A DNA stretch of 64,000 bases, taken from the sequence record NC_041973.1; one strand, 5' to 3'. Position numbers and translations under genes: made by a program. Under the pieces are notes generated by a model. That model worked only from the letters and a program-made list of their open reading frames with translations. It had not been told where the DNA came from and ran no database searches. How positions within the stretch are numbered: position 1 is the first letter of the stretch; each line of letters starts with the position of its first letter. Shown piece by piece: positions 1 to 64,000 of the stretch.

Positions 1-123
1 GGATCGCCCTTGGCATTGACGTCGGCGTTACAGCGTGAGTGTCAGCGCCTGATGAACACCCAGGTGATGATCGAGCCCACTGGTTGGAACGCCACTACGT
101 ACTACAGCGGAGGTGAGGTATGA
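1..123 (+). CDS. 3' end of a hypothetical protein, paralog of the next two HExxH proteins (partial; not in the ORF track)
   Basis: Frame 1 reads GSPLALTSALQRECQRLMNTQVMIEPTGWNATTYYSGGEV*. This matches the C-termini of 120..791 (RESINSLNNVAVVNDIGWSSTTY) and 788..1414 (RESRALLNNAVVVSPIGASRSTTY). ATGA overlap with the next gene. Confidence 0.75.
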   Translation, partial: GSPLALTSALQRECQRLMNTQVMIEPTGWNATTYYSGGEV

Positions 124-791
124 CGTTTGCTGAAGCTGAACAGTATATTTACAGTCTCAGTCAAGACGGCGGGGTCTATAAACAAGAGTTCATCTTTGTG
201 TTTGATCCCGAGTCGTGGGATAAGGTGAACCTGGCGTTGGATATCCTGGACAATAACCGTGGGATCTGGGTGAAGAACGTCGGAGAGTTCAAAACCGCTG
301 GTATGACGACCTACGGACCGGTGTCGGGAAGGCTTAAAGGGTATGTTGTTATTGCTGTCCATTTCATGGGCGAACGTAAACTGTTCAATCCAGGGTATCT
401 GCAGCATGTGTTGAATACCGCGACCCATGAGTTGGTCCACGCTGCTCAGTTCGCTGTTCGGGCGCAGAGCTACCATGATCCATTGATTGCTGTAGAGCCA
501 TTGGCTTACCTGACCGGCTGGCTAATGGAGAAATGGATCTATGCGGTCTGGGAGAAGTTTAAAATCACGATTGCAACAACACCCACCGGCGAGATCTCAT
601 ACAACGTGTTGTTTGACATGCTGTATCGGTTTAATGACCGCCGGCTGGCAGATCGTCTGTGTGAGCTCACCATGACACAGATTCAGAGTGCTTTAGTTAG
701 GGAGTCGATTAACAGTCTGAATAACGTGGCAGTGGTAAACGATATCGGCTGGTCCTCGACAACGTATCTTGATGGAGTTAACAAGAAATGA
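120..791 (+). CDS. HExxH zincin-like hypothetical protein
   Basis: HELVH motif plus downstream EPLAYL. GAGG SD and ATGA coupling. Confidence 0.7.
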   Translation: MTFAEAEQYIYSLSQDGGVYKQEFIFVFDPESWDKVNLALDILDNNRGIWVKNVGEFKTAGMTTYGPVSGRLKGYVVIAVHFMGERKLFNPGYLQHVLNTATHELVHAAQFAVRAQSYHDPLIAVEPLAYLTGWLMEKWIYAVWEKFKITIATTPTGEISYNVLFDMLYRFNDRRLADRLCELTMTQIQSALVRESINSLNNVAVVNDIGWSSTTYLDGVNKK

Positions 792-1414
792 AGATGCCGG
801 TCAGTCAGTATGTAGATAAGTTTCTATTAAGGCTGTTCCCTTATCCGCGGCAGTTTATCTTTGTCACTAGTGTTGCAGATTTTGATGCGGTGATTACCGA
901 ACTGGCACGTCGGCAGACTGCGGCTGGGATTAGCAATAAATGGCTGAGTCACAGAGGGCATTTCAAAGGGAATGGGATTTGTGCTTCGGGGAATCAGATC
1001 TGTGTATTAGGTGCGCTTTATGATACCGGCACGCAGCTCAGCCCAGCTAACATCGCCGGGACGATCGGTACCATGCAACATGAAATCCAACACATGTTAC
1101 TACATACCTGTGCGCAGATTGGTTATAACCCGATGCGCGAACACGAACCGTTTACGTATTTAACGAAGTGGGTGTTTGAGTTGTTCCTGGCGTTTATGCG
1201 TAATTACCACGGCGTGATGATCACCGATGTGCAGCGGCAAGATACTGGTATGCTGAGTCGGTTGCAGAAGGGAGGGGCTTTTGAGTTACTGCACGCCCTG
1301 CCCGTTGAAAATGTTCGAGATTCATTAGCAAGAGAATCTCGTGCATTATTAAACAACGCGGTGGTCGTCAGTCCTATTGGCGCATCCCGTTCCACAACCT
1401 ATTTCGAATTATAA
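788..1414 (+). CDS. HExxH zincin-like hypothetical protein (paralog of 120..791)
   Basis: HEIQH plus EPFTYL, shared C-terminal motif, ATGA overlap. Confidence 0.7.
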   Translation: MKMPVSQYVDKFLLRLFPYPRQFIFVTSVADFDAVITELARRQTAAGISNKWLSHRGHFKGNGICASGNQICVLGALYDTGTQLSPANIAGTIGTMQHEIQHMLLHTCAQIGYNPMREHEPFTYLTKWVFELFLAFMRNYHGVMITDVQRQDTGMLSRLQKGGAFELLHALPVENVRDSLARESRALLNNAVVVSPIGASRSTTYFEL

Positions 1415-1463
1415 TTAACCCGGCCAGGGAAACCTGGCCTGTATGTCAAAAAAGGAAAGTAAC

Positions 1464-2165
1464 ATGGGTATGTATACCGGCGTCTCATTTCGTTTGAAGG
1501 TCAGAAAAAATGCACCCTTGCCGGTGTTAGAGTTCATGGATAAGTTCTTCATGGAAGGTGAAACACTGCAAGCAGTGAAAGACCTACAGAAAGAAACGGG
1601 TATCCAGTTCCAGTCCACAGCCATTGCATTACCGGGTGATCAGTTTCATTACAGTGAAATTGCCGATATGGTCATGATGGTTCGCGGGCACTCTTCCAGT
1701 TTTGAAAGCTGGTACTGGCGTGTTAAAGAAGATAAGGGCGATTACTGGTTGTATGAAACCCGCGCCAATACCAAACGCCCTCACCATGACCTGGCCGCCA
1801 ACCTTATCCAGGCATTATTACCATGTCTGGTTATCGAAGAAGGTGAGGTGGTGTTGCGCTCCATTTATGAAGACAGCGCCCAAGAACGCGTTCTGGCATT
1901 GGTAAATGGCAAGATTATTGAGGAACGTGGTTATGAGTACGAGGATGAATACAATAGCCCGTGGAATGAAAAGGCGCCGATAGATTATGTCAAGGGTGAT
2001 TTTGGTGCAATTGCACATATCCGCATCACGGAAGAAGAAGAGTTCACACCACCTTGGACTTTACAGGAACTGCGGGCCGGTGAAGAAAAAGCACGGTTAG
2101 AGAAAGAAGCTGAGCACGAACGGATACGGGCAGAAGGCGGTGGTTTCGGTTTCGGTGGTTGGTAG
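1464..2165 (+). CDS. hypothetical protein
   Basis: Long ORF. The start is moved from 1443 to ATG 1464 (MGMYTG), which follows an AAGGA SD. Confidence 0.7.
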   Translation: MGMYTGVSFRLKVRKNAPLPVLEFMDKFFMEGETLQAVKDLQKETGIQFQSTAIALPGDQFHYSEIADMVMMVRGHSSSFESWYWRVKEDKGDYWLYETRANTKRPHHDLAANLIQALLPCLVIEEGEVVLRSIYEDSAQERVLALVNGKIIEERGYEYEDEYNSPWNEKAPIDYVKGDFGAIAHIRITEEEEFTPPWTLQELRAGEEKARLEKEAEHERIRAEGGGFGFGGW

Positions 2166-2230
2166 TTTTAATTAATTTAACCTGACGTACAACACAGCAA
2201 ACAATAACACAGATTAATTGAGGGTAGTTT

Positions 2231-2932
2231 ATGAACGGTATGAAGATGATGATTGGTTCCCTGCCACTGAGCAGCATGATGGGTGGTAGTCGTTCAGACG
2301 CGGGTACTTTCAATCCTGCACCGCACGCTGTCCCTTTCCGCGCAGTTGGTGAGTACATCGCGGATGCGGCATTTGAGGATCGTGGGGTGTTGGTTTCTGC
2401 AGACGGGATCGTTGCTACTGTGCGCGCCAAAAAGATGACCTTCCAGGAAGCCGCAGATGCCCGCGGTGCAGCCACCGGACTGTATGCCATTATGTTCCCA
2501 GTCGCTAACGGGGCGAAAGACGATACTGTCGTGATCACCACTACCAGTCAGGCTGTGTTGTTTAACTTACTGGCAGTTGAAGATCTCCCTGATGAACTGT
2601 TTGTGCAGTTTGGTCTGGCAACGACTACCGCGACGGTGAAAGCCATGACCAATGACAACAACGACCATATCCGGGTACTGGCCAACGCCGGCGGTATCGC
2701 CCCAAGCAATACTTCCCCGTCCCATTTGATTGTGGATAAGCAGCGCAATCTGATCATTGGTCATATTGTAAAAGAAGGTGATGATCAAGCAGACTTCAGT
2801 ATCTTCGCCGCCTCACGTAAATCCAAATCATCACAGGACTACATTATCAACGTGAGTACCGATGATAGTGATATCATCAAGCATATCGTCCAGGCTACAG
2901 TGGAAGAGATTGCACTGGGAGACGCTGTCTAG
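2231..2932 (+). CDS. hypothetical protein
   Basis: 233-aa ORF with GAGG SD and co-oriented neighbours. Confidence 0.75.
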   Translation: MNGMKMMIGSLPLSSMMGGSRSDAGTFNPAPHAVPFRAVGEYIADAAFEDRGVLVSADGIVATVRAKKMTFQEAADARGAATGLYAIMFPVANGAKDDTVVITTTSQAVLFNLLAVEDLPDELFVQFGLATTTATVKAMTNDNNDHIRVLANAGGIAPSNTSPSHLIVDKQRNLIIGHIVKEGDDQADFSIFAASRKSKSSQDYIINVSTDDSDIIKHIVQATVEEIALGDAV

Positions 2933-3000
2933 TCTGTAATTGCAGACAAAACCGGCGGATGATATAGCACCAGAAATTAACCGGAAGTAGGAGTAAAAGA

Positions 3001-3648
3001 ATGTCAGTCATGACAGGTGGTTTTGGCGCAATCAATGCGCTAATGTCCAACGGCCGCCCGACTCAGGGTGCCATGGAGTATTTTAACAATCAGTATCAGG
3101 GCATGCTGCAAGCAGCGCAGCAAGTGGGTAGTGTAGCGATGCAGCAGATCTATCAGATCGCAACACACACCTATGAGAACCTGATGCAGACCCGTCCGTG
3201 GGAACTGGCAGAAGCAGCGTTGCGTCAAACAGTGCACATGTTTGACCCGAACACGGTTCGTCAGCTTCTCAACCTGGCTGATATGCAAACCGCCAAACCG
3301 ATCATGCAGCGGTGGGTGATGGCGCAACCGGATATCCGTCAGATGTATCATCAGCAGCGTATCGATGGTTACAGCGAAACGTATGAAGATGCCCAACCAG
3401 GGATGGTAGGTGCAGACCATTATGATTATCGTCGTGCAGCAAACGGCATGTTGCAGTTTGCACACACTGAAGAGGTGCCGATGGCGTCTTGGCAGGCGAC
3501 GACCTATTATGAGCGTCTGGTAGAAGGTGATAACGAACTGTCGTTCCATGAGAAGCGTGACATCCATGTAACCTGGGATGCGTGTCTGAATCTGATGAAC
3601 ACACAGGCGTATGATCCGACCTCCATCTTCAACATGAAGCTGGCGTAA
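3001..3648 (+). CDS. conserved chimallivirus hypothetical protein (possibly phiKZ gp59-like)
   Basis: AGGAG SD and a 215-aa ORF. The gp59-like label rests only on synteny upstream of the gp62-gp75 block and recalled DGYSxTY/DYRR motifs. Confidence 0.5.
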   Translation: MSVMTGGFGAINALMSNGRPTQGAMEYFNNQYQGMLQAAQQVGSVAMQQIYQIATHTYENLMQTRPWELAEAALRQTVHMFDPNTVRQLLNLADMQTAKPIMQRWVMAQPDIRQMYHQQRIDGYSETYEDAQPGMVGADHYDYRRAANGMLQFAHTEEVPMASWQATTYYERLVEGDNELSFHEKRDIHVTWDACLNLMNTQAYDPTSIFNMKLA

Positions 3649-3656
3649 GTTAATCG

Positions 3657-3684
3657 GAGGAGGGGTAGCCCTCCTCTTATGCCG
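3657..3684 (+). terminator. GC hairpin followed by TTATGCCG
   Basis: GAGGAGGG-GTAG-CCCTCCTC then TTATGCCG, just after the stop at 3648. Confidence 0.7.
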
Positions 3685-3717
3685 TTTGAGGGTAGCATGG
3701 CAAAAAAGGAACTCACG

Positions 3718-3921
3718 ATGAAGCGACTTCAGATAGACATCTCTGAACAGGGCTTTAGCAAACTCAATGCACTCAAGGTGAAAATGGAAACCACTGCCAT
3801 GGGTAGCGTTGTCAGCCGCGCCTTATCGATTACCGATCGTTTGTTCACCGCCAAGGAGAAAGGCAGTAAGATCCTGATCGTGGATAAAGATGGTAATGTC
3901 ACCGAAATCGAATTACTGTAG
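3718..3921 (+). CDS. ribbon-helix-helix (CopG-like) DNA-binding protein
   Basis: MKRLQIDIS beta strand, a helix, then VVSRALS helix. AAGGA SD precedes ATG 3718. Confidence 0.6.
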   Translation: MKRLQIDISEQGFSKLNALKVKMETTAMGSVVSRALSITDRLFTAKEKGSKILIVDKDGNVTEIELL

Positions 3922-3929
3922 AGGTTAAC

Positions 3930-4157
3930 ATGGCTTGGTCCAAACGCCGTGCAAAGAAACGCATCATTCACTTACGTGGTTTTCATTATCGTGTTCAATC
4001 ACGTAGTATCGCAATCTGGGAACAGTATCGCGAATATCATCAAAATCGACCATTTGGATCTGGCGTTGGTTTATTGATGTTACTTGACCCTGAAACTGGT
4101 TGTCCAATAGGAGCTCATCGTGGCCTTAAGCAAAACAAAAATAAAGCGTCGTACTAA
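3930..4157 (+). CDS. small basic hypothetical protein
   Basis: GAGG SD, 75 aa. Confidence 0.6.
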   Translation: MAWSKRRAKKRIIHLRGFHYRVQSRSIAIWEQYREYHQNRPFGSGVGLLMLLDPETGCPIGAHRGLKQNKNKASY

Positions 4158-4404
4158 TGCGCTGTATAACTACAAAACGCTGGTTGAACGCATTAGCTAT
4201 AAATGCATGATAGCCCACATCGATGCTCAGGGTATCAAGCTTGAATTGAACCGCACGGGTTCGTCAATTAAAAGTGAAGACATTCCTGCTGCAAAAGAAG
4301 CCCGTCTTGCATTGAAACGCGAAATCGTCCGTCTGCGGAATATCCAGGGGCGTCGTCGTATCGTGAATGCCGGTAAGATCAAAGCGGCAATCAGCCAGTA
4401 TTAA
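4120..4404 (+). CDS. small basic hypothetical protein
   Basis: GTG start after AGGAG SD, followed by a terminator. Confidence 0.65.
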   Translation: MALSKTKIKRRTNALYNYKTLVERISYKCMIAHIDAQGIKLELNRTGSSIKSEDIPAAKEARLALKREIVRLRNIQGRRRIVNAGKIKAAISQY

Positions 4405-4407
4405 TAG

Positions 4408-4437
4408 AAGGGACTTCGGTCCCTTTATTTTTTTTTT
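4408..4437 (+). terminator. intrinsic terminator
   Basis: AAGGGAC-TTCG-GTCCCTT followed by a long T tract. Confidence 0.85.
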
Positions 4438-4465
4438 GTCTTGAATAATGAAATTTTTACGCTGT

Positions 4466-4500
4466 AGAAAATCTTAGACCTATATAACGGCACTGATAGA
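4466..4500 (+). promoter_or_regulatory. class I candidate phage promoter AGAAAAwCTyAGACCTATATnAC-N5-TGATA
   Basis: One of three near-identical intergenic copies (4466, 5072, 27340). Confidence 0.7.
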
Positions 4501-4528
4501 GTAATCTAAATTAACTTACGAGGTTATC

Positions 4529-5059
4529 ATGAAAAACACTACTTTTCTAATTGAGACCCTGAAACGTATCTTGGAAGAGCTGGACCAGGCAACGTTATCA
4601 ACTGAAGAAAAAATTGAATTAACCACCATGGTTGAGAAAGAACATTTTGCTAAGCTGTTCGGTGTCCGCGCAGAAGAAACCACTCAGTTAAGTGAGCGCG
4701 ATTTCTCTAAACTGACCGGTTATCAGTACAACAGTGTTTACGCGGGGTTAGATTTGGTTGGTAATTTTGACTGGGTGATCACGGCGGATGGCGCAGTCGT
4801 AACAAGAGAAATGCCTCATCACGGCAGTAACCATTGGTTGCCACCGCGCAGGCAATTTATATTCAGACTGATCGATGAAGGTCGTGAAATATTTAATGAA
4901 GGCACTAGACTGCTTGTTATCAGAATTGAGAACACCATCACCAAAGAGGTCTTTTCAATTAACTTTGAAGTTGCTGATATTCAAATCGGCAGTGCGGTTG
5001 TTAAAATGGTTGAGCGTTATCTGTTCGATTATTACAGGGTCAGCGTCAAGAAACTGTAA
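4529..5059 (+). CDS. hypothetical protein
   Basis: GAGG SD, downstream of the class I motif. Confidence 0.75.
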   Translation: MKNTTFLIETLKRILEELDQATLSTEEKIELTTMVEKEHFAKLFGVRAEETTQLSERDFSKLTGYQYNSVYAGLDLVGNFDWVITADGAVVTREMPHHGSNHWLPPRRQFIFRLIDEGREIFNEGTRLLVIRIENTITKEVFSINFEVADIQIGSAVVKMVERYLFDYYRVSVKKL

Positions 5060-5071
5060 AATATGAGTTGC

Positions 5072-5106
5072 AGAAAATCTCAGACCTATATGACTGGGGT
5101 GATAAA
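5072..5106 (+). promoter_or_regulatory. class I candidate phage promoter
   Basis: AGAAAATCTCAGACCTATATGAC-TGGGG-TGATAAA. Confidence 0.7.
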
Positions 5107-5162
5107 GAGTAGTGAATACTCTTAACCCCTAACCCAATTAACCTTAAGTATGGAGTAGTATC

Positions 5163-5453
5163 ATGACTGTAACTTTCTCTCAGCAAATGCAGGTTGTCGA
5201 ATCTATCGCTGTGATGCAGGAAAAAGCAATGGAACTGCAAGTTGCTACCAAAGCGTGTTACGACGAAGTCACCCGTCTGGCCAACCGACTGGCTGACATC
5301 AACGACCCACTCGGCTTTCAGAAAGCCTATGAAGAATATCGTGCCAAGCTGGCTGAAGCGGATGTATTAGCCGATGCTACTCGCCTGGCTTACAACATGT
5401 CAGACGCTGCACTGAAAACCATCCTGGGTGAAGCTAACCCAACCTTTCATTAA
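5163..5453 (+). CDS. helical hypothetical protein
   Basis: GGAG SD, 96 aa. Confidence 0.7.
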   Translation: MTVTFSQQMQVVESIAVMQEKAMELQVATKACYDEVTRLANRLADINDPLGFQKAYEEYRAKLAEADVLADATRLAYNMSDAALKTILGEANPTFH

Positions 5454-5492
5454 TAGTTAATTACTCATCGTCATTACGCCTCGGAGAAACTC

Positions 5493-5702
5493 ATGAGCGA
5501 TTTTATTAGCAACCTGTTCGAAATCGCTATTGCAGTTTCTTCTGTAGTGGCGATGGTTAAATTGATTAAATCTGATAATGCCTATATTGCAGAAACAGTT
5601 CGTATCATCGATGCCTGCGCTTCTTTACAGGAAGGGCAAGTAATTCAGGGCGAAGTGGTTAACACCAACACCCAGACAACCAACTTATACATCACCCATT
5701 AA
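5493..5702 (+). CDS. small protein with N-terminal hydrophobic segment
   Basis: GGAG SD; LFEIAIAVSSVVAMV. Confidence 0.65.
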   Translation: MSDFISNLFEIAIAVSSVVAMVKLIKSDNAYIAETVRIIDACASLQEGQVIQGEVVNTNTQTTNLYITH

Positions 5703-5724
5703 TCTACTTGTAAGGAATACACCC

Positions 5725-6186
5725 ATGTCAAACTCTATGTTCATCTGCCTGTCACTGTTAGCGGTTATCTCTGTCTCCGGTGGTATCGCCTTTGCCAAGA
5801 GCCTGTCACCGACCCATGCCATGATGACCGCCTTTGCTTACTTACGTGAGCAACTCGGTGATGACGCAGCACAGTACGAATACGATAAACGCTCACACCT
5901 TCTTTGCATGACAAACCTGGTGGAAACTAACTATGCCCTGGTCTGCGGTAAGCACTTTGAACGCGCAGAACAAAAACGTGCATGGTTAGTTAAGGAAGCA
6001 GAAGAGATCCAGCTCACCCCGCGTCAACAACTGATGCTGCTGGACTCCTTACTGAACCTGAACACCCGTCCTGAACAAGCAAAGAAAATTGTTAAAGTAC
6101 GTTCAACCAAAGAGATCGTTGACTTGGCTGCGCAGTATGCGAGCGACAACCGTCGTATCGAAGCTCCGCTGGCCTTGTTCCGCTAA
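5725..6186 (+). CDS. hypothetical protein with N-terminal signal/TM segment
   Basis: AAGGA SD; MFICLSLLAVISVSGGIAFA. Confidence 0.7.
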   Translation: MSNSMFICLSLLAVISVSGGIAFAKSLSPTHAMMTAFAYLREQLGDDAAQYEYDKRSHLLCMTNLVETNYALVCGKHFERAEQKRAWLVKEAEEIQLTPRQQLMLLDSLLNLNTRPEQAKKIVKVRSTKEIVDLAAQYASDNRRIEAPLALFR

Positions 6187-6220
6187 TGTAAGCTGTAGTG
6201 TATTGGTCACCTCATGACCG

Positions 6221-6252
6221 GAGCTCACCCTAACCGGTGGGCTCTTTTTTTT
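6221..6252 (+). terminator. intrinsic terminator
   Basis: GAGCTCACC-CTAACC-GGTGGGCTC followed by a T tract. Confidence 0.8.
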
Positions 6253-6275
6253 GTCTTCTTTTTTTTTGTTCGGGG

Positions 6276-6284
6276 ATTATATGT
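6276..6284 (+). promoter_or_regulatory. candidate late promoter (ATTATATGT, TATG core)
   Basis: The same 9-mer occurs at 57112 and 61559 ahead of head-protein genes. The phiKZ late promoter consensus is TATG. Confidence 0.45.
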
Positions 6285-6309
6285 AGTCCATATTAGCTAA
6301 GAGGACATT

Positions 6310-6714
6310 ATGGCAGAGCGTGTAGTTCCAACCATGTCCGTAACCGGGTACGTAACCGGCGTGACTGAAACCATTGACCGGATGTTTGCCTACTGGCTGA
6401 CCGCACAATACTCTCAAACGTATCTTGCTCGCGGTAACATTCACTCCCTTCAATATTTGATCCAGCAGTATGACGGTAACCCAGAACGTCTGTGTGATGC
6501 GGTGGTGAAAGACCTCAAGAACTATTTTACGGGTCCGTTTGATGCCGCCACGGTTACCTGTAATCCACGTTATGCGACCAGTGAGCGTGATGAGAAGTTC
6601 TATATGCTGGAGATCGATATCAAAGTTTCTAATGGCGATATCGGTTATGATGTTGGTCGCCGTCTGCTAGAGATTGAAGACGGTATCTTTAAACGCATTG
6701 TAGGTACTCTGTAA
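6310..6714 (+). CDS. conserved chimallivirus protein, possibly virion/baseplate (phiKZ gp62-like)
   Basis: GAGGA SD, 134 aa, and synteny ahead of the SbcD-gp68 block. The function is inferred. Confidence 0.45.
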   Translation: MAERVVPTMSVTGYVTGVTETIDRMFAYWLTAQYSQTYLARGNIHSLQYLIQQYDGNPERLCDAVVKDLKNYFTGPFDAATVTCNPRYATSERDEKFYMLEIDIKVSNGDIGYDVGRRLLEIEDGIFKRIVGTL

Positions 6715-7316
6715 TGGCACAAACCGAACACGATAAAATGATGCACCAGCGGGCAGGGTCGATTGAGCGTCGACTGGCACAGGCCGCCCAGCATGAACGT
6801 AATCCCCAAATCCAGGAAGCGGAGTTCACACGGGTATTCCTGCCGATGTTTGTTGGCGGGGGCGAATACATTAATCAGGATGCTTGGGTAGCGGTTGCCG
6901 GTTCTGTTAATAATGAAGTCGATGTCTTCCGCGGGCAAGAGTATCTTTATACCCTGCCAGCCTTAGCCATCCCGATTCGCTCTGAGATCTCCAGTCGTAG
7001 CCAGAATGGTCGCATGGGTGATAACTGGATGGGCACAGGCTTAAACGCCGCAGACGATCCAGGCTCAATTGAGAGCGTGATGTCGATCGATGCCAAGGGT
7101 AAACAGGTTGCGTTAGCCAGTACTGCTGAGGAGCACATGGCACGCTGGGATGAGGTGTTCAAACGTTACGGGCTGGACTACCGCGTAATCCGTGCTGACC
7201 TCCATGAACGTAAAACAGGTCAGAAAGTTAATCCCAACATTATCGATCAATCAGATAAGGCATTAGCGACTAAACAGGTTGAGCTCGATGACAACGGTGA
7301 TTACGAAGACTACTAA
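6714..7316 (+). CDS. conserved hypothetical protein
   Basis: TAATG coupling with the upstream gene; acidic C-terminus. Confidence 0.7.
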   Translation: MAQTEHDKMMHQRAGSIERRLAQAAQHERNPQIQEAEFTRVFLPMFVGGGEYINQDAWVAVAGSVNNEVDVFRGQEYLYTLPALAIPIRSEISSRSQNGRMGDNWMGTGLNAADDPGSIESVMSIDAKGKQVALASTAEEHMARWDEVFKRYGLDYRVIRADLHERKTGQKVNPNIIDQSDKALATKQVELDDNGDYEDY

Positions 7317-7326
7317 AAAACCTGGC

Positions 7327-8433
7327 ATGGTACGGATTATTCAGACAGGCGATATTCACCTCTGTCATAAGCGCACCCCAACGGCGAACATTATCCGTAC
7401 ACTGAACTACATCTTTTATGAAAACGAATCCTTGGCTGAAACTGACCTTATCATCCTTGCCGGGGATGTCTGGGATACTCTGGTGACCATGCCTAATGAC
7501 GATGCATTATTAGCTCGTCAATGGATTCGTAAGTTTGTCGAAGATTGCGCACAACACAATGTGATTTTAGATGTGTTAGAAGGCACTCCTGACCATGATT
7601 GGGAGCAGTCTTCTGAGTTCACCCTCTTTGAAACCAGTTGTGAAGTGCGCTACATCAAAACCCTGCAGATTGTCCGTCATGAGCACTTGGATTTAAATAT
7701 CCTTTATGTGCCCGATGAATGGCGCCCAACCATTGAAGCGATCTGGGAAGATGTGTGTGTGGCGATGACTGAAGCCGGACTGGATAAGGTGGATGTCGCA
7801 GTGGTGCACGGGGGATTTGATTTTAACTTCCCGCCAGAATACAACATCAAAGGCCACAGCGCTGAGCGCTTTAGCAGCATTGTCAAACATGCGGTGTTTG
7901 CTAACCACATCCACAAAGCCCAGAGCTTTATGAAAGTGCACGGTCCAGGTTCACCGGATCGATTAGCACAGGGTGAGGAAGGGGACAAAGGTTACCATCG
8001 GGTGGTGATTGATCAGAAGACCGATCAGATGCGCATCCAGTGGATTAAGAACCCACATGCCTGGACCCATATCGCAATCAACGTTGCAGATATGTCGGTT
8101 GAGGAGATCGTCGCCAAAGCCAAAGCGATCGCAGCACCACTAAGAGCCGGCAGTTATCTGCGTTTTGATAACGGTGATCCCTTAGTGGTGAAAGCGGTAC
8201 TGTGGGCATTGAAAGCAGAAATCCCGCATGTGATCTTGGAATACAAAAACAAGAAGCAAGCAGGGATCACTCAAACGCACCAAACTTATGCCAAGAAGTT
8301 TTCTGGCACCCACATTAACCGCAACAATGCCAAAGAGTCGATCGTCGGCTGGTTGCAGGGTAAAGGGTTAACGGACGACTCACAGGGTCAGTATTTAAGT
8401 GATATCTTACAGCGCGCCATGGCGCTGAAGTAG
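7327..8433 (+). CDS. sbcD: SbcD/Mre11-like metallophosphoesterase nuclease
   Basis: Motifs GDIH, AGDVWD, GTPDHD, VHG and NHIH. The start is moved to ATG 7327, after the upstream stop. Confidence 0.85.
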   Translation: MVRIIQTGDIHLCHKRTPTANIIRTLNYIFYENESLAETDLIILAGDVWDTLVTMPNDDALLARQWIRKFVEDCAQHNVILDVLEGTPDHDWEQSSEFTLFETSCEVRYIKTLQIVRHEHLDLNILYVPDEWRPTIEAIWEDVCVAMTEAGLDKVDVAVVHGGFDFNFPPEYNIKGHSAERFSSIVKHAVFANHIHKAQSFMKVHGPGSPDRLAQGEEGDKGYHRVVIDQKTDQMRIQWIKNPHAWTHIAINVADMSVEEIVAKAKAIAAPLRAGSYLRFDNGDPLVVKAVLWALKAEIPHVILEYKNKKQAGITQTHQTYAKKFSGTHINRNNAKESIVGWLQGKGLTDDSQGQYLSDILQRAMALK

Positions 8434-8443
8434 TGAGGGTGTT

Positions 8444-9244
8444 ATGGCTGACAGGACCATGGGGATCTTGCCGATGTCAGTCGGCACCTCCCTTTCATTT
8501 GAAGCATTAATGGCAAAACCCGTTGAACCGATTGAAACCTTAGTGCTGAACATCGGGACCATCTTTCGTAATGTCTATCAGGCGTATGATACCGATGACC
8601 GCGATCGCTTAGGGATTGATAAGTTGCATGACGATATGATTGCAGATATGTCAGCGATTTACGACATCTTAAAAGACATCGGGAAAGCGGGTGTGCCAGA
8701 TTACAAACTGTATCACGGGCGCTATGAACGGTTAGCTTCCGCCTTTCCACTGGCGAAGATCTGGGAGCCTTCTTCGGATATTCAGAAGACGTACGCACGA
8801 CTTGAACGCAACGTCCTGGAGAAGGTGATCAAGACAATGCGGGGGTTAGTGCAAGAGGTGGATCACACCTTACCGATTTCCGTAAAGAATACCTATGTGA
8901 TGACCCATCACATCGTAGACCTGGTTGTGCCGGCTGGTTACGGTGAGATTACGTTGGTGGAATCCCATACAGGCGCCTTGAAGAAGAAACCGTTATGGCA
9001 TACCAAACTCACCAACGGGCGTTCGCTTGAGCGTATTCCGTTTAACCGACTGACCTTGCAGGTGTTCGGTGATAACTCTGTGAACTTCAAAGCCAACAGC
9101 TTTAAATACAAAGCGGCACTGATGAAGCTTGCAGAGGAGAACAAGTGGACACCCATGGCAACCCGTGATCGTATCAAGCTTGGCATTGAAACGTTAAAGG
9201 ACGCGCAGCTGAAAGCGGACTTGTCAAAAATGCTCAGTGTATAA
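8444..9244 (+). CDS. conserved protein, possible degenerate 5'-3' exonuclease/PIN fold (phiKZ gp66-like)
   Basis: Synteny. LVLNIGTIFRN and VMTHHIVDLV loosely resemble RNase H/FEN strands. Confidence 0.45.
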   Translation: MADRTMGILPMSVGTSLSFEALMAKPVEPIETLVLNIGTIFRNVYQAYDTDDRDRLGIDKLHDDMIADMSAIYDILKDIGKAGVPDYKLYHGRYERLASAFPLAKIWEPSSDIQKTYARLERNVLEKVIKTMRGLVQEVDHTLPISVKNTYVMTHHIVDLVVPAGYGEITLVESHTGALKKKPLWHTKLTNGRSLERIPFNRLTLQVFGDNSVNFKANSFKYKAALMKLAEENKWTPMATRDRIKLGIETLKDAQLKADLSKMLSV

Positions 9245-9307
9245 ATCAACATAACTGCTCTAACTTTATAGAGCAGTATAACTAATTAGTCCTAAAAGGA
9301 GCAACAC

Positions 9308-10078
9308 ATGGCTGGTCCACAGCGTCAATTTAAAGCTCGTGAAAAATCTTACTTGAGCGAGTACTCGATGAACCTTCAGGGCCCGGTGCAAGCTGGCGCT
9401 CAGTTCCCTGCTGAATTCCGCATGGCCTTTGCAGCCAACAAAGTGGCCATTCAGGTTGAAACCAAAAACCGCGATAACAAAAATAACGGTCGCTTTGAAA
9501 TCGTTGTTCCTTATCTGGGCGCTATCGGTGTGCTGAATACGATCGACAAGCTTATTCAGGACAAAGCACGCAGTAAGCTGCAATACAAAGTGAAAGACTT
9601 CGTTTACTTCGGTAAAGGTAACAAGTCTGACTCACCAATGATCAAAGGCACCCTGACTGTAGGGCGTGATAACGAAGGCTGTCTCTATATCGGCATGTCC
9701 GGTAAAGACATCACCCCAATCAAATTCATCTTCGCCCTGCCGGCGCATGATGAACTGTGCGATGACTCAGGTCAGCGTCTGGGTGATGCTGAGCACTCTG
9801 AGTTTGCTGCGAAGAACTTCGTGGTCGGTTACCTGGGTCTGCTGCCAGTGGTGATGGGTATTCACTATACCCCACCTGAACCGAAGAACCCAGATGGCGG
9901 TAATGGCGGTGGCGGTGGTCAAGGCGGTGGCGGCTGGGGCGGTAATGGCGGCGGGAACCGTGGCGGTGGTAATGGCGGGGGAAACCAGTACGGCCAAGGC
10001 GGCAATCAGGGCGGCGGGAACGCCTCTGGTTCTGGTAGCAGCGGCGGCGGTGACTTCGCAGATGACCTGCCTTTCTAA
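9308..10078 (+). CDS. chmC: ChmC-like (phiKZ gp67-like) nucleic-acid-binding protein with Gly/Asn-rich tail ending DFADDLPF
   Basis: Sits immediately upstream of the gp68-gp69 homologs. Folded domain of about 195 aa plus a G/N/Q tail of about 55 aa. AAGGAG SD. Confidence 0.65.
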   Translation: MAGPQRQFKAREKSYLSEYSMNLQGPVQAGAQFPAEFRMAFAANKVAIQVETKNRDNKNNGRFEIVVPYLGAIGVLNTIDKLIQDKARSKLQYKVKDFVYFGKGNKSDSPMIKGTLTVGRDNEGCLYIGMSGKDITPIKFIFALPAHDELCDDSGQRLGDAEHSEFAAKNFVVGYLGLLPVVMGIHYTPPEPKNPDGGNGGGGGQGGGGWGGNGGGNRGGGNGGGNQYGQGGNQGGGNASGSGSSGGGDFADDLPF

Positions 10079-10130
10079 ATAGACAGGACGATGAATTCAG
10101 CATAAGTCATTGTCTGGGTTCATCCACAAC

Positions 10131-10161
10131 AGAGGAGGGTGAAAACCCTCCTCTTGTGCCG
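10131..10161 (+). terminator. hairpin plus TTGTGCCG (variant of TTATGCCG)
   Basis: AGAGGAGGGT-GAAA-ACCCTCCTCT then TGTGCCG. Confidence 0.65.
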
Positions 10162-10479
10162 TCCACGGACTGGGCTATAGCTCACGCTTACTCCCCAGGG
10201 TATGGGCGATTCAAACGCCGACATTTCAGGAAGAATACGCGCAAGCGACCCCCACGGCCATGTAAGAATAAAAGTAAGTTGATGAAGGTGGCTCAGAGTA
10301 AGTTGGGTTATGCGATCATGACAGGCAGGGTAATCAGGCAGGCAGTATGTGATGAGTGTGAGGCGGATGAACGTATCGAGCCTTTGCAAGTCAATTATGC
10401 TAAGCCGTATATCGTGCTGTGGCTTTGTCCACGTTGTCATGCTGACTGGTACCTGACAAATGAGCCGGCGTACAGCTGA
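10156..10479 (+). CDS. HNH-like zinc-binding protein, catalytic His apparently lost (start uncertain)
   Basis: CDEC...NYAKPYIVLWLCPRCH. The GTG start lies inside the terminator tail, so the real start may be ATG 10282. Confidence 0.5.
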   Translation: MPSTDWAIAHAYSPGYGRFKRRHFRKNTRKRPPRPCKNKSKLMKVAQSKLGYAIMTGRVIRQAVCDECEADERIEPLQVNYAKPYIVLWLCPRCHADWYLTNEPAYS

Positions 10480-10510
10480 GGGTTTCGGCCCTCCTTTATG
10501 ATACCAAGAG

Positions 10511-10909
10511 GTGACAATGTTTGAAGAACCGACACATGTTCGTTATGCATTGGTAACCCGCCCTCAACACGATGAGAAGGTAACACTGACACCCTGTGAT
10601 AATCTGATCGAAGCGGTACACAAACAAGACCGTTACGATTCGATTGCTTCTGTGGTGATCTGTGATGACTTCAAAGCGCAGGCGGTGGATGTCCGGTTAC
10701 ACTTTATCACGGGTCCGGATGACTCGGCGTACCGTGCAAAGGAAATGTTACTGGCTTCTTTTATACGCCAGAACAATGGTTGGATTCCCCGTCATGTTAC
10801 GGGCTGTATGATAGACGCTTTTGATGACGAGACCCTTACCTTCATCCAAAGCCTACTATCTTTCTTTGATTCACACAGAACCAATTTTGCTCGTTCGCTT
10901 GCTTCGTAA
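10511..10909 (+). CDS. hypothetical protein
   Basis: AGAG/GAGG SD, 132 aa. Confidence 0.65.
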   Translation: MTMFEEPTHVRYALVTRPQHDEKVTLTPCDNLIEAVHKQDRYDSIASVVICDDFKAQAVDVRLHFITGPDDSAYRAKEMLLASFIRQNNGWIPRHVTGCMIDAFDDETLTFIQSLLSFFDSHRTNFARSLAS

Positions 10910-10917
10910 TTTTTATT

Positions 10918-10953
10918 GCTGGATGCGGTAAACCCGCTCCAGCCCTTATGCCG
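10918..10953 (+). terminator. hairpin plus TTATGCCG
   Basis: GCTGGA..GCGG/CCGC..TCCAGC then CCTTATGCCG. Confidence 0.65.
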
Positions 10954-11014
10954 CCTGTAATATCGTACATTATTCTACTATCTATTAGAGGAACAAATAA
11001 TCTTAAATATTTAC

Positions 11015-11028
11015 AAGCCTACATTATC
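11015..11028 (+). promoter_or_regulatory. class II candidate promoter AAnCCTAyATTAT
   Basis: AAGCCTACATTATC. Copies at 16156 and 35008. Resembles the phiKZ early consensus TATATTAC. Confidence 0.55.
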
Positions 11029-11086
11029 AACATGTCATAGCAGTATGTGATTTAACCTACCGTGTGATCACCGGGAGCAGCCACCA

Positions 11087-12631
11087 ATGATGTTTAAGTA
11101 CACCACCAAATCGACCTCTGAGAAGGTATGGTTAAACACAATCATAGTTGTCAGTCGTCATGGCGAAGAGATTGTGTTTAACGAAAACAACTTCTTCAAG
11201 TCGGAAGAGAAGGACCACAAAGGAACCTTCGACGAACTGAATCTCTATCTCTTGCGTTGCCTGAGTAACGAGCAACGTGACCGGATGTTTGAGTTCTATA
11301 AGCAAATCAGCTATATCCTGAAAACGGAACTGTCGGTCACGAAGGTCCTTCTGCCAAAGTTGCAGCCTTTGGTTAAAGGGATCTACGACCTGGTTAGCTT
11401 AAGCGACCTGAACGTCTTCATGTATGAAAACAAACTGACGCACATTCCGAACAGCGTACTGGATACCATCCCGTCCTCGAAAGAGTACCCGACGATGACC
11501 ACGTATGTGAAAGCGGATTACGTTAAGCTGGTTAACCTGTCGGTGTTGTTGCATCTGATGGCGCCGATCATCGCGGACTATGTCAGCAAGGTCAGTGAGT
11601 CAACCGGCAAGCAGTTTAAAGAACACGCCGCCTTACCGTTACTGGAATACACCAACATCATGTATTCTGATGAGATGGTCAAGCTGCGTAACTTCGTGAC
11701 CGCCAACTGCAGTAAAAAGCCGGTGCCGTTATCAGCCACCTTAGAAGGGATGTCAGAAGAGTCGTTCCCGGATTGGATGCTGGCGTCGGTCATTGCACGT
11801 AAGCTGTGTATCAACCATGTACGGCGTGGGGATGAGAACGGACACCTGGTCGCTGCGGTGTTTGCCTACATCAACTACAACATCAAACTGGATGGTAAGT
11901 TTGGTGGCGGAGTCATGCCAAAGAAAGAGCGTCGGGGTCTGGGAGAAGATGAACGCGAGAAAGCGGTCATTGATAACTGGAAGATGAAAGAGGATGTGGA
12001 CAAGATCGATATCTTAGCCTGTGCTGTTGGCTTTGATGATCCGGTTGCTGCTGCCAAATTCATTGAGCCTGACATCGATCCAAACATGGTGATCCGTTGC
12101 CTGAATGCGATTCCACAAGCCTGGAACTTCAGCATGACTCGTCATCAGAGCATTCTGTTGCAGTGGGTAGTGGGTGAGCTTCTGCCGCATATCGGTGATA
12201 CGTATGTGCCGCCGTTGACCGTTGAGTATTACGATTACGATGTCTGCGTGAAGTTGGTCGGGATTGCACAAGCGGTACTGTGGCATCGGGGTTATCCGAA
12301 GCTTGCAGTGTTTGCTGCGACTTATCCGTCTGAAGTGGATGCCGGCGGGATGCCGAATGCCGTGATGCCATTAGAACTGAAAGTGATGGCAGAGCTGGAA
12401 GCGTATTACGGTAATGTGCGTCTGGGTAAACGTCAGGACAGCAGCGATGGCTTGGTGCATAAAACCATCAACACCATGGTTACCTCATTGTTAGAAGATG
12501 ATTATCAGGTCGTAGGCCCTGATGAATTGTTAGCGTTATCTGGGGTGGTAGATTTCGAACGTCGAATCGTCATTCCTGAAAGCCTATATTACGATATTGC
12601 TGGCTACATTCGTTTCTTAGCCACTCGTTAA
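11087..12631 (+). CDS. non-virion RNA polymerase accessory subunit (phiKZ gp68-like)
   Basis: 514 aa, in the conserved gp67-68-69-70-71/73-74-75 order. Confidence 0.7.
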   Translation: MMFKYTTKSTSEKVWLNTIIVVSRHGEEIVFNENNFFKSEEKDHKGTFDELNLYLLRCLSNEQRDRMFEFYKQISYILKTELSVTKVLLPKLQPLVKGIYDLVSLSDLNVFMYENKLTHIPNSVLDTIPSSKEYPTMTTYVKADYVKLVNLSVLLHLMAPIIADYVSKVSESTGKQFKEHAALPLLEYTNIMYSDEMVKLRNFVTANCSKKPVPLSATLEGMSEESFPDWMLASVIARKLCINHVRRGDENGHLVAAVFAYINYNIKLDGKFGGGVMPKKERRGLGEDEREKAVIDNWKMKEDVDKIDILACAVGFDDPVAAAKFIEPDIDPNMVIRCLNAIPQAWNFSMTRHQSILLQWVVGELLPHIGDTYVPPLTVEYYDYDVCVKLVGIAQAVLWHRGYPKLAVFAATYPSEVDAGGMPNAVMPLELKVMAELEAYYGNVRLGKRQDSSDGLVHKTINTMVTSLLEDDYQVVGPDELLALSGVVDFERRIVIPESLYYDIAGYIRFLATR

Positions 12632-12666
12632 CTTAATTTAATCTACACCGTTAGGAGTCACCCAAG

Positions 12667-14184
12667 ATGTTACCTACCCAAAACATTCAGTTCGAAGGCT
12701 ATGTTGAGAAAGCTGCTATCTGCCGTACACCAGCTTATCAGGACATGTACCGTCGACCGTACAGCATGAATATCAGTCAGGACACCGCATCCGTTATTGG
12801 TAACATGAGTGCCGGTGTGGATTATTCTCGTGAGCGTTTAGCGCCGATTGCCGCATCGGTCATTGCGCCACAGACTTACGTTGAATCGGTTTGTAACGTA
12901 CCAGAGGGCTGGGGTTCTGAGCGTTGTCTCTTCATTCTGAAGATCGTTCACGGTCGTCCGGGTGACCAGGGTCTGAACAAACGTGTGCAGTATCTGACCG
13001 GCTACACCAGTCACATGGGCATGATGCCAAGTCAGATGCGTGCGAATGATGTTGTTGTTGATGACAACATGCGTCTGTTCTTTAACACCAGTATGCTGTT
13101 TAACGAAACCAGCCATATCGATGGCTATGGTCGTAAGCTCGTCACCGCCATGCCGTTGATGGCAAGTCAGTTGGTAATGGGTCAGCACGGCGGGGTGCAT
13201 GGTCATAACGATCGTACGTTGCGTCCTGAAGATGTTTACTCAGCAATCAATGTTGGGCAACTGATTCAGCAGAACAACCAGTATGATCAAAGCCGTGGTA
13301 CCAATGGTCCGATTGGTCAGCTGTATGATGGTCGTACTGCTTTCCAACCTGGTCAGCCGTATAAGCTTTCTCAGCTGAATAACCTGGTGCCTTCAAACTA
13401 CCTCAGTAAAGTGCTGACCGGTGCAGCCACCGAACAGCTGACCTTAGGTGGTCAACGTGCAAACCCAGCGGATACCAGCAATCAGATCGCAACTGGCCTG
13501 AACGAAGGTTATCTGTCTAACGACCTGACCCTACAGCACATCCTGGATCGCACTGGTCTGCGTGAAAACTGCTCAATCACATTTGGTGAATTGCGTCGTA
13601 TTCTGCCGAACATTGATGCACCGGGTATTTTGACCAAAGCGGGTATGGAAGGTGTCGGTACTGGTCAGGTTGCCGGTGCAGTAGGTGGTGCTGGTTCTGA
13701 ACATCATCAGGGTTCGAACTATGAAACCGTGATTGCCAACATGCTGAACAATGTGACCACTGCACTGATGATGGATCTGATGATCGGCGAGATTCATTGT
13801 AATGGCGGTAACATGACCGTAGCCGATGTGGCGACTGGTACAATGAGCGGTCAGTTCCTGTTGAACACGCCGTACGCAACTTCCTTCGTGGACGGTCGTG
13901 ATGCGGTGGCGTTGTGTGAATCGTTTAAGCTGCGTCTGGTGCGTGAGTTCCTGTCAAGCTTTACCGGCCACAACCACGTGCCAATCGGTTTTGCAATCCA
14001 TGCAAGTCTGATGGCCGAAACGGTTATTGATGTCTCTTACAATAACCAACCGAAGATTCGCTTCGTGTTCCCGGTCTTTGCGAACGCGTCCTATACCCCG
14101 ATTATCACTGGCGATCAGAACACTCTGAACTCCATTGCCGTACACACACGTGAACTGGTCCAGCAGCTGACCAACGTCTTTTAA
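12667..14184 (+). CDS. picA: phage nucleus import factor PicA/Imp1-like (phiKZ gp69-like)
   Basis: 505 aa, directly downstream of the gp68 homolog, AGGAG SD. Assigned by synteny and size. Confidence 0.65.
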   Translation: MLPTQNIQFEGYVEKAAICRTPAYQDMYRRPYSMNISQDTASVIGNMSAGVDYSRERLAPIAASVIAPQTYVESVCNVPEGWGSERCLFILKIVHGRPGDQGLNKRVQYLTGYTSHMGMMPSQMRANDVVVDDNMRLFFNTSMLFNETSHIDGYGRKLVTAMPLMASQLVMGQHGGVHGHNDRTLRPEDVYSAINVGQLIQQNNQYDQSRGTNGPIGQLYDGRTAFQPGQPYKLSQLNNLVPSNYLSKVLTGAATEQLTLGGQRANPADTSNQIATGLNEGYLSNDLTLQHILDRTGLRENCSITFGELRRILPNIDAPGILTKAGMEGVGTGQVAGAVGGAGSEHHQGSNYETVIANMLNNVTTALMMDLMIGEIHCNGGNMTVADVATGTMSGQFLLNTPYATSFVDGRDAVALCESFKLRLVREFLSSFTGHNHVPIGFAIHASLMAETVIDVSYNNQPKIRFVFPVFANASYTPIITGDQNTLNSIAVHTRELVQQLTNVF

Positions 14185-14198
14185 GGAAAAGATAAACC

Positions 14199-15743
14199 AT
14201 GACAACTCCACTTATTAACTATTACACGGGCTTCCTGGAATCGACGGGCGCTGTGATTGATCAGTCCACCGGTGTGGTGAGCTATGAACGTTCCACCGGT
14301 TTAAAGCCGGTGTTAATCGATGGCAAAGAGCTGATCCTACCCATCCGTGCGTTTCAGGATAAGCCGGACTGGACGCGTTATGTACCATTCCATCCGCTGT
14401 CTGAATCGATTGCTCGTGGTGAATCGGAAGTGCTGCAGAAAGCCAAAGAGCTGATCAGTCTGAAGCTGTTCCTGAAATATGCGGAACTGTCTGAAGCGCT
14501 GCTGATGCTGGCAGTGAACTCTGAATCGCAGGCGAAGCTCACCCCTACCCAGATGAAGTTCCTGGAAGGGCTGGGTGATGCGGATGAGAAAACGGTTGAG
14601 AACTTCTCAAAGATCCTGGCGAAATCCAAAGCGACCTTTGAAGGTGGTGAGAACCGTTGTCTGGTGTCGTTGTTCCTGAAACGTGGCGGTACACTCAACG
14701 GGCAGAAGTTTGCCCGTCTGTGTGTTGTAGCGTTCCCGTACTACGAAGCGCTGTGTAAGATCGAAAACGAACCTGCGGATAAGCGCGTGGTGTTTGGTGT
14801 GCCATTGCGTGCCAAAGACATCAAAGTGCTGAAGCGTCTGCATGAAGTGATCGTACCGAACAGCGATGACGGGATCTACTCGATCGGGACTAACGTACAG
14901 ACTGCGCCGTACTGGGGTGCATTGATGATGACTTACGTCAACATCCTGAACCAGTTCAACAGCGTAATCAAACCGTTCTCGAAAGTGATCAAATCGCTGA
15001 AGGCGGTTGATACCTCGTGGGATGTGGGTGATGAGTTGCAACAGTTCCGTGCTGAGATTCCACCGATGCCGTATAATGAAGGTGCAGATTCCAGCAAACC
15101 AGCTGAAACAACCCAGCCTCTGCAGACCCAACAGCAGCCTGTTGCGACGCAGCCACAAACCATCCCACAGCCAACCGGTAATCTGGTACAGCAGCCAGCA
15201 ACCATCCAGCAGGCGCCGAGCTTTAACGGTAATCAGAACCAGTCCAGCACAGTCACCCATCCGCCAGCTCACAACGTTAAACCATCTAACGGTGGCGGTG
15301 TGAACTTCGCTGATGCGATGAACAAGTCGGGCATGGGGATGATGCCACAAATGCAGATGCCAGGGATGATGCCACAGATGTATCCTCAGCAGGGTTACCC
15401 ACAGCAGCAGATGCCAATGTATCCGCAACAGCAAATGTATCCTCAGATGCAGATGCAAATGCCGATGCAGCAGCTTCCAATGCCACCGGTCTCTCAGCCG
15501 CAGGGTCAGCAGCAATTCCCGCAGCAGATGTATTATCAAAATGGTCAGTTGCCAATGCCGCCGGTTAGCCAGCAGCAACAGCAAGGTTACCCACAGCAGG
15601 GCATGTATCCTCAGCAGCAGATGATGCAGCCTCAAATGTACCCGCAGATGCAAATGCCTGGCATGATGCCACAAATGCAGATGCCGGGTATGATGCAGCA
15701 GGGTTACCCGCAACAGCCACAGATGTTCCAGTTCGGGCGTTAA
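14199..15743 (+). CDS. phiKZ gp70-like protein with long Q/P/M/Y low-complexity C-terminus
   Basis: Synteny. The last 140 aa or so are QMQMPGMMPQM, YPQQ and MPPVSQ repeats. Confidence 0.65.
   Translation: MTTPLINYYTGFLESTGAVIDQSTGVVSYERSTGLKPVLIDGKELILPIRAFQDKPDWTRYVPFHPLSESIARGESEVLQKAKELISLKLFLKYAELSEALLMLAVNSESQAKLTPTQMKFLEGLGDADEKTVENFSKILAKSKATFEGGENRCLVSLFLKRGGTLNGQKFARLCVVAFPYYEALCKIENEPADKRVVFGVPLRAKDIKVLKRLHEVIVPNSDDGIYSIGTNVQTAPYWGALMMTYVNILNQFNSVIKPFSKVIKSLKAVDTSWDVGDELQQFRAEIPPMPYNEGADSSKPAETTQPLQTQQQPVATQPQTIPQPTGNLVQQPATIQQAPSFNGNQNQSSTVTHPPAHNVKPSNGGGVNFADAMNKSGMGMMPQMQMPGMMPQMYPQQGYPQQQMPMYPQQQMYPQMQMQMPMQQLPMPPVSQPQGQQQFPQQMYYQNGQLPMPPVSQQQQQGYPQQGMYPQQQMMQPQMYPQMQMPGMMPQMQMPGMMQQGYPQQPQMFQFGR
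15336..15722 (+). repeat. imperfect coding repeats encoding the Q/P/M-rich tail
   Basis: ATGATGCCACAAATGCAGATGCC appears twice (about 15339 and 15664). CAGGGTTACCC and TATCCTCAG recur. Confidence 0.85.
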
Positions 15744-15757
15744 TCTATAAATCTGAT

Positions 15758-15790
15758 CGGCATAAGGAGAGGCTACGGCCTCTCCTCTTT
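15758..15790. terminator. bidirectional terminator with TTATGCCG on the minus strand
   Basis: CGGCATAA-GGAGAGGC-TACG-GCCTCTCC-TCTTT between convergent genes. Confidence 0.8.
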
Positions 15791-15795
15791 CAGAG

Positions 15796-16131
15796 TCATT
15801 TTTTATTTGAGTTGTAGAGATCTCTAATAGATGACAGAAGTGAACTGTTTTCATCTATTAGAAGAATGTCCGTTGTAATGACATCCCATTTAAAGGGATT
15901 CATGATGTTGTTGATTCGCATAGTTAACCAATGCATGTGATAAGGAACGCCGTATTCCAGTAGTAGCATGCGAAAGTCACCACGTTCTTCGTACTGTTCA
16001 AGAGGGGTAGGGGGAGTAAACTTAGTTGCATTCGCCCGAAGCAAATCGAGATGATGCACCAGGACCTGACGAAAGCCGTGATCTTGAAACAGCTTATCGG
16101 TCGGGTGTTTGATTTCGTTGCTGACTCGCAT
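15796..16131 (-). CDS. small LysM-like baseplate-type protein (T4 gp53/P2 gpX-like)
   Basis: GDFRMLL...HWLTMRINNIMNPF resembles the gp53/LysM W-I---N-I-DP signature. It has its own terminator. Confidence 0.5.
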   Translation of the reverse strand: MRVSNEIKHPTDKLFQDHGFRQVLVHHLDLLRANATKFTPPTPLEQYEERGDFRMLLLEYGVPYHMHWLTMRINNIMNPFKWDVITTDILLIDENSSLLSSIRDLYNSNKK

Positions 16132-16155
16132 ATGCGTAAATACCTATACTTGTTT

Positions 16156-16169
16156 AAGCCTATATTATC
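16156..16169 (+). promoter_or_regulatory. class II candidate promoter
   Basis: AAGCCTATATTATC upstream of the nvRNAP beta-C gene. Confidence 0.55.
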
Positions 16170-16201
16170 TCTTGGCAGTTAGGTTGATAAAAGGAATCAT
16201 A

Positions 16202-18313
16202 ATGAGTCATATTACCGAGGCAAGTGAACTCTCTGCAGAGTTGTTAGGCAGTGTGTTATGTTTGAACCCAACCGTACATGGCGATAGCAGCCCACGTTCT
16301 GCTATGTTCGGAGGTCATGCAGGACAGGCCGTGACAATCGAGGGTAGCACGCCACGTATGTTAAAAACCGGGATCGAGTATGAGTACGGTCAACGGACCT
16401 TCAAGATTGAAGCGCCGTGTCAGATGCTCGTGATCGGTGTGATTAACCGTTTCGTCACCAACCACGTTGGTACTGGGGGTGTGAAAGAGAACCCTGAGAA
16501 ATATGTGATCTATCAGAACTTAAGTGTAAATACGCCTACACCGACGTTCGGCATTCTGTGTATTCCGACCTATCACACACGTAACCACGCATTAGGGTTT
16601 AAGTATGTGATGGACAAGAAAGCAATTAACCGTTTGTACAGTGTTGATGGTAAGGCGTATATCGAAAAGGGTGTGATCTTTGCCCGTTCCCCTAACTTAA
16701 CCGAAGGTGGCGATTATAAGTACGGTCGTGAAACCAACGTAGCATTTATGTCATTACCGGAAGTCGAACAGGACGGAATGGTGGTAACAGAAAGCTTCGC
16801 ACAAGCCATGGCCTGTACCAAGATCGAAAGCCGTATCGCACAGTGGGGCGATGATCAGGTGTTGTTGAACCTGTATGGCGACGATGAGAACTACAAAGCG
16901 TTTCCGGATATCGGCGATAAGATTCGTGAAGATGGGATGTTGTTTGCGGTACGTAAGATCATGCCAGGTACTGGCATTGTCAATCTGACCCCAAAAGCCC
17001 TTCGTACTTACGATCCGAACTTCGACTATCCGCAGTATGCTGAAGCCGGTGCCACGGTGGTGAACGTCCAGGTGAACTCGGACCGCATGCGTACAGGACG
17101 TACCGATGTGCAGTTCTATGATAAACAAGCTGAACGGTATGAACGTGCAGCGCGTGAGTTCTCCAAGTCTCTGCGTAAGATCTACGACGACCTCTATCGT
17201 ACGTATGGTCATGGCATGATTCTGGAACCTGAACTCAACCGGATGGTGACGGATGCCATCTCGGATACCGGCGGTATGGATCGCAAGATGAATAATCAAG
17301 GACAGATTATCAGCGTGGACAAAGGCACACAGGTCTATAACAAAGTCCCGATTGGTGACTGGCGTGTGAAGATCACCTTTGTTAAACGGATTGAAGCCGG
17401 CGTGCGCTTTAAGATCACCGATACCCATGGCGGTAAAGGTGTTATCGTAAACGTGATTCCTGACGCCGATGCGCCGACCGATGATTACGGTAACCGGGCG
17501 GATGTGATCATGGATGATGTGTCGATTACCAAACGTATGAACCTGGGCAAGCCAACCGAGCAGTATATCAACGGTGCATCAGTATATGCAGCGAAGATTG
17601 CGCGCCAGATGGCAGCCAGCGGGGATCTGGATGGTGCCTGGAATCACCTCATGAGTTATTACCATGCAGCTGCGTATGAGCAATGGGAAATGATGCAATC
17701 ACCAACGTACCTGGATAACAAACCGAATCGCGATCATCATGTGCGTTGGGTGTGTGATCATGGTATTGAGTTGTTTGCACCAACTGACCGTCGCTACTTC
17801 GGGGCCGAGCAGGTACGGCGTATCATGAAGGAGCATGACTTCCCGGTTACACCCGTGACGTATCGTGCACCCGATGGGCGTATGGTCCGTACGCGTGATC
17901 CGGTGGTGATTGCGCCGATCTATATCATCCTGCTGGAAAAGATGGGCGAATACTGGGCGTCGTGTGCGATTCCAAAACTCACACACTTCGGTACACTCTC
18001 ATCCTTAACACAGGCGGATAAGTTTGCGTTGCCGTGGCGTAACACCCCAACCCGTTTCGGTGAGTCTGAGTTGCGTCTGTTCTTAGCAGCGTGTCGTGGC
18101 TATTATGCGAACCGCCTGCAAAGCATGGCGAACACTCCGGCGATGCAGAAGGAAGCTGCATTGATGTTCTTGCGTCACGATACACCAATGAACATCCCGA
18201 ACGTGATTGATGAAACGAAGACACCACTGGGGCGTGCACGTCCATTGCAGATGTATAAGCATAACCAGGGCTGTCGTGGTATTGAGTTTGAAACAACCGT
18301 GTTAAATAAATAA
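16202..18313 (+). CDS. rpoB: non-virion RNA polymerase beta subunit, C-terminal half (phiKZ gp71-73-like)
   Basis: Beta motifs DSSPRSAM..HAGQAV, KITDTHGGKGVI, KRMNLG and RFGESE. AAGGA SD precedes ATG 16202. No intron. Confidence 0.9.
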   Translation: MSHITEASELSAELLGSVLCLNPTVHGDSSPRSAMFGGHAGQAVTIEGSTPRMLKTGIEYEYGQRTFKIEAPCQMLVIGVINRFVTNHVGTGGVKENPEKYVIYQNLSVNTPTPTFGILCIPTYHTRNHALGFKYVMDKKAINRLYSVDGKAYIEKGVIFARSPNLTEGGDYKYGRETNVAFMSLPEVEQDGMVVTESFAQAMACTKIESRIAQWGDDQVLLNLYGDDENYKAFPDIGDKIREDGMLFAVRKIMPGTGIVNLTPKALRTYDPNFDYPQYAEAGATVVNVQVNSDRMRTGRTDVQFYDKQAERYERAAREFSKSLRKIYDDLYRTYGHGMILEPELNRMVTDAISDTGGMDRKMNNQGQIISVDKGTQVYNKVPIGDWRVKITFVKRIEAGVRFKITDTHGGKGVIVNVIPDADAPTDDYGNRADVIMDDVSITKRMNLGKPTEQYINGASVYAAKIARQMAASGDLDGAWNHLMSYYHAAAYEQWEMMQSPTYLDNKPNRDHHVRWVCDHGIELFAPTDRRYFGAEQVRRIMKEHDFPVTPVTYRAPDGRMVRTRDPVVIAPIYIILLEKMGEYWASCAIPKLTHFGTLSSLTQADKFALPWRNTPTRFGESELRLFLAACRGYYANRLQSMANTPAMQKEAALMFLRHDTPMNIPNVIDETKTPLGRARPLQMYKHNQGCRGIEFETTVLNK

Positions 18314-18323
18314 GGGGTGTGTG

Positions 18324-20291
18324 ATGCAAAGCTATCATTGGCGTGATCTGTTGTCGATGTCTGAGGAGCAGATTTGGCAACTTGATCCTGCAATCAACAA
18401 CCCAATCATTGAAGTGGTGGCAGAGGATGCCACCTTCAAGATTCCTGCCCGACAGGTTATCGGTAGCTGGTATTGCTGGCCGTTTCAAAAGCTCTATCGC
18501 AACATGGTGTTGTGTAAGCGTCATTTCATCACAGCGTTTCGTCTGTCGAACAAAACCATCCTGGGGATCATGACCAACGGTTATCGTGATTATGATGCGA
18601 TGATGAACGGCACTATCTTAGATGTCGTGGCATTAAACAGCTTGATTGCGAAAACGGCGAACCGCATTAACAATGCGTTTGTCACCAAGATCCCAGAGTA
18701 TGTCACGACCTCGGGCATGAAGCAGTATATTGAAATCGTGGATGACCCTGAGTTTAAAGCGATTCGTGATGCAATGGAACCTAACCAGAACTCGATTCGT
18801 GATGGTTATGATGCGTCACTCAAACTGCTGATGGACCCGAAGAAGTATGTCGGTAATCAGGTGGCGGAGTATGTGAAGCAAGGATCAGCATCAGCAGGCC
18901 AGGCATTACAATGTCTGGTGGTGCGTGGTTATCTGACTGACCATAACTCGCGTATCTTTGTTAAGCCGGTCATGGGTAACTATGTCGAAGGGCTGGGTAA
19001 GTTCTACGACTCGTTCGTGGAATCACGCTCAGCAACCAAAGCGGCGTTGTTTACCAAGAAACCCCTGGAAGACTCCGAATGGTTTAACCGTAAAATGCAG
19101 CTGGTTGCACAAGCGGTGCAGAAGATCCATCTGGGGGAGGATTGTGGGTCGACGATAACAGTGCCTATTGTTATGCGTCGTGGCTGGGCAAGTGCGATGG
19201 CCGGTACGTATTATCTGGATGATGATGGATCGTACAAAATGATCACGGAAGAGGACAAGCATCTGGAGAACCGGTTACTCAATATCCGCTCTCCGATGTA
19301 TTGTAATCATCCTGACCGTACCGGTATCTGTGAGCGGTGTTATGGGAAGTTAGCGGTATCCATTCCGTACTTCAATGTCGAAGGGAAAGTTGGGGATAAC
19401 CAGGTGATCGTGGGGCACGTCAGTGCAACGGAAATCGGTGAGGATCTCTCACAGAAGATGCTGTCAACCAAACACCTGGATACGTCCTCGACGGTAGATC
19501 CGTTTGCTATTCGTCGTGCCGATGCGTTGTATGTGAAACCAGGCTTGCGTGAAAACGCCATTCGCCTGAATCCACGTCTGCGTAATGAAAAGGTCACGAT
19601 GAAGGTATCTTTCGACAAAACTACCGCATTATCTGATATCGCAGTTGCCGAAAACTTAGATGAAGTAGCAACGCGTGTTTCCGGTTTCAATGAGATCGTG
19701 CTGGAGTTTGAGCGTGAAGATGGGGGTAAAGAGTCTATCCCAATCAACACCACCCAGGGTTCTCGTCAGGGTCAATTCACTGTCGACTTCCTGCGTTACT
19801 TGCAGCGCGTAAGCTGGACGAGTGCGGACAAAGATTATATCTCTATCCGTCTGGATCAATTTGAATATGATTGCGATGTGGTTGAATTGCCGTTAGTGCA
19901 TGAAGACATGATGGCGTATCAGAAACAGATTGAATCCTACATCCGTTTCAGTAAGGAATCAGCGAATTGGAAAAACAAGTTTGTCACGCCGGATGAAGTG
20001 GGTGTGGTACTGGATGAGTTCTTCTCGTTACTGCGTCAGCGTTTGGGTGTGAACATTGTTCATGCACAGATCATGCTGTATTCAGTGATGACCATGGACC
20101 CAGCCAAAGGCGACTATCGTCTTCCGCGGGCGTATGAACCACGGCAGTTCTCTTCCTATCACGAATGTATCGAGTACCGTTCTCTCTCGGTCCAGCTCGT
20201 GTATCAGGAACAGGCTGCGGTGATGCTGAAGCCGTCCACTTTCCTCAATGACAAACGACAACCGCACCCGATGGATGAAATCTTCAAATAA
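18324..20291 (+). CDS. rpoC: non-virion RNA polymerase beta' subunit, C-terminal half (phiKZ gp74-like)
   Basis: Bridge-helix-like SRSATKAAL..SEWFNRKM, Zn motif RSPMYC..CERCYG, and trigger-loop-like SATEIGEDLSQKMLSTKH. Confidence 0.88.
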   Translation: MQSYHWRDLLSMSEEQIWQLDPAINNPIIEVVAEDATFKIPARQVIGSWYCWPFQKLYRNMVLCKRHFITAFRLSNKTILGIMTNGYRDYDAMMNGTILDVVALNSLIAKTANRINNAFVTKIPEYVTTSGMKQYIEIVDDPEFKAIRDAMEPNQNSIRDGYDASLKLLMDPKKYVGNQVAEYVKQGSASAGQALQCLVVRGYLTDHNSRIFVKPVMGNYVEGLGKFYDSFVESRSATKAALFTKKPLEDSEWFNRKMQLVAQAVQKIHLGEDCGSTITVPIVMRRGWASAMAGTYYLDDDGSYKMITEEDKHLENRLLNIRSPMYCNHPDRTGICERCYGKLAVSIPYFNVEGKVGDNQVIVGHVSATEIGEDLSQKMLSTKHLDTSSTVDPFAIRRADALYVKPGLRENAIRLNPRLRNEKVTMKVSFDKTTALSDIAVAENLDEVATRVSGFNEIVLEFEREDGGKESIPINTTQGSRQGQFTVDFLRYLQRVSWTSADKDYISIRLDQFEYDCDVVELPLVHEDMMAYQKQIESYIRFSKESANWKNKFVTPDEVGVVLDEFFSLLRQRLGVNIVHAQIMLYSVMTMDPAKGDYRLPRAYEPRQFSSYHECIEYRSLSVQLVYQEQAAVMLKPSTFLNDKRQPHPMDEIFK

Positions 20292-20305
20292 GTAAGAGGT
20301 TGGCG

Positions 20306-21853
20306 ATGCGCAATACTGCGACAATCACTATCAATAGTCACGGCTTTACAGTCTCTGATTATAATAGTGAGTTCTACGAGAAGTTGAAGTTGTATTGCGC
20401 TCGTTTTGTCAAAACAAAAATGGTCTCTAAGGTCGTCCATGGACGGAGGATCTTGGCTAAAGAAAATGACCGTGTTTTTGCGAGCGCTCTAAGCAACCGT
20501 CGAGAGATCCGCTTTCACATCAACTGCTATGAAGAGTTCAAACGTCATATGCAGCAGTGGGGATATAATGTCTCCCGCTTTAAGGAAGTGCGAACACCAA
20601 TTCCAGAAGGCAAAGATGCTAACTTCGAATTCAAGTTCGAAGGTGTGCAGCCCCGTGAGCATCAAGTGGAATGGTTGGAGTACCAGTTAAATAAAGACCA
20701 GGGTGAAGTCACCACAAAGATCAATACCTTGCAAACCGGTAAGGGGAAGAGCTTCTGTGGTATTTACAACATGGTCAAGCTGGGAAAAGTAACGGTCATT
20801 GTCATCATGCCAAAATACATTAATACGTGGATTGTGGCGCTGAATGACTTTGTCAAGTTAGGTGAGAATGACATCATGGTGGTGCAAGGCTCAGGTGAAC
20901 TCAACGGCTGCATGAAGTTGGCTGAAGAAGGTAAACTTGAATCCCGCATCATTATTATCAGTCTCCCCACCTTCCAATATTACATGTCGGAGTATGAAGA
21001 TAACAACGGCGTGATGACGCATTACAACTACACACCTGATCAATTCTGGGCAATGATCCAACCCGGGTTCCTCATTGTCGATGAAGGCCATGAGTCAATC
21101 CACGCGCTGTTCAAGTTCGACCTTTACACCCATGTCAAAAATAAACTGGTACTCTCGGCCACCCTTGAGGCGGATGACCAGTTTATTAACGACATGTACT
21201 TTGTCATCTACCCGAATAAAATCAGGTTCCGTGGTGGCGAGTATGATAAGTACATCGAAGCGATTGCCTTGATGTATGGACTGGTGAGTAATAAGAAGGT
21301 CAAGACCAAAGGCTTCGGCGGGACGTATAACCACGTCAAGTTTGAGCAAAGCATCATGAAAGACAAGCAGCTGTTGAAGACGTACCTTACGCTCATCAAC
21401 AAGGTGTTCTCCTTCTTCTTTATTAAAGTGAAGGAACCTGAACAACGCTGTCTCATTTATTGTGCCACGGTCGAGATGTGTTTGTACGTGACGGATTATC
21501 TGAGCACTATCCATGATACCCTGATCGTGCGTAAGTATACCCAGGAAGACCCGAAAGAATCGTTGTATGAATCTGACGTGAGTGTTTCGACACTGAAGTC
21601 AGCCGGTACCGGTGTGGATATCCCAGGACTCCGCACTTGCATCATGACGATCGCGATTGGGTCACGGCAAGCCAGTGATCAGGCATTGGGGCGACTGCGG
21701 CGGTTGAAAGACTACCCGGACACTATCCCGACGTTTGTTTACTTCGCCTGCACGGGTATCGAAGCACACATGAAATACCACAGCAAGAAACTCGAACTCT
21801 TCCCAGTGAAGACGTTGAGTCTGCGTGAGGTGAACAGCGGCTTCTCGTTATAA
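20306..21853 (+). CDS. superfamily 2 DExH helicase (phiKZ gp75-like)
   Basis: Walker A LQTGKGKS, VDEGH, SAT, AGTGVDIP and QALGRLRR. Confidence 0.9.
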   Translation: MRNTATITINSHGFTVSDYNSEFYEKLKLYCARFVKTKMVSKVVHGRRILAKENDRVFASALSNRREIRFHINCYEEFKRHMQQWGYNVSRFKEVRTPIPEGKDANFEFKFEGVQPREHQVEWLEYQLNKDQGEVTTKINTLQTGKGKSFCGIYNMVKLGKVTVIVIMPKYINTWIVALNDFVKLGENDIMVVQGSGELNGCMKLAEEGKLESRIIIISLPTFQYYMSEYEDNNGVMTHYNYTPDQFWAMIQPGFLIVDEGHESIHALFKFDLYTHVKNKLVLSATLEADDQFINDMYFVIYPNKIRFRGGEYDKYIEAIALMYGLVSNKKVKTKGFGGTYNHVKFEQSIMKDKQLLKTYLTLINKVFSFFFIKVKEPEQRCLIYCATVEMCLYVTDYLSTIHDTLIVRKYTQEDPKESLYESDVSVSTLKSAGTGVDIPGLRTCIMTIAIGSRQASDQALGRLRRLKDYPDTIPTFVYFACTGIEAHMKYHSKKLELFPVKTLSLREVNSGFSL

Positions 21854-21864
21854 ACTGACTGTGT

Positions 21865-21900
21865 AAAAGACCAGGGGGCTTACTCCTTGGTCTTTTATGC
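21865..21900 (+). terminator. hairpin plus TTATGC
   Basis: AAAAGACCAGGGG...CTCCTTGGTCTTTT then ATGC. Confidence 0.7.
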
Positions 21901-21937
21901 TTTCTTTCCTTTTCTTTTTGTTAAGGATACACAGCTT

Positions 21938-22264
21938 ATGAATGGTAACCGACCAGTAATGGTGATTGGCGGCATGGGGTTGAGTCCTGCATTGATTGAG
22001 CGCTTACGGCAGTTAGACGACCTGGAGATCAAGTTGGTGGCCGATGTGGCAATCAGCGATATCCTGGAGTTTGAACCGGGTTATGCTCGCGGCTTGGTTC
22101 AGGCGATTCAGCATCAGCAACAACGTGAGTGGAATCCCTTCCGGGAAAGCTACTGGGATAACTTCATTACCCTGCGACGTAAAGAAGTCAACGGACATAC
22201 CCGCATTCCTCCCAAGAAAGCCACCTGCAGCTCCCGTCGTAAGGGACGGAGGTTCAAGGGATGA
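21938..22264 (+). CDS. hypothetical protein with basic C-terminal tail
   Basis: AAGGA SD precedes ATG 21938; ends RRKGRRFKG. Confidence 0.65.
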   Translation: MNGNRPVMVIGGMGLSPALIERLRQLDDLEIKLVADVAISDILEFEPGYARGLVQAIQHQQQREWNPFRESYWDNFITLRRKEVNGHTRIPPKKATCSSRRKGRRFKG

Positions 22265-22584
22265 GCGAGATCGATTATCGTGCATTGAAGTATTGTGTCA
22301 CCAAGGTTAGTCGGCGTATCCGCGACGGGGATTCCCGTAACGCGTCACGTTGCCTCTTCCAGTATGTTGAGACGCACGCCGCATTACAAGACATGGCCGC
22401 CATTGATCGTCTTTTAGCACAGTGCCGAGAAAATAAGGTACCCCTAAAAGAGATCAACAAAGTCTCGTTACTGCGTGCATGCTCATGTTTACGCCCCCAC
22501 CTTACAGAGTATCAGTCGTGTATGGACCTGTGGCGCCAGGACATTAAAGCGGCGGGTATGGAAAACTTATTAATAGGATTGTGA
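22261..22584 (+). CDS. hypothetical protein
   Basis: ATGA coupling. Confidence 0.65.
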   Translation: MSEIDYRALKYCVTKVSRRIRDGDSRNASRCLFQYVETHAALQDMAAIDRLLAQCRENKVPLKEINKVSLLRACSCLRPHLTEYQSCMDLWRQDIKAAGMENLLIGL

Positions 22585-22585
22585 T

Positions 22586-22948
22586 ATGTCTGATTATTGT
22601 GCGGATATCTTTAAAGCGATCAGTTGCAAAACCCCCACCAAAGGCAGTGAACTCTACATCGATGATTTCGGTGATCTGTGGATGTTGATTCCCAAGCTTA
22701 ACCGCTTCGGTGAGCAGTCAGTGTTTCGTCAGTATGCCGGTAACCTTGCGTTGATGGCTGACCGCGGGCAGATGTATCAGGGTCAGTTATATGTGTGTGA
22801 GTTGATCCCGGGATATCACTTGGTGTTAACCAACCAAGCCGTGATGGTCAACCAATACAGCCTGGTGCAGTATGTGAAGACCCGTGCTGCGAAAGTGGAA
22901 GCGCGCTACCGTAAGAAACCCAAGCCGATGAGCCGAGCTTACGCGTAA
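22586..22948 (+). CDS. hypothetical protein
   Basis: AGGA SD, directly after the upstream stop. Confidence 0.65.
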   Translation: MSDYCADIFKAISCKTPTKGSELYIDDFGDLWMLIPKLNRFGEQSVFRQYAGNLALMADRGQMYQGQLYVCELIPGYHLVLTNQAVMVNQYSLVQYVKTRAAKVEARYRKKPKPMSRAYA

Positions 22949-22978
22949 GCAACCTGACTGACAAGAAAGGATAGACCT

Positions 22979-23488
22979 ATGTTCGAATGGTTCTCTGTGT
23001 TATTGATGAAGTGGTTGACCCGAAAGGAAAAGAAACACAACAGGACAGTGCGGGTAGAACCGGTGGTGTTTGAACCGCAACTCAAACCCACCCCGCAGCC
23101 GTTGAGTAACGCGTTAAAAGAAGAAGCGCAGCAGATTCGGGACACCCTGCTGTTTGAGTCGCCGTTGAATAAATCCCGACCGATCCCGACCAAACCCACC
23201 TTACGGGTAGTAAGACCCAGTACAAGCTCCTCACGCCCACACGGTAAGGCGAACGATGACAGCATGCTAACACATGCCTTATTGATGCAGCAGGTGTTAG
23301 CAGACGATACAGCGCCGTCTGATCGTCATCATCGTACCCATGCCCCTCAGGATAACCACCGCCATGAAGACCGACCCTCGTACCATTCCACGCCCACTCA
23401 TCATAGCAGTTCTAGTAGTAGTCGCGATGATGATAACGGGAGTAATGATTACAGTAGCGGACCTAGTGACAGCGGTTCGTCTGATTAA
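22979..23488 (+). CDS. hypothetical protein with His/Ser/Asp-rich disordered tail
   Basis: AAGGA SD; ends HHSSSSSSRDDDNGSNDYSSGPSDSGSSD. Confidence 0.7.
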   Translation: MFEWFSVLLMKWLTRKEKKHNRTVRVEPVVFEPQLKPTPQPLSNALKEEAQQIRDTLLFESPLNKSRPIPTKPTLRVVRPSTSSSRPHGKANDDSMLTHALLMQQVLADDTAPSDRHHRTHAPQDNHRHEDRPSYHSTPTHHSSSSSSRDDDNGSNDYSSGPSDSGSSD

Positions 23489-23527
23489 TACCCTCGATTA
23501 ACCTTACGTAATAAGGAACGCCTCACC

Positions 23528-24385
23528 ATGACAGATCCCCACCCCATTCTCGCCGCAGCCATCGGAGAGCCCCAGGATGACGATTGCTGGGATTTTCCGG
23601 GCGAGACTGTTGTTGGTCACGGCGACTTGATGTACACCAACATCCATAAGCCTCAGGCATTATGGAACGGTGTTATCCGGTCACTGCGAAAACGTTTCCT
23701 TACTGAACCATCAATTAACCAAAAGGATACTTGTATGACCGAGCAATACAAGCCATCGCCTGACACCGGCTACCAAAACCTTTTCTGTGAGCCCGATGTT
23801 CTCAACACAAACGACCGAATTTATCCCCGCAAGAGTCTGGTAGCCTTACTGGAGAAATTCCCCTCCGATAATTTTCGTGGAACACCCGCAGTTCGCTATC
23901 CTTTTATGCGCCGTCTGGCGGTGTTGTTTAAGATAGCGTTCTTACAGACCAGCCTTGACCAGAAAGCTTTATCCTTGAATACACGCCAGACCGGTAAACC
24001 ACGGATCACGCAACATTCATTAACTAGTATCTGTAATTTAATGCACCAGCTGCATTATGAGCTCAGAGAGCTTCAGTATCAGAACCCCAATCCGATTGAC
24101 CTGACCCGTTATGCAAGGCTGTTGAAGTGGGAAGCTGTAAAGACGGAAAAACCAGAGTGGCTTACATCCCTGGATGCAATTGAGTCACGCACCAAGTATA
24201 GCCGTCCGTTTGATGAAGATGTGGCGCATATGTACCTGAACCCCATAATGCCGATTCATAGACAAATTCAGGCGATGGAGCTTTTACCGGATTTGTTTGT
24301 GCCAACCAATCCTAAGTTCGGTAAAGCACTCACAGAACAACTCAACCGTGAAGCGCTGATTGCGCCACGCAAGCGCAGAGGTTAA
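23528..24385 (+). CDS. hypothetical protein
   Basis: AAGGA SD, 285 aa. A possible internal start lies near 23735. Confidence 0.65.
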   Translation: MTDPHPILAAAIGEPQDDDCWDFPGETVVGHGDLMYTNIHKPQALWNGVIRSLRKRFLTEPSINQKDTCMTEQYKPSPDTGYQNLFCEPDVLNTNDRIYPRKSLVALLEKFPSDNFRGTPAVRYPFMRRLAVLFKIAFLQTSLDQKALSLNTRQTGKPRITQHSLTSICNLMHQLHYELRELQYQNPNPIDLTRYARLLKWEAVKTEKPEWLTSLDAIESRTKYSRPFDEDVAHMYLNPIMPIHRQIQAMELLPDLFVPTNPKFGKALTEQLNREALIAPRKRRG

Positions 24386-24387
24386 TC

Positions 24388-25527
24388 ATGGCACTGGATC
24401 AAGAGTATTATGAAAAGGCATTGGGTGTCCTACTGACCAAAGGCTTCTCTAACCAAGAAGCTGACCAGATCGCCACCACGCTTTCGGTATATCTCCCGAT
24501 GCGTTTCATCAAAGCTGGTGTATGGGCACTCATGCCTTACGACCAGCATCCGGCTGATCCCCTGGCATTTAAACACATGCGGCTACTTGACCGTATCCCT
24601 GAGTTAAAGAAACCAGTGATCCTTCAAATGCCGACTGACTTTACTTACACCACGTATGGTCAGGAGTATTGCCCTGGTGCTGACTCGCCGGTATACACCA
24701 CAGGACCCGATGGCTATACACATCATCCGGTTGGTTGGGAAAGTGGCATTACTGGCATGCCAGGCGTAATGGGTCCGGCTGGGGATGACAATATTGAAGT
24801 CAGTGATCTGACCTGTGATCACCCCCAAAGCGATTTTAGACTATCGTTACCTGCCGAATCAATGGCTAGTCAGTTTACCGTTGTCATGCGGGTTGGTGGT
24901 AAGGCTATTAAAATGACGCTGGAAGAACTCATCCAGGAAATTGGAGGTTATGACAAACTTCCTGCTTCTGCACGTGCTGCGATTGATCGTGTCATGGAAG
25001 AGCATCGCAATGCCCCTGTAACTACTGTATCTGTGCGTACACCCTTACCAGGCGGAGTATCTCAGGATCAAGCTGACTATCTGAAACTGGGCGACCTCAG
25101 CGACATCGAAGGGATCAAACGGGCTTACCCGATCATCGACGAGAAAACAGCTGAACGGATGTCTAAGTTGCATTGTCAGCTTAATCAGCATATCGCGCGG
25201 GTTCATCGTGAGCCGAGAGACGTTGAGGTATTTGATCTGCTTGCGGGCGATCACTCTCAGCGGATATTCCAATCTCGTCATGCTAAACGTCAGTACCCAA
25301 ACAGTTTGTTTGAGAAGTTCCTGCCGGATCAAGCAGACATCGATGAACCCGAGGGCATGACTGTTAAAATCAAAACTCACAGCATACGTCACTTCGGTCA
25401 CGGTCTTGAAATTAGCACGCCGTTGTTTGGTCAATCCCACAAAAACCCTACGGGACCACAAACCATGCCGGGGCTTGAGAAAGGCCGTGATGGTAAACGT
25501 AAACGTAATAAGAAGGGCAGACGATGA
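24388..25527 (+). CDS. hypothetical protein with short GXY run and basic tail
   Basis: GITGMPGVMGPAGDD; ends KRKRNKKGRR. Confidence 0.7.
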   Translation: MALDQEYYEKALGVLLTKGFSNQEADQIATTLSVYLPMRFIKAGVWALMPYDQHPADPLAFKHMRLLDRIPELKKPVILQMPTDFTYTTYGQEYCPGADSPVYTTGPDGYTHHPVGWESGITGMPGVMGPAGDDNIEVSDLTCDHPQSDFRLSLPAESMASQFTVVMRVGGKAIKMTLEELIQEIGGYDKLPASARAAIDRVMEEHRNAPVTTVSVRTPLPGGVSQDQADYLKLGDLSDIEGIKRAYPIIDEKTAERMSKLHCQLNQHIARVHREPRDVEVFDLLAGDHSQRIFQSRHAKRQYPNSLFEKFLPDQADIDEPEGMTVKIKTHSIRHFGHGLEISTPLFGQSHKNPTGPQTMPGLEKGRDGKRKRNKKGRR

Positions 25528-26297
25528 TCGATCGCAGTTTTGAAGGTGGCTGGGAGTCTATACTGCAATGGCATGGGTTTGCTGATCGTGCTAAACAGGG
25601 GCTGTCTGAGCACTTTGTTATCGTGGATTACGGAACCCTGGCAGAGGCCGCCGCTTTTGAGCAATTGACAGCGCTGGCGGAGAAAGTGAAGTATGTCTCA
25701 GTCGAGCGAGTTAAAGCCGTTGACTTTACCCCGACGCTTGTACGTACGCTACATGAACGTGAACATGGCTGGCATTACTGTCATGTCATGGGGCGATGTG
25801 GTTACGGCGGCCACGGGATAATGATCGGTGCTAATGGCGGCTGGACAGGCGCGCACGGCGGTGCAGGTGATGCAGGCCCGCCCTCAACACCTGATGATGG
25901 CTCGATACTATACCAGACAGATTACAGTAGTCTCGGTATCCAGGACCGAGGATTTACTACACTGCAAGACATGATGGAAAACGCCAGCCCTTACGATTAC
26001 CCTCGGGAGATTCGTATAGTAGGGGATCGGCATGACCCGGATGTCAAAGCGTTAACGCAGGCAGTGATAAAGCTTGTTGGGCGTCGAGCTATCAAAGTAG
26101 TTAACATACCGCATGCCGACATGATGTATAGACCCGGCCCGCACCGAACGTATAACCTCGCGCCGGAGAAATACCGGGAGCGATTTGACATTGCTTATAA
26201 ACAAGCATTAGAAAATCTCAACAAGGCGGCCATCCTGCCGTATGCCCGTGGACCATTGCAGTCTGTTCTGGCATCAAAGCGCAAGAAACACTTTTAA
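25524..26297 (+). CDS. hypothetical protein
   Basis: ATGA coupling; ends KRKKHF. Confidence 0.7.
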   Translation: MIDRSFEGGWESILQWHGFADRAKQGLSEHFVIVDYGTLAEAAAFEQLTALAEKVKYVSVERVKAVDFTPTLVRTLHEREHGWHYCHVMGRCGYGGHGIMIGANGGWTGAHGGAGDAGPPSTPDDGSILYQTDYSSLGIQDRGFTTLQDMMENASPYDYPREIRIVGDRHDPDVKALTQAVIKLVGRRAIKVVNIPHADMMYRPGPHRTYNLAPEKYRERFDIAYKQALENLNKAAILPYARGPLQSVLASKRKKHF

Positions 26298-26324
26298 TCA
26301 GTTCCCCTCAACAGGAGAGTAACC

Positions 26325-26630
26325 ATGTGTAACATGCGATCGGATTGGTTTGTAGAAGACGAACCGTCCATGAAGGAAAGTGATCCGCATTTCGACAATA
26401 AAGCAATGGATGGCTTGATGGCAAAGATCCGTGACTTTGTTAAAGAGAGTGATGCGGCGACCTATGTCCCGCAAGCCCTGTTTGGCGAAGCCGGTAAAGT
26501 TAACCTGTCCAAAGTGGCAGCAGTAACCCGTCCGGTCGATCACCTCATTACCCTGAACCCAGTGGCCAATGACGGTGATGTGTATCTGGACTTCGCGCGA
26601 GGGAAGCGGCGTGGATACAAACCCCACTGA
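26325..26630 (+). CDS. hypothetical protein
   Basis: AGGAG SD. Confidence 0.7.
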   Translation: MCNMRSDWFVEDEPSMKESDPHFDNKAMDGLMAKIRDFVKESDAATYVPQALFGEAGKVNLSKVAAVTRPVDHLITLNPVANDGDVYLDFARGKRRGYKPH

Positions 26631-26841
26631 AGTTAACATCGAGCAGGCCAATCGTTATGAGGGGTCTACCGATGATTTGGTCCAGCAAGCTAATGATCGT
26701 GGTTTTCTCCAGGGGATTCGTATCACTTCTGGCGAGGACATCGATCCAAGCATTTGGACACCTGAGAAGATCGAAAAGTTGAAAGCTGCACTTCGACATA
26801 TTCGTGACTCAGAACAACGCATCAAAGGTAGCCAGGGGTAA
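26611..26841 (+). CDS. hypothetical protein (start uncertain)
   Basis: In-frame GTG at 26611 after GAGGG is preferred over 26569. A terminator follows. Confidence 0.55.
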   Translation: MDTNPTEVNIEQANRYEGSTDDLVQQANDRGFLQGIRITSGEDIDPSIWTPEKIEKLKAALRHIRDSEQRIKGSQG

Positions 26842-26859
26842 CACCCTGGCTTTATGCCG
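26831..26859 (+). terminator. hairpin plus TTATGCCG
   Basis: GCCAGGG..CCCTGGC then TTTATGCCG. Confidence 0.7.
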
Positions 26860-26879
26860 GTTTAACGAGGACGTGTAAC

Positions 26880-27335
26880 ATGGAATCGAGCGGTTTGATT
26901 ACGCTGGCAATGGTCTTTTTAACCTTCGTCATTGGGTTATGTTGTTGGCTGACGCGTTTCATACGCTATCACACCAACCGCTACACCGTTGACACCAAGA
27001 AGGCGTTAAAGCAATTTGCCTGTAAGCTTGAAAGAGTACTGGATGTCCCGCAGCCGTATTCGCTGGCACAAAGCGAAATGACAAGGCTGGATAATGAACT
27101 GAACGCTTCTCTCTTCCTCTTTGAAGAGATCACAGGGAAGATCCACGATGAAACCAGTCGACTGTACCTGGAGTCAAGTTTCATGGTGGTGCGCGGCACT
27201 CAACACGATACCCCGATTCGTATCTGTGTGGCGAACACAATCTTCAGCCTGTCAACGACTAACCACAATCACCACAGCGTCATGAAGGTCATCAACGACT
27301 TTAATAACCGCTTGGCTAAAATTGTAGAAAGTTAA
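26880..27335 (+). CDS. membrane-anchored hypothetical protein
   Basis: GAGGA SD; N-terminal TM LITLAMVFLTFVIGLCCWL. Confidence 0.7.
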   Translation: MESSGLITLAMVFLTFVIGLCCWLTRFIRYHTNRYTVDTKKALKQFACKLERVLDVPQPYSLAQSEMTRLDNELNASLFLFEEITGKIHDETSRLYLESSFMVVRGTQHDTPIRICVANTIFSLSTTNHNHHSVMKVINDFNNRLAKIVES

Positions 27336-27339
27336 GCAC

Positions 27340-27374
27340 AGAAAAACTCAGACCTATATCACGCCCGTGATAGA
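27340..27374 (+). promoter_or_regulatory. class I candidate phage promoter
   Basis: AGAAAAACTCAGACCTATATCAC-GCCCG-TGATAGA. Confidence 0.7.
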
Positions 27375-27410
27375 CCCCTCAACCCCCATTAATCTTAAGT
27401 GAGTTCAATC

Positions 27411-27851
27411 ATGAAATACGTTTACACTATTATCGCTGTTCTTGGTTTCTCTTTTGCGTCTGTTGCAGTTGCTGCAGATCAAACCAAAGTGGTGAAAGGT
27501 TGGTACGCCGAATACAACACGGCTTCGGTCCTGTATTCTGCTGGGCCAAAGAAAGGACAAGAATTGACCATGGAATGTGTATTAGGTGGTTGGACGTTTG
27601 CGTATGCAGACAAGATGGGCGAGGAAGTAAACTCGGTCGATGATGACATGACAATCCTGGTCGACGGTGCAGCGTTTGCTGTGCCGAAGACTCAGGGTCA
27701 GCGTGAGAAGTTATACGCCGCCATTCAGCACGCTAAGAGTGGTATTCAATACAAGACCCACGCCTATGGTGTGTCGGTAGTATTCCCAGTGGATGGCTTG
27801 GCCGAGATGTTTCGTGACCTGCCGTTTGAAGTCAGCCCGTGCATGAGCTAA
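27411..27851 (+). CDS. exported (Sec signal peptide) hypothetical protein
   Basis: MKYVYTIIAVLGFSFASVAVAA-DQ has a basic n-region, hydrophobic core and AxA site. Confidence 0.7.
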   Translation: MKYVYTIIAVLGFSFASVAVAADQTKVVKGWYAEYNTASVLYSAGPKKGQELTMECVLGGWTFAYADKMGEEVNSVDDDMTILVDGAAFAVPKTQGQREKLYAAIQHAKSGIQYKTHAYGVSVVFPVDGLAEMFRDLPFEVSPCMS

Positions 27852-27864
27852 AAGGAAAACAATT

Positions 27865-28566
27865 GTGATGACCCCTACCAAACAAATTAAACGCAGCTAC
27901 CGTCTGATCAAAGTGACTGCCGATGTAACACGGGATAACTGGGTCGGGAAAGACATCGACTTCATTGTTCAGCCCAATAAAGACATGATCGACGACACCA
28001 CACGTGGTGGACCTAATCGCCTGCTCGCGACATACATCGTGCTGGGTAACCGTATTCCTGTAACCGTTAACAGCCATGCGGCCATTACCCGGGAAGAAGG
28101 CTTGCAGGATCTGCAGGTCAGTATTGTCGATGGTCAGTCAAAATACATTGACATCAGTAATGTGCGTTACGTCGTGTCGTGTGAGTTAGAAGAGCACTTC
28201 ACCTGCACCCCACCAAAAGAACCTTCGCTACTTGATCAGCTGGTTGGCGGACCAATGGGTGACCCAACCCATATGTTCATTATCGATGAAAACTATAACG
28301 TCTTTGTCGGCACAGCGAACGATTCACAGGAAGATTATACCTTGGCTGGTCGTCTGATCAGTAACCTCGGTTCTCATGATGCTGAAGCTAATGATTTGGA
28401 GATTATCGGCAGTTATCCTGATGACCAAGGTGACCACTACTACGTCTCCATTGACTGGAACAAGTCATTCATTTCCGGGATTTCCAACAACGAGAAATGC
28501 GAATGGTTTAACCAACTCGATGCACTGGTAGCAATGTTGCTGGAAAAGATTAAAGTTACAGTGTAA
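27865..28566 (+). CDS. hypothetical protein
   Basis: AAGGA SD, followed by a terminator. Confidence 0.7.
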   Translation: MMTPTKQIKRSYRLIKVTADVTRDNWVGKDIDFIVQPNKDMIDDTTRGGPNRLLATYIVLGNRIPVTVNSHAAITREEGLQDLQVSIVDGQSKYIDISNVRYVVSCELEEHFTCTPPKEPSLLDQLVGGPMGDPTHMFIIDENYNVFVGTANDSQEDYTLAGRLISNLGSHDAEANDLEIIGSYPDDQGDHYYVSIDWNKSFISGISNNEKCEWFNQLDALVAMLLEKIKVTV

Positions 28567-28575
28567 GTAATATCA

Positions 28576-28607
28576 GGCAGGGGGAATACTCTCTGCCTTT
28601 ATTTTTT
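28576..28607 (+). terminator. intrinsic terminator
   Basis: AGGCAGGGG..CTCTGCCT followed by a T tract. Confidence 0.7.
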
Positions 28608-28678
28608 GTGGTATTCTGCCACAGAAAACTACTGGCCATACTACCAGTGGTATTCACTCAATAGACTGCGAGGAATAA

Positions 28679-29239
28679 ATGATGTTTGATAAAATTGAAG
28701 GATTGGCTGATGTGATCGAGCTGAAGTACGGCTTGCTTGATATCACCTATCACCGCGGTAACGACAAAGACCTCTATGTCGATGTCTTTTATAAAGACAC
28801 ACGCTTGTCAAGCCGGCGTGACCTGACCGATGCCCTGGACTACGCTTATATCGGTGTGCGGTTGTGTAACCCTCAGTTCGGTGCCTGGTGTTATGGTGCT
28901 GAGCGTGAGTTGGTCATGTCGCATTTAATGGACGCATTGAGAATGGTGGGTAAGCCTGCACCCAGGGCGGTTGAAGACTCACGGTTAAAGACAGGGATTC
29001 ATCGTACCATTCAGCTGCTTACCGAGAACGGTAACCTGCATCCGAAAGAGGATGATATCCGCATCACGATCCATCGCGCGGCACGAGTGGACTACGGTTC
29101 AACAGATACCATCGAAACAACCATCAGCATGACCAACCACGATATTACTATTAGTAAGCGACGGATTGAGTGTGTCAGTGGTGAGATGCGGGATTTACAA
29201 GCATGGGCGCGTAAGTTATATGCGAGACACTTTGAATAA
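28679..29239 (+). CDS. hypothetical protein
   Basis: GAGGA SD. Confidence 0.7.
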   Translation: MMFDKIEGLADVIELKYGLLDITYHRGNDKDLYVDVFYKDTRLSSRRDLTDALDYAYIGVRLCNPQFGAWCYGAERELVMSHLMDALRMVGKPAPRAVEDSRLKTGIHRTIQLLTENGNLHPKEDDIRITIHRAARVDYGSTDTIETTISMTNHDITISKRRIECVSGEMRDLQAWARKLYARHFE

Positions 29240-29249
29240 CGAGGTAGCT

Positions 29250-29651
29250 ATGGGTAGTGCGTACTGTAAGGTTGTGGCAATCCACAGCATCTATGTACAC
29301 AGTGCAGCGATGGAAGCGGTATCCGCTAAATACAGGAGCTGTTTTCGTTTGGCGTATAACTTCGTGAATGCTACGCAGTTAGCCCAACAGCTACGGCTTG
29401 CCGTGAAGAACAGCGAAATCCTGATTGTCGATACCAGTGACTTTACTCGCCGGGCACTTAACAATCTTAATGAGCAGTTCTACTGCATCTATCCGGGTGA
29501 GGAACAACATTCCGATATGTCAGTCAAGCATCAGCGTAACTGTCGCATGACGCCTGACTGTATTCATATCGAAATTCAAAACCTCAGCGACTTTGAGCGC
29601 TTAAACTGGGAAGTTCGACCCGATGCAGGGTTAAGGATATCACGCCGTTAG
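29250..29651 (+). CDS. hypothetical protein
   Basis: The start is moved to ATG 29250, after a GAGGT SD. Confidence 0.65.
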   Translation: MGSAYCKVVAIHSIYVHSAAMEAVSAKYRSCFRLAYNFVNATQLAQQLRLAVKNSEILIVDTSDFTRRALNNLNEQFYCIYPGEEQHSDMSVKHQRNCRMTPDCIHIEIQNLSDFERLNWEVRPDAGLRISRR

Positions 29652-29653
29652 AA

Positions 29654-29706
29654 CGGCATATAGGCCCTCCGTAATGGAGGGCCTTTTATGACATCTTTTT
29701 TTTTTG
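29654..29706. terminator. bidirectional terminator flanked by CGGCATA / TTATGAC
   Basis: AGGCCCTCC-GTAAT-GGAGGGCCT between convergent genes, plus a T tract. Confidence 0.8.
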
Positions 29707-29716
29707 GTTTACAGCG

Positions 29717-30112
29717 TTATACCAGGCGCTGAGTTAACTGCGAACTATATTGAATAGCGTGATAGGTCGCAGGTTTCTCAAGCTGCTCGGTGCAGCGGTA
29801 GACCGGGGTCTTCATAAAAGGGCAACCGGCATTCATTAATGCCTCACGGTTGCTGGGCGACTCATCCACGCGAATCACCACATCCGTGGACTGGAAGCCA
29901 AAGACTTCCCGCTTCGTTGCAGTATATTCTGCATCCAGCACCACGATCTTACGGTTGATCACCAGCTTCACGGCCACCGGGTATTTGATTACCAGGTCTG
30001 ACCCTAAGCCCGCCAAGACAAACTTAATGACAAACTTCTTAAGTCCATTTAGCAACTGACTCTCACTGGCCCAACTTTTAACAATCTGCAGCATGTGTGT
30101 ATTTCCACTCAT
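29717..30112 (-). CDS. hypothetical protein, last gene of the minus-strand operon (start uncertain)
   Basis: Candidate ATG starts at 30112 or 30094. A terminator lies downstream. Confidence 0.55.
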   Translation of the reverse strand: MSGNTHMLQIVKSWASESQLLNGLKKFVIKFVLAGLGSDLVIKYPVAVKLVINRKIVVLDAEYTATKREVFGFQSTDVVIRVDESPSNREALMNAGCPFMKTPVYRCTEQLEKPATYHAIQYSSQLTQRLV

Positions 30113-30169
30113 ATAAGGGGAAGTTAAGAAAAGCAACCTGAGGGCCCGTCCGTGATCCCTCATAATGTA

Positions 30170-30634
30170 TTACTTCATACCGTCCAACTGCTTTTGAAGT
30201 TCCTTTAACTGACGGCTTGCATCCGGCGTCTCGGCGTCATGATCTCTGATCGCTTCAATAAACGACTTCCGTTTGCAATAAGGATACTTCATCCATTTAT
30301 CAAATGACAAACCAAATTTGCCCAAGATATCCGCACGCAGATATTCGAGCTCATACTTTCGATACCCAACTAACGCCAGCGAGTCTTCCTGCTCGACCTG
30401 TAAGATTAACGAGAGCGGCGAGGTTTCCACGTTATGGTCAATAATCCCAAACGTGTCATCGTAAAGCTCTGTTAATCGAATTAGTGGATACTCCCAGTTC
30501 TCGGTAAGAAACGTGGGGTTTTCTAACGCGACATCCCAGGCATCGGACCGATCACTTTCGGACAGACCGAAATCCCAATGGATTAGATGTCGGCTTGATC
30601 GAACGTCTGATTCAGTGTATTCGTCATTAGGGTA
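30170..30634 (-). CDS. probable -1 frameshift extension of 30583..32202 (tail assembly chaperone GT/E'-like segment)
   Basis: Lies in the -1 frame of the upstream ORF and has no well-placed start after the upstream stop. It is entered at the T8 run (30634-30641). Confidence 0.6.
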   Translation of the reverse strand, partial: YPNDEYTESDVRSSRHLIHWDFGLSESDRSDAWDVALENPTFLTENWEYPLIRLTELYDDTFGIIDHNVETSPLSLILQVEQEDSLALVGYRKYELEYLRADILGKFGLSFDKWMKYPYCKRKSFIEAIRDHDAETPDASRQLKELQKQLDGMK

Positions 30635-32202
30635 AAAAAAACCCGTGCTACGTTCAGCGGGGTGTATGCCGGGAAGGTGTTGCTCACCAGCGGTTGACGC
30701 GCCTGGCAGTTCGGGCATTTCCAACGCGGTACTGCGACCACACCGACCGTTACCCGGTTGATGAACTTGTTCAGCTCTTCAAAGAACGGTTTACGCATAT
30801 CCGGGGTTGCACTGAATTGCTTCAGCAGCAAGGCCACGTCATCGGCCGACTCAACATAGTTGCCATCGTTGAACTCGATCTTGGTCACCCAGTGGGCGTA
30901 ACCACGCATGGAGGACAGCGCTGCCTGTTTGTTGATGTGTTGCTCACGCTGCTCACGCGTCATGCTGTCGTTGAAGCTGTCGGTGATCGCTTGTTGAATG
31001 CCGTTGATCCAGGCATAACCCGCTGCATTCTTATCTTCGAGTGATGGCACCCGCAGATAGAACTTCACATCTTTCACAGTGATGACATTGTCTTTCATCA
31101 CTTCAAAGCCGGTCTGATAGGCAACGACCTGCTCGACGGTACGGCCGCTGAAGTGAGACATGTGCGCACGCTGGGTTGGTGACAGACGATTGTTGTCAAT
31201 GATCGACAGACGAGAGACGTTAACTTTCGCTGCTTCAACATGCACACACTTCTTCGGATCGGCGGCACAGGCAGTGACCATGTGGTAGCCAGACTTAAAG
31301 CGTGCGCCCAGGTAGGCGTTAGCGATCAGATCGAGATCCTGCTCTTTGATTAACGGCAGCAGGGTTTTCTTATCGGAGACGCCGATGCTGCTGTCAGTGA
31401 CCATACCCAGCAGGAAGTCAGTCATGTGCTTACGCACCACGACATCCAGGTTGTTAAACACCAGACCGTTGGTACGACGACCGAGGATCGCTTTCTCAGC
31501 CATGATGGCGGTTTGCATATCCACAAACTCATCATCACCGGCAATCAGCAACGTAACCCAGATACCAGAATGTGGCAGCGGCAGATGGACATAGTCACCC
31601 ATGTTCATCACGCCACGAGCACGCATCACTGCCTGTGGACCGGTCAGCAGTTTAGTGCCTTCGGTACTGCGCTTCACTGGCGGGCGAGAAACACCCTGCA
31701 CTTTGTTATTGTCGAGCAGAATACCCTGCAGCCACTGCGCACCATCTTGACGAATGGTCAGGTTCAGACCAGAACGGTACGACAGGTTGGTGATGGCGTT
31801 ACTGGCCAGGGATAGCCAGATCATCGCTTTATCAGCACCGTACAGACTGACGATCTCTTTTAAGATCTTCTTGTCTTCGGTGTTGGTGTCGATCTCGTTG
31901 ATCAGCGCCGTCGCTGCATCGTAATCCTGATGCATGATAGACAGCACACCTTCCGTGCCGACATCCTCCATGGAGTTCAGCTTTTCAATGATCGGGTTCT
32001 GATAGAGCGGATCGAACGCCTGCTCAACGGCTTCAACTTCAGGTGCTTCAGCTTCGCCCTGTTGGCTGGTTTCTGCTGGCTCGGGATCGGTGCCAATAGT
32101 ACCAGTAGTCGCCGGACGGCCTGGATCAACTTCAGGAATACCAGAGTGGTTTTCTTCAACAGGATCTTGCTGTGACAGAATGGATGGGTTATCACCGGAC
32201 AT
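30583..32202 (-). CDS. putative tail/baseplate assembly chaperone (T4 gp26/gp51-like Cys motifs; phiKZ gp77-like by synteny)
   Basis: CAADPKKC and CPNC motifs, an acidic disordered N-terminus, and a slippery site 16 codons before the stop. Confidence 0.55.
   Translation of the reverse strand: MSGDNPSILSQQDPVEENHSGIPEVDPGRPATTGTIGTDPEPAETSQQGEAEAPEVEAVEQAFDPLYQNPIIEKLNSMEDVGTEGVLSIMHQDYDAATALINEIDTNTEDKKILKEIVSLYGADKAMIWLSLASNAITNLSYRSGLNLTIRQDGAQWLQGILLDNNKVQGVSRPPVKRSTEGTKLLTGPQAVMRARGVMNMGDYVHLPLPHSGIWVTLLIAGDDEFVDMQTAIMAEKAILGRRTNGLVFNNLDVVVRKHMTDFLLGMVTDSSIGVSDKKTLLPLIKEQDLDLIANAYLGARFKSGYHMVTACAADPKKCVHVEAAKVNVSRLSIIDNNRLSPTQRAHMSHFSGRTVEQVVAYQTGFEVMKDNVITVKDVKFYLRVPSLEDKNAAGYAWINGIQQAITDSFNDSMTREQREQHINKQAALSSMRGYAHWVTKIEFNDGNYVESADDVALLLKQFSATPDMRKPFFEELNKFINRVTVGVVAVPRWKCPNCQARQPLVSNTFPAYTPLNVARVFFTLMTNTLNQTFDQADI
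30634..30644 (-). promoter_or_regulatory. slippery sequence GGG TTTTTTTT (heptamer T TTT TTT) for -1 frameshifting
   Basis: The zero frame reads CGG GTT TTT TTT ACC. The -1 frame reads GGT TTT TTT TAC and stays open for 154 codons. Confidence 0.6.
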
Positions 32203-32219
32203 TATGCTTATCCTTACCT

Positions 32220-32687
32220 TTACTTTTTAGTGGGGTCGACCTGAACCGGGTCATTGAGTTTGCTTGCTGCGCCAGCGGCAACCGCGTTAGCATGGGCACT
32301 GTCTGACATGGTCAGAATGGCAGCACCGTGACGCTGCATCGCATCCAGCAATTTACTCTGCAGGACGATGTATTGTTCGTGCACACTGAGGAAGTCAGCG
32401 ATGGTGCTGTCATGCAAGGCATAACCGGTTTTGCCTTGATGCTGCTGCTTGATCATCGGCAGTGTTTCATCGATCTCTTTGACTACAGCCAGCGCCGCTT
32501 CGATGTGCGAGCTTAACGCAGAGGGGTTTGGCTGAAAGCGAATGATGTTGGTGTTGACGGCCATGAGACAAGTATTGCTCAGCTCATTGCGCAAATTAAT
32601 CGTATAAGTTGCCGCAGAATCCAGGTACTCCCAGAACTGATCGGGCTGATGGACCTCTGGTGCGAGAGGCGGTTCATTGGTTGACAT
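32220..32687 (-). CDS. helical hypothetical protein, first gene of the minus-strand operon
   Basis: AAGGA SD on the minus strand, 155 aa. Confidence 0.7.
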   Translation of the reverse strand: MSTNEPPLAPEVHQPDQFWEYLDSAATYTINLRNELSNTCLMAVNTNIIRFQPNPSALSSHIEAALAVVKEIDETLPMIKQQHQGKTGYALHDSTIADFLSVHEQYIVLQSKLLDAMQRHGAAILTMSDSAHANAVAAGAASKLNDPVQVDPTKK

Positions 32688-32720
32688 AACGGGTCCTTGA
32701 GGTGATTTATCTTGTGGCTT

Positions 32721-32746
32721 ACATATATTGACACTACTAATGTCAA
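32721..32746. promoter_or_regulatory. divergent promoter region with the TTGACA-N7-TGTCAA palindrome
   Basis: Between divergent genes. Contains AATATATGT on the minus strand and TATATTGAC on the plus strand. Confidence 0.4.
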
Positions 32747-32779
32747 CAATTACAACGTTTATACGGAAAAGGCACGGTC

Positions 32780-33691
32780 ATGAGTGATTTTACTGACTTA
32801 ACGAAATTGAAGACCGAATTACCACAAAACATCCAAAAGATTGATGAGCAGGATGATGTGGGTGACTTCAGCGATCTTAACGACTACCTCATGACCATCA
32901 TTCCGGATGAACGGCGTGAGCGCTTGATCGCGATCTGTCAAAACTTGAGCACCCTGCAGTATCATCAAGTCCAGCCCGATGTGGATCGGTTACTAATGAT
33001 GGCCAACGACGGTGAAGCGCCTTCGGTGCTCGATGACTTGACCCGGTTGTTATTTGAACACGCTTATGACTTAACGAAAAACATGGGCTTTAACTGGGCT
33101 GATGAGATTGAGTTTGATCAGCTGTTCCTGCTCGGTGATGTAATCGAAGGTGCCATGTTGATTGATGGCATGGAAGACTACGGCGACCTCTCAGCGATCC
33201 TGGATGGGGATGACTCAGTTGAAGAGAAGGTGGTGGATATCTGGGGTCTGGTGCTCGACAAAGACATGCACCATCTGTTTGAACAGATCCAGTCCATCGA
33301 ACCGGCGGTGATCAGCGGGATCAAGCAAGTCACGACCCGACCGTATGCCGAAGACGATTATGCAGATGTGCAACGTCCACTTGAGTTTGTGGTTGAGCGG
33401 TTGGTGAAAGTCCGTGAAATGATGAAGACCGATGGCATTGCTTACCAGCACGTGGCCAAGGGTGGCGCCTTAGGCGTTGAGCTCGATTCACTGATCACGC
33501 TCTACACCCCTGAGCTGAATGCCGTGACCGACCCGATCGAACTGACCGACCTGCTGGTTGCCTTTACCCTGATCAGCAACACCCCAGATGGTTTGGTGAA
33601 ATCCACCGCATCCCGGCTGGCAGAAAAATGGATTGATGATATCGAAGTCATCAATGTGGTAGGTAAACATATCGACAGGTATCCCGTGTGA
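32780..33691 (+). CDS. conserved acidic protein (phiKZ gp79-like by synteny)
   Basis: 303 aa, GTGA-coupled to the vRNAP beta' gene. Confidence 0.6.
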   Translation: MSDFTDLTKLKTELPQNIQKIDEQDDVGDFSDLNDYLMTIIPDERRERLIAICQNLSTLQYHQVQPDVDRLLMMANDGEAPSVLDDLTRLLFEHAYDLTKNMGFNWADEIEFDQLFLLGDVIEGAMLIDGMEDYGDLSAILDGDDSVEEKVVDIWGLVLDKDMHHLFEQIQSIEPAVISGIKQVTTRPYAEDDYADVQRPLEFVVERLVKVREMMKTDGIAYQHVAKGGALGVELDSLITLYTPELNAVTDPIELTDLLVAFTLISNTPDGLVKSTASRLAEKWIDDIEVINVVGKHIDRYPV

Positions 33692-34998
33692 ATATTCGCG
33701 ACTATTTAATCATGGCCTTTCGGGCAGGGGCTTACAAGCAACGCCAGTGGGTGTTGAGTGTCATGAGTATCACCCAGACCCCGGATGGTAAATCCGTAGC
33801 AGACAGTATGATCCCGTATCAGGCACACCGCATCAACATCGGCGCGACCCTCGATTGGGCTTACTGGGACGACTTCAACAAAACCTTTGTGCCGATTGAG
33901 GGAGTGGATGTTAACTTCCCGTTGTTTCGACCCGAGGATCAATACACACTACAACCTGGGGATTTTGCCAATGTCACTGAAGAAGTTACTACTACTTTCG
34001 GCCGTATTCTGGCTAACCATTATTATTTTATCGATGTGGTCGGTGAACGTGTCCCATTTCAGAACGTAGAATTCAACCGTGGGATGTTGGAGAAGATCTA
34101 CAAGGCCCGGGTATTAGAAGACGCCCAGGACTTGCGGCGTTCTGATCCGTTCTACCTGACCGTCGATGAATTCAAACGCTCAGTGGATAATGGCTTTGCC
34201 TTGGGTGGGTTGTCGAAACTTTGTGTACCGACTGCTTGTCCGGAAACCATGTATCCGCCGAAGTTCATCATCGAGATGCGTGACCGTCTGTTTGAAGAAC
34301 ACAAGGATGAGCTCAACAACCCGGTGGTCATGGGGCGTATTCAGGATGAGCTGTTAAAGCACTATCGTGAGTTCCTGATGTCCACCCCGTCAGCCAAGTT
34401 CTTTGTGATCAAGAAGACCATCGACCAGGCCTTCAACAACATGTTCCTGACCGGTGGTATTGCGGGGGCTTTTGGTGGTAACACTGTTATTACCAACTCG
34501 CTGTACGAAGGCTGGAACCTGAAGAACTTCCCGGCGTTAGTGAATGGCTCTATCGAAGCTTCCTTTGACCGCGGTGCGGCTACAGCCGATGGCGGCGAGA
34601 AAGTGAAGATGTTGATCCGTGCCACGCAGAACATCCGTATCACCGATGATGATTGCGGCACCCAGCTCGGGGTACCGTGGGTGATTGAAGATGCCGGCAA
34701 GGCACGCTTCATTAACTCTTACATACTGGATAAGGGTGTGACGATTCTGTTAACTCCGGAGAACATTGATAAGTTCGTCGGTAAGCCGGTCATGACCCGT
34801 TCACCCAGCTTCTGTAAGAAATCCCATGGCGACTCCTGTAAGTTCTGCGTCGGTGCGCATAACGCCACCAACCCACGCGGGATGTCTTCCGGTACCTCGA
34901 AGATCGGTTCTACCCTGATGTTGTTATCGATGAAAGCGATGCATAAAGGCAGTAAGATCGATCTGATCGAGTATAACCTTGATGAGGTCTTTAACTGA
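33688..34998 (+). CDS. rpoC: virion RNA polymerase beta' subunit fragment (phiKZ gp80-like)
   Basis: GGEKVKMLIRATQNIRITDDDCGT (beta' bridge helix/DCGT), RSPSFCK, CKFCVG and LLSMKAMH. Confidence 0.88.
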   Translation: MNIRDYLIMAFRAGAYKQRQWVLSVMSITQTPDGKSVADSMIPYQAHRINIGATLDWAYWDDFNKTFVPIEGVDVNFPLFRPEDQYTLQPGDFANVTEEVTTTFGRILANHYYFIDVVGERVPFQNVEFNRGMLEKIYKARVLEDAQDLRRSDPFYLTVDEFKRSVDNGFALGGLSKLCVPTACPETMYPPKFIIEMRDRLFEEHKDELNNPVVMGRIQDELLKHYREFLMSTPSAKFFVIKKTIDQAFNNMFLTGGIAGAFGGNTVITNSLYEGWNLKNFPALVNGSIEASFDRGAATADGGEKVKMLIRATQNIRITDDDCGTQLGVPWVIEDAGKARFINSYILDKGVTILLTPENIDKFVGKPVMTRSPSFCKKSHGDSCKFCVGAHNATNPRGMSSGTSKIGSTLMLLSMKAMHKGSKIDLIEYNLDEVFN

Positions 34999-35007
34999 GG
35001 ATATCTG

Positions 35008-35021
35008 AAACCTACATTATA
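35008..35021 (+). promoter_or_regulatory. class II candidate promoter
   Basis: AAACCTACATTATA upstream of 35053. Confidence 0.5.
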
Positions 35022-35052
35022 AGAGGGAGATAACTTTTATAAGGAACGTACC

Positions 35053-35769
35053 ATGTATGGTTTATTAATCCTCGCCTTGCCTCAGTCACCGTACGTCCAC
35101 ATGAGTGCGATGACTGCGGACAGGTTTACTGAACTGCTCCCACAACTCCAGAAAGAGCTCGATGCAGATATCTTTCCTAATGTGTGTTTCCAGGGTGCAT
35201 TCAATGTCAGTAATACCCGTACGGTCACTCAGCTGTTTATTCCGTGTAGCGGATTGGTGGCGGCGCGGGAGTTGGGGTATGAACAGATCCGCAATATTCT
35301 CGCCAACCCAGAGAAGGAAGTCCAGCATGTCACCAACATCGGTGATTGGCTGGGTATTCCTGGTAAGGTGATGTTTGATAATGCGGATGGATCTGTGGAT
35401 GAGGTCGTTGTGACTGACATGTACAAATATCTGGTACATGAAAGAAGAGAGCGCTCTGTCTTTCGGTTCAGTCCTATTGATCTTAGTATAACCGATACCG
35501 AACCATTACCAACTCACCTCTACCCACGTGATCATTTCTACGACCAGGTCTACCTCGACAAAGACGGCGAGCGTGCTTTCCTGTCTTACGGGTCGTGCGG
35601 TGAGGAAGGCTGTGTCATAGAACCCAGAGAAGAGAAACCCGTGCAAGTGTACGGCGTTACCTACTCGTCACTGGATGAAGTGGCCCGATGCTATAACCTG
35701 CCTGAGCAGTACGTGAAAGAACGCGTTGAGTCTGACAGCCTTGAATGGCTGGAGTGGTCATATTTGTAA
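35053..35769 (+). CDS. degenerate GIY-YIG (Seg-like) endonuclease family protein with NUMOD1-like C-terminus
   Basis: YGLLIL..YVHMS, R, FQGAFN, YEQ and TNIG follow GIY-YIG spacing. The C-terminus reads VQVYGVTYSSLDEVARCY. Confidence 0.5.
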   Translation: MYGLLILALPQSPYVHMSAMTADRFTELLPQLQKELDADIFPNVCFQGAFNVSNTRTVTQLFIPCSGLVAARELGYEQIRNILANPEKEVQHVTNIGDWLGIPGKVMFDNADGSVDEVVVTDMYKYLVHERRERSVFRFSPIDLSITDTEPLPTHLYPRDHFYDQVYLDKDGERAFLSYGSCGEEGCVIEPREEKPVQVYGVTYSSLDEVARCYNLPEQYVKERVESDSLEWLEWSYL

Positions 35770-35897
35770 AAGTATTTGGGGATGAGACGCAGAGCTGATT
35801 CCCATCTACGGTAAGTTGTTCAAGGAAGCAGCAAACCGGTTATAAAAAATGAAAGGGTTTTCGTAAGATAGTCAGTGCTCCGTACCCGAGACAATAC

Positions 35898-36095
35898 ATG
35901 ACCACAAACCCGCAGTTTATTTTCGTGGCTCAGAATTCTGATGCTACACACAGCGTAGAGAAACTGGAAGTAGGACGCGATACCGATACCCAGAAGAACC
36001 TCACGGAACTTCGTAAAGGTTTGCCGTTCGACTTCTCGTTTATCATGTCTGAAGAGGCGATCTATCAACTTCGACAGGCAGGGCACATCAACTAA
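35898..36095 (+). CDS. small hypothetical protein
   Basis: 65-aa ORF upstream of the DUF2829 gene. Confidence 0.55.
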   Translation: MTTNPQFIFVAQNSDATHSVEKLEVGRDTDTQKNLTELRKGLPFDFSFIMSEEAIYQLRQAGHIN

Positions 36096-36110
36096 ACTGC
36101 TGAGGTAGTC

Positions 36111-36563
36111 ATGACGAACAAATCGGAGATCTCACACGGTGGTGGTGATCAGCCTATGGAAAAAGAGCAAAGCAACTTATCCGTACTGGTGAACTACTCC
36201 ACAGGTGTGATGGAAGGTGACCGTTTTAATTACTCGGTTGCATTGGCGCTGTTGAAAGACGGCATCAAAGTGAAACGCGAAGACTGGAAGAACGCTTTCC
36301 TGGTGTTCGTCCCGGGTAGTCAGAATGTTGAACTGCCAAAAGGGTCGCCGTATGAAGTCGCACTCCACGGTAAGAAGTCCGTTGCCAATATTCGTCCGCA
36401 CATCGATCTGTACACGGAGTACGGTGAATTCGAAGTCGGTTGGACCGCCAACCAGGAAGACACCAACGCCGATGACTGGATGATTGTCTTAGACAAGAAC
36501 ACCAATCAAGACGACAGTGCCGACGAAGAGAAAGAGTCCTCAAACGACGACTCGAAGTCATAA
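36111..36563 (+). CDS. DUF2829 / Tad2-like nucleotide-signal sponge (putative anti-Thoeris/anti-CBASS)
   Basis: NYSVALALLKDGIKVKREDW..FLVF and HIDLYT..GWTANQEDTNADDWMIV match the DUF2829 pattern (F..AL..LK.G..V.R.GW ... W.PSQ.D..A.DW.IV). Confidence 0.8.
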   Translation: MTNKSEISHGGGDQPMEKEQSNLSVLVNYSTGVMEGDRFNYSVALALLKDGIKVKREDWKNAFLVFVPGSQNVELPKGSPYEVALHGKKSVANIRPHIDLYTEYGEFEVGWTANQEDTNADDWMIVLDKNTNQDDSADEEKESSNDDSKS

Positions 36564-36569
36564 ACCCCA

Positions 36570-36597
36570 GGAGAGCTTCGGCTCTCCTTTTATGCCC
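36570..36597 (+). terminator. hairpin plus TTATGCCC
   Basis: GGAGAGC-TTCG-GCTCTCC then TTTTATGCCC. Confidence 0.8.
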
Positions 36598-36612
36598 ATT
36601 AAGGAACATGTC

Positions 36613-36972
36613 ATGAGTGAAAAGAAAGCGTTTGAAGTGGTATTGGATAGCCGTCATGAACCGTACGAAGCTTACCAGTTATTAGTGGCGCGTATCAATA
36701 CGTTATTACGCACCGGTCAAGGCTACCATGAAGTGAAACTCACGAAGTGGCAGCTTTACGATAACGGTCTTCTTATCAAAGGAGATGATGATGTGCATAT
36801 CTCCTTGTTGCGTCATTTCTATTACGATAAGCAACGCAATACGTTTGGTGGTGGCTTCATGGCCTTTGAGATCCTGGAAGATTTGGGTCGTTACTACAAA
36901 GTGCACGATATCACAGAAGGGATGAGCGAGAACGTTGGCCTCGTCTTCACGATCACGGTAACCACACCATAA
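36613..36972 (+). CDS. hypothetical protein, paralog array member 1
   Basis: AAGGA SD; EVKLTKWQLYDNGLLIKG. Confidence 0.7.
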   Translation: MSEKKAFEVVLDSRHEPYEAYQLLVARINTLLRTGQGYHEVKLTKWQLYDNGLLIKGDDDVHISLLRHFYYDKQRNTFGGGFMAFEILEDLGRYYKVHDITEGMSENVGLVFTITVTTP

Positions 36973-36978
36973 GAGGTT

Positions 36979-37347
36979 GTGATGAAACCACTCTTCGCCA
37001 TGAAGTTCGATACCCGGGATGCGGGATTAGGGGATCAACTCGATCTCTTGCAATCACGGGTGAAGGCTTACTCTAAACACGGCACCATGATCAAGGATGT
37101 GGCGGTGACGGCCTGGGTGGTCTGTTCGGATAACATGCCAGTTGCCGGTGATGACCCTGCTTATGTCAGTATTATCCACCGTTACCGTTACGACATCGAA
37201 CAACAGTGTGTGGTCGGTGGGGTCAGTGCCATGGATGCTCTGCGTGAGATCTGGTCGGCGTATGGTCCTGACTCTACCCTCCCGCCGTTCAGCCGGATAC
37301 CCGGTGCTGTCGATATGCAATTTACCTTAACTGTGTTCACTATTTAA
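36979..37347 (+). CDS. hypothetical protein, paralog array member 2
   Basis: GAGG SD; DVAVTAWVVCSDNMPVAG. Confidence 0.7.
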   Translation: MMKPLFAMKFDTRDAGLGDQLDLLQSRVKAYSKHGTMIKDVAVTAWVVCSDNMPVAGDDPAYVSIIHRYRYDIEQQCVVGGVSAMDALREIWSAYGPDSTLPPFSRIPGAVDMQFTLTVFTI

Positions 37348-37360
37348 AGGAGATACCCTC

Positions 37361-37753
37361 ATGGGAGTTTCTACTGCTGCTGCTCGTCGTTCTAAAGAAG
37401 GGGTGTTTACCCGGAGTATTGAAGTGCGTCACGATCACTGGAAACGCGATATCACTGATCTAGGACTGGATGTCCATAACCTGGTGCTGTGCAAGCAGGA
37501 GATCGTGTCCGTTACCGTCACGGCTTGGCGGGCGTATGATGAGTGCGGTGTATTGCGCGGTAGTGCCAAAGAGTTGAAGTTAGACATTACGGAATGGTTC
37601 CTCGGTGACAAAGGCCCGGTCATTAATGATGCGATCAAACCTCTCACGTTTGCCTTCATCATTAATCAACAACGCAGCCAACGCACGCCCTGGGTAAAAG
37701 ATGTCCGCTTAGGGCTTAACCTGTCCATTGTCTACAAGAGGATTCAGCAATAA
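37361..37753 (+). CDS. hypothetical protein, paralog array member 3
   Basis: AAGGAG SD; SVTVTAWRAYDECGVLRG. Confidence 0.7.
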   Translation: MGVSTAAARRSKEGVFTRSIEVRHDHWKRDITDLGLDVHNLVLCKQEIVSVTVTAWRAYDECGVLRGSAKELKLDITEWFLGDKGPVINDAIKPLTFAFIINQQRSQRTPWVKDVRLGLNLSIVYKRIQQ

Positions 37754-38097
37754 TGGAAATTGTCCACCAACTCGATCTTAGCCACGGCTGGGAACCCTTC
37801 AACCGCCTGAAAGCCGCCTTTGCCAAGAAACCCCCGGAGGCGATCCACATCACTGCCTGGGTCGCTCATGGTTATAAAGGAAACCTCATCGGCGATGAGC
37901 AAGTGGTGAAAGGGTCGTGCCAGGAGTGTCGGATTGATGTGACCCACATCTTCTTTCCCAGTCGGCCTGAGATCTTGATTGGTTTGTCGAGCTTCATTAA
38001 CACTATTAACCGTGACGGGCCGGTGAAGATCCCGGCCTGGACCGGATCGATTACTCTTTGTCTTGAATTAGCGATAAGTTATACGGATAGAATTTAA
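37753..38097 (+). CDS. hypothetical protein, paralog array member 4
   Basis: TAATG coupling; AIHITAWVAHGYKGNLIG. Confidence 0.7.
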   Translation: MEIVHQLDLSHGWEPFNRLKAAFAKKPPEAIHITAWVAHGYKGNLIGDEQVVKGSCQECRIDVTHIFFPSRPEILIGLSSFINTINRDGPVKIPAWTGSITLCLELAISYTDRI

Positions 38098-38204
38098 TCG
38101 GCATATATTCTGTCTCGTTAGCGTAAGCTCGCTAAAAACCCTTTTAAAGTTTTGTATAACAAACTATCAACTTTGTAGAAAGAAACAAATAGGAAATTAA
38201 TCTC

Positions 38205-38915
38205 ATGTTGCATGAAAACTTTGAAGCCTTAGTGGCGAACATCGCCAACCAAATCAATCAGCTGGAACCAGAGGATCTGCCGTCACTGATCCTGACCAAG
38301 AGCGAGGTCTACATCAACGACAAGCGACACGATCGCACGCGTCTACTGCTGAACCTGTTTACCCCACAACCCGGGCACACGCACGACGTGACCTTCGATC
38401 AAGAGCTGCAGGATGCCTTCGCTCACAACAACCTGGAGTTTATCAAAGTCGGTGAAGGGATCGCCTACGGACTACTGCGTACCAGTATCGTTAACAACGA
38501 ACCCGCGGTGTTCTGGATTCACGCCGATGTCTCCGATGATGCATCATTACTGAAGCAAGCCTGGGACATCATCACCGACCTGAAGAAGAATGCGGGTTAC
38601 CCCCAGGCGTTTAACATTGACGTGCTCGACGTAAGCTGGCATGCGTTAAGCTGGGCACAACTGCTGGGGACTTTGCTTGACCGCACTGACCCGACCCGCC
38701 GGTTCCGTTTGGCAACTAACCCCGATTACGATTTTGTGTTATCCCAGAAAGCCATCACGTACTACCAGGAGACGTTGAGTAAACGTCCGATGGCACCGGT
38801 TGCTTACCTCGATGACACTAACCTGTTTAATGGTGGCGACTTTAACGACAGTGATCGCAACTGGGCAATCGCCCCGAACGACAGCACCCGCCCTATCGTG
38901 AAGGTGTATGTTTAA
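38205..38915 (+). CDS. hypothetical protein
   Basis: AGGA SD, 236 aa. Confidence 0.75.
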   Translation: MLHENFEALVANIANQINQLEPEDLPSLILTKSEVYINDKRHDRTRLLLNLFTPQPGHTHDVTFDQELQDAFAHNNLEFIKVGEGIAYGLLRTSIVNNEPAVFWIHADVSDDASLLKQAWDIITDLKKNAGYPQAFNIDVLDVSWHALSWAQLLGTLLDRTDPTRRFRLATNPDYDFVLSQKAITYYQETLSKRPMAPVAYLDDTNLFNGGDFNDSDRNWAIAPNDSTRPIVKVYV

Positions 38916-38973
38916 ATAAACACAAGCTCCAGATGGTATACTTGGAAACATTTATTGATCTGGAGCCCCAGCC

Positions 38974-39273
38974 ATGCAAAACAATGACGATGTGGTGCCG
39001 ATGCACTATAACCACAACGTGGACATGAATAACCCGCTCGACGTGGATGAAGAGGCGTTAAAGGTTCGCTTCGCTGCGCGCCTGTGCAGCTTCCTTGATC
39101 TTGCCGAGCAACTGAATAAGGATGACTTAACCCAAAACGATATCAGTCAGTTCACCGTCGGTATCGTAAACTTAGTGTGTGACTCAATGGGCAGTAGTCC
39201 CAAACGAGACCTTTACAGGAGACAGATGGTTGACAAACTTGAACCTGTTCTGTCGAGGCATCTGATTAAATAG
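38974..39273 (+). CDS. hypothetical protein
   Basis: GGAG SD. Confidence 0.7.
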   Translation: MQNNDDVVPMHYNHNVDMNNPLDVDEEALKVRFAARLCSFLDLAEQLNKDDLTQNDISQFTVGIVNLVCDSMGSSPKRDLYRRQMVDKLEPVLSRHLIK

Positions 39274-39317
39274 TCGGAGGCGTGACGGAACGCGACTACA
39301 TTGCAGTATAAAAGGAT

Positions 39318-40100
39318 ATGGCTATGACGTTCGAAAAAGAAGGGGACACGTTGCACATTGTGCGACTGAGAACCAAAGGCTGGTACCACATGACGGTAAC
39401 CAGCGATCCTGATGCGAGTATGGATATCGTTAACACGAACTTACGTCAGGGCACTTTTACTGATCCACTTTTACAACACCAGTACGACATCTGTAAAAAA
39501 GAGATGGGACAAGATCCCAATCCAAATGACATCGTTTTCCACCAGTTCGTGACCACGCCAGACCAGACCGGGTATCAGTCTGGCCACTGGATGATTCGTG
39601 ATCACATTCGCCACGGCTATTCACTGAAGTGCCTGACTAACATCGGTGACTGGCTTTCGACCGCAGCCTATCTTTATATCCCAGACCCTGATGATAAAGA
39701 GGGCGGTGATAGAAAATACAAAGTAACTGACTTAGGTAAGTATCTCGACAAGGAAGAGTTGTTGGGTCACTCCGACCACCTGCCGATGTATTTCTTGCCT
39801 GATGAGGAACCGGGTGACAGCTATGATGAGTTGATTGAAACCCATCGTCTTCCGCAACCTGACAAAGGTTACTCTTGTGTGGCCATCAAGAACGGTATGT
39901 CGTTTAGTTTGCTGACGTACAACAACTCCAAGCGGGTGCTTTCAGAAGAGGAAGAACTGCAAACCACAACCGTCCCAGTCAGGGCAGATGGTTTGCTGTA
40001 CAGCTCCGTCTTAGAGTTGGCTATGGCTAAGAACGCCCCAGTCTGGTTTGTCTTGGAGATGTTAACTTCCGAAACCGACCCGAACTGGCATTTCGTCTAA
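39318..40100 (+). CDS. degenerate GIY-YIG-like protein, paralog of 35053..35769
   Basis: Shares TNIGDWL, VTD(L/M)..KYL and the C-terminal G..YSS..E.A...W.F/Y pattern. Confidence 0.55.
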   Translation: MAMTFEKEGDTLHIVRLRTKGWYHMTVTSDPDASMDIVNTNLRQGTFTDPLLQHQYDICKKEMGQDPNPNDIVFHQFVTTPDQTGYQSGHWMIRDHIRHGYSLKCLTNIGDWLSTAAYLYIPDPDDKEGGDRKYKVTDLGKYLDKEELLGHSDHLPMYFLPDEEPGDSYDELIETHRLPQPDKGYSCVAIKNGMSFSLLTYNNSKRVLSEEEELQTTTVPVRADGLLYSSVLELAMAKNAPVWFVLEMLTSETDPNWHFV

Positions 40101-40188
40101 CCGAGATTGGCTGTGGGGAATCCTATGCAATTGCAAAGTGTAGAGAGAACCACGGCCAATCGTAAGCTGTATCATAAGGAGAGAGATT

Positions 40189-41769
40189 GTGAGTGAAGCT
40201 AACCAGAACATCGTAGAAAGCTACGACGACCTGCCGAAGAACGCGCAGAAAGGTGATCGCTATACCGTGCGTGAAGACGCGATCGTTTACGAACTCCAGG
40301 AAGATGGTTCTTGGAAAGACGTAGACATCAACGAACAGGTTGATCAGGAAAACGAAGAGCAGGCGCAGACCGAAGATGGTCAGCAGTCTGACACCGGCGC
40401 AACTGACCAGCCTGCCTCTGATGAAGAGGGCGACGCGGATTCGTCTAAAACGGCAGCTACCGATGAAGAAAACCAGGTAGATGACAACGGCGATGACAAG
40501 CAGACTCCGGCTGAAGAGAAGCAGGAAGAAGCAGCGCAGGCGGTTGATGAAACCCAGCCACGTGATGACCCTTACGTACGAGGAGCGAACAGCGATGCCA
40601 ATCCGGCACAACCTGAAGATGCGAATCAAACGCAAGATCAGACTGACGAAGCAGGACAAACTCCTGATTCTTCTGACGATACCAACGCGCAGCAGGAAAG
40701 CACTGATGGCGTTGCGACGCAGGATGCGAAAGAGCAGGCTAACATCCCGGAAGGGGTAGATCCTGAAGAAGCGCAACCTGACAACCAGCCACTGGCAGTA
40801 GCACCGGTTGAGCAGCCCCCTGTCCAGCACGAAGCGGTCGCGGTTGATCCTAACGCTGACCAGCCATCACCTGAAGCGCGTCCAGACAGCAAGATCGAAG
40901 AAGCGGCTGAACTGAACGCACAGAAAGAAGATGCGGCTCGTGACGAGATCGCTGAAGCCGGTGCTGATGCACAAGCTGCGACCTCTGCTGAGCAGACTGA
41001 CGCTGGCAAAGCCAAAGAAGACGCACAGGCTGAAGGCCAGTTGCCGAACGATGGTGCTGCTGATGATGTCGCCGCTGGTAAACCACGTAATGACCAGACC
41101 TACACCGAAGATCAGAAAGCGGCGAACACGCCAGCTCCTGAAATCGTGCAGGCTCAGGAAAACCATACGTCAGAGCCTGATCCGGTAGTTAGCCAGGAAG
41201 AGACCCATGTGCAGAACGCCACGGACCCTGACCAGCCGACTATCATCCCGCAGGAAGCGAAGTCTGAATCACTGGCGCATCAAGCTGCCGATCCAACGCA
41301 GGAAACTGTGTTTGTTAAGCAGGATGAAAACCTGGACCCGGAAGTGCGTGTGCTGCAACAGCGCATCGAAGAGTACATCAGCAACATGGGTGTGAACGGT
41401 AAGCACGATCGCCGTGACGGTCCGAAGTATCAGGCTCGCCTGTACAAAGACCTGCACTCCATCATGGCGCTGGAGCCAGTGAAGTTCAAGCAAGTGATGG
41501 ACTACCTGCTGAACCGTGTGTATGAAGAACGTGCCGGTGCTTTCTCTGACACCTATACGCGCCGTTACTTCGATCAGCTGTCACCGATGCACATGCAGAC
41601 CGATCGCGTGCGTGAGTTTGACAACATCCTGTCGCTGGTAACCACTGTGGGTCATTCCAAAAACCGCAGTCGTGCCCTGCAGCAGGTTGATCTGCAGCGC
41701 GCCCTGAAGAACATTCAGGATGCCGGGAAGCAGCAGCGTATGGCAGCGTACTTTGATGCTCTGCGTTAA
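40189..41769 (+). CDS. protein with long acidic disordered region and helical C-terminal domain
   Basis: AAGGAG SD. About 330 aa are D/E/Q/A/P-rich. Confidence 0.8.
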   Translation: MSEANQNIVESYDDLPKNAQKGDRYTVREDAIVYELQEDGSWKDVDINEQVDQENEEQAQTEDGQQSDTGATDQPASDEEGDADSSKTAATDEENQVDDNGDDKQTPAEEKQEEAAQAVDETQPRDDPYVRGANSDANPAQPEDANQTQDQTDEAGQTPDSSDDTNAQQESTDGVATQDAKEQANIPEGVDPEEAQPDNQPLAVAPVEQPPVQHEAVAVDPNADQPSPEARPDSKIEEAAELNAQKEDAARDEIAEAGADAQAATSAEQTDAGKAKEDAQAEGQLPNDGAADDVAAGKPRNDQTYTEDQKAANTPAPEIVQAQENHTSEPDPVVSQEETHVQNATDPDQPTIIPQEAKSESLAHQAADPTQETVFVKQDENLDPEVRVLQQRIEEYISNMGVNGKHDRRDGPKYQARLYKDLHSIMALEPVKFKQVMDYLLNRVYEERAGAFSDTYTRRYFDQLSPMHMQTDRVREFDNILSLVTTVGHSKNRSRALQQVDLQRALKNIQDAGKQQRMAAYFDALR

Positions 41770-41782
41770 TTGATCATTTGAT

Positions 41783-41835
41783 CAGCATAAGGAGAGGCCT
41801 CGCGCCTCTCCTGTTTATGCCGTCTTTTTTTTTTT
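41783..41835. terminator. bidirectional terminator CAGCATAA-hairpin-TTATGCCG
   Basis: GGAGAGGC-CTCGC-GCCTCTCC between convergent genes, plus a long T run. Confidence 0.85.
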
Positions 41836-42337
41836 ACACTAAAATGCCGTTAAAGGCCACCGGGTCATTAGCCAGGAATGGATTGTACCGAACCACGGAC
41901 CCTAATGTGTAATCGTAATAGATGAAATCCAAGCATTGCGCACCCTGGTAGGTAGTCCATGACTTTGATAGATAACCATTGCGATCTAACGCAACGTAAG
42001 CTGGGCGGCTTGACAACGGAGTAAACTTCATCAACACTTGTGGCTGGTTGTTGAGGTTGTTTGTAAATACAGGCAGGGAAGGATGCGCATGCCTTGCAAT
42101 GGAGCACAACCAAGAGTCGTAGGTAAACCACTCTTTATACGGCGTGCCGTACATGTTGTTGGATGTGTTCAATGTAGTATTAACATATTTACCGGCATTG
42201 GCGGACATGCTGGTACTCGCGTTCGCTACCTTCGTATATTTGGCGGCATTGGCCGCAAGCCACGCCTCGAATTGTGCATAGGTCATCTTAGTACCTATCT
42301 GTGGCTGTGACTTACTGCCCATTAACATCTCTAACAT
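41834..42337 (-). CDS. putative tail-associated virion protein (paralog of 42350..42859)
   Basis: MLEMLM start. Shares YGTPY..W/ARHA.P and DFIYYD...V.R..P with its neighbour. Confidence 0.6.
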   Translation of the reverse strand: MLEMLMGSKSQPQIGTKMTYAQFEAWLAANAAKYTKVANASTSMSANAGKYVNTTLNTSNNMYGTPYKEWFTYDSWLCSIARHAHPSLPVFTNNLNNQPQVLMKFTPLSSRPAYVALDRNGYLSKSWTTYQGAQCLDFIYYDYTLGSVVRYNPFLANDPVAFNGILV

Positions 42338-42349
42338 GGTAACTCCTGA

Positions 42350-42859
42350 TTAGATCAACACCCCGTTAAACGGTACCGGTGTGCCGCCATTTAACGGAGT
42401 CCACCGCATCACAACACCCTGGGTATTGTCGTAGTAAATAAAGTCAAGCACAGTACGCCCATTAAATGATCCGTAAGACAAGCTGGTGTAACCGTTACGA
42501 TTGAGGCCTGAATAGGCACTTTTGGTAACATAAGGTCCAAGCTTCATTAAACAAAACTGTTTATTCGCCAACATGTAATCAAACATCGTTTGTGCCGGAC
42601 ACGCATGTCGTGCGATCCTTGCCCAAGTTGAATCGTGAGTACAGGAGTTTAAATAGGGAGTACCCCACATGTTACCGCCATCAGCCGTCATGGAGATCCT
42701 GGCATAGCCGTTCGTAAACGTGGTGGACGACGGAGTGCCTGTATTCGACGCTGCACTGACCGCACTGTACTTAGTGGTATTGGTATTTAACCAAGTAACA
42801 AAATCCGCATAGCTCATCTTTACAGTTTTCTTGCCAGCGTACATTAATAACTCGAGCAT
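42350..42859 (-). CDS. putative tail-associated virion protein
   Basis: MLELLM start, GAGGTGGAG SD. Confidence 0.6.
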   Translation of the reverse strand: MLELLMYAGKKTVKMSYADFVTWLNTNTTKYSAVSAASNTGTPSSTTFTNGYARISMTADGGNMWGTPYLNSCTHDSTWARIARHACPAQTMFDYMLANKQFCLMKLGPYVTKSAYSGLNRNGYTSLSYGSFNGRTVLDFIYYDNTQGVVMRWTPLNGGTPVPFNGVLI

Positions 42860-42930
42860 AACTCCACCTCAAAATAAAATCCCGTTAGCAAGGGTTCTGG
42901 TTCTCTAATACATGACTTATAGGATTTAGC

Positions 42931-42960
42931 CGGCATAACGGAGCAGGCAACGCCTACTCC
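42931..42960 (-). terminator. hairpin plus TTATGCCG (minus strand)
   Basis: Plus-strand CGGCATAA-C-GGAGCAGGC-AAC-GCCTACTCC, downstream of the minus-strand gene 43001..43978. Confidence 0.65.
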
Positions 42961-43000
42961 TGAATCCTGGTGTGAATAACGGTTGGTCGATTGGGGTATT

Positions 43001-43978
43001 TTAACCCGCTGTAGTTTGATCTGGGTAACCTCGACCTGTCCCCCAGACAATACGAACAATACCATCAGCACCACTACCTAAGAAACTGGTGCCGTCACTC
43101 TTGTACTGACTTGCCCCGCCGCCTCCTGCACCCCCGCCTGGAATCGCGGTAGGTATCCCCGCCCCTGATCCTGGCATATCCTTGATACGTCCTGTCGATT
43201 TAATTCCCCCACCACCTCGACCAGTATAGATCTTGGTAGTGCCTTGGGTCGTCAGGGTAACATTCCCACCATAACCCGCTCCCGTATCCGCAGGGTTAGT
43301 GGGGGTTGCGCCATAAGCACATCCTGCGCCGCCATCGCCCATGTAACCGCCTGCACCGCCACCGCCGACCGCACGTGTCGTTAATGACCCGGTGCCACCC
43401 TTTCCACCTGTACCACCCCCAACAATAGGTTTGGTAGCAGGGTTCTGGATAGGGTTGTTCGCGATCCCGGCTAACACACCGCCGACGACATTTAACAGCC
43501 CGCCGACCAAACCGCCTACTAATCCCCCTACTATATCCACCAATACCAGATCCAGGAGATTACCGGAAAGTCCATTCGACTGCGGCATGACGGTAACTGC
43601 CGTGTTACCGGATGCGTCCTCCCCGCCACCCACTGCTTTTAACAGATAGGTGCCATTACGCGCTATCCCGGAGAAAGACCCTTTATTCGCCGTGAAGGCG
43701 GTTTTAACGGGTGTTGGTGTACCAATCCCACCTTGCCCTACCACAACCGTCATCTTCTCACCAGGAGTCACAGGGATCGCATTACGATAACGTAACGTCC
43801 CGCCATTCCCGCCGGTGTGTACAAGGGTAGTGCTACTGGCTGATTGCCCACCCCCTACTGCGACGGCACTCATGCTCGTTGCCCCTTCTGGCACAATCAG
43901 TTCGTACACCCCCGCCTTTGTGAAGAGCGTCTCTAGGGGTAACTTAATGTGTGTCTTGTTTAACAATAACCCAATCAT
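43001..43978 (-). CDS. glycine-rich tail-fibre-type protein
   Basis: SAVAVGGG, GGNGG.LRY.N.IPVTPGE...VVVGQGG, GGGAGG and GADGIVRIVWG form the typical phage Gly-rich domain. Confidence 0.75.
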   Translation of the reverse strand: MIGLLLNKTHIKLPLETLFTKAGVYELIVPEGATSMSAVAVGGGQSASSTTLVHTGGNGGTLRYRNAIPVTPGEKMTVVVGQGGIGTPTPVKTAFTANKGSFSGIARNGTYLLKAVGGGEDASGNTAVTVMPQSNGLSGNLLDLVLVDIVGGLVGGLVGGLLNVVGGVLAGIANNPIQNPATKPIVGGGTGGKGGTGSLTTRAVGGGGAGGYMGDGGAGCAYGATPTNPADTGAGYGGNVTLTTQGTTKIYTGRGGGGIKSTGRIKDMPGSGAGIPTAIPGGGAGGGGASQYKSDGTSFLGSGADGIVRIVWGTGRGYPDQTTAG

Positions 43979-44035
43979 GCATCATCCTTCTAGAATGAGT
44001 ACCTTGACGACCTACTCGCGTCATAGCATTCCAGC

Positions 44036-44079
44036 CGGCATAAGGGAGTGGATACCCTGACCGTAGCCAAGGTATCCAC
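44036..44079 (-). terminator. hairpin plus TTATGCCG (minus strand)
   Basis: GTGGATACC..GGTATCCAC stem with CGGCATAA, downstream of the DNA polymerase gene. Confidence 0.7.
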
Positions 44080-44087
44080 GTGGTGCG

Positions 44088-45809
44088 TCAAGCCGCAGCC
44101 ATGAAATCGATCTCGATGTGTTTTTCTACCATAAAGTCTTTCAGTAACGTAATGGTCTCAGGTGCTTTGTACAACTTACGTGCAAGTTCACCGGCATTGT
44201 TCATACCACCGGCTGCCAGGTTTACTGCTACCTGACGATACTCCGTATCATCCAATCCTTCGATCTGGGTCATCTCAATCCAGGTGGTTTGTTTCCCCAC
44301 ATTCATGATGACCGTACCGGTCGGGTATGCTCCTTCTACGTCGATGTCGTTCGTACCTGTTCGCACATAGGACTTGACATTCGGCAGTTCTTTAAACATC
44401 GCTTTGCCGTTTAAAGCAACCAGCTCTGTTGGCAGCATGACGATCCAGCCACCCAGCCCCTGAATGTGATCATCCAGTTCGGTACGCATCTGATCTGATG
44501 TAGTACCCCAGATATACCCTTCTTTCATTACATCGTAATGCATCGCCTCAGCGATACGTGTCGGCTGCGATATAAAGTTACGGTAGTCTGACACCCCGCA
44601 GAACGTTGGAACCGCTACAGAGAGATCTGAGGTCTTCTCGTCCATCATTTCAACCACGATGCAGTCGAAGATGTTATACATCACATATTCGTACTTGTAG
44701 TTGCTCTGCATGAACTCATGCCAGTCTGCCCCGTGGTACCCTTCAGCTTCACTGAACTTCATCTTGGTCACACCGAGTACTTTCTCTGCGATGTTATCCA
44801 GTTTGTAGTTCAGCTCTTTACCGTTCATGGTACGCAGGTAGTAATAGGCTGACATCGATTCAGCCCAACGGAACGACGCAGGGGCATTGACGTAAGGCCA
44901 CTTCTCATAGTTAGCTAATGATGTCTTGGTGACTTCTTTGCCATCATTTTTTACTTTGTGGGTTTTGCCCTCGTAGTAATAAACGTTACGGTACTCTTGG
45001 GGTACCGAGGGATCGCAAATAACGTCAGCAGGGTTGATGCCGGCATTAGTTAATGTTTGGGTGAGAACCTTGTAGTCGAACTCGAGCACGTTCCAGCCAG
45101 TGATGAAATCGGGCATCCACTCATGGGCGCGTTCAAACAGTTTGACAAAGCCATCTGCAGCACTGTCAACCAACACGAACTCTGGGTTGGTGATGCTGCG
45201 TTTGGTTGCCCACTCGCCCAGGTATTTATCCCAGGCCAGTTTCAGCTTCTGATGAATACGTTCATCCGCTTCCCCGCCAAAGTAGCGACGGATCACAAAG
45301 GTAAAGGTGCGTTCTTTAAAGGTTAAGGATGCCATGATCGGCTCACCCTTATACCGCTCGTCTACCATTTCGGTTTCGATATCGAACACACTGATTTTGT
45401 ACGGAGTAAAGGTATCAGGAAACTTCGCTTCGTACATCGCTTTGACAATCGAGGAGGGTTCGATGTCAGCGCCATACACGTACGGACTGCGACATACCCG
45501 ACGCAGTTGCTGATCGGTGGCACCTTTTCCCAACATCTTTGAGATGTGGTTAGGAAGATCCCACTGCGGGCAACTGAACTTCTGCAGCTTGGACAGCTCT
45601 TCGTAATCTTTCTTATCCTGGTGATTGCGGTACGCCGGTTTGGTGAGGTAGTAATCACGCTTCATGTCTTTGATGATGCGGGTGTGGGGTTTGCTGTTCC
45701 CGTTCTCGTCAATCACATTCTCTTTCACGAAGATGATGTCTGATTTGCCGCGCAGAGAAAGGGTATAGATCGCGTGCTTGCATTCGAAACGAAGGTTATT
45801 GCTGCTCAT
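44088..45809 (-). CDS. split family-B DNA polymerase, 3'-5' exonuclease-containing part (phiKZ gp82-like)
   Basis: ExoI FDIET, ExoII ITGWNVLEFD, ExoIII YNIFDC and motif A DIDVEGAYP. No DTD motif. Confidence 0.88.
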   Translation of the reverse strand: MSSNNLRFECKHAIYTLSLRGKSDIIFVKENVIDENGNSKPHTRIIKDMKRDYYLTKPAYRNHQDKKDYEELSKLQKFSCPQWDLPNHISKMLGKGATDQQLRRVCRSPYVYGADIEPSSIVKAMYEAKFPDTFTPYKISVFDIETEMVDERYKGEPIMASLTFKERTFTFVIRRYFGGEADERIHQKLKLAWDKYLGEWATKRSITNPEFVLVDSAADGFVKLFERAHEWMPDFITGWNVLEFDYKVLTQTLTNAGINPADVICDPSVPQEYRNVYYYEGKTHKVKNDGKEVTKTSLANYEKWPYVNAPASFRWAESMSAYYYLRTMNGKELNYKLDNIAEKVLGVTKMKFSEAEGYHGADWHEFMQSNYKYEYVMYNIFDCIVVEMMDEKTSDLSVAVPTFCGVSDYRNFISQPTRIAEAMHYDVMKEGYIWGTTSDQMRTELDDHIQGLGGWIVMLPTELVALNGKAMFKELPNVKSYVRTGTNDIDVEGAYPTGTVIMNVGKQTTWIEMTQIEGLDDTEYRQVAVNLAAGGMNNAGELARKLYKAPETITLLKDFMVEKHIEIDFMAAA

Positions 45810-45909
45810 GATGAATGATAATCCTATGTCAAAACACTACAAAGTGCACCAGTGTTTAATACGCGTTATAACATCAGGCGTGCAACTACATTTATACAAA
45901 GGAGATCAC

Positions 45910-47172
45910 ATGATCCTATCTAGCGGTCTGGAAGCGATTAGCTTTCAAAAGAATCCGCTCTTTTACAAACAGCTGGTTGTCGAATTCGGCCGTCTGATGG
46001 AACTTGCTAAAGCCAATGGTAAGAAGCGCTTGACCGAAGAGATGATGGCGCAGTCTAACCTGGCAAAAATCACCATGGCGAACACCGGCATCAAAGTCTC
46101 GCCTGGGGTGGATACCCGCATGCAGTGTAATGCGTACGTTATGATTCCGAGCATCAACTCCTATCACGTCTTCAATGACCGCATGCGTCAGATCTTCTCA
46201 GGGTATGCCGAATCGTTTGAGCAGTTTCGTAAAGCCAACGATGTGTTGATTGGGTTGGTTGATCTGCAGAACTCCAAAGTGGGCGGGGTCTTCTCGACTA
46301 TTGATCACCGCATCTGTCTGTCGTACGATATGATGACCGACTATGACATGACCCCGGGTGAAGTCGCAGCCATTTACATGCATGAAGTCGGCCATGCCTT
46401 TACCTTCCTGGAGATGCTGCATTATACCGCTACCACCAACCTGGTGCTGACCGCTGGCATTGAAGCGATCATCAAATCAGAAACTTCTCGTAAGCATGTC
46501 ATCTTAAGTGATATCGAAAACTCCTTAGGGATTAAGATTGATAATAAAGATGAACTGGTCGCTTACGACAAGTATGAAGATTATGCTGTCACGATCCTGT
46601 CGAAGTACAATCGCACCTTAGCTGCGGCCCTGGGTTCACCGGCACACGATGAATCGATGTCTGAGCAGATGGCAGATATGTTTGCCACCCGACATGGCGC
46701 GGGATTGGATCTGGCGCGGGGATTGTCCCGTATTCACAAATATTACAATTCACCGAAGTTTAAGTTTGCCCGCTATCTGGAGATCTTTGTCGGCATCCTG
46801 CAGACCATGGGCTTGTCCCTGGTGTTCGATGTGTTGGGAGTAATCGTTGTCCTGACTGTCGGTAACTTCTTTGGTGGGACGTATGACCGGGCGAAAGACC
46901 GTTTCATCCGCATGCGTAACGAAATCGTGGTCGGCCTGAAAGATGAAGAGATCAGTGCAGCTGACCGCAAACTCTTGATCAGTCATATCGCCGAGCTGGA
47001 CAAGATCATTGCCCAGGCCAAAAACGAAAGCTCCTTTGTCGAGCAGTTGTCTCTGGTGGTGCGCGCCAGCCAGCGTGAGCGTTATGCCAGCAAGTACCTG
47101 CAAAAGGATCTTGAAGCCCTTCTTAATAATCCGCTCTATGTCAGTGCGGCCAAACTGAAAACATTGCAATAA
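45910..47172 (+). CDS. virion head protein with HExxH zincin motif and hydrophobic segment
   Basis: GGAG SD precedes ATG 45910. N-terminal SGLE|A site, MHEVGH...EQMADMFA, and hydrophobic LSLVFDVLGVIVVLTVG. Confidence 0.65.
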   Translation: MILSSGLEAISFQKNPLFYKQLVVEFGRLMELAKANGKKRLTEEMMAQSNLAKITMANTGIKVSPGVDTRMQCNAYVMIPSINSYHVFNDRMRQIFSGYAESFEQFRKANDVLIGLVDLQNSKVGGVFSTIDHRICLSYDMMTDYDMTPGEVAAIYMHEVGHAFTFLEMLHYTATTNLVLTAGIEAIIKSETSRKHVILSDIENSLGIKIDNKDELVAYDKYEDYAVTILSKYNRTLAAALGSPAHDESMSEQMADMFATRHGAGLDLARGLSRIHKYYNSPKFKFARYLEIFVGILQTMGLSLVFDVLGVIVVLTVGNFFGGTYDRAKDRFIRMRNEIVVGLKDEEISAADRKLLISHIAELDKIIAQAKNESSFVEQLSLVVRASQRERYASKYLQKDLEALLNNPLYVSAAKLKTLQ

Positions 47173-47185
47173 GGATTCATCAGAA

Positions 47186-47692
47186 ATGATTATTGACGTA
47201 GCAGAATTAAAGAAACAGATCGTGTCGGTGCGTTCTATTGCAGAGATCCCAACTACCCTGCGTACTAAACTGATTGAAACCGGTCTGGCCCGTGCGGTAG
47301 CTTATGGTGTTGATCTGCCAAAAGAGCTGGTCGGCAACCCGGTCTCCTATTTCGCCAGCAACGCCACTGATGCTAAGCAGGCACTGGCGGTGATCAACGA
47401 AACCAACGTGATCAACATCTCCCGTATCCTGTCACTCGCCACCATCATCTGGCAGGCACGCTACAACATGGTTTATCTGCCCGCCACTCGCGAGTCCATG
47501 GAGTTGACCCATCAGGTATTGTCCGATCAACGCGAATGGTTGTTCGATGCAGAGCAGCAGGATTTCCTGTCGGCGACCATTGGCGACGGTACGGTGCAAG
47601 ACAGCCTGAAGCTGGCTCTGTTAACCTTCACCTGCCCGGCTGTGATCAACCCTAACCAGGTAGCACCAGTCACCACCGCTGACGAGGAGTAA
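47186..47692 (+). CDS. probable virion protein
   Basis: AAGGA SD, within the head-protein operon. Confidence 0.65.
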   Translation: MIIDVAELKKQIVSVRSIAEIPTTLRTKLIETGLARAVAYGVDLPKELVGNPVSYFASNATDAKQALAVINETNVINISRILSLATIIWQARYNMVYLPATRESMELTHQVLSDQREWLFDAEQQDFLSATIGDGTVQDSLKLALLTFTCPAVINPNQVAPVTTADEE

Positions 47693-47694
47693 TC

Positions 47695-49161
47695 ATGTCT
47701 ATTGATCTGATCGCTTCCTTTATCGACGATTCGGGCAATGTCCCGATGACGGCGCTGACCGTGGTAAAGAAAGAGAACGACGAAGCCAACGCACAACTGC
47801 CGAAACAGGTAGCGATGCTGAAAGCCTCTAACGAACGTATCGTTGAACTTCAGTCTGTGATCGAGCGCGTACGTCGTGAAGGCATGAGCCGTGAAGTTGC
47901 CGCGATTGTTGCCTCGATTGCACCCGAAGCGCTGCCGGTTGGCTACGGTGCTGAAGGTTTCACTGAGCAACCCTCAAAGCTCGGGATGGCCGCTGGTCTG
48001 GAATCGATCACCGCCTATGTGATTGATGGCATCAAACGTCTGATCGCATTCCTGATTGATAAGGCCAAGAAAGCCGCTGCCTTTATTGTGGATCAGTATC
48101 GTCGTCTGACGGGCATTGCTCCCACTGCGTACAAGATCGATCGTCGTGCTGCTTATCTTACGGCGATGTCTGCCCGGTTTGCTCAGCACTTCGGTACGGA
48201 TCTGGCGACCCTGTTAGAGCAGGATATCAATGCCGGCTTTACCAGTATCGAAAGTACCCGTATGGTATTAAGCGGAATGTTTGCTGATGCGGAAGTGCTG
48301 CAGGCGGATCTGTCTAAATATGGCAAGCACATCAATGTCATGTCCAAACAGATCGAAGCGTTACTGGCAGATGCGCCAGCACGTGTGGTGCGGGTCAATG
48401 CGATTGTTAATGATGTCACGGTATCGCGCAATGGCAGCAACGATCGCAGTGCAGAGATCCTGCGTCTGATCGACACCCGTAACCTCGATGCCGTGGTTAG
48501 TACGTTGCGCAGCGTCAGTAAGTTACTGGTCAGCAGCCCGATGTACAAATCCACTGGCGCCGGTAAAGACGGCAAAATCAAACAGACTATCCTTGAGCAG
48601 TTAAACAGCGATGGTTTCCGTGAGATGATGTCCGGTCTTTCCATGGCTGCTAATGCTGGCATGACCCACACCATGGACATGACGGATGCCTCGGCGATCA
48701 TTCGCTCACGTAATCTGGCTGAGGCTGTTAAAGAGCTCACCAATTACGAAGAAGTGAAGAAGCGTTCACTGGATGACCTCAAGTCTGCTACTGGTTCGAT
48801 CAACAGCAACAAATATGTGCAGGCCGCTGAACAGTCACCGGGTGATGACCCGACCATGGCAGCTGTGGTGCAGTTTAACCAATACTGGGATGATGTCACG
48901 ACCGCCGTAAAAGTGGCACAGGACATCACCACCGCCTACGCGGAGACAGTATTCAAACTGCAGCTGTTCTCGGTGCGTTGTCAGGATCTGGCGCTGGTAC
49001 AGTGGTCCGCTAACCCAGCCAATGCCGGCCTGGCAGAAGCCAATGCCGCGACTGAACGTCTGCAGGCGGTGGTCAAGCAGTATCTGGATAAGGTCGTGAA
49101 GAACACCACGGGCTTGAAAGGTGCGCTGGATGACCTCGGCAAACTGGTCAATCAACTGTAA
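47695..49161 (+). CDS. probable internal head protein
   Basis: GAGGAG SD; YGAE|G and AGLE|S sites precede the helical body. Confidence 0.65.
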   Translation: MSIDLIASFIDDSGNVPMTALTVVKKENDEANAQLPKQVAMLKASNERIVELQSVIERVRREGMSREVAAIVASIAPEALPVGYGAEGFTEQPSKLGMAAGLESITAYVIDGIKRLIAFLIDKAKKAAAFIVDQYRRLTGIAPTAYKIDRRAAYLTAMSARFAQHFGTDLATLLEQDINAGFTSIESTRMVLSGMFADAEVLQADLSKYGKHINVMSKQIEALLADAPARVVRVNAIVNDVTVSRNGSNDRSAEILRLIDTRNLDAVVSTLRSVSKLLVSSPMYKSTGAGKDGKIKQTILEQLNSDGFREMMSGLSMAANAGMTHTMDMTDASAIIRSRNLAEAVKELTNYEEVKKRSLDDLKSATGSINSNKYVQAAEQSPGDDPTMAAVVQFNQYWDDVTTAVKVAQDITTAYAETVFKLQLFSVRCQDLALVQWSANPANAGLAEANAATERLQAVVKQYLDKVVKNTTGLKGALDDLGKLVNQL

Positions 49162-49170
49162 GGAAATCGC

Positions 49171-50427
49171 ATGGAATCCACATTACTTCAAACGATCAAT
49201 GAAACCACGGAGTTGTGTGACTCTTTGATTTCGTTGTCACAACGTCTTGAGATGTTGGGTCCCATTGCTGCTGAATCCGTTAACTTCGCAAAGATCCATG
49301 AATCGATTAACCTGAAGGTGGCGAAGATTGCCGCTTCGATGGAGTCGATTGAAGCTAACGGCATCAACCAGGAGGCGGTGTTAGAAATCAATACTGCCAT
49401 GCCTGGTATCATTCCCAACACCATCCCTCTTAATGGATACACCAAAGCCCGCAGTCAGATGAATGTGGGGTTTGCCTTAGAGTCGTTGGAGTCAGGTAAA
49501 GCAGCAATGATCTCCGGTTCAGTAACAGGGATCGTGGCCGTGATCGTCAAACTGTTTCGTTGGGTTGTCATGACCATCAAGCAGTATGTCAAATCACGCC
49601 GTGATGCGAACCGTCTCGGTGTCTCTGTGACACAAGCACTGCAACGTGCGGGAACGATCAACGAATACCTGTTAGAACAGTTGGCAAAAACCCCAGAAGC
49701 CAAAGCCGCCCGTCCGGGCTTTGAATGGTTGGTATCGATCTGGCGTCCGCAGGCTGGGATCTTTAAGTTCAATGAAGATGCACTGGTGCAGTGGTGGCCA
49801 GAACTCGTCAATGAACTGGAGTACGAATACAACCAGATCAGCAAGGCGTTTGACATGCTGCGTAGCGGTGGGTCGTTTGTCCCGAACATTGCGAAAGCGC
49901 ATCAGTCCCCCTCCATGAAGCGTTTCTTTGAAGCCTTACCGCAAGGGACGGATCGTCAAGGGAACATCGTTGAGGTAGAGCTGGCGAAGAAGCAGTTTCA
50001 GGAGAACCCACAGCGTGCGTTGTTCCAGCTGGCTGAGCGTCTGCGCTACATGATCATGCGCGAGCCTAAATCAAAAGGTACTGACTTTGGGCAAGAGCTG
50101 ATTTCAGTAGGTCGCAGTATTGAAGCCTACACCAATGTGGATCGTCTGGTGTTTGATCAGCTGAATACCTACGATACCAACAATCGATTAGGGAAACTGG
50201 AAGAGGCGTTTGGTGCGTTGTATAAGCAAGTACAAGCCACACGCTACACTGCAGACAAAGCCCTGGTTGATGAGTTCGTGGGTTACCTGAACCGTTATTC
50301 AGAAAAGCTTAACTGTTTCGTGCAACTGATCACCATTGTGAGTTACCTGGATAGCTGTAGTTTCCAGATCCTTGACAATGTCTCCAAAGCCACCATGAAG
50401 TACGTTGATATTGCTGCCAGTAATTAA
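49171..50427 (+). CDS. probable internal head protein (paralog-like to 47695..49161)
   Basis: ASME|S and ALE|SLE|S sites. Shares G(Y/F)T...S..(L/M)....GLES with the upstream gene. Confidence 0.65.
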   Translation: MESTLLQTINETTELCDSLISLSQRLEMLGPIAAESVNFAKIHESINLKVAKIAASMESIEANGINQEAVLEINTAMPGIIPNTIPLNGYTKARSQMNVGFALESLESGKAAMISGSVTGIVAVIVKLFRWVVMTIKQYVKSRRDANRLGVSVTQALQRAGTINEYLLEQLAKTPEAKAARPGFEWLVSIWRPQAGIFKFNEDALVQWWPELVNELEYEYNQISKAFDMLRSGGSFVPNIAKAHQSPSMKRFFEALPQGTDRQGNIVEVELAKKQFQENPQRALFQLAERLRYMIMREPKSKGTDFGQELISVGRSIEAYTNVDRLVFDQLNTYDTNNRLGKLEEAFGALYKQVQATRYTADKALVDEFVGYLNRYSEKLNCFVQLITIVSYLDSCSFQILDNVSKATMKYVDIAASN

Positions 50428-50429
50428 AT

Positions 50430-50481
50430 CGGCATAAAGGCCTGGCCTTCCTTGCGGAGGGCCAGAGCCTTGCTTATGCCG
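50430..50481. terminator. bidirectional terminator CGGCATAA-hairpin-TTATGCCG
   Basis: Perfect flanking octamers. The right octamer overlaps the TAA stop of 50474..53431. Confidence 0.85.
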
Positions 50482-53431
50482 TTAAGCTTGACTTCGCTGA
50501 GGTATGTTTCAGGAAGGTAATGGAGATGTCTTCTTTCACCGTTAAGGTTTCATCCGACGCCACATCTACCCGTTTCTTGATGGCACACCGCATGGTGTCA
50601 TCTAATGCGGTCATGACTTTGATGTCACCGTTCACCCCGAGTGCTTTAAACTCGATGTCAACCACATCAGACGTTCGATACGGTTTCAGCGCATCAACCA
50701 GATCTGTTAGACCAAAGGTCGCCCGGGCAATCACAGCAGCAACCGCTGGACTCACTTTCGCTGACAGGTTGTCACGCAACGAGGTGTTCTTGTAACCGTT
50801 GTCGGTCATGTAGAAGGTTACGTCAAAACCAATCGCGGCGGAGATCTGACGAGACTCTCGTGCATTGGCAATCACATCGATCAAGCCCAGGGTTTGTTTC
50901 GGTCGTAACGACACCGTGGTCTTCTCAAGCAACTGCCGCTTCACCGTAACCATATCTTGCGTCACCCAGTCAACCAGATCAGAGATCACATCAGTGATGT
51001 ATGTCTTATCCAGCGGGTTACCGGTAAAGTAGTAGACACCATCCAGACCCACCACATCGATCTCACGCACCACCACACGTTCATTAAGCGGGATAGGGTT
51101 ACCTTGCTCATCCGACTTAATGTCACCCACCCGATAACGATAGATGATGTTGTTATCAGCGTCATACATGATGTCGCCTTTGGCGTGCAGGATGATCGGT
51201 TGGTTGTTGCTGTCAAACACCAATTGGTTAGTGACCGCATCACGCTGATACACTGTCTCTGCATAGCGCCATGGTACATCGACATCATACTTCTGATACT
51301 CGATGTCAGACACCACTGAACGTGACCGCTGATACAGATAGGTCAGGGCTTTGCCCATCACCACATCGTAGGACTGCTCCGTCACCACCACGAACTGCTG
51401 ATCCAGGTAGAAACTCCCCAGCTTCTTATCACTGTCGCTGTACACCACATCGTTCGGTGATTTGGCCACCGCAATACAGTTCAGCAGGATGAAGTTCTTT
51501 TCCAGTACCGAGCGCAACTTAGACGGTGCATTACCAAACTGACCAAAGGAGGTCAGGATGATCTCGTCCTCGTTGGTGATGTCGAGATTACTGTCAATGT
51601 CAAACTGCCAGACACGTTCGCGGGTTGCTGTCCGACCGATCATCACGCCATTGAGGTAGCCGTAGTTGCTTTCCCCTTCTGGCATGAACAGTAACTGACA
51701 CGCCACATCGCTGTCTGCCAGGTCTTTGTAGTAATCACCTGAACTCGTCACCACGGTTGCTCTAAAGCCATTGGTGGTTTTGGTAAAGGTAAAACTGTCC
51801 GCCACAAGTTCAACACCGATGGAGTTGTTCTCATAGCTGAATACCCGACCTGCTACAGAAGGACGATCCAGATCATAGACCCGAGTGGTAAACGCATCGT
51901 TATTCGCATCCAACACCATGTAGAAAGGTGAGAACATGAACACGTTGTTGTTGACCGTCAAGGCACGACTGTCTAATCCCGCACCGTTGATCGTAGCCAG
52001 CTCCGCATCGGATACCATGTTGTAGATGCCGTTGACCAGCCGGTATAAGGCGGTCGGGGTGATGGTGATGCGATTGCCGTTGTCACGCACTGCGGTATTA
52101 CTGACCAACTGCAACATCGATGACTGCAGGGTAATGATCCCGGTACCGGCCGGCGTGTTGATACCAGACTTGTTGGTCTGCGGATTCAGTGACCGTGTCG
52201 CATGGTAAATACGTTGCGTCACTGTGTCTTCTGATTTCAATGCCCCGTAGCCTAAATCGACCAGGGTTTGTGAGACCTGCGCTTCAGTAATCGGTAAGAC
52301 CGTTTTATTGGCCGAATAGATCACCGCTTCCCGCAACGCTTCAACACTGAGACCGTTCACCCCACCGCTGACACCGCTGCTGATCGACATGGTCTTTTCA
52401 TTAAAGACGGTCAATGGGGTAGAGTACTTATCCAACACCCGATCTTCGTAATTGAAGTCACGGTAGACCGCACTGATTGAAGAAGACTGCAGCGCCAGCG
52501 TTTCGATAACCAGGTTACCTTTACTGGTGTAGACATCCGCCCGCACCTGACGACCCACTGCCAGATTGTTGGAGATGTAGATTTCCGGTAGCACAACCTT
52601 CACTGAGTCTTCTAACACCTGGGCGACGAAGGTCAGCTTGGTGTTGTCATAGACCAGGTCATCATGGGTGACGTACGCCTCTTCCCACTCATCGGTCACA
52701 TTCGCCCGCGTAAAGACGCGCAGGTAATAGAACTGATCACCTTTTAATGGATAGGTATTGCGATACCCACTCATGCTGGTAATCTGACCGTAATAAGGCT
52801 GGGCTTTGAACTGACGTAAAGGTACCGTGATGTAGAGCAGTTCAACCCCGTTGAAGATCGCAGTGCGCCAGGTTAACTGGTTGGTTTCAACCGTCAGTAA
52901 CGGGCTGGGTTGCGACACATCGTACACCACCACAAAGCCGCCATGTTTCATCACCCGGATTTCAATCGGATACTCCAGACTGAAGGTGACATCCATCACC
53001 GTGATTTCCGTGTTGCGCGGAATCACCATCTTCGAGTAGATGCTGTCGATGTCATCGCTACCACTGCTGTCGAGTTGCACCGCTCGTGCCCGAATCTCAT
53101 CGGCATTGAAAATGAAGTTGGTGGTGATACGTGACGGAGTACAGAAACGGTTCTTGTAATCCTCATCACTCATGTTGCGATACAGATCTTCATACGTCCG
53201 CGCCATCTTCGGGTAGTACGCCGTATAAAGGTCTTCATGGTTTTGCATCACCGCTGAACCGGTCAGGGCAACCAGCTCAAAAGCAAACATCGCAGGGTTG
53301 GTGGCATTCATGATATCAATCGTGCCGTCCATGTTTTGGTCTAACAGATCGAGTGTGTAGTCCATCATCAACGATGGATCATTACGCAGGTCGATCATTT
53401 TCTGTTTACGTACGTCGATGCTGTCGCTCAT
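50474..53431 (-). CDS. large baseplate wedge-like protein (phiKZ gp87-like; T4 gp6/P2 gpJ-type)
   Basis: 985 aa, beta-rich. GGVNGLSVEALREAV and PITEAQ resemble the gpJ/gp6 GG...ES.E.LR..RAVT pattern. Synteny. Confidence 0.6.
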   Translation of the reverse strand: MSDSIDVRKQKMIDLRNDPSLMMDYTLDLLDQNMDGTIDIMNATNPAMFAFELVALTGSAVMQNHEDLYTAYYPKMARTYEDLYRNMSDEDYKNRFCTPSRITTNFIFNADEIRARAVQLDSSGSDDIDSIYSKMVIPRNTEITVMDVTFSLEYPIEIRVMKHGGFVVVYDVSQPSPLLTVETNQLTWRTAIFNGVELLYITVPLRQFKAQPYYGQITSMSGYRNTYPLKGDQFYYLRVFTRANVTDEWEEAYVTHDDLVYDNTKLTFVAQVLEDSVKVVLPEIYISNNLAVGRQVRADVYTSKGNLVIETLALQSSSISAVYRDFNYEDRVLDKYSTPLTVFNEKTMSISSGVSGGVNGLSVEALREAVIYSANKTVLPITEAQVSQTLVDLGYGALKSEDTVTQRIYHATRSLNPQTNKSGINTPAGTGIITLQSSMLQLVSNTAVRDNGNRITITPTALYRLVNGIYNMVSDAELATINGAGLDSRALTVNNNVFMFSPFYMVLDANNDAFTTRVYDLDRPSVAGRVFSYENNSIGVELVADSFTFTKTTNGFRATVVTSSGDYYKDLADSDVACQLLFMPEGESNYGYLNGVMIGRTATRERVWQFDIDSNLDITNEDEIILTSFGQFGNAPSKLRSVLEKNFILLNCIAVAKSPNDVVYSDSDKKLGSFYLDQQFVVVTEQSYDVVMGKALTYLYQRSRSVVSDIEYQKYDVDVPWRYAETVYQRDAVTNQLVFDSNNQPIILHAKGDIMYDADNNIIYRYRVGDIKSDEQGNPIPLNERVVVREIDVVGLDGVYYFTGNPLDKTYITDVISDLVDWVTQDMVTVKRQLLEKTTVSLRPKQTLGLIDVIANARESRQISAAIGFDVTFYMTDNGYKNTSLRDNLSAKVSPAVAAVIARATFGLTDLVDALKPYRTSDVVDIEFKALGVNGDIKVMTALDDTMRCAIKKRVDVASDETLTVKEDISITFLKHTSAKSSLTA

Positions 53432-53440
53432 CGTAGCCTC

Positions 53441-54466
53441 TTATTTTTGATCCTTCGGAACCCACCACTGGAATTCGTTCGTCATCACGTCGATATAAGG
53501 ATAACCAATAAAGTTGTAGCGCTGCATTTCACCCGGGGAGATTTTGCGGAAGAACGTGTTACGGTTTGCGGCTTTCATCTGCGGGTTAAATAACTCGACA
53601 CAACTGTTGAAATCCAGGATCAGGGATTGCGTGTTATAGCGCCAGCCCACACACTGCCAGTTACAACTGATTTGGTTATTGTTCTTGATCAGTGGGGTGT
53701 CTTTGGTGGTGCCAAAGTCAAACGCATTACCAATCGGGTTGGTGGTACAGATTGCTGCGTAGGGTGCACCGATCTTCGTCACATAGCGTGAAGTCTGATC
53801 CAGGATGATGCGATAGAAGCGCATGGTGTAATCAATATAGTTGTTAACAATGGCGTCCCAATAGGGAACCATGTCGCCAAGGTATACCGATGAGCTGTAC
53901 GTTTGCAGCAGATCCAGAATCATGGTGATCGGGTCACCTGAGATGTTGGTGTGCGTTGATGTCACCTGATAGGCTTCATTAAACTCCGATTGCCCATCGA
54001 CCATCGACCAGGTTTCTTTACGTGAGCCTGGTGGTGCAGTAAAGGTATCGATCACGATATCGGGAAAACCGGTCATCGATTCCAGGGTGTTTGATAAAAT
54101 GGACACGAAGGCCTGTTGGTTATCAAACAGTCTGGAGTAGCTTTTTCGATCAATTGTGCCGGTCGCATCAAACATCGAACGGATCGCACCAGGGATCGTA
54201 TCGGCGTTGTTTGAAGCAAGCGAAAGCAGCTTTTCTTGTCGATTCAGATTATCGTATGACAGGTTAAGGATTGGGCGTGTGAAAAAGGTATACCCCATGA
54301 CGTCTTTGTTGATGGGTAGAAAGGCGCTACGGTTACTGAATTTGTTCAAACCCCAATAGTTATGCGCAAGCGATGAGGTTACACTACCATACCCGGACTC
54401 CCTTGCAGCCGAGTCAATACTCTCGGTCCACAACCCAGGATTGTAGTCGTCATTGTCATTGGCCAT
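53441..54466 (-). CDS. tail tube/hub-like virion protein (phiKZ gp88-like)
   Basis: Synteny, GAGG SD and a beta-rich composition. Confidence 0.5.
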   Translation of the reverse strand: MANDNDDYNPGLWTESIDSAARESGYGSVTSSLAHNYWGLNKFSNRSAFLPINKDVMGYTFFTRPILNLSYDNLNRQEKLLSLASNNADTIPGAIRSMFDATGTIDRKSYSRLFDNQQAFVSILSNTLESMTGFPDIVIDTFTAPPGSRKETWSMVDGQSEFNEAYQVTSTHTNISGDPITMILDLLQTYSSSVYLGDMVPYWDAIVNNYIDYTMRFYRIILDQTSRYVTKIGAPYAAICTTNPIGNAFDFGTTKDTPLIKNNNQISCNWQCVGWRYNTQSLILDFNSCVELFNPQMKAANRNTFFRKISPGEMQRYNFIGYPYIDVMTNEFQWWVPKDQK

Positions 54467-54519
54467 TACTCATCACCTCTTTGAAATAGAATATCCGTTG
54501 AATCCATAGGAGTACTTTT

Positions 54520-55686
54520 ATGTTACCATTAGTTACGGGGGCGATTACACTGGCCAGTTCGCTTGCGCTTGTCGCCGAACGTATTCTGGCAGCCAAGAAA
54601 GCTGCTGGTGAAGTCGCTGGTACTGTTGACAATACGTTGGCCACGTTAGGCCAGATGGGCACACGTGATTTGGTAACCTTTACCAAAGTGACCCGCATGG
54701 AACCTCTGGTGTTGTTAGATGATCGTTTGAAGTTTGATCCTTCGACCCCTGAGATCCTGCAAGTACTGACCAGTTTGATTGCCGGCTACTATACCCAGGC
54801 GTTTGCCCTGCTGGGCCAGGTCGACGGTATTGACGTCATTGGCACCCTGGATAAGCTGAACCCGTCACGTACTGGTATTGGCCTGAACAACTTTGAAGGT
54901 GATCTTGAGAAAGACGGCCTCCATAAATTTAGTAACCAGTCAAATACCCCTCTCTATAGTATCGGGCTGGAAGCACTGACTGAAGTGCAGAGCGCTGAGA
55001 ACAAGCCGGTTAAAATCCAGACCGATAAAAATGTCGTGGCTGATATTTCGGCACCGACTAACCTGGCGCTGGGTAAGATGATCAAGGTGACCTTGTCAGC
55101 TAATGGCAACACCATTGAGATCCCAATCACCATCCGTGTGAAACCTGTCACCACCGGTAGCGATGCCGTCACGGCGATTCTGGCTATTGGTACCACGAAG
55201 AACACTGTGGCTGAGCGCTGGAACCGTTTCAAAGCTGGTGAGCTGACCTTCACTAACCTGGCCACTGGCGATGACGTGATTCGTCAACACAAGAAGATCC
55301 TGGTGCAGGATACCTCGGGCTTCTATGCCGAGATCACCCGTCGTGCCCGTGGTAATGCGAAGAAAGGCGCCCTGTCCGGTAACCTGTCGCTGGCTACGGA
55401 TTCTAACGTGGTAATGATCTCTTCAGCCACGGCGCTGGATGTGGGTCGCGAGCTCGGCGGTGAACTGTCCAACTTCCGTATCCGTGAAGCGATGTTCGCC
55501 AAGGTGTACTCTAACATGCTGATCATCGTGGATGACCTGCGTGGCATGGTCTCCTTCTACTACCGCGGTGAGTCATTACCAAACGTGCTGTCGCTGCAGG
55601 ATATCAAACTGTATAACAAAGGCAGCGGTCCAGACATCATGTCGATCTTCAGTGCGTTTGCTGAAAACAAAATCCCTTCCCTTTAA
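54520..55686 (+). CDS. internal head protein (phiKZ gp89-like)
   Basis: AGGAG SD, IGLE|A site, TRMEPLVLLD motif and synteny. Confidence 0.6.
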   Translation: MLPLVTGAITLASSLALVAERILAAKKAAGEVAGTVDNTLATLGQMGTRDLVTFTKVTRMEPLVLLDDRLKFDPSTPEILQVLTSLIAGYYTQAFALLGQVDGIDVIGTLDKLNPSRTGIGLNNFEGDLEKDGLHKFSNQSNTPLYSIGLEALTEVQSAENKPVKIQTDKNVVADISAPTNLALGKMIKVTLSANGNTIEIPITIRVKPVTTGSDAVTAILAIGTTKNTVAERWNRFKAGELTFTNLATGDDVIRQHKKILVQDTSGFYAEITRRARGNAKKGALSGNLSLATDSNVVMISSATALDVGRELGGELSNFRIREAMFAKVYSNMLIIVDDLRGMVSFYYRGESLPNVLSLQDIKLYNKGSGPDIMSIFSAFAENKIPSL

Positions 55687-55698
55687 GGATCTCGTTCG

Positions 55699-56592
55699 AT
55701 GAACATTTTTAACTACGTCAAAGGCCTGATTGGTACGGTTGACAAACGCGATGTCCTAAGCGAGATCGATGCCCTGCGTGATGAGCTCACCCGGTTCACC
55801 ATTAACAACTATGCGAAAGCCATGGATGTTAATGTCAACACCGACGGCAGTAATTACTACGTAAAACAGATCAGCCGTGAATTCGCGAAAGTGAAACAGG
55901 TTGAAGGTTTACGTGGTCAGAACCTGATCGCTCAAACGTACATCTCCTTAAAGCAGCTGACCCTGACCCTGGAGTGGATGCGCAAACAGGTTGAGCGTGA
56001 GTACGGCGGTCGTATTGCCCGTGAAGCCGTTGACTTTAAACAAGCCAACTTCCTGCGCTATATCGACTCGATCGACTTCTACCTGCGTTACGCTCGCTCC
56101 ATGCTGCTCGTGGTGACGTCCCTGAATGCTAACCCATCAGCGGATATCACTAAAGGCTTCACGGTGCATGAGATCCGTTTCCTGACCGATACTGCTGTGC
56201 ACTTCATCTACCTGACCTCGCTGTTCTCACAGCCGGTGAGTGTGACTGAGAAAGTGTTCGATGCGGTGCCATCGGTTGTGGTCTCCGATGCGGATCAGCA
56301 AGCGATCGAAGCAGTACTGGGTAACAAGACTGATGTGGCGAGGTCTAACTTCATCCCATTGGGTTACAACCCGTTCTTCCTGATTGGTCGTCTGCGTGCT
56401 GAACGTCGTGTGAAACGCCTGCGGGCAGCTGAAGCGGCAGCCATTGCCACTGAGCTGACCTTGAGCAAGCTCATGGACAAACAAGCAGGCGGGTCAGAAG
56501 ACCCCACCATTCAGAAACAAATTGATCATTATCAGAATCAGTTGAACCGACTGAACTTTGAGATCGATCAGATCAAATCCGAAGTCGAGTAA
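55699..56592 (+). CDS. internal head protein (phiKZ gp90-like)
   Basis: Synteny and a coiled-coil C-terminus. Confidence 0.55.
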   Translation: MNIFNYVKGLIGTVDKRDVLSEIDALRDELTRFTINNYAKAMDVNVNTDGSNYYVKQISREFAKVKQVEGLRGQNLIAQTYISLKQLTLTLEWMRKQVEREYGGRIAREAVDFKQANFLRYIDSIDFYLRYARSMLLVVTSLNANPSADITKGFTVHEIRFLTDTAVHFIYLTSLFSQPVSVTEKVFDAVPSVVVSDADQQAIEAVLGNKTDVARSNFIPLGYNPFFLIGRLRAERRVKRLRAAEAAAIATELTLSKLMDKQAGGSEDPTIQKQIDHYQNQLNRLNFEIDQIKSEVE

Positions 56593-56602
56593 GGAGTCCG
56601 TC

Positions 56603-57142
56603 ATGGCAGATCGTGTTAGTACTGGTGCAGAGATTATCTACGGCACCGGCTTTACCTCCCATGGCGGCCCAGGACAGCAAGGCGTAAAGATCAACGTCGA
56701 CAACAACGTCATTGATCTTTACCAGCGTTTGGCAGGCAACATCACGCTCGCCGGTAACTTTAACTTCCGAAAAGAAGTGTGTGTTACTGCTGCACGACTG
56801 TTACTGCCATTGCCAAACTGGCTCCTGGCCACCCGTAGTAATTACCTGCACTCCAAACACGCGCTGTTGTTCGCCCGTGACCTGGGGTTGATTGCGATGG
56901 GTAAGAGTCCGGACATGAGTGTGATGACGCGCATGCGTCTGTTTTCACCCAGTTCTGTGAAGTCCAACCCGGGTGAGCTGAATGCGTCGAATTACGATGC
57001 ACTCTCGTTGATCCCTAATAAGTTCATTGATGAGCTGCGTACCTATTCCAATGGTGCACAGCTGGCTAACCTGACCCGCGACGCACAGCATGTGAAAGAC
57101 CTGGTCACGTCATTATATGTCATGTTTGGTTCTGTTGAATAA
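56603..57142 (+). CDS. probable virion protein
   Basis: The start is moved to ATG 56603, after an AAGGAG SD. Confidence 0.65.
   Translation: MADRVSTGAEIIYGTGFTSHGGPGQQGVKINVDNNVIDLYQRLAGNITLAGNFNFRKEVCVTAARLLLPLPNWLLATRSNYLHSKHALLFARDLGLIAMGKSPDMSVMTRMRLFSPSSVKSNPGELNASNYDALSLIPNKFIDELRTYSNGAQLANLTRDAQHVKDLVTSLYVMFGSVE
57112..57120 (+). promoter_or_regulatory. candidate late promoter ATTATATGT
   Basis: 60 nt upstream of the head-protein gene at 57180. Confidence 0.45.
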
Positions 57143-57179
57143 CAGGCCTCAAAATCGGAATGTAGAGGATACGTAAAAA

Positions 57180-58769
57180 ATGAGTAAAGCATACCTCCAT
57201 ACCCTGCTGACTGCAGGTAATGAAGCGTTTGATGCAGCCGGCGAACCAGTGGGTGTGACTGTGGTTGATGCCCCGATCGAAGTGCCTGTTGTTGCAGACC
57301 CAGCAGTTGAGCCAGAAGCCCCAGCGGTAACTGATGCGCCAGTGGTTACGCAGGACCCGGTTGAGCCTGATCCAGAACCAGCAGCGGTCGTCGTTGCCAT
57401 CAACGAAGATGAGAAAGAGCTGGTCATTGCGTCTACTGAAGCGGCTGCGGCCGAAGTGGTTGTGATCGAATCTGATTGCGCGCTGGAAGAAGTTGAAGAC
57501 CTGCTCGACGACCAGATCCAGGTTGTAGCGGAAACTGAAAACATCGTCGCCTCTATGGAATCGTTCGTCGGTTCTGCGATGACCATGCAGGATGCGCAAG
57601 CCCTGCAGCAGTGGGTGCATAACGCCACCCGTGGTCAATATGACCAAGCTAAAGTTGTCGGCTCTCTGGAAGCGTTCGGTAACGACGTCTCTACCGATGA
57701 TGCGCTGAACGCTGGCCTGGAAGGGATCGGCGAGTTCCTGAAAGCTGCCCGTAATAAAGCAGCTGATCTGCGTAAAGTCATGGTTGCGCGCTGGAACGCT
57801 TTCTTCAAAGATGTGTTCGTGGGCTTTGATAAAGTTGCACGTCGTGCTGATGCGCTGGGTAAACTGGCGAAAGGTACTTCAGGCGAATCCAACTCCTCTA
57901 CTATTCAGCTGCCGCTGGATACGGCCTGGCGTCTGGTGAAAGATGGTAAGGTTTCTCAGAACCTGCCGAAAGATCTGGGTGACCTGGGTAAATTTGCCAA
58001 GGCGGTCTTTAAAGACAACCCGGAAGCGCTGCTGGTGCATCGTAAGAAACTGGTTGACATCGCTGTTCGTCTGTCTACTGCTGACTATGACGACGCACTG
58101 AAGATCGGCAAAGAGCTGGTGAACTTCGAACTGCCAAGCGTTGGCGTGTGCAAAACCAAAGTGGTCAACAACTCCAACACGGTTGATGTGTATCGCTCTG
58201 ATGAGTTCCTGGGTGCGCTGTCTATTTTCTATTGCAAGCCTGTTGACAAAATCAATGCGCAGTTACCACTGCCGCGTCAGCTGTCTGACAAGTTCAACTC
58301 CATCATCGCGATCGATGTGAGCGTGTCTGAAACCGGTAAGAAAACACCGAAGCTGGATGTCTCTATTGATACCCTGCAACCGGCTGAAATCGCCAAAGTG
58401 GCTGATGATGTCAACGCTATCCTGGGCGACATCCGTCAGTACCGCACCAACTACGGTGAGTGGTATGCGGCGAACAGCGATCTGGATCGTGTGATCGGTA
58501 TCCTGGCGAACGTACCGTGGTCTGGCGATGCTGGCACCACTACTGTCGACAGCACCACTGATGCCGAGGGTAATACCTCAACCATCGTGAACATCATCGG
58601 TCTGAACCGCGACCTGGCGGATGTGATTGAAGGCATGCATGACATGTATAGCTACCTGTCTGTAAGCCCGATCCGTGTCCTGTCTGCCGAACTGCTGCCA
58701 ATCCTGAACCGTGCACTGGAAGTGGGTGAGCGTTCTCTGGCAACCTACAGCGACAACAACCTGGCGTAA
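57180..58769 (+). CDS. inner-head paralog family protein (phiKZ gp93-97-like)
   Basis: Acidic propeptide with AGNE|A, ASME|S, GSLE|A and AGLE|G. Confidence 0.75.
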   Translation: MSKAYLHTLLTAGNEAFDAAGEPVGVTVVDAPIEVPVVADPAVEPEAPAVTDAPVVTQDPVEPDPEPAAVVVAINEDEKELVIASTEAAAAEVVVIESDCALEEVEDLLDDQIQVVAETENIVASMESFVGSAMTMQDAQALQQWVHNATRGQYDQAKVVGSLEAFGNDVSTDDALNAGLEGIGEFLKAARNKAADLRKVMVARWNAFFKDVFVGFDKVARRADALGKLAKGTSGESNSSTIQLPLDTAWRLVKDGKVSQNLPKDLGDLGKFAKAVFKDNPEALLVHRKKLVDIAVRLSTADYDDALKIGKELVNFELPSVGVCKTKVVNNSNTVDVYRSDEFLGALSIFYCKPVDKINAQLPLPRQLSDKFNSIIAIDVSVSETGKKTPKLDVSIDTLQPAEIAKVADDVNAILGDIRQYRTNYGEWYAANSDLDRVIGILANVPWSGDAGTTTVDSTTDAEGNTSTIVNIIGLNRDLADVIEGMHDMYSYLSVSPIRVLSAELLPILNRALEVGERSLATYSDNNLA

Positions 58770-58787
58770 CCGTCATAAGGCAAAGAG

Positions 58788-60173
58788 ATGTCTTTACACC
58801 AAAAGCTCCTCTCTGCCGGGCTGGAGGCGTTTGATGCGCCTCCGGCTGCTCCGGTAGTAGCGGCAGTAGTACCTGCTCCATTTGATAACAACGCCCCGGT
58901 TAGCGAAGACCCGGAACTGATTCGTGAAGAGACTGCCGCTCGTTTAGCGCTCGTGTCGATCATCGAAGCGGAACGTGACGAAGAAGACTCGCGGTCAGCG
59001 GTTTACGAACTGCGTCGTCTGTCTGATGGTTTGGAAGGGTTGATGGTTGAGATTCAAAACGTCAACAACCCAGAAGAACCGACTGAAGACGAAATGGCGA
59101 TGTTGAAAGCCACCGCCCAGCAAGTACGTAAAGAGCTGCTGGAAGATGGTGAGCAAGAACTCGTCATCAATGTCGAAAACGGCATTCTGGTCGGTTCACA
59201 GGAAGGTCTGGCTGATGCCCTCAGTAATGTGGCGAAGAAGATCGGTTTTGCATTAGGTAATGCAGCGAAAGGTTTACTGAGCAAAGGCGAGCAGGCGAAA
59301 GCGCCGTTGTCTTATAACCGTAAACTGGCAGCTGAACTGAAAGCGAAAATCGATAAGCTCGGCACGACAGAATTTGACTTTACCATGCCAGCTGATCTGG
59401 TCCGTCAGATTCGTGTGAGCGATACCGGTCCGGTTGATGCACTCAAAGCAGTAGCAGACTTCCCGGCAGCACTTGATGCCTGGTATCTGACCCCTGCTGA
59501 TGCAGCAATGAACCTGTTTGAAAAACACGCCAACATCGTGCAGGCGATTGCCGGTAGCAAGACTCTCGAAGAGTTCAACACGAACTATGCGAAACTGAGC
59601 TCACTGGCACCACCGCTACCTGCAGGCGCTAAACGCCTTGATCCGATTAACACGCGGGATTATATCTTCGATGTTAATGAACATCACCCAAGTATGGGTC
59701 GTGTGGCTCGCTACTATTATGTTGCGCGTCCGGATGTGGGTAAAACGCCTGAAGATAAAGCGCTGGATAATGTCATTGCTTTGGCGCAGTATTCGACCGG
59801 GATCTATCCGTTCGATAAGATCTCTAAACGCAAAGCAACTGATGAGCAGGTGAAGTTCAGCGCGGCTGAAGTCAAAGGCTTGCTGGATGACATGCTGAAA
59901 GCGTGTGACGTGGTTGATAAGTACCTTTCACGTCTTGCAGTCGCCAGCACAATGGATAAGCGCTACAACGCTCTGGTTGATTTACTCAATAGCGACTTGC
60001 GTAAACAAGAGTGGTGTTCCACAGAAGTCAACCGCATGGCACGCGTTGCGTTGATCTCAATGGATGCGTATTATTCATACGGGTTTGCTTATACCAGTCG
60101 TGCTTACGAGCTGATGGAGGTGATCGTCAAGTTGGTGAAGAAAGCCGTGTATAAATCTGACCTCAGTAAGTAA
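58788..60173 (+). CDS. inner-head paralog family protein
   Basis: AGLE|A, DGLE|G and GSQE|G sites. Confidence 0.75.
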   Translation: MSLHQKLLSAGLEAFDAPPAAPVVAAVVPAPFDNNAPVSEDPELIREETAARLALVSIIEAERDEEDSRSAVYELRRLSDGLEGLMVEIQNVNNPEEPTEDEMAMLKATAQQVRKELLEDGEQELVINVENGILVGSQEGLADALSNVAKKIGFALGNAAKGLLSKGEQAKAPLSYNRKLAAELKAKIDKLGTTEFDFTMPADLVRQIRVSDTGPVDALKAVADFPAALDAWYLTPADAAMNLFEKHANIVQAIAGSKTLEEFNTNYAKLSSLAPPLPAGAKRLDPINTRDYIFDVNEHHPSMGRVARYYYVARPDVGKTPEDKALDNVIALAQYSTGIYPFDKISKRKATDEQVKFSAAEVKGLLDDMLKACDVVDKYLSRLAVASTMDKRYNALVDLLNSDLRKQEWCSTEVNRMARVALISMDAYYSYGFAYTSRAYELMEVIVKLVKKAVYKSDLSK

Positions 60174-60184
60174 ACGGAGAAAAC

Positions 60185-61555
60185 ATGTCCGCGATTAATG
60201 ACTTTCTATTTACTGCGGGCATGGAGGGGTTTAACGACCCCTCCTCTATACCGCCCGTTGGTATAGTTGTGCCCTTTTTTGGTGTTGAGGAGTTCGCCGA
60301 AGCGGATGCTGAACAATCTGTACGTATGACAGAGATGAACCAGCAAGCCGAAGCAATTCAACGCCTGCAACAAACGCTGGTCTACATCAACGCTCACCGT
60401 CCGACCTTTGACCGTGAGAATGCTGCCGTCGTGCAGCAAGCACTGGGTGAAGTGCAGGTACTGATGCCCGACATGGAAGACCCGGTCACCATCATGGGGT
60501 CGCTGGAGCATTATACGCCGGCTTACACCAACCACCTGCTTGCGCACGGTATTGAAGGCATTGGTGATAAGATCCTGAGCGTGGTCAAGAAGATCATCGA
60601 ACTCTTGAAGAAAGGTTATGCCTTCTTGAGTAAAGCCATCCAGGCAAAGGGTGTGGTCTTCGGTAAACAGAAGCGCGAACTCGATGACCTCAATGCGTGG
60701 TTTAAAGAGCAACGCAAAAGCAACGATAAGCCCGCTACCACCACCGGTAATGAACCTAAGGTTGTTACGGTCACTGCCCCGACCTATCTGTACACCGTCG
60801 ACAGTAACAAACCGTTAGCGGCAGATCGCTTAGCAAGCGAAGTGGCAAAGTACAATAAATTCCTGCAGGCCTTCTCGGTTGATTTCATCCGGGCGCATAT
60901 TACCCTGGGTGATCTCTATATTCGTGCACTGGGTAGTCTGGATATTGCCAGCACCAGTAACGAAGAGTTGTTCACCAAGATGTTTAAGGGCCAGTTTAAA
61001 TACCAGGCCTCGGGTGCATCGCTGTACACCAAACGCAACGGCGAGATGTGTGATATCGAAACAGTTGGGTTGATTGGCGGGATTGGCTTTAAAGCCTCCA
61101 TCGCGAATATCCTGGTCGCACCGCTTGAGATGACTGCAGACGGTTCTAACCAGCGTAAGTTCTTCAAGCAGATGAACGGGTTATACAACTACAGTTTTGT
61201 CTCCAAAATAAAAATGGATGGCAGTACGGTAGGGAATACCCCAATCTATGCTTGCAGTCTCGCTGACGCTGAGCGGTTGGTGAATCAACTTGATATGTTG
61301 ACCAACTGGATGATTAACAGTCAACACGACGAAGAGATCCGTGACTTTAATAAGCGGGTGACTGAGTGTGTGGATAAGCTGGCTGATCGTGCCGGTCGTC
61401 TGGGTAATGACCGCAGTGATTTTATCACTACTGTGATCAACGCCTTGTCTGGTATCTCCAGTGGTCTGGAAAATGTGTCTCGTGGCATGAATCAGCAAAC
61501 GAACACATTGATCAACAACTTGCGTGAGTACGTTACCAAATCCACGAAAGCGTAA
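60185..61555 (+). CDS. inner-head paralog family protein
   Basis: AGME|G, GSLE|H and HGIE|G sites. Confidence 0.75.
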   Translation: MSAINDFLFTAGMEGFNDPSSIPPVGIVVPFFGVEEFAEADAEQSVRMTEMNQQAEAIQRLQQTLVYINAHRPTFDRENAAVVQQALGEVQVLMPDMEDPVTIMGSLEHYTPAYTNHLLAHGIEGIGDKILSVVKKIIELLKKGYAFLSKAIQAKGVVFGKQKRELDDLNAWFKEQRKSNDKPATTTGNEPKVVTVTAPTYLYTVDSNKPLAADRLASEVAKYNKFLQAFSVDFIRAHITLGDLYIRALGSLDIASTSNEELFTKMFKGQFKYQASGASLYTKRNGEMCDIETVGLIGGIGFKASIANILVAPLEMTADGSNQRKFFKQMNGLYNYSFVSKIKMDGSTVGNTPIYACSLADAERLVNQLDMLTNWMINSQHDEEIRDFNKRVTECVDKLADRAGRLGNDRSDFITTVINALSGISSGLENVSRGMNQQTNTLINNLREYVTKSTKA

Positions 61556-61558
61556 ATT

Positions 61559-61567
61559 ATTATATGT
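61559..61567 (+). promoter_or_regulatory. candidate late promoter ATTATATGT
   Basis: Intergenic, upstream of 61649. Confidence 0.45.
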
Positions 61568-61648
61568 GTTAACGGCCCTGCAGGAAACGCGGGGCCTTAT
61601 CACAATACGATCGTATTTAATTTCATGAAATTAAGGTAGAGACTCACT

Positions 61649-63004
61649 ATGTCTATTCAAGCATTTTTAAACCTCGGCGCCGAGGCTTTCGAAGACGCAC
61701 CGGTTGTTGAAGAAGCACCGGTTGTAGTTGTTGCACCAGTACCAGAAGAAGTGATCGAGCTGATTGCCGAGCGTGATGATTCGAACATCGCCCTGGCTAT
61801 TGCTCAGGATGCGGCGGCAATGTCTGCTGCTGAGCGTCAGGTGGAAGAGTTTGCTTCCGCAATCGAGCGCGTTGAAAATGTCCAGGCATCAATGGAGCAC
61901 TTCATCGAAGCGGGCCTGTCGCAGAAATCAGCAATGATGCTGCATCGCCAGATCTCAACAGTTATGGCATCTGTCGGCAAGGATGGCAGCGCCATCGGTG
62001 GCGGTCTGGAAAACTTCGACAACGAAGAAGCCAGCATTGCACTGCTGACCGCTGGTCTGGAAGCACTGGATGCCGAGAAAGCCGATCTGTCCTCCCGTGC
62101 CGGTGCATCTATTGCCGGTATCGCTGGTAACATTAAAAGCTTTCTGGGCAACATCAGTACTCAGGCCGGTCGTTATAAACTGCGTGCTGAAGCGATCGTT
62201 AAATCTGCTGACGGCGCTGAAGCCAAGTCCGGTACTGTTGAAGTAAAAGATAAACACCTGGTTGTAAAAGGTGGCAATCCATCAACTAACCTGAAAGGCG
62301 ATCTGGGTAACTTCAGCAAGCTGGTTGGTGCGGCAATCGCTACCTTCATCGAAGGCGATATCGTTAAAGAAGGCAGCGCCCTGGCAAAAGCTGGCGAGAC
62401 CATCATTAAAGCGACTACCGCTGATGTGGCAGTGAAAGCTGCAATGGGTGTGAAACACAATCCATTCCCGGGCGCAACCATCGCAGTGCAGGACAAAGAC
62501 ACCTTCAGTATCAAACGTACTGAAGTGGTTCTCGGCGGCTATGCGGTATTCGATCTGCAATATAAAGCCACCGGCGGCGAAGGTGCTGAAGCAGCTGTTG
62601 CGCATCTGAATGCACTGAGCAAAAACCGCGTTACTCTTCGTCAGGCTCCAGTTGAAGCTGGTAGCGAGAAAGTATTCTCTGCCACTATGTCTCCGGCCGA
62701 TGGCGCAGCACTGGCGAAAGATGTTATCGCAATGCTGGACAACATCACAGCGGTCAATAACCGTAGCCTGGGTGCGGTAAGTGGTGCACTGGCCCGTCTG
62801 GGTACCAGCGTTGTGTTGAAAGGTGCTGTGGCGAAAGACGCAGACAAAGACGTGAAGAAAATTGCTGGTGCCATGGGTAAAACCCTGGTTGGTTCTATCC
62901 AGGCTGTTAACAGTCTGCCACGCGATGCCCTGAGCGCTGCGCTGAAAGTGTCTGATGCTGTACTGAAAGTTGCTAAGAAAGCTGCTGCAGGTCAAGTAGA
63001 CTAA
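61649..63004 (+). CDS. inner-head paralog family protein
   Basis: LGAE|A, ASME|H, GGLE|N and AGLE|A sites. Confidence 0.75.
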   Translation: MSIQAFLNLGAEAFEDAPVVEEAPVVVVAPVPEEVIELIAERDDSNIALAIAQDAAAMSAAERQVEEFASAIERVENVQASMEHFIEAGLSQKSAMMLHRQISTVMASVGKDGSAIGGGLENFDNEEASIALLTAGLEALDAEKADLSSRAGASIAGIAGNIKSFLGNISTQAGRYKLRAEAIVKSADGAEAKSGTVEVKDKHLVVKGGNPSTNLKGDLGNFSKLVGAAIATFIEGDIVKEGSALAKAGETIIKATTADVAVKAAMGVKHNPFPGATIAVQDKDTFSIKRTEVVLGGYAVFDLQYKATGGEGAEAAVAHLNALSKNRVTLRQAPVEAGSEKVFSATMSPADGAALAKDVIAMLDNITAVNNRSLGAVSGALARLGTSVVLKGAVAKDADKDVKKIAGAMGKTLVGSIQAVNSLPRDALSAALKVSDAVLKVAKKAAAGQVD

Positions 63005-63026
63005 TCGAGTAACTTGACAACCTTAG

Positions 63027-63058
63027 GGGGAGAGGGGTTTCCCTCTCCTCTTATACCG
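63027..63058 (+). terminator. hairpin plus TTATACCG (variant)
   Basis: GGGGAGAGGG-GTTT-CCCTCTCCTC then TTATACCG. Confidence 0.75.
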
Positions 63059-63075
63059 ACCAAGAAGGTGAATGC

Positions 63076-64000
63076 ATGTCAACCATGACAGAACTGGGTC
63101 CGTCACAAGGCACACTCCTTGCGGATGAGAAAGCAGTACACGATGACGCGGCCACCGAAGCCACCGAAGTTGCACTCCACGTATTAAAGAAGATTGGTAA
63201 GAAGAAAGAGAAAGATGACGAGGATGAAGAGGTCGTGCTCTCCTTTGGTAGCGAAGGCTATGCCATGCTCACCAGTATGTCATTTGATCTGACTGAGAAC
63301 TCCGATCTGGCCGTACAGGAACTCCTGGATAAGATCACCACCATCGTCATTGAAGCAAATGGCAATCTCACGCAGAAAGATCTGGAGAAGATCAAGAGTG
63401 TGGGGAATGAGTCGTTATTAGGCGATGGGAATGAAGACTATAAAGAAGTCGTCACCATGGTCATGAAACGGATCATGCAATTCATTCGCTGGGCGATCAA
63501 CCAGGGTAAGGAAGGGATCAAACGGGTTGCTGACCGCTTGAGTCGTCTGAGCGTGAAGACGATGTATGTTGAGCGTAAGATCGATATCTCCACTGACAAC
63601 TCATTGCCGACTGACAAGTTTGTGTTACCGCGCAGCTATCCAATGCTGATGATGGTGAACAAACCACCGGCCAATGCCATGGAAGTGATTAACGCCGTCA
63701 ACCGCACCAAGTATCTCTTCACCACGCTACATAACGACTACCAAGGCTTCCAGGCGTTGTTTAAGGCAGCGGTAGCCACTGGCTCTCGGGCTGACACCTT
63801 AGAGATGATCAACAACTATCTCAACGGGTTGATCAGTAAGCTCTCAGCACGCCCTAACCCACTGTTCGATAACCGCAATACCTTTAACCAGTTACCGGGT
63901 GGGTATCGTCTGGTGTTCTCAGAAGGTCAGTCGTTTGCGGATTGTGGGGCAACGATCCTGCGTACGCCGGAGAAATACGAAGCCGCACCGGCGGTTCAGC
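63076..64000 (+). CDS. inner-head paralog family protein, 3'-truncated by the window (not in the ORF track)
   Basis: I translated from ATG 63076 (MSTMTELGPSQG...) and found it open to the window end. FGSE|G, VGNE|S and DGNE|D sites; AAGGTG SD. Confidence 0.75.
   Translation, partial: MSTMTELGPSQGTLLADEKAVHDDAATEATEVALHVLKKIGKKKEKDDEDEEVVLSFGSEGYAMLTSMSFDLTENSDLAVQELLDKITTIVIEANGNLTQKDLEKIKSVGNESLLGDGNEDYKEVVTMVMKRIMQFIRWAINQGKEGIKRVADRLSRLSVKTMYVERKIDISTDNSLPTDKFVLPRSYPMLMMVNKPPANAMEVINAVNRTKYLFTTLHNDYQGFQALFKAAVATGSRADTLEMINNYLNGLISKLSARPNPLFDNRNTFNQLPGGYRLVFSEGQSFADCGATILRTPEKYEAAPAVQ

What the first reader, a model, noticed from the sequence alone, without database searches (positions are those of the whole stretch)
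36111..36563. DUF2829/Tad2-like immune-signal sponge in the accessory island
Seen: the core matches the DUF2829 pattern (ALALLKDG.KV.REDW ... W.ANQED..ADDW.IV), flanked by disordered N- and acidic C-terminal extensions. Established: SPO1 Tad2 is a DUF2829 protein that sequesters Thoeris gcADPR, and Tad2-family proteins also bind CBASS cyclic nucleotides. Inference: the phage nucleus shields DNA from nucleases but not from signalling-based abortive defences, so a sponge would fill that gap. The canonical PSQ.D.LA.DW is changed to ANQEDTNADDW, which may indicate a different ligand.
Basis: partly seen in the sequence, partly recalled or inferred. Interest (0 to 1): 0.65.

Follow-up and report, generated by a model that had tools for sequence, protein, structure and literature searches.

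The report
Tad2-like sponge gene, jumbo phage RAY
This gene of the nucleus-forming Erwinia phage RAY really encodes a Tad2-family protein, the kind phages use to soak up bacterial immune alarm molecules, but its binding pocket is altered and it has a conserved extra N-terminal peptide and a conserved partner gene, so what it binds is unknown.

Summary
The window is Erwinia phage vB_EamM_RAY, bases 186001-250000, and ORF 36111-36563 (+) is gp273, 150 aa, listed in GenBank as hypothetical. Residues 40-126 match Pfam PF11195 (Tad2-like) at 53 bits against a cut-off of 25. An AlphaFold2 model of the core (pLDDT above 95) matches only solved Tad2 structures. UniProt already auto-names the 99%-identical Simmy50 orthologue as Tad2-like, so the family call is not new.

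New here:
- The diphosphate-clamping WNGKG loop is two residues shorter and reads WKNA. S-x-T-D has become N-x-E-D, and the HgmTad2 cyclic-dinucleotide pocket residues are absent.
- Among close relatives, the ligand helix is the fastest-changing part of the domain.
- The "disordered" N-terminal 37 residues are as constrained as the core.
- gp273 and the 65-aa orphan gp272 form a module conserved like a core gene, between a conserved promoter-like motif and a conserved hairpin.
- Published mass spectrometry detected gp273 in RAY lysate.

Best reading, at 0.55: an early cytoplasmic oligomeric sponge for a nucleotide-derived immune signal, probably not canonical gcADPR. Another reader of this scan noted the same stretch.

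The parts
35011..35019 (+). Promoter-like motif CCTACATTA behind an A/T-rich stretch, 42 nt upstream of gp271. Probably the start of the gp271-gp272-gp273 transcription unit, and probably of the early (virion RNA polymerase) class.
   Evidence: CTA[CT]ATTA occurs 24 times in the genome. Seventeen sites are intergenic, all on the same strand as the gene 36-84 nt (once 213 nt) downstream. A CTATATTA variant lies about 80 nt upstream of chimallin gp222. The motif is kept upstream of the gp272-gp273 pair in RAY, AH06, L009 and L007; in L007 it sits directly before gp272. It resembles the core of the AR9 early promoter AAATATATATTAT (PMC5312081). The temporal class is inferred, not measured.
35053..35769 (+). 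gp271, a 238-aa gene in a hypervariable slot between the vRNAP beta' subunit gene and the gp272-gp273 pair.
   Evidence: Only 17-19% identity to the gene in the same position in AH06 and L007. In IMG/VR contig L009 the slot holds an HD_4 (RelA/SpoT-type hydrolase) gene, E 5.7e-11. No Pfam family reaches its cut-off for RAY gp271.
35898..36095 (+). gp272, a 65-aa orphan protein always found 15 nt upstream of the Tad2-like gene; a candidate partner.
   Evidence: 77-85% identical across lineages, with the C-terminal 28 residues invariant. Found only in Agricanvirus-type phages by tblastn. It belongs to phrog_11788 and has no Pfam hit. The AlphaFold2 model is poor, pLDDT 56, with two C-terminal helices.
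36111..36221 (+). N-terminal extension of gp273, residues 1-37. It is predicted to be unstructured but is strongly conserved.
   Evidence: pLDDT 44-59. Only 4 of 37 columns vary among five lineages. pN/pS is 0.07-0.12. No similarity beyond the clade. No [SAG]-x-E head-protease motif.
36222..36491 (+). Tad2-like (PF11195) domain of gp273, residues 38-127.
   Evidence: Conserved family residues: A44, G51, R56, W59, H97, D99, W111, D117, D122, W123. Changed pocket positions: the WNGKG loop reads WKNA, S becomes N114, T becomes E116, and ML becomes T118-N119.
36492..36563 (+). Acidic C-terminal tail of gp273 (residues 128-150) and the stop codon.
   Evidence: 9 Asp/Glu against 3 Lys, pI 4.05. Length and sequence differ between relatives but the tail is always acidic. 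pLDDT about 60.
36570..36596 (+). GC-rich hairpin GGAGAGC-TTCG-GCTCTCC followed by TTTTATGCC. This is the probable end of the transcription unit; the TATG-containing tail may also act as a promoter for gp274.
   Evidence: Folds at -17 kcal/mol, z -2.75. Kept after the gp273 orthologue in AH06, L007 and L009, with a different stem sequence that still pairs, followed in each by TTTATGCCCATTA. Genome-wide, 46 of 69 TTATGCC sites are intergenic and preceded by a strong hairpin. The simple terminator scan did not list it.

Best explanation
gp273 is a Tad2-family protein made during RAY infection. Most likely it assembles into a homo-oligomer in the host cytoplasm, a tetramer by analogy with solved Tad2 proteins. 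There it would bind and sequester a small nucleotide-derived immune signal, so that a signalling-type abortive-infection system cannot fire while the phage DNA sits inside the chimallin nucleus. Such systems include the TIR/Thoeris-like, Pycsar and CBASS classes. The inter-protomer pocket keeps its aromatic walls and key acid (W59, W111, D117, with H97 and D99). It has lost the Asn-Gly diphosphate clamp and the Ser/Thr adenine contacts. The ligand is therefore probably not canonical 3'cADPR/2'cADPR bound in the canonical way. The gene is one half of a conserved two-gene module with gp272, driven by a promoter-like motif of the probable early class and closed by a hairpin.

Shown here or in the literature: the domain, the predicted fold, the residue changes, the conservation pattern, the module architecture, and that the protein is made. 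Inferred: oligomer formation, ligand binding, anti-defence role, early timing and cytoplasmic location.
For: Family and fold:
- PF11195 at twice the gathering score.
- The homologue profile matches all solved Tad2 proteins at 1e-22 to 1e-30.
- High-confidence model whose 24 significant PDB matches are all Tad2.
- The near-invariant family residues are all kept, including the two Trp and the Asp that make most ligand contacts in SPO1 Tad2 and HgmTad2.
- Helix alpha1, which forms the tetramer interlock in SPO1 Tad2, is well conserved.

Prior from experiments on the family:
- 65 of 84 sponge homologues of three families (Acb2, Tad1, Tad2; 18 of them Tad2) blocked at least one signalling defence.
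- Tad2 members bind 3'cADPR, His-ADPR, N7-cADPR, cUMP/cCMP or cyclic dinucleotides.

Expression and constraint:
- Peptides covering 18.7% of gp273 were found in crude RAY lysate, among roughly 40 to 45 phage proteins detected there (PMC6690015).
- Purifying selection in the core, pN/pS 0.05-0.10.

Transcription signals:
- The same promoter-like motif precedes chimallin and this module.

Precedent: phiKZ, another nucleus-forming phage, uses the Tad1 sponge.
Against:
- The diphosphate-binding loop is two residues shorter and lacks N and G. All five structurally characterised Tad2 proteins have W-N-G.
- S becomes N114 and T becomes E116. The next two, normally hydrophobic, positions are T and N: T118 occurs in 1 of 149 homologue clusters and N119 in at most 3.
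- Within the clade the ligand helix is the most variable part: 7 of 10 columns vary against 13 of 117 elsewhere, Fisher p 8e-5, and pN is five to ten times the core value. AH06 has a Pro at the adenine-contact position. This could mean relaxed constraint on the pocket.
- The HgmTad2 cyclic-dinucleotide pocket is not conserved. R31 and N85 are both Val here, and the insertion is about 15 residues shorter.
- The text of a DefenseFinder survey of 317 E. amylovora genomes never mentions Thoeris. CBASS type I and Pycsar are named only in its correlation lists; prevalence figures were not seen. The text also does not list tad2 among Erwinia-phage anti-defence genes.
- The protein is acidic, whereas sponge pockets are usually positively charged.
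- Conservation at core-gene level and a co-conserved partner are unusual for a plain sponge.
Confidence: 0.55

Rival explanations
1. Canonical anti-Thoeris Tad2. gp273 binds 1''-3'/1''-2' gcADPR in the standard inter-protomer pocket, as SPO1 Tad2 does. The extensions are irrelevant decoration.
For: Same domain and predicted fold. W59, W111 and D117 correspond to SPO1 W25, W73 and D79, which make most contacts. Li et al. estimated that only about 1% of Tad2 proteins are non-functional for gcADPR binding. K60, or N60 in relatives, could still contact phosphate.
Against: The N-G clamp is lost and the loop is two residues shorter. S becomes N and T becomes E, or P in AH06. The pocket helix varies among close relatives. 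Thoeris is not mentioned in the E. amylovora pangenome survey. The N-terminal extension is under strong selection, so it is not decoration.
Confidence: 0.2
2. The Tad2 fold has been re-used for a job other than sequestering a signal. gp273 would work with gp272, through its conserved N-terminal peptide and acidic tail, as a protein-binding or regulatory factor of the Agricanvirus infection cycle. The old ligand pocket would be drifting.
For: The gp272-gp273 pair is conserved at 77-85%, like the core vRNAP gene at 76-91%, while neighbours fall to 15-59%. The pair has conserved signals on both sides. The N-terminal 37 residues are as constrained as the core. The canonical ligand helix is the least constrained part. 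The acidic tail is kept in composition in all lineages.
Against: The invariant pocket residues W59, H97, D99, W111, Q115, D117, D122 and W123 are all retained across the clade, which argues that a pocket is still in use. No other function of this fold is known apart from sponge and RNA binding. The gp272 fold gave nothing and no interaction test could be run.
Confidence: 0.2
3. AcrIIA7-like RNA binder. The tetramer groove binds a structured host or CRISPR RNA, and the N-terminal extension acts as an autoinhibitory head, as in Phocaeicola dorei AcrIIA7.
For: AcrIIA7 belongs to the same family and carries an N-terminal head before the Tad2 core. It binds tracrRNA once the head is removed (PMC13133391). 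The profile matches the 9kzr chain at 6e-29.
Against: Of the three residues whose mutation abolishes RNA binding, K58 is kept (K49), K66 is Glu57 here, and K71 lies in the deleted loop. gp273 is acidic, pI 4.5. The extension is predicted unstructured rather than two long helices. E. amylovora carries type I-E CRISPR, which has no tracrRNA. A second laboratory found no Cas9 inhibition by Tad2 proteins.
Confidence: 0.05

Closest known systems
SPO1 Tad2 (gp34.65; PDB 8SME/8SMF/8SMG)
   Same: PF11195 domain and the same order of secondary-structure elements: alpha1, beta1-beta2, an insertion with alpha2, beta3-beta4, alpha3, beta5. The insertion is short, about 26 residues against 24. The equivalents of W25, W73 and D79 are kept.
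   Different: SPO1 Tad2 is an 89-aa stand-alone domain; gp273 has 37 extra N-terminal and 23 extra acidic C-terminal residues. N26 is replaced and the loop is two residues shorter. S76 becomes N and T78 becomes E. Direct sequence similarity is weak, E 0.35.
Myroides odoratus prophage Tad2 (ModTad2/MoTad2; PDB 9EIB, 8V3E), a binder of His-ADPR and of cUMP/cCMP
   Same: Best structural matches, with target-normalised TM-scores of 0.80-0.89 and 30-32% identity. The insertion is short. The helix motif begins W-T-P/A-S/N, like gp273. It shows that one Tad2 can use two pockets and non-gcADPR ligands.
   Different: MoTad2 keeps the WNGKG loop and the hydrophobic I-L after the Asp, and has no extensions. 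Its ligand residues could not be mapped here.
HgmTad2 and SptTad2 (PDB 8KBI-8KBM, 8WJD), binders of gcADPR plus cGG/cGAMP
   Same: Same domain. SptTad2 is the best sequence match among solved structures.
   Different: Their cyclic-dinucleotide pocket is built by a 41-residue insertion with R31, S47, F70 and N85. gp273 has a shorter insertion and Val at both the R31 and N85 positions.
Phocaeicola dorei AcrIIA7 (PDB 9KZR)
   Same: A Tad2 core preceded by an N-terminal extension that modulates activity; forms a tetramer.
   Different: Its head is two long helices of about 48 residues. The gp273 extension is 37 residues, unrelated in sequence and predicted unstructured. The RNA-binding lysines are not conserved.
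phiKZ gp184 Tad1
   Different: Unrelated fold that forms a hexamer. It is reported as packaged in the head and injected. gp273 has no [SAG]-x-E head-protease motif in its extension, and virion association is unknown because the mass spectrometry used crude lysate.

Membership tests
Pfam PF11195 (DUF2829 / Tad2-like domain) | Match to the family HMM above the curated gathering score | tested here: met
   53.2 bits against a cut-off of 25, E 4.6e-14, covering profile positions 2-73 of 73.
Pfam PF11195 (DUF2829 / Tad2-like domain) | Tad2 fold: an N-terminal helix, a five-stranded antiparallel sheet, and helices in the beta2-beta3 and beta4-beta5 loops | tested here: met
   AlphaFold2 core pLDDT of 95-98, with elements H41-49, E54-56, E63-67, H80-84, E91-94, E97-101, H115-119 and E123-125. 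All 24 significant PDB matches are Tad2 structures. This is a predicted structure, not a solved one.
Tad2 immune-signal sponges | Homotetramer with ligand pockets at protomer interfaces | not testable with these tools
The only indirect evidence is conservation of helix alpha1.
Tad2 immune-signal sponges (gcADPR pocket) | Aromatic and acidic pocket core: SPO1 W25, W73, D79; HgmTad2 W21, W87, D93 | tested here: met
   W59, W111 and D117 are present and invariant in the clade and in 148-149 of 149 homologue clusters.
Tad2 immune-signal sponges (gcADPR pocket) | Asn-Gly diphosphate clamp in the beta1-beta2 loop (SPO1 N26; HgmTad2 N22/G23; consensus WNGKG) | tested here: not met
   gp273 reads W-K-N-A, with the loop two residues shorter. 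About three quarters of homologue clusters have W-N-G, and 19 of 153 have the short loop.
Tad2 immune-signal sponges (gcADPR pocket) | Ser and Thr on helix alpha3 (SPO1 S76/T78; HgmTad2 S90/T92), whose mutation together with the Asp abolishes binding | tested here: not met
   gp273 has N114 and E116. Relatives have T/S at 114 and P/Q at 116.
HgmTad2-type cyclic-dinucleotide binding | Long beta2-beta5 insertion of about 41 residues with R31, S47, F70 and N85 | tested here: not met
   The insertion is about 26 residues. R31 and N85 align to V67 and V109.
Tad2 immune-signal sponges | Binds an immune signal and relieves a signalling defence | not testable with these tools
   Needs biochemistry and phage plating. 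Only production of the protein is documented.
AcrIIA7 tracrRNA binders | Basic groove residues K58, K66 and K71 required for RNA binding | tested here: not met
   The equivalents are K49 (kept), E57, and a position lost in the shortened loop. The protein has pI 4.5.

The most novel reading that the evidence does not exclude
gp272 and gp273 form a two-protein counter-defence module specific to Agricanvirus-type nucleus-forming phages. The Tad2-like subunit would have a re-tooled pocket that captures an immune signal of Erwiniaceae not yet described. That pocket has a short beta1-beta2 loop without the Asn-Gly clamp and a fast-changing alpha3 helix. The conserved N-terminal peptide would act as a lid or as the docking site for gp272. 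If so, the protein could be used as bait to discover a new signalling molecule, as Tad1 and MoTad2 were.
Probability: 0.2. Interest if true: 0.7.

Novelty: new variant of a known kind. Interest (0 to 1): 0.45.

Why it matters
A 2026 review names Tad1 of phiKZ as the only anti-defence protein described in jumbo phages. A Tad2-type protein that is made during infection of a genetically tractable nucleus-forming phage would give a second, testable case. It would show how these phages deal with cytoplasmic signalling defences that the nucleus cannot exclude.

The altered pocket makes gp273 a candidate bait for an unknown immune signal in Erwinia or Pantoea, which are plant pathogens targeted by phage biocontrol. 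No solved Tad2 has the short-loop pocket type, which occurs in 19 of 153 of the nearest homologue clusters. So one structure with a bound ligand would inform many proteins.

The family assignment itself is routine and already present in UniProt auto-annotation. The practical gain from that alone is a better annotation for 'hypothetical protein' gp273 and its orthologues.

Tried and rejected
There is therefore no oligomer test and no gp272-gp273 interaction test.
- The search for related loci with the 150-sequence alignment on genome contigs failed because no stretch was conserved enough.
I could not scan Erwinia genomes for Thoeris, CBASS or Pycsar myself and relied on a published survey.
- The look-up of sequencing runs found no RNA run, so expression timing could not be measured and read laying was not used.
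- Fold of gp272: pLDDT 56, too poor for a fold search. The protein-atlas look-up for gp272 scored only 0.88 with few shared features, which is chance level.
- Head-protease-processed, packaged sponge like phiKZ gp184: no [SAG]-x-E site in the extension, only A-D-E at residue 139 in the variable tail. This is not supported but not excluded.
- Fusion to a second sponge domain (Acb4 or Sequestin PF21825), as reported for many Tad2 proteins. Neither gp273 nor gp272 matches these, and only 2 of 150 homologues carry PF21825.
- A monophyletic 'short-loop subfamily': rejected. The trait needs 11 changes on a poorly resolved tree, and the RAY clade sits alone on a long branch.
- The supplementary tables of the 2025 sponge-diversity preprint are not held. 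I could not check whether a short-loop Tad2 was among the 18 tested.
- The sigma-70 promoter scan was uninformative: 2 sites against 4.1 expected.

Full report
**Identity of the sequence.** The window is Erwinia phage vB_EamM_RAY (KU886224), bases 186001-250000. RAY is an Agricanvirus and a characterised nucleus-forming (chimallin-encoding) jumbo phage. The finding corresponds to gp273 (ANH52053), annotated 'hypothetical protein'. The ORF 36111-36563 (+) encodes 150 aa and has a GAGG ribosome-binding site 7 nt before the ATG.

**Check of the observation.**
- Pfam PF11195 (Tad2-like, formerly DUF2829) matches residues 40-126 at 53.2 bits against a cut-off of 25, E 4.6e-14, over the whole profile.
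- PHROG 1048 matches at 2e-47.
- Direct sequence search of the PDB finds SptTad2 and ModTad2 at about 1e-5.
- A full HMMER scan of 1.8 billion representative proteins gave 324 relatives. A profile of the best 150 matches every solved Tad2/AcrIIA7 sequence at 1e-22 to 1e-30.
- AlphaFold2 with that alignment gives a confident core, residues 38-128 at pLDDT about 95-98, with low-confidence tails.
- All 24 significant Foldseek matches in the PDB are Tad2 structures, with target-normalised TM-scores of 0.67-0.89.
- In the viral structure library the first hit is the 99%-identical Simmy50 orthologue. UniProt already names it 'Thoeris anti-defense 2-like domain-containing protein'.

It is the only PF11195 match in the genome.

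**The pocket.** Published structures define the gcADPR site.
- In SPO1 Tad2, W25 and W73 give van der Waals contacts. N26 and D79 give polar contacts. T78, S76, H71 and D67 contribute directly or through water.
- In HgmTad2, the contacts are W21, N22/G23 (diphosphate), W87, L88, S90, T92 and D93. The W21A/N22A and S90A/T92A/D93A mutants lose binding.

Mapping through the profile alignment and a domain alignment of 153 sequences gives this picture for gp273:
- W59, W111 and D117 are kept, as are the near-invariant R56, H97, D99, D122 and W123.
- The consensus loop W-N-G-K-G-M reads W-K-N-A and is two residues shorter.
- S becomes N114, seen in 8 of 149 clusters. T becomes E116, seen in 13 of 149.
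- The normally hydrophobic M-L after the Asp is T118-N119. T118 is seen in 1 of 149 clusters and N119 in at most 3.
- The second pocket of HgmTad2, which binds cyclic dinucleotides, depends on a 41-residue insertion and on R31, S47, F70 and N85. gp273 has an insertion of about 26 residues and Val at both the R31 and N85 positions.

The short loop occurs in 19 of 153 of the nearest clusters, often with a W-T-P-[ST]-Q-x-D helix. On a poorly resolved tree the trait is scattered, needing 11 changes. The RAY clade sits alone on a long branch. All five structurally characterised Tad2 proteins have W-N-G.

**Evolution within the clade.** I recovered four further lineages:
- Erwinia billingiae phage AH06.
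- A 288-kb Logan contig, L007.
- A 287-kb IMG/VR contig, L009.
- P0004.

Among the 16 RAY-like records the protein is identical over residues 1-133. Synonymous divergence is almost nil for gp272-gp273, while gp271 reaches pS 0.36-0.47, which indicates a mosaic history.

Between lineages, gp273 is 80-81% identical and the upstream 65-aa gp272 is 77-85% identical. This is comparable with the core vRNAP beta' gene at 76-91%. Flanking genes fall to 15-59%.

| Region of gp273 | pN/pS |
|---|---|
| N-terminal residues 1-37 | 0.07-0.12 |
| Core, residues 38-111 | 0.05-0.10 |
| Helix alpha3, residues 112-121 | 0.32-0.47 |

Seven of ten columns vary in the helix against 13 of 117 elsewhere, Fisher p 8e-5. 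Position 60 also varies (K, S or N). The invariant positions within the helix segment are Q115, D117 and A120; W111, D122 and W123 just outside it are also invariant.

Two conclusions follow. The 'disordered' N-terminal extension is a constrained, functional peptide. The canonical ligand helix is either diversifying or relaxed.

**Module architecture.**
- A motif aaaCCTACATTAt lies 42 nt upstream of gp271. Genome-wide, CTA[CT]ATTA has 17 intergenic, co-oriented sites 36-84 nt (once 213 nt) from a start codon. A variant lies upstream of chimallin.
- The motif is kept before the module in all four lineages. In L007 it sits after the variable slot gene, directly before gp272.
- Its core resembles the AR9 early promoter. 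Early timing is my inference; no RNA data exist.
- After gp273 lies a hairpin plus TTTTATGCC, at -17 kcal/mol. It is kept in all lineages with a different but still pairing stem. It is one of 46 such intergenic elements.
- The slot between the vRNAP gene and gp272 is hypervariable. In L009 it holds an HD_4 (RelA/SpoT-type) hydrolase gene.
- Neither gp272 nor seventeen neighbouring genes reaches any Pfam family cut-off.

**Expression.** Sharma et al. 2019 list RAY gp273 among the proteins detected by LC-MS/MS of crude RAY lysate, at 18.7% coverage (PMC6690015). The protein is therefore made. Because the sample was crude lysate (chimallin was also detected), this says nothing about packaging.

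**Host context.** The text of a DefenseFinder survey of 317 E. amylovora genomes and 227 Erwinia phages never mentions Thoeris. It names CBASS type I and Pycsar only in its correlation lists; prevalence figures for them were not seen. It lists acb1, NARP1 and dam, but not tad2, among phage anti-defence genes. Its figures are not held. RAY-type phages also infect Pantoea. I could not scan host genomes directly.

**Interpretation.** Experiments on the family give a favourable prior:
- 65 of 84 sponge homologues of three families, 18 of them Tad2, blocked at least one of seven signalling systems.
- Tad2 members are known to bind 3'cADPR, His-ADPR, N7-cADPR, cUMP/cCMP or cyclic dinucleotides, sometimes in two pockets.
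- About a quarter of tested sponges had no known target.

Given the fold, the retained pocket core, protein-level expression and the phiKZ Tad1 precedent, the best reading is an oligomeric cytoplasmic sponge for a nucleotide-derived signal (0.55). Within that reading, canonical gcADPR binding is less likely than a different ligand or binding mode.

The rivals are:
- A canonical anti-Thoeris Tad2 (0.2).
- A re-purposed fold acting with gp272 through the conserved N-terminal peptide (0.2).
- An AcrIIA7-like RNA binder (0.05). Two of the three essential lysines are missing, the protein is acidic, and the host has no tracrRNA.

**Verdict.** This is a Tad2-domain protein with a variant pocket, a constrained extension and a conserved partner gene, in a nucleus-forming phage.

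Noticed in passing
window 35011-35019; genome-wide in RAY (G000), e.g. genome positions 32744, 40044, 65904, 78641, 89621, 168906, 197019, 221012; a variant about 80 nt upstream of chimallin gp222 (genome 181696): A promoter-like motif, an A/T-rich stretch followed by C-CTA[CT]ATTA-[CT], occurs at 17 intergenic sites. All are co-oriented with a gene 36-84 nt (once 213 nt) downstream, and a variant precedes chimallin. It resembles the AR9 early-promoter core and may be the RAY virion-RNAP early promoter.
   Followed up: partly
window 36570-36596 and 45 other intergenic sites in the RAY genome: A recurring element: a GC-rich hairpin followed by (T)TTTATGCC. Of 69 TTATGCC sites, 46 are intergenic with a hairpin of -8 kcal/mol or stronger. 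It also lies between chimallin gp222 and the nvRNAP gene gp223. It could be a terminator, or a terminator plus a TATG-type late promoter.
   Followed up: partly
window 35053-35769 (gp271); L009:2126-2758; L007:3028-3678; L006:2108-2761: The slot between the vRNAP beta' gene and gp272 holds unrelated genes in each lineage, at 17-19% identity. In IMG/VR contig L009 it holds an HD_4 (RelA/SpoT-type hydrolase) gene, a possible alarmone or nucleotide-signal hydrolase next to the Tad2-like module.
   Followed up: partly
window 36613-37347 (gp274, gp275), continuing to 38097 (gp276, gp277): gp274 and gp275 are paralogues (both phrog_6658). They are followed by two more small genes of similar size. 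gp275 differs at 30 of 121 residues between RAY and MadMel although its neighbours are nearly identical, which suggests recombination mosaicism. No function is known.
   Followed up: no
window 35870-35897 and the equivalent positions in L006, L007 and L009: The leader just upstream of gp272 has no Shine-Dalgarno sequence. It carries a conserved stretch, (C)TGTACCCGAGA(T/C)AATA, in all four lineages although the surrounding intergenic sequence differs. It may be a translational or RNA-level control element.
   Followed up: no
window 35898-36563 compared with 35053-35769 in Mortimer, MadMel and Deimos-Minion (L003-L005): gp272-gp273 DNA is almost identical among RAY-like phages (pS 0-0.03), while the adjacent gp271 reaches pS 0.36-0.47 in two of the three phages compared. 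So the module has a different, more recent or more constrained history than its neighbour.
   Followed up: partly
window 36210 (Met34 of gp273): An in-frame ATG at codon 34, preceded by AGGTG, would give a 117-aa protein starting M-E-G-D-R-F-N-Y, which is exactly where stand-alone Tad2 proteins start. Selection on codons 1-37 shows that the long form is made. Whether a short form is also made is unknown.
   Followed up: no
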